From an uncultured Eubacteriales bacterium (GTDB taxonomy: Bacteria > Bacillota > Clostridia > Oscillospirales > Acutalibacteraceae): DNA of 37,678 bases. The stretch is taken from the NCBI GenBank assembly GCA_934702115.1, contig CAKUYF010000001.1, positions 1-37,678 of the forward strand, read 5' to 3'. The notes below the pieces were generated by a model. It ran no database searches. It was not told the DNA's origin and was given only the letters and a program-made list of their open reading frames with translations. Made by a program: the position numbers and the translations under genes. Of this stretch, positions 1 to 37,678 are shown in pieces (the stretch's first letter is position 1; every line of letters starts with the position of its first letter).

Positions 1-20064: not shown

Positions 20065-20103
20065 TTTTCATTTTTTTCACTACATATATATATATATAAT
20101 CTC
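20065..20103. other. AT-rich DNA unwinding element (DUE) of oriC
   Basis: A T/A-rich stretch including a 15-nt (AT)n run at 20084-20098, immediately next to the TAG trios. Confidence 0.6.
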
Positions 20104-20118
20104 TAGTAGTAGTAGTAG
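20104..20118 (+). repeat. DnaA-trio element: five perfect tandem 5'-TAG-3' repeats
   Basis: TAGTAGTAGTAGTAG is followed by the GC cluster GGGC (20119-20122) and then the first box at 20123. This order, orientation and spacing match the DnaA-trio/GC-cluster/DnaA-box module defined in B. subtilis oriC. Confidence 0.7.
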
Positions 20119-20122
20119 GGGC

Positions 20123-20297
20123 TGTTGAAATGTTGAAAGTTGCTTGAAAGACGCATGTTCTCTGGGCTGAGGGGCAATAATTTTATGTTGAAAGTCTGTG
20201 GAGAAAATGTTGAAAATGTTGAAAGATTTTGCGATTTCGGGGGTTTTCCACATTTATGTTGAAAACTCATTGTTGAAAGTTGAAAACTTGTTGAAAA
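20123..20297 (+). repeat. oriC box array: eight perfect TGTTGAAA repeats plus variants and two near-consensus DnaA boxes
   Basis: Perfect TGTTGAAA copies start at 20123, 20131, 20186, 20208, 20217, 20257, 20271 and 20289, all in the same orientation. Variants are TGCTTGAAA at 20141 and AGTTGAAAA at 20278. Near-consensus DnaA boxes are TGTGGAGAA (20197-20205) and TTTTCCACA (20244-20252, inverted). Confidence 0.75.
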
Positions 20298-20321
20298 CTT
20301 TTTTTCCATAAAAGTAAAATT

Positions 20322-21635
20322 TTACCTGTCCCTAATGTTCTTTATTATGTCTTCAACCATGGCTTTTATTTTGGGATTTTTAGATAAATTTTTCTCTACT
20401 TGTTGTAGAGCATATACAATAGTTGAGTGATCTCTCCCTCCAAATTCGTCCCCAATGGCAACAAGTGGAAGCTGAGTTATTTCTCTGACGATGTACATAG
20501 AAATTTGTCGAGCATTAGAAACTGCAGCGGATCTTTTAGATGATCTTATATCTTCCGGAGTAACATTGAATGTTCTTGATACTTCATCTATTATTTTCTC
20601 CACTGTTATAGGAGGTGGTTGATCATTATTGAGTATATCGGAGATAGCCATTTGTGCGGTTTGAATTCCCATAGGTTCTCCGCCCAACAAATTATGAGCT
20701 TTCATTTTTTTGACTGCTCCTTCTAGTTGTCTGATATTATTTTTAAGTTTTTTTGCTATGTACTCACATATATCATTAGGAATTTTTATACCCAATAATT
20801 CTGCTTTTCTTTTAACGATTGCTATTCTTGTTTCGAAATCAGGTGGCTGTATATCGGCTATGAGTCCCCATTCAAAGCGGGTTCTAAGTCTATCCTCAAG
20901 GGTTTGAATTTCCTTAGGGGGTCTGTCCGAAGTAAGCACTATTTGTTTTTTTGCTTCGTAAAGAGAATTAAATGTGTGGAAAAACTCTTCTTGTGTAGAG
21001 TCTTTACCTGCAATAAACTGAATATCATCTACGAGTAATATATCTGCCTCACGATATTTTTGATGAAATTCTTCTGTAGTATTTTTTCTGATGGATTCTA
21101 TAAGCTCATTGGTGAAATCGTCTCCCTTAATGTACAGGCAAATTTTTTGAGGGTTATTTTTTTTAACTTCATTACATATAGCGTAAAGTAAATGTGTTTT
21201 TCCGAGTCCAGAATTGCCGTAAATGAATAGGGGATTATATGCTCCCGCAGGATTTGCGGCTACTGCTAGTGCTGCGGCATGAGCGAATTTATTTGAGGAT
21301 CCAACGATGTAAGTTGAAAAGGTAAATTCATATTCTGCACTTAAATTATTGTTGTTTTTGTTATCTATTTCGCTTGGAATAACAAAGCATATATTTATTC
21401 CGCTGTCTAAACCAACTCCGAATACTTCACTAAATGCGTCTTTTAACAAAGAACTATAGCATTTAGTTAGAGTTTGACGATAAAACTCATTAGGAACCAG
21501 TAATAGAGCTTTTTTTTCATCGAAGTTAAGGTTTAAAGGTTCTATTTTACTGATCCATGTTTTATAAGCAACTCCTGTGATTTTTTCCCTACAAAAGTCG
21601 CAAATCAGATCCCATGCTTCATTAAAAGAATTCAT
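20322..21635 (-). CDS. dnaA: chromosomal replication initiator protein DnaA
   Basis: A 437-aa protein with Walker A GNSGLGKTHLL, Walker B LLVDDIQF and domain IV GGRDHSTIVYA. The Shine-Dalgarno is GGAGG. Confidence 0.97.
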   Translation of the reverse strand: MNSFNEAWDLICDFCREKITGVAYKTWISKIEPLNLNFDEKKALLLVPNEFYRQTLTKCYSSLLKDAFSEVFGVGLDSGINICFVIPSEIDNKNNNNLSAEYEFTFSTYIVGSSNKFAHAAALAVAANPAGAYNPLFIYGNSGLGKTHLLYAICNEVKKNNPQKICLYIKGDDFTNELIESIRKNTTEEFHQKYREADILLVDDIQFIAGKDSTQEEFFHTFNSLYEAKKQIVLTSDRPPKEIQTLEDRLRTRFEWGLIADIQPPDFETRIAIVKRKAELLGIKIPNDICEYIAKKLKNNIRQLEGAVKKMKAHNLLGGEPMGIQTAQMAISDILNNDQPPPITVEKIIDEVSRTFNVTPEDIRSSKRSAAVSNARQISMYIVREITQLPLVAIGDEFGGRDHSTIVYALQQVEKNLSKNPKIKAMVEDIIKNIRDR

Positions 21636-21850
21636 AAAAAGAAAACCTCCGGGTTTTTGATAAAAGTAGTATTGTAAGAATTAATTTCAATTAAGTTACC
21701 TAAAAAAATTACTCAAGTTTGAATTTTTATTTTTAAGATTTAATTGAATTATTTTGAATTTATTTAAATATGAACAACAATAATTATACTCTGATTTAAG
21801 CTTTTTTTCAACAAATCGGCGTAAAATCCTACTGTCTTTATAAAATTTAG

Positions 21851-21879
21851 TTGACATAAACAGTTTGATATTTTATACT
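21851..21879 (+). promoter_or_regulatory. sigma-A promoter of rpmH-rnpA
   Basis: TTGACA at 21851-21856, a 17-nt spacer, and TATACT at 21874-21879. Confidence 0.5.
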
Positions 21880-22060
21880 TAATTATGAGGGTAAATGATG
21901 ATTAAAATTTATCGTTTAAGATTGTGGAATTTGAACTTTGAGATTATAATATTTAAAGACAAATTACATAATCAGGTTTTCGCTGGAGGCATGGTGGCTA
22001 AGTGCTAATGTTTGCAGTAAGTTTGAAAAATAAAAATATTCCAATCCAGGAGGGTTAGAA

Positions 22061-22195
22061 ATGCTAAGAACATATCAACCGAAGAAACTTCATAGAAAAA
22101 AAGAACATGGTTTTCGTAAAAGAATGTCTACTCGTAGCGGAATTAAGGTTTTAGCTCGTAGAAGAGCAAAGGGCAGAAAAAGACTCACTCACTAA
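22061..22195 (+). CDS. rpmH: 50S ribosomal protein L34
   Basis: Not in the track because it is 44 aa. Manual translation gives [44 protein letters not shown]. The Shine-Dalgarno is AGGAGGG, and the gene is divergent from dnaA and upstream of rnpA. Confidence 0.95.
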
Positions 22196-22310
22196 AGATT
22201 TGTATTTTGTCTGAAAATTTAATTGTTCTACTCCTCAATACTTTACCATTGCTTCAGGTGTGTATAATCTGAAGCTTAAAATTAAACTTTAAAAAAAGGA
22301 TAAGAATTTC

Positions 22311-22646
22311 ATGAAAAAGCCTGCATCCCTTAATCGTAACAAAGATTTTAAACGTGTCTATTCACGAGGAAGGTATGCGGCTTCGTCTTATTTGGTTACA
22401 TACGCGTTGAAAAATAGACTTAAATTTAATCGTGTAGGGATAACTACGAGTAAAAAGATCGGTAATGCTGTAAAGCGAAACCGATCCAGAAGAATCATCA
22501 GAGCTGCATATATGTACTTGGCAGATTCACTTAAAAGCGGATATGACATAGTTTTTGTAGCAAGAAATGAAACTCCTCATGTTAAAACTTCTCACATAAT
22601 TAATAACATGAATTATCATCTTAGAAAACTTGAGGTCTTGAGATGA
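22311..22646 (+). CDS. rnpA: ribonuclease P protein component
   Basis: A 111-aa basic protein with FKRVYSRG and [12 protein letters not shown] (RNR motif). Confidence 0.92.
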
Positions 22647-22885
22647 AAGCAGTTTTTTTGTGGTTAATACGCTTTTATATGAAGGTAATATCGCCATTGA
22701 AAAAACCGTGCTGTAGATTTGTTCCAACATGTTCGGAGTACGCATTGGAATCAGTGAAGAGGTTTGGAGCTGTCCGGGGCGGTTTTTTAGCTTTAAAAAG
22801 AATTTTAAGATGCAATCCGTTTGGTAAATCGGGTTATGATCCTGTCCCTTTGAAGATAGACAAAAACTTATTTTTTAAGATGTAA
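22643..22885 (+). CDS. yidD: membrane protein insertion efficiency factor YidD
   Basis: An 80-aa protein with [31 protein letters not shown]. It overlaps rnpA through ATGA. Confidence 0.92.
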
Positions 22886-22930
22886 AGAAAATAGATATAG
22901 AGATAAAGAATACAAAAGGAGATTTTAGGT

Positions 22931-23911
22931 TTGGGTTTTATATTTGATTTTTTGGGAAACATTTTCGGATATGTTTTGTGGTTTTTCTTTGACGCAGTAA
23001 GCAACTATGCAGTAGCAATAACATTATTTGCGATATTTATAAACCTGTTAATGCTACCTATATCTATTAAAAGACAAAAAAATATGGCTCTTAATGCACG
23101 TATAAATGCAAAAGATCAAGAGCTCAGAAAAAAATATGAAAAAAATCCCAGAAAGTATAATGAAGAAAGAGCTCTTCTTTATGAAAAAGAGGGAATTGAC
23201 CCAATGGCGGGATGTTTTTCAACAATGATTTTACCTCTTTTACTGTGGAGCGGAATTTTTGGTGCCATTACTAAACCTCTTCAAAATACTTTACATATTG
23301 CGCAAGAAAAAGTATCTCAAGCAGTAGCGGTACTGCCGAATGTTCCGGAGCTTGAAGGAAAGATTGGTTCTGGATATGAGCAGCTACAGCTTGTAAGACA
23401 TTTTGAAGCTGTAAAAAATTATTTAACAATGTTTAATGCAGATGAATTTGCAGATGTAGAAGAGTACAGTCATGGTTTTAATTTTTTTGGTATTAATTTG
23501 CTTAATAGACCAAATGTTTCTTCATTTAATGAAATGTTGTGGGTTATTCCGTTGCTTTGCTTGCTAGGATCAATTTTAGCTATATATGTAAATCAAAAGA
23601 TGATGGGAACTCAAACTCAGATGCAGGGATGCACTAAATTTTTGCCTTATGGTACAGCAATTTTTACTACTTATCTAGCTTACACTATTCCCGGGGCAGT
23701 AGGACTTTACTGGTTTATTAATGGGTTAATAGGAGTACTGCAAAACATTTGGCTTAATAAATATTATAATATTTATACTATAAATGCTCAGAGCGAAGCC
23801 GCACGAATAGCTCTTTTGGAAATAAAGGAAGCATCTGTTACTTGTATTAAAGATCCTAAAGATGTAGAATTAATTTCTGGGCAGAGTAAAATATCTTCTA
23901 AATCTAAGTAG
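22931..23911 (+). CDS. yidC: YidC/Oxa1 family membrane protein insertase
   Basis: TTG start with an AAAGGAG Shine-Dalgarno 9 nt upstream. It is a multi-TM protein with LLMLPISIKRQKNM and YEKEGIDPMAGC motifs. Confidence 0.9.
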   Translation: MGFIFDFLGNIFGYVLWFFFDAVSNYAVAITLFAIFINLLMLPISIKRQKNMALNARINAKDQELRKKYEKNPRKYNEERALLYEKEGIDPMAGCFSTMILPLLLWSGIFGAITKPLQNTLHIAQEKVSQAVAVLPNVPELEGKIGSGYEQLQLVRHFEAVKNYLTMFNADEFADVEEYSHGFNFFGINLLNRPNVSSFNEMLWVIPLLCLLGSILAIYVNQKMMGTQTQMQGCTKFLPYGTAIFTTYLAYTIPGAVGLYWFINGLIGVLQNIWLNKYYNIYTINAQSEAARIALLEIKEASVTCIKDPKDVELISGQSKISSKSK

Positions 23912-23960
23912 AAAATTTTTGAATATGTGTTTAAAAGCTTGTATATTTAAATTAATGGTT

Positions 23961-24000
23961 TTTGCTCTCTACTTTAAAAGGAGGGCAAATTATTTGTTTT
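23961..24000 (+). terminator. terminator/attenuator hairpin between yidC and mnmE
   Basis: Stem TTTGCTCTC (23961-23969) with GAGGGCAAA (23981-23989), including one G-U pair, followed by TTATTTGTTTT. Confidence 0.45.
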
Positions 24001-24022
24001 AAGAGGAGTGAGTTGTAAAAAT

Positions 24023-25387
24023 ATGGATACAATTGCGGCTATTTCAACTGCTAATGGCATAGGCGGTATTGGAGTAATAAGAATTTCTGGAGAAAACGCA
24101 GTAGAAATTGCGGATAGGGTATTTGTATCTTTTGATGGAGTATCGCGGCTTTCTTCGCTAAAAGGTTATAGAGCGAAGTATGGAAAAGTTATAAAAGACG
24201 GTAAGTTTATAGATGAAGCTATCGCACTTGTATTTAAAGCGCCTCACAGTTATACAGGGGAAGATGTAGTAGAAATTTCTTGTCATGGTGGGCTTTACAT
24301 CACCCGGCAGGTTTTAAGAACTGTTTTAGATGCCGGAGCGTCTCTTGCAGGTGCCGGAGAATTCACTAAAAGAGCTTTTTTGAATGGTAAGGTTGATCTT
24401 TCTCAAGCGGAGGCTGTAATGGATATTATATCCGCAAAGAGTGAACATGCTAATGCTATCGCGTTCAACCAAAAGGAAGGAGCAACCAGTAAGAAAGTAA
24501 AAGAGATAAAAGATGAACTTTTAGACATTTCGGCTAATCTTTCGGTATGGGCTGATTATCCTGAAGAGGATATTCCACAAATTAATGCAACAATGTTGAA
24601 TTTCAGACTAAAAAAAATCCGACAAGAAATTTTTAAGATGATAAAAGATTACGATGTTTGTGCAGCACTTAAAGAAGGTGTGAAAACTGTAATCATAGGT
24701 CGTCCTAACGTTGGAAAATCTACTTTGATGAATTTAATTTCAGGGACTGATAAATCTATAGTAACGGAAATTGCAGGTACTACTCGTGATGTAGTGGAAG
24801 AGACGGTTATGATAGGGGATATTCCGCTTTTACTTGTGGATACCGCAGGAATTAGGTCCACGGAGGATGTAGTAGAAAAGATAGGAGTAGAGAAAGCGAA
24901 GAATTGTATAAAAGTTGCTGACATAGTTCTCGCTGTGATTGATGCATCAAAAACTTTAACAGAAGAAGATGAAGAAGTTTTAAAATCTTGTAATAGTAAA
25001 AAAACTTTAATTATTCTTAATAAGGTAGATTTAGGAATAAAAGTGGATGTGAGCAAATTATCAACATTTTCAGATAGAATTGTTGAAATGTCCGTAATCA
25101 ATGGTGAGGGGTTAGAAAATTTAAGAAAAGCTTTGGAAGAAATGGTGGGTATTTCAAAATTTGAACCGTCTGAAGCATTAATTTCTAATGAGCGTCAATT
25201 ATTAGCATTAAAAAAAGCTCACCATATATTAGATGAAGCAGTTAATGATATGGATTCCGGTATAACTTTGGATGCAGTTACTGTACTTCTTGAAGATGCA
25301 ATGCAAACTATTATGGAATTAACAGGGGAAAATGTTTCCGAAGAGATAATAAATAAAGTTTTTTCGAAGTTTTGTGTGGGCAAGTAA
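24023..25387 (+). CDS. mnmE: tRNA modification GTPase MnmE
   Basis: I prefer the ATG at 24023 (MDTIAAISTANGIGGIGVIRISG, the canonical N-terminus). It has G1 GRPNVGKSTLMN, DTAG, NKVD and the C-terminal CVGK. Confidence 0.95.
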   Translation: MDTIAAISTANGIGGIGVIRISGENAVEIADRVFVSFDGVSRLSSLKGYRAKYGKVIKDGKFIDEAIALVFKAPHSYTGEDVVEISCHGGLYITRQVLRTVLDAGASLAGAGEFTKRAFLNGKVDLSQAEAVMDIISAKSEHANAIAFNQKEGATSKKVKEIKDELLDISANLSVWADYPEEDIPQINATMLNFRLKKIRQEIFKMIKDYDVCAALKEGVKTVIIGRPNVGKSTLMNLISGTDKSIVTEIAGTTRDVVEETVMIGDIPLLLVDTAGIRSTEDVVEKIGVEKAKNCIKVADIVLAVIDASKTLTEEDEEVLKSCNSKKTLIILNKVDLGIKVDVSKLSTFSDRIVEMSVINGEGLENLRKALEEMVGISKFEPSEALISNERQLLALKKAHHILDEAVNDMDSGITLDAVTVLLEDAMQTIMELTGENVSEEIINKVFSKFCVGK

Positions 25388-25575
25388 TTTATTTTAAGTT
25401 TACAGCTCTGTTAAAGGAAGCATAATATTAAAGCGAAGTTATTCTGGCTTGTTATAATTCAGTAAGATGTAATTTTTAATATTTGCAAATATTGTTAATA
25501 CTTTTATAATTAAGGGTGTATATTTATTGCTTGATAAATCTATAAATCTAAAATTATAAAAGTTGGGAGCTGCCT

Positions 25576-26229
25576 ATGTTGAATAATTTAATTAGTAAAA
25601 AGGCATTCAAGGGATTTAAAAAATTATTATTAGTTGGATTGGCAATATCTGCGTTTGGAAGCTCGGCATTGGGTATGGACGTTAAACCGCCGGAAAAAAC
25701 AACGCCACAAAATCAAAGACGTAAATATCATGGTGTATTAGATGTGAAAGAGCCGGAAACAAAGATTTTAGAAATTGGAGATTTGAAGCTAAGAATTGTA
25801 AAAAATGGAATTCTTGCTAAGTACTCGGATTGTACGGAAATAGAAATAGAAGAGTTTTTAATTTTACAGTCTAAAATTCAAAAAATGATTGACAAAAACC
25901 TGAGGACGTTTTTTAAAAGCTTGAGTCCTGATAAATTAAAAGAATTAGGAGAAGAATTATTTAATAAATTAAAGACTGAAAATTTTGAGAGACAAGATGG
26001 AATTTTAGACTTAACAATTATCGGTAATGCTTGCATGACTTATTTGTTCAATAATTTAAATAAAGATACTGGAGATATGTTTTTTATTTTAAATAATGGA
26101 TTAGAGGAAGATTCAAATAAATTTAAAATTGAACAAATAATTAAGAGCTTTTTGATTAACTTAGGTATGTTGAGTATTTCTGGTGGGAAGGTTGACTTAA
26201 ATAATTTCCAAAGTTGCCCTGTGGTTTAA
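25576..26229 (+). CDS. hypothetical secreted protein (217 aa)
   Basis: The Shine-Dalgarno is GGGAG. The N-terminus KKAFKGFKKLLLVGLAISAFGSSALG is signal-peptide-like. I recognise no domain. Confidence 0.6.
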   Translation: MLNNLISKKAFKGFKKLLLVGLAISAFGSSALGMDVKPPEKTTPQNQRRKYHGVLDVKEPETKILEIGDLKLRIVKNGILAKYSDCTEIEIEEFLILQSKIQKMIDKNLRTFFKSLSPDKLKELGEELFNKLKTENFERQDGILDLTIIGNACMTYLFNNLNKDTGDMFFILNNGLEEDSNKFKIEQIIKSFLINLGMLSISGGKVDLNNFQSCPVV

Positions 26230-26244
26230 TAATAATTTTATATC

Positions 26245-26273
26245 TTGACAGGTTTAATATTATTGGTTATAAT
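26245..26273 (+). promoter_or_regulatory. consensus sigma-A promoter of the second inserted ORF
   Basis: TTGACA at 26245-26250, a 17-nt spacer, and TATAAT at 26268-26273. The track's ORF start at 26245 is the TTG of this -35 box. Confidence 0.6.
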
Positions 26274-26307
26274 AGGGTTAAGTTATAAAAGGAGAATGAT
26301 AAAAATA

Positions 26308-26862
26308 ATGTCAAGATTTAATGATTCAAAATTAGTGGGTAGCAGCAAAAGATTATTAGCACTTTTTCTTTCCGTGTTAAGTTTGGGGGGTACTGTTGCG
26401 TATGGTAGGAGACCAAATTCAAACAAAAGACCTAATCGGAGTAATAATACCGGAAACCAAAATATGGTGCCCCAATTTGAGATTGGAATGACAATAGATA
26501 ACCCGGGATATGTAAATTTATGCAATCGAATAGGAAATTTAGAAGAAATTAACAAAGAAGAATTAGTTCGAATTTTTGAAGATGAGTTTTGGAATATAAT
26601 AAATAGGGATGGAAGAAACATAACTAGATTTGGAGTGTGGGACGGTTTTAAAGGAATTCTCATAAATTCTATCCAGGAATATAGGCAAATTATTCCTCAA
26701 CATGGCACTCATATTATAAATTTGTTATGGTCAGGGGGTTTGTTTATACTTTTAAATGAAGGCCGTGATGGAATAGAAAACATGAAGGCGGATTTTAGAA
26801 ACTGGAACCGTAATAACATAAGCGTAAATGAGCTTCATAATTATTTTGTTCAAAAAATTTAA
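26308..26862 (+). CDS. hypothetical secreted protein (about 184 aa)
   Basis: I moved the start downstream of the promoter. The candidates are the ATG at 26308 (GGAG at 26291-26294, spacing 13) and the ATG at 26296 (spacing 1). The signal-like segment SSKRLLALFLSVLSLGGTVAYG is followed by an Asn/Arg/Pro-rich linker. I recognise no domain. Confidence 0.55.
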   Translation: MSRFNDSKLVGSSKRLLALFLSVLSLGGTVAYGRRPNSNKRPNRSNNTGNQNMVPQFEIGMTIDNPGYVNLCNRIGNLEEINKEELVRIFEDEFWNIINRDGRNITRFGVWDGFKGILINSIQEYRQIIPQHGTHIINLLWSGGLFILLNEGRDGIENMKADFRNWNRNNISVNELHNYFVQKI

Positions 26863-26943
26863 AGGTATTAATTGAGAGATTAAGAATCTAGTTTTGATAT
26901 TTGATCTTAATAGTTAATATATTGAAGTGGATACAAAAAACAT

Positions 26944-26972
26944 CTTATGCTAAAATAAGCATGGGTGTTTTT
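26944..26972 (+). terminator. terminator after the inserted two-gene cassette
   Basis: Stem CTTATGCT (26944-26951) with AGCATGGG (26958-26965), including two G-U pairs, followed by TGTTTTT. Confidence 0.45.
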
Positions 26973-27079
26973 ATGTTTGTAATTTGAAAAATGTAATATA
27001 TGCTTGGTATCGAATTGTTTTAGATCATAAATATTCTATAAGTTTAAAGATTGTTAATACTATAAAGGACGTGTTACAG

Positions 27080-28960
27080 GTGAATAGTGAAAATTATGAA
27101 ATTGCGGTTATAGGTGCAGGGCATGCGGGAATTGAAGCTGCGTTAGCTTCTGCAAGGCTTGGATGTAAAACTGTAATTTTTGCTATAAATTTAGATTCAG
27201 TAGGGAATTGCCCATGTAATCCATCCATTGGAGGCACAGCTAAAGGGCATCTTGTAAAAGAGATAGATGCTTTAGGAGGTGAAATGGGTAAGACTGCTGA
27301 TGAATGTTTTTTACAAAGCCGTATGCTTAATTTGGGGAAAGGACCTGCCGTTCACTCTTTACGTGTTCAAATAGATAGAAACAAGTATAAAGAGACAATG
27401 AAGCATAAAATAGAGCTTCAAGAAAATTTATTTTTAAAACAAGCTGAAATAATTTCTATATTTAAAGACCCTCAAACGCAAAAATGGATTTTAAAGTCTA
27501 GAAATGATTTTTCGTACGAAGTTGATGCCGTAATAATAGCAACCGGCACTTTTCTTTGCGGTAAGGTTTTTATTGGTGATACTTCTTATGAAAGCGGTCC
27601 GGACGGAGTATTCCCTTCTTTATTTTTAAGTGATTCACTAAAAAAAATGGGGGTTAAGCTTAAAAGGTTTAAAACTGGGACTCCTGCTAGGGTATTAAGG
27701 TCCAGTATAGATTTTTCTAAACTGGAAGTTCAGCCCGGAGATGATAAAATAGTCCCTTTTTCTTATGAAACTAAAGGTTATAGAGAAAATAAGGTTGATT
27801 GTTATATCTCCTGGACTAATGATTCAACTAAGAAAGTGATTCTTAAAAATCTTCATAGAGCACCAATGTACAGTGGAAAAATTGAAGGAATAGGGCCAAG
27901 ATATTGCCCAAGTATAGAAGATAAAATTGTTAGATTTCCGGATAAAATTCGGCATCAGTTATTTATAGAGCCTTGTGGTTTAAATACTGAAGAAATGTAT
28001 CTTCAAGGAATGTCGACCTCATTACCGGAGGAAGTACAAGTAGAAATGTACCGAACGATAAACGGGCTTGAAAATGTACAGATTATGAGACCTGCTTATG
28101 CTATTGAGTATGATGTGGTTGATCCCACAGAGCTTTATAGTACTTTAGAATTTAAAAAGCTTGAAAGATTATATGGTGCCGGGCAGTTTAATGGTAGTTC
28201 GGGATATGAAGAAGCCGCTGCACAAGGTTTAATAGCAGGTATTAATGCTGCATTAAAAATAAAGGGAATGGAACCATTAGTTTTAGACAGAGGATCTTCA
28301 TACATTGGGACTTTAATTGATGACCTTGTAACCAAAGGAGTAAATGACCCTTACCGAATGATGACTTCTCGTTCCGAATATCGTTTAGTTTTAAGGCAGG
28401 ATAATGCTGACGAAAGACTTACACCATTGGGTTGGAAAATAGGACTTATTAAAAAAGAGTATTGGGATGAATTTTGTCATAGAGAAGAATTAAAAAAGCG
28501 TGAGCTTGAGAGAGTTAAAAATACTGTTATTCATCCTTCTGAAGAACTTAATAATATGATTATTTCACGTGGAACATCTCCAATTTCTAATCCAACAAAG
28601 ATTATTGACTTATTAAAAAGACCTCAATTAAATTATGACTATCTTTCTGCCTTCGATTTGACACGCCCTGAAATAGATGAGGCTATATTGGAAAAAGTAG
28701 AAATTGAAGTTAAATATGAAGGATATATAGAACGTCAAAATCGTCAAATAAATGAGATGAGGCGACTTGAAAGTAAGGCATTGCCATTAAATTTAAATTA
28801 CTCATCAATAAATGGTCTTCGTCTGGAAGCTATTGAAAAATTAAATAAAATTAAGCCTTTAAATATAGGACAAGCTTCAAGAATTTCAGGAGTTAGCCCA
28901 GCGGACATATCAGTTATTTTGATATGGTTAGCTTCTAAGTTAAGAAAAGATAAATGTTAA
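27080..28960 (+). CDS. mnmG: tRNA uridine 5-carboxymethylaminomethyl modification enzyme MnmG (GidA)
   Basis: The track start (TTG at 26984) would add 32 non-conserved residues. I prefer the in-frame GTG at 27080 (AAAGGA 10 nt upstream), giving 626 aa starting (M)NSENYEIAVIGAGHAGIEAALASARLG (FAD motif). Confidence 0.93.
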   Translation: MNSENYEIAVIGAGHAGIEAALASARLGCKTVIFAINLDSVGNCPCNPSIGGTAKGHLVKEIDALGGEMGKTADECFLQSRMLNLGKGPAVHSLRVQIDRNKYKETMKHKIELQENLFLKQAEIISIFKDPQTQKWILKSRNDFSYEVDAVIIATGTFLCGKVFIGDTSYESGPDGVFPSLFLSDSLKKMGVKLKRFKTGTPARVLRSSIDFSKLEVQPGDDKIVPFSYETKGYRENKVDCYISWTNDSTKKVILKNLHRAPMYSGKIEGIGPRYCPSIEDKIVRFPDKIRHQLFIEPCGLNTEEMYLQGMSTSLPEEVQVEMYRTINGLENVQIMRPAYAIEYDVVDPTELYSTLEFKKLERLYGAGQFNGSSGYEEAAAQGLIAGINAALKIKGMEPLVLDRGSSYIGTLIDDLVTKGVNDPYRMMTSRSEYRLVLRQDNADERLTPLGWKIGLIKKEYWDEFCHREELKKRELERVKNTVIHPSEELNNMIISRGTSPISNPTKIIDLLKRPQLNYDYLSAFDLTRPEIDEAILEKVEIEVKYEGYIERQNRQINEMRRLESKALPLNLNYSSINGLRLEAIEKLNKIKPLNIGQASRISGVSPADISVILIWLASKLRKDKC

Positions 28961-29055
28961 TAGTCTTTTTGTAAGTTTTGAAAATTAATAAGGATATAAA
29001 TTTTTAAATTAAAATATTTAAGCTAAAAAAGGAGAGAATTAATATTTTAGATATT

Positions 29056-37678: not shown

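Follow-up and report, generated by a model that had tools for sequence, protein, structure and literature searches.

Introduction

Studies of the Bacillus subtilis chromosomal origin have defined at incC, in the dnaA-dnaN spacer, a basal unwinding system (BUS) in which tandem DnaA boxes lead toward a GC cluster, 3'-GAT-5' trios and an AT-rich tract upstream of dnaN (PMC8287927, PMC7561715). In work on E. coli and B. subtilis, the C at position 6 of the DnaA box is treated as invariant (TTATNCACA/TTWTNCACA). Reviews list only 9-mers with C-A-C at positions 6-8 (PMC4285127), and origin finders use TTATCCACA by default (PMC10225481). Species-specific boxes have been described in H. pylori (TCATTCACA), cyanobacteria (TTTTCCACA), Actinobacteria (TTGTCCACA) and C. 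crescentus (TGATCCACA) (PMC4285127, PMC5043019, PMC10225481). In Thermoanaerobacter tengcongensis, a member of the Clostridia, the consensus is 5'-TTATCNACA-3', with a variable position 6; the cognate DnaA bound an oligonucleotide carrying TGTTGATAA and TGTGGATAA and, in EMSA, a TTATCAACA box beside a TTATCCACA box (PMC1888806). One TTATCAACA box has been predicted on the linear chromosome of Cyanothece (PMC4674748). Our literature searches found no paper in which TTTTCAACA is named as a DnaA box, and in the search for a DnaA box spelled TTTCAACA or TGTTGAAA only primers were matched.

Here we describe a repeat array in a stretch of 37,678 bp from an uncultured Eubacteriales bacterium (GCA_934702115.1, contig CAKUYF010000001.1), referred to below as the window. 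The array is very probably the DnaA-box cluster of the chromosomal origin, namely the dnaA-dnaN part of oriC, of a gut member of the Oscillospirales with a small genome, in which TTTTCAACA would be the DnaA box of the lineage. Compared with the canonical 9-mer, this one has T at position 3, and its position 6 is A where the canonical box has C. As with the species-specific boxes, a lineage-wide respelling of one or two positions goes together with changes in the contact residues of DnaA domain IV; unlike the experimentally studied 9-mers listed above, all with C-A-C at positions 6-8, the window repeats alter position 6. T. tengcongensis also has a variable position 6, but its typical box is TTATCCACA and its origin lies upstream of dnaA, whereas here 9-10 of 12 boxes have A at position 6 (A6), with T at position 3, and A6 can be the only box type in sister species.

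Results

Repeats in the dnaA-dnaN spacer

The array fills the dnaA-dnaN spacer in the gene order dnaA-[array]-dnaN-recF-gyrB, with rpmH-rnpA-yidC-mnmE divergent on the other side, and the GC skew switches sign at about 18-20 kb. The dnaA gene (20322-21635, minus strand) encodes 437 aa that score 493 bits with TIGR00362 (cut-off 344) and could be aligned to 1J1V, 8BTG and 3PVP. The dnaN gene occupies 18928-20043 on the same strand. Its open reading frame opens at 20064, where there is no ribosome-binding site; the TIGR00663 alignment begins at residue 8, tblastn alignments to relatives begin at residues 3-11, and the codon for Met8 (ATG, 20041-20043) is preceded by AAGGA. The gene probably starts at 20043, not at 20064, and the origin spacer thereby grows to 278 bp.

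The original prediction had reported eight identical, same-orientation repeats, and a pattern search of the window returned eight exact copies of TGTTGAAA, on the plus strand at 20123, 20131, 20186, 20208, 20217, 20257, 20271 and 20289. Reading of the sequence likewise confirmed the two close variants (AGTTGAAAA at 20278-20286 and GCTTGAAAG at 20142-20150), the two near-consensus boxes (TGTGGAGAA at 20197-20205 and the inverted TTTTCCACA at 20244-20252) and a further copy of TTTTCAACA at 21805-21813. As 9-mers, the eight copies split into three TTTTCAACA, four CTTTCAACA and one ATTTCAACA. The whole window contains 13 copies of TGTTGAAA, 8 of them inside the array, against 3.7 +/- 1.9 in dinucleotide shuffles, and 13 was reached in 0 of 100 shuffles. 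The original prediction would have been refuted by an 8-mer that is simply frequent genome-wide, and the assembly (1.12 Mb, 204 contigs) was scanned for it. There are 124 copies on both strands of 1,124,910 bp where base composition predicts 86, and the array is the sole place in the genome with at least three copies per 300 bp. From the genome-wide counts, the Poisson expectation is 0.019 copies per 175 bp, and eight copies give p ~5e-19 per segment of that length. The 8-mer is thus more than a common word of this genome, and eight copies in the array are well outside what chance would give. The feature is genuine, strongly non-random and, as described below, conserved.

The claim that the repeat has two differences from the consensus stands against the strict 9-mer, but TTTTCAACA is only one mismatch away from the relaxed consensus TTWTNCACA (PMC7561715). 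Against that relaxed form, the three TTTTCAACA copies have one mismatch, the five CTTTCAACA and ATTTCAACA copies two, TTTTCCACA none and TTCTCCACA one. All eight exact repeats, and the variant box b, have A at position 6, in the place of the C by which a DnaA box is usually recognised.

Anatomy of the putative origin

Nine boxes form a distal cluster (20186-20297, minus strand), read from the sequence, whose register is kept in 22 same-genus spacers. Read on the minus strand, they are box a (20289-20297, TTTTCAACA), box b (20278-20286, TTTTCAACT), box c (20271-20279, CTTTCAACA), box d (20257-20265, TTTTCAACA), box f (20217-20225, CTTTCAACA), box g (20208-20216, TTTTCAACA), box h (20197-20205, TTCTCCACA) and box i (20186-20194, CTTTCAACA); box e is inverted (20244-20252, TTTTCCACA on the plus strand). 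A spacer of 46 bp (20140-20185), conserved in length and poorly in sequence, separates this cluster from two proximal tandem boxes on the minus strand (20123-20139), j (20131-20139, CTTTCAACA) and k (20123-20131, ATTTCAACA), which correspond in position to DnaA-boxes 6 and 7 of B. subtilis. In 19 of 22 genus spacers, the distal cluster and the proximal boxes stand 44-47 bp apart, with unconserved sequence in between, and this constant length suggests a geometric constraint such as looping or bending. Start-to-start spacing of the boxes is irregular (8, 55, 11, 11, 9, 27, 13, 14, 7 and 11 bp).

Next to the tandem boxes lies a GC cluster, GGGC on the plus strand (20119-20122), or GCCCC in the sense of dnaA if the G of the last trio is included; it reads [GT]CCCC across the genus. 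It is followed by five perfect DnaA-trios, 5'-TAG-3' (= 3'-GAT-5') on the plus strand (20104-20118; trio definition as in PMC8287927), and by an AT-rich tract (20058-20103, with (AT)n at 20084-20098), which is the probable unwinding element, trio-adjacent as in the BUS (PMC8287927, PMC7561715), and directly precedes the ribosome-binding site of dnaN. In the sense of dnaA, the spacer ends ...CTTTCAACA TTTCAACA GCCCC TAC TAC TAC TAC TAG AG ATTATATATATATATAT, and TACTACTA[CTA]TACTA is conserved in the trio region both within the genus and across Firmicutes.

As in B. subtilis incC, the tandem boxes share one orientation, and more boxes lie further upstream. The upstream tandem box is 12 bp from the first trio, where the published peak is 10-13 bp (PMC8287927). 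A BUS is recognised by three or more trios (3'-NAN-5', consensus 3'-GAT-5') no further than 16 bp from a DnaA box, together with a GC-rich spacer and AT-rich DNA alongside (PMC8287927), and the locus has all of these features. In contrast to the B. subtilis BUS, the window boxes are [C/A]TTTCAACA, an A6 spelling, and the five trios are without exception perfect TAG. The tandem boxes CTTTCAACA and ATTTCAACA are each three mismatches from TTATCCACA, and the published finder rule, which admits at most two (PMC8287927), leaves them out; with a lineage-specific motif, which the program allows, they would be accepted. The window also differs from B. subtilis oriC in having few boxes on the rpmH-dnaA side, where 430 bp contain one C6-type and six loose A6-type 9-mers and genus-wide A6 enrichment is only modest (about 1.8x). 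A6-type 9-mers are common in AT-rich DNA (a background of 6 per kb), so that loose counts give too high a number of boxes.

An Rfam search of the array region returned no family. Two open reading frames of 68 and 40 aa overlap the array, and were ruled out as coding by indels among relatives.

Upstream of dnaA, the TGTTGAAAA box (21813-21805, minus strand) overlaps the -35 hexamer of the probable dnaA promoter, TTGAAA-17-TATAAT (21783-21813, minus strand, 11/12 matches). This promoter is tied at 11/12 with TTGACA-17-TATACT on the rpmH side, and the two are the best promoter-like sites in 19950-22100. The arrangement TGTTGAAAA[CT] followed by the -10 hexamer is kept in about 20 of 26 relatives, and about 6 have lost the TG prefix while retaining TTGAA. 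The position of TGTTGAAAA over the -35 would fit DnaA autorepression; given that TTGAAA is a good -35 and that TG can be lost, the conservation of this copy may be partly or wholly that of a promoter.

Conservation within the genus

The genus comprises at least 30 species in our genome search; their genomes are about 1 Mb in size, and their GC content is roughly 30-39%. The comparison of origin repeats in related genomes, suggested as a check, was performed on 22 members, whose dnaA-dnaN spacers share about eleven box positions and gave 199 aligned box instances. The boxes are conserved in register in all 22, with the consensus T-T-T-T-C-A-A-C-A. Position 6 is A in 171 instances (86%), C in 27 (14%) and T in 1, and the best-kept positions are T4 (94%), A7 (92%) and C8 (91%). 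Box columns carry 1.50 bits of information against 0.81 elsewhere in the 22 spacers. Within this alignment, constraint falls on the textbook-box positions, with A in the place of C6.

At single orthologous positions, TTTCAACA interchanges with TTTCCACA, TTATCCACA, TTGTCCACA and TTTAAACA. The inverted box e is TTTTCCACA in four species, TTATCCACA in three and TTGTCCACA in two, and TTATTAACA, TTTTTAACA or CTTTCAACA elsewhere; box i is CTTTCAACA in four and TTGTCCACA in another four. The trio-proximal box is AAATTAACA in ten members, TTTTCCACA in three and [A/T]TTTCAACA in four, and the tandem boxes next to the trios are A6 in 18 of 23 genus members. A C6-type box was defined as one with C6 retained and at most one mismatch to TTWTNCACA. 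A6 boxes occur at 31.6 per kb in the spacers and 6.0 per kb genome-wide, and enrichment over the genome background is 5.2-fold for A6 and 3.5-fold for C6. The spacers of most genus members retain 1-4 C6 boxes. Five species (L014, L008, L013, L005 and L034) have none, with 7-11 A6 boxes instead, so that, as far as these genomes tell, A6 boxes suffice for an origin in this genus.

Box g derives from an insertion of roughly 10 bp that is common only to L001, L002 and L010, where it is spelled TTTTCAACA, TTCTCAACA or TTATAAACA; the number of boxes in the array is thus still changing in evolution.

The DnaA protein

The base-specific contacts of E. coli DnaA, R399, P423, D433, H434, T435 and H439, have been termed conserved in Firmicutes (PMC2533591; PMC7561715). 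Alignment to 1J1V and 8BTG places R, V, D, H, S and Y at these positions in the window DnaA, with three of six contacts altered (P423V, T435S and H439Y). The GGRDHST motif of its domain IV had been taken as canonical; the canonical motif is GGRDHTT, and with S at 435 the window motif is not canonical. The H439Y change is common to the window DnaA and that of M. tuberculosis, and a non-proline residue at 423 is common with H. pylori. Most Oscillospirales-type relatives sampled have R-x-D-H-S-Y, including high-GC ones with mainly CCACA boxes.

Co-variation of contact residues with box type was analysed on a FastTree phylogeny of 76 DnaAs. On this tree, at least 13 changes of state were counted for A6 dominance and 4 for the canonical residue set; with only 2-4 independent pairs available, a sign test has no power. 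A6-dominant origins occur in 4 of the 18 DnaAs with canonical P423, T435 and H439. With so few independent contrasts, and with canonical DnaAs at A6 origins, a residue-driven shift in specificity is not demonstrated.

Other lineages

The module of box, GC cluster and trios occurs across Firmicutes, with either the A6 or the C6 spelling beside the trios. C6 spellings are found in a Peptostreptococcaceae genome (L066, TTTTCCACA-ATATCCACA-GCCCC), Clostridium tyrobutyricum (L055, TTATCTACA-TATCCACA) and Alkalibacillus (L059, TTATCCACA-AATTCACA). A6 spellings at the trios include TTTTTAACA-AATCAACA (L056), TTTCAACA-GCCCC (L063) and TATCAACA (L103), and also occur in L037, L027 and L046; the trio-proximal box contains TCAACA in L056, L063, L103, L037 and L027. 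An order-wide scan with the pattern TNMACANNCCCTAYTAYTA, which is too strict for use at this scale, matched 24 of 401 genomes, 13 with A6 and 11 with C6.

In Faecalibacterium, the trio-side box is TTTTCAACA in one MAG (L043) and TTTTCCACA in F. prausnitzii APC923/61-1 (L045) and in L047, while the three DnaAs have the identical six contact residues REDHSY. This TTTTCAACA/TTTTCCACA pair shows A6 and C6 exchanged in nature, within a genus that can be cultured.

Several other Clostridia MAGs (L053, L072, L050, L051, L049, L054 and L058) have strongly diverged DnaA recognition helices, with D433N or H, H434Y and R399Q (for example, the motif NKNYSTVIY), and their origins contain TTTT[C/A/T]AACA boxes almost exclusively. 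In L053 and L072, the contact residues are Q-E-N-Y-S-Y, and the boxes are almost exclusively A6. Lineages of this type would be better candidates for a real change in DnaA specificity than the genus of the window.

Discussion

Our results indicate that the repeats lie clustered by dnaA at the skew switch, are in register among relatives and interchange with consensus boxes. The proposal that they are DnaA sites, contained in two of the three readings offered in the original prediction, is borne out by their positional equivalence to canonical boxes in relatives and other Firmicutes, and by the layout of boxes, GC cluster, trios and unwinding element. The in-register interchange with canonical boxes, together with the species that lack C6, argues that the repeats are DnaA boxes. 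By its sequence, the origin is an ordinary Bacillus-type oriC with a lineage-wide A6 spelling, genus-wide and used by other Clostridia, and not a new kind of element. Domain IV of DnaA would bind the eleven boxes; the tandem boxes abutting the GC cluster (20123-20139) would then nucleate a filament of ATP-DnaA along the five TAG trios (20104-20118), and this filament would melt the adjoining AT-rich stretch immediately before dnaN, by the same route as the BUS of B. subtilis. Autorepression would probably come from the box that covers the -35 hexamer of the dnaA promoter (21805-21813).

How DnaA reads these boxes can be viewed in different ways. D433 and L438 read position 7 of the box (PMC8235120), and G4, the partner of C6, is DMS-hyper-reactive and unprotected in E. 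coli and M. tuberculosis complexes (PMC5043019); both observations are compatible with a less direct reading of position 6 by DnaA. In our reading, Firmicute DnaAs would generally tolerate A6, and AT-rich Oscillospirales would have drifted, or been selected, almost wholly to A6. It is also conceivable, though we consider it improbable, that in a DnaA with P423 replaced, T435S and H439Y the optimum has moved to TTTTCAACA, with A:T preferred at position 6 and possibly weak competition from Spo0A~P at sporulation. If this shift were true, it would constitute a second recognition code for the core of the 9-mer, under-called by origin finders tuned to TTATCCACA.

A different possibility, to which we give a rather low probability, is that the A6 repeats are low-affinity, ATP-DnaA-dependent auxiliary sites filled cooperatively from C6 anchors (TTTTCCACA at 20244-20252 and TTCTCCACA at 20197-20205), the preference of DnaA remaining TTWTCCACA. 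Like the I, tau and C sites that lie between the R boxes of E. coli oriC, the repeats are non-consensus, lie in one orientation and could need cooperative ATP-DnaA. The two C6 boxes inside the window array, the 1-4 found in most genus members and the unchanged D433 and H434 agree with such a role, as do the high-GC relatives with RxDHSY (L035, L040 and L044), which use mainly CCACA boxes; A6 dominance tends to accompany low GC, as if mutation pressure eroded tolerant sites. However, very AT-rich Firmicutes with canonical DnaA (L055 and L066, GC 0.24-0.25) retain CCACA boxes, and AT pressure by itself is therefore not enough to eliminate them. The five species with 7-11 A6 boxes and no C6-type spacer box appear to make the high-affinity anchors dispensable and argue against A6 boxes as mere auxiliaries, and the tandem boxes that would seed the BUS are themselves A6 in the 18 of 23 members noted above. 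The irregular spacing is also unlike the regular, in-phase arrays with 2-bp spacing of the E. coli low-affinity sites. A role of the repeats as weak or dual-use Spo0A sites, by which Spo0A~P bound at the origin would keep DnaA off as sporulation begins, in the manner of B. subtilis oriC, seems very unlikely to us. In B. subtilis oriC, 0A boxes overlap DnaA boxes (PMC4285127; PMC3485338), and TGTTGAA differs from the 0A box TGTCGAA by a single base. Although a genome of 1.1 Mb might be expected to lack the gene, a bona fide spo0A adjoins spoIVB here and encodes 270 aa with REC and Spo0A_C (155 bits) and the recognition helix SRVERAIRHAIEVAW. We take this helix to be identical to that of B. subtilis. 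The gene was found in 30 of 31 genus genomes, so that its presence or absence does not discriminate, and spoIIGA in 29 of 31. Yet 24 distinct genus origins (6,081 bp) contain 0 TGTCGAA and 3 TGNCGAA, compared with 91 TGTTGAA and 22 TGTGGA[AT]. [quoted passage not shown] Moreover, the orthologous variants TGTTTAA, TGTTAAT and TGTGGAT keep the DnaA-box positions and lose CGAA, and A6 boxes stand at BUS positions in many other lineages, taken regardless of Spo0A gene content. Weak secondary occupancy of the repeats by Spo0A~P may occur, but the array itself is unexplained by Spo0A. Least probable of all, and hardly to be expected, is that the repeats are iterons of another origin-binding protein, or a -35-like TTGAAA array loading RNA polymerase for origin activation. 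TTGAAA does match TTGACA at 5/6 and two weak promoter-like matches lie inside the array on the plus strand, but the region has 9 promoter-like matches against 8.8 in shuffles, the conserved positions reach beyond the hexamer and mirror the DnaA box, relatives have canonical DnaA boxes at the same sites, and no Rfam family or conserved open reading frame covers the array.

With the repeats read as DnaA boxes, the finding is a useful correction to the rule of the invariant C and to origin finders. Prediction of origins and DnaA regulons in gut Clostridia rests on the E. coli box; since a whole genus and scattered Clostridia, including Faecalibacterium, have A6 unwinding boxes, motif-based tools would miss or mis-score such origins. 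Natural A6/C6 swaps offer a simple system for studying how domain IV reads the base pair at position 6.

The genome of about 1.1 Mb keeps spoIVB-spo0A (G000:C20:5139-8450, L111) as well as spoIIGA. Three more open reading frames have weaker Spo0A_C matches (43, 41 and 25 bits; 155, 388 and 80 aa; G000:C48:1082-1315, C11:1359-1673 and C86:441-644), and are possible paralogues. Upstream of spoIIGA, the 300-bp segments from 25 genus genomes contain only one TGNCGAA between them and no TGTTGAA, and are uninformative as a Spo0A control; 24 of the 25 have no TGNCGAA 0A box there. In the three such sequences that were viewed (L115, L119 and L128, from the set L115-L141), [A/T/G]TGTCAAG recurs, followed after about 40 bp by TTTGACATAATA, and this pair, about 60-110 bp upstream of spoIIGA, could be a local Spo0A or sigma-A arrangement.
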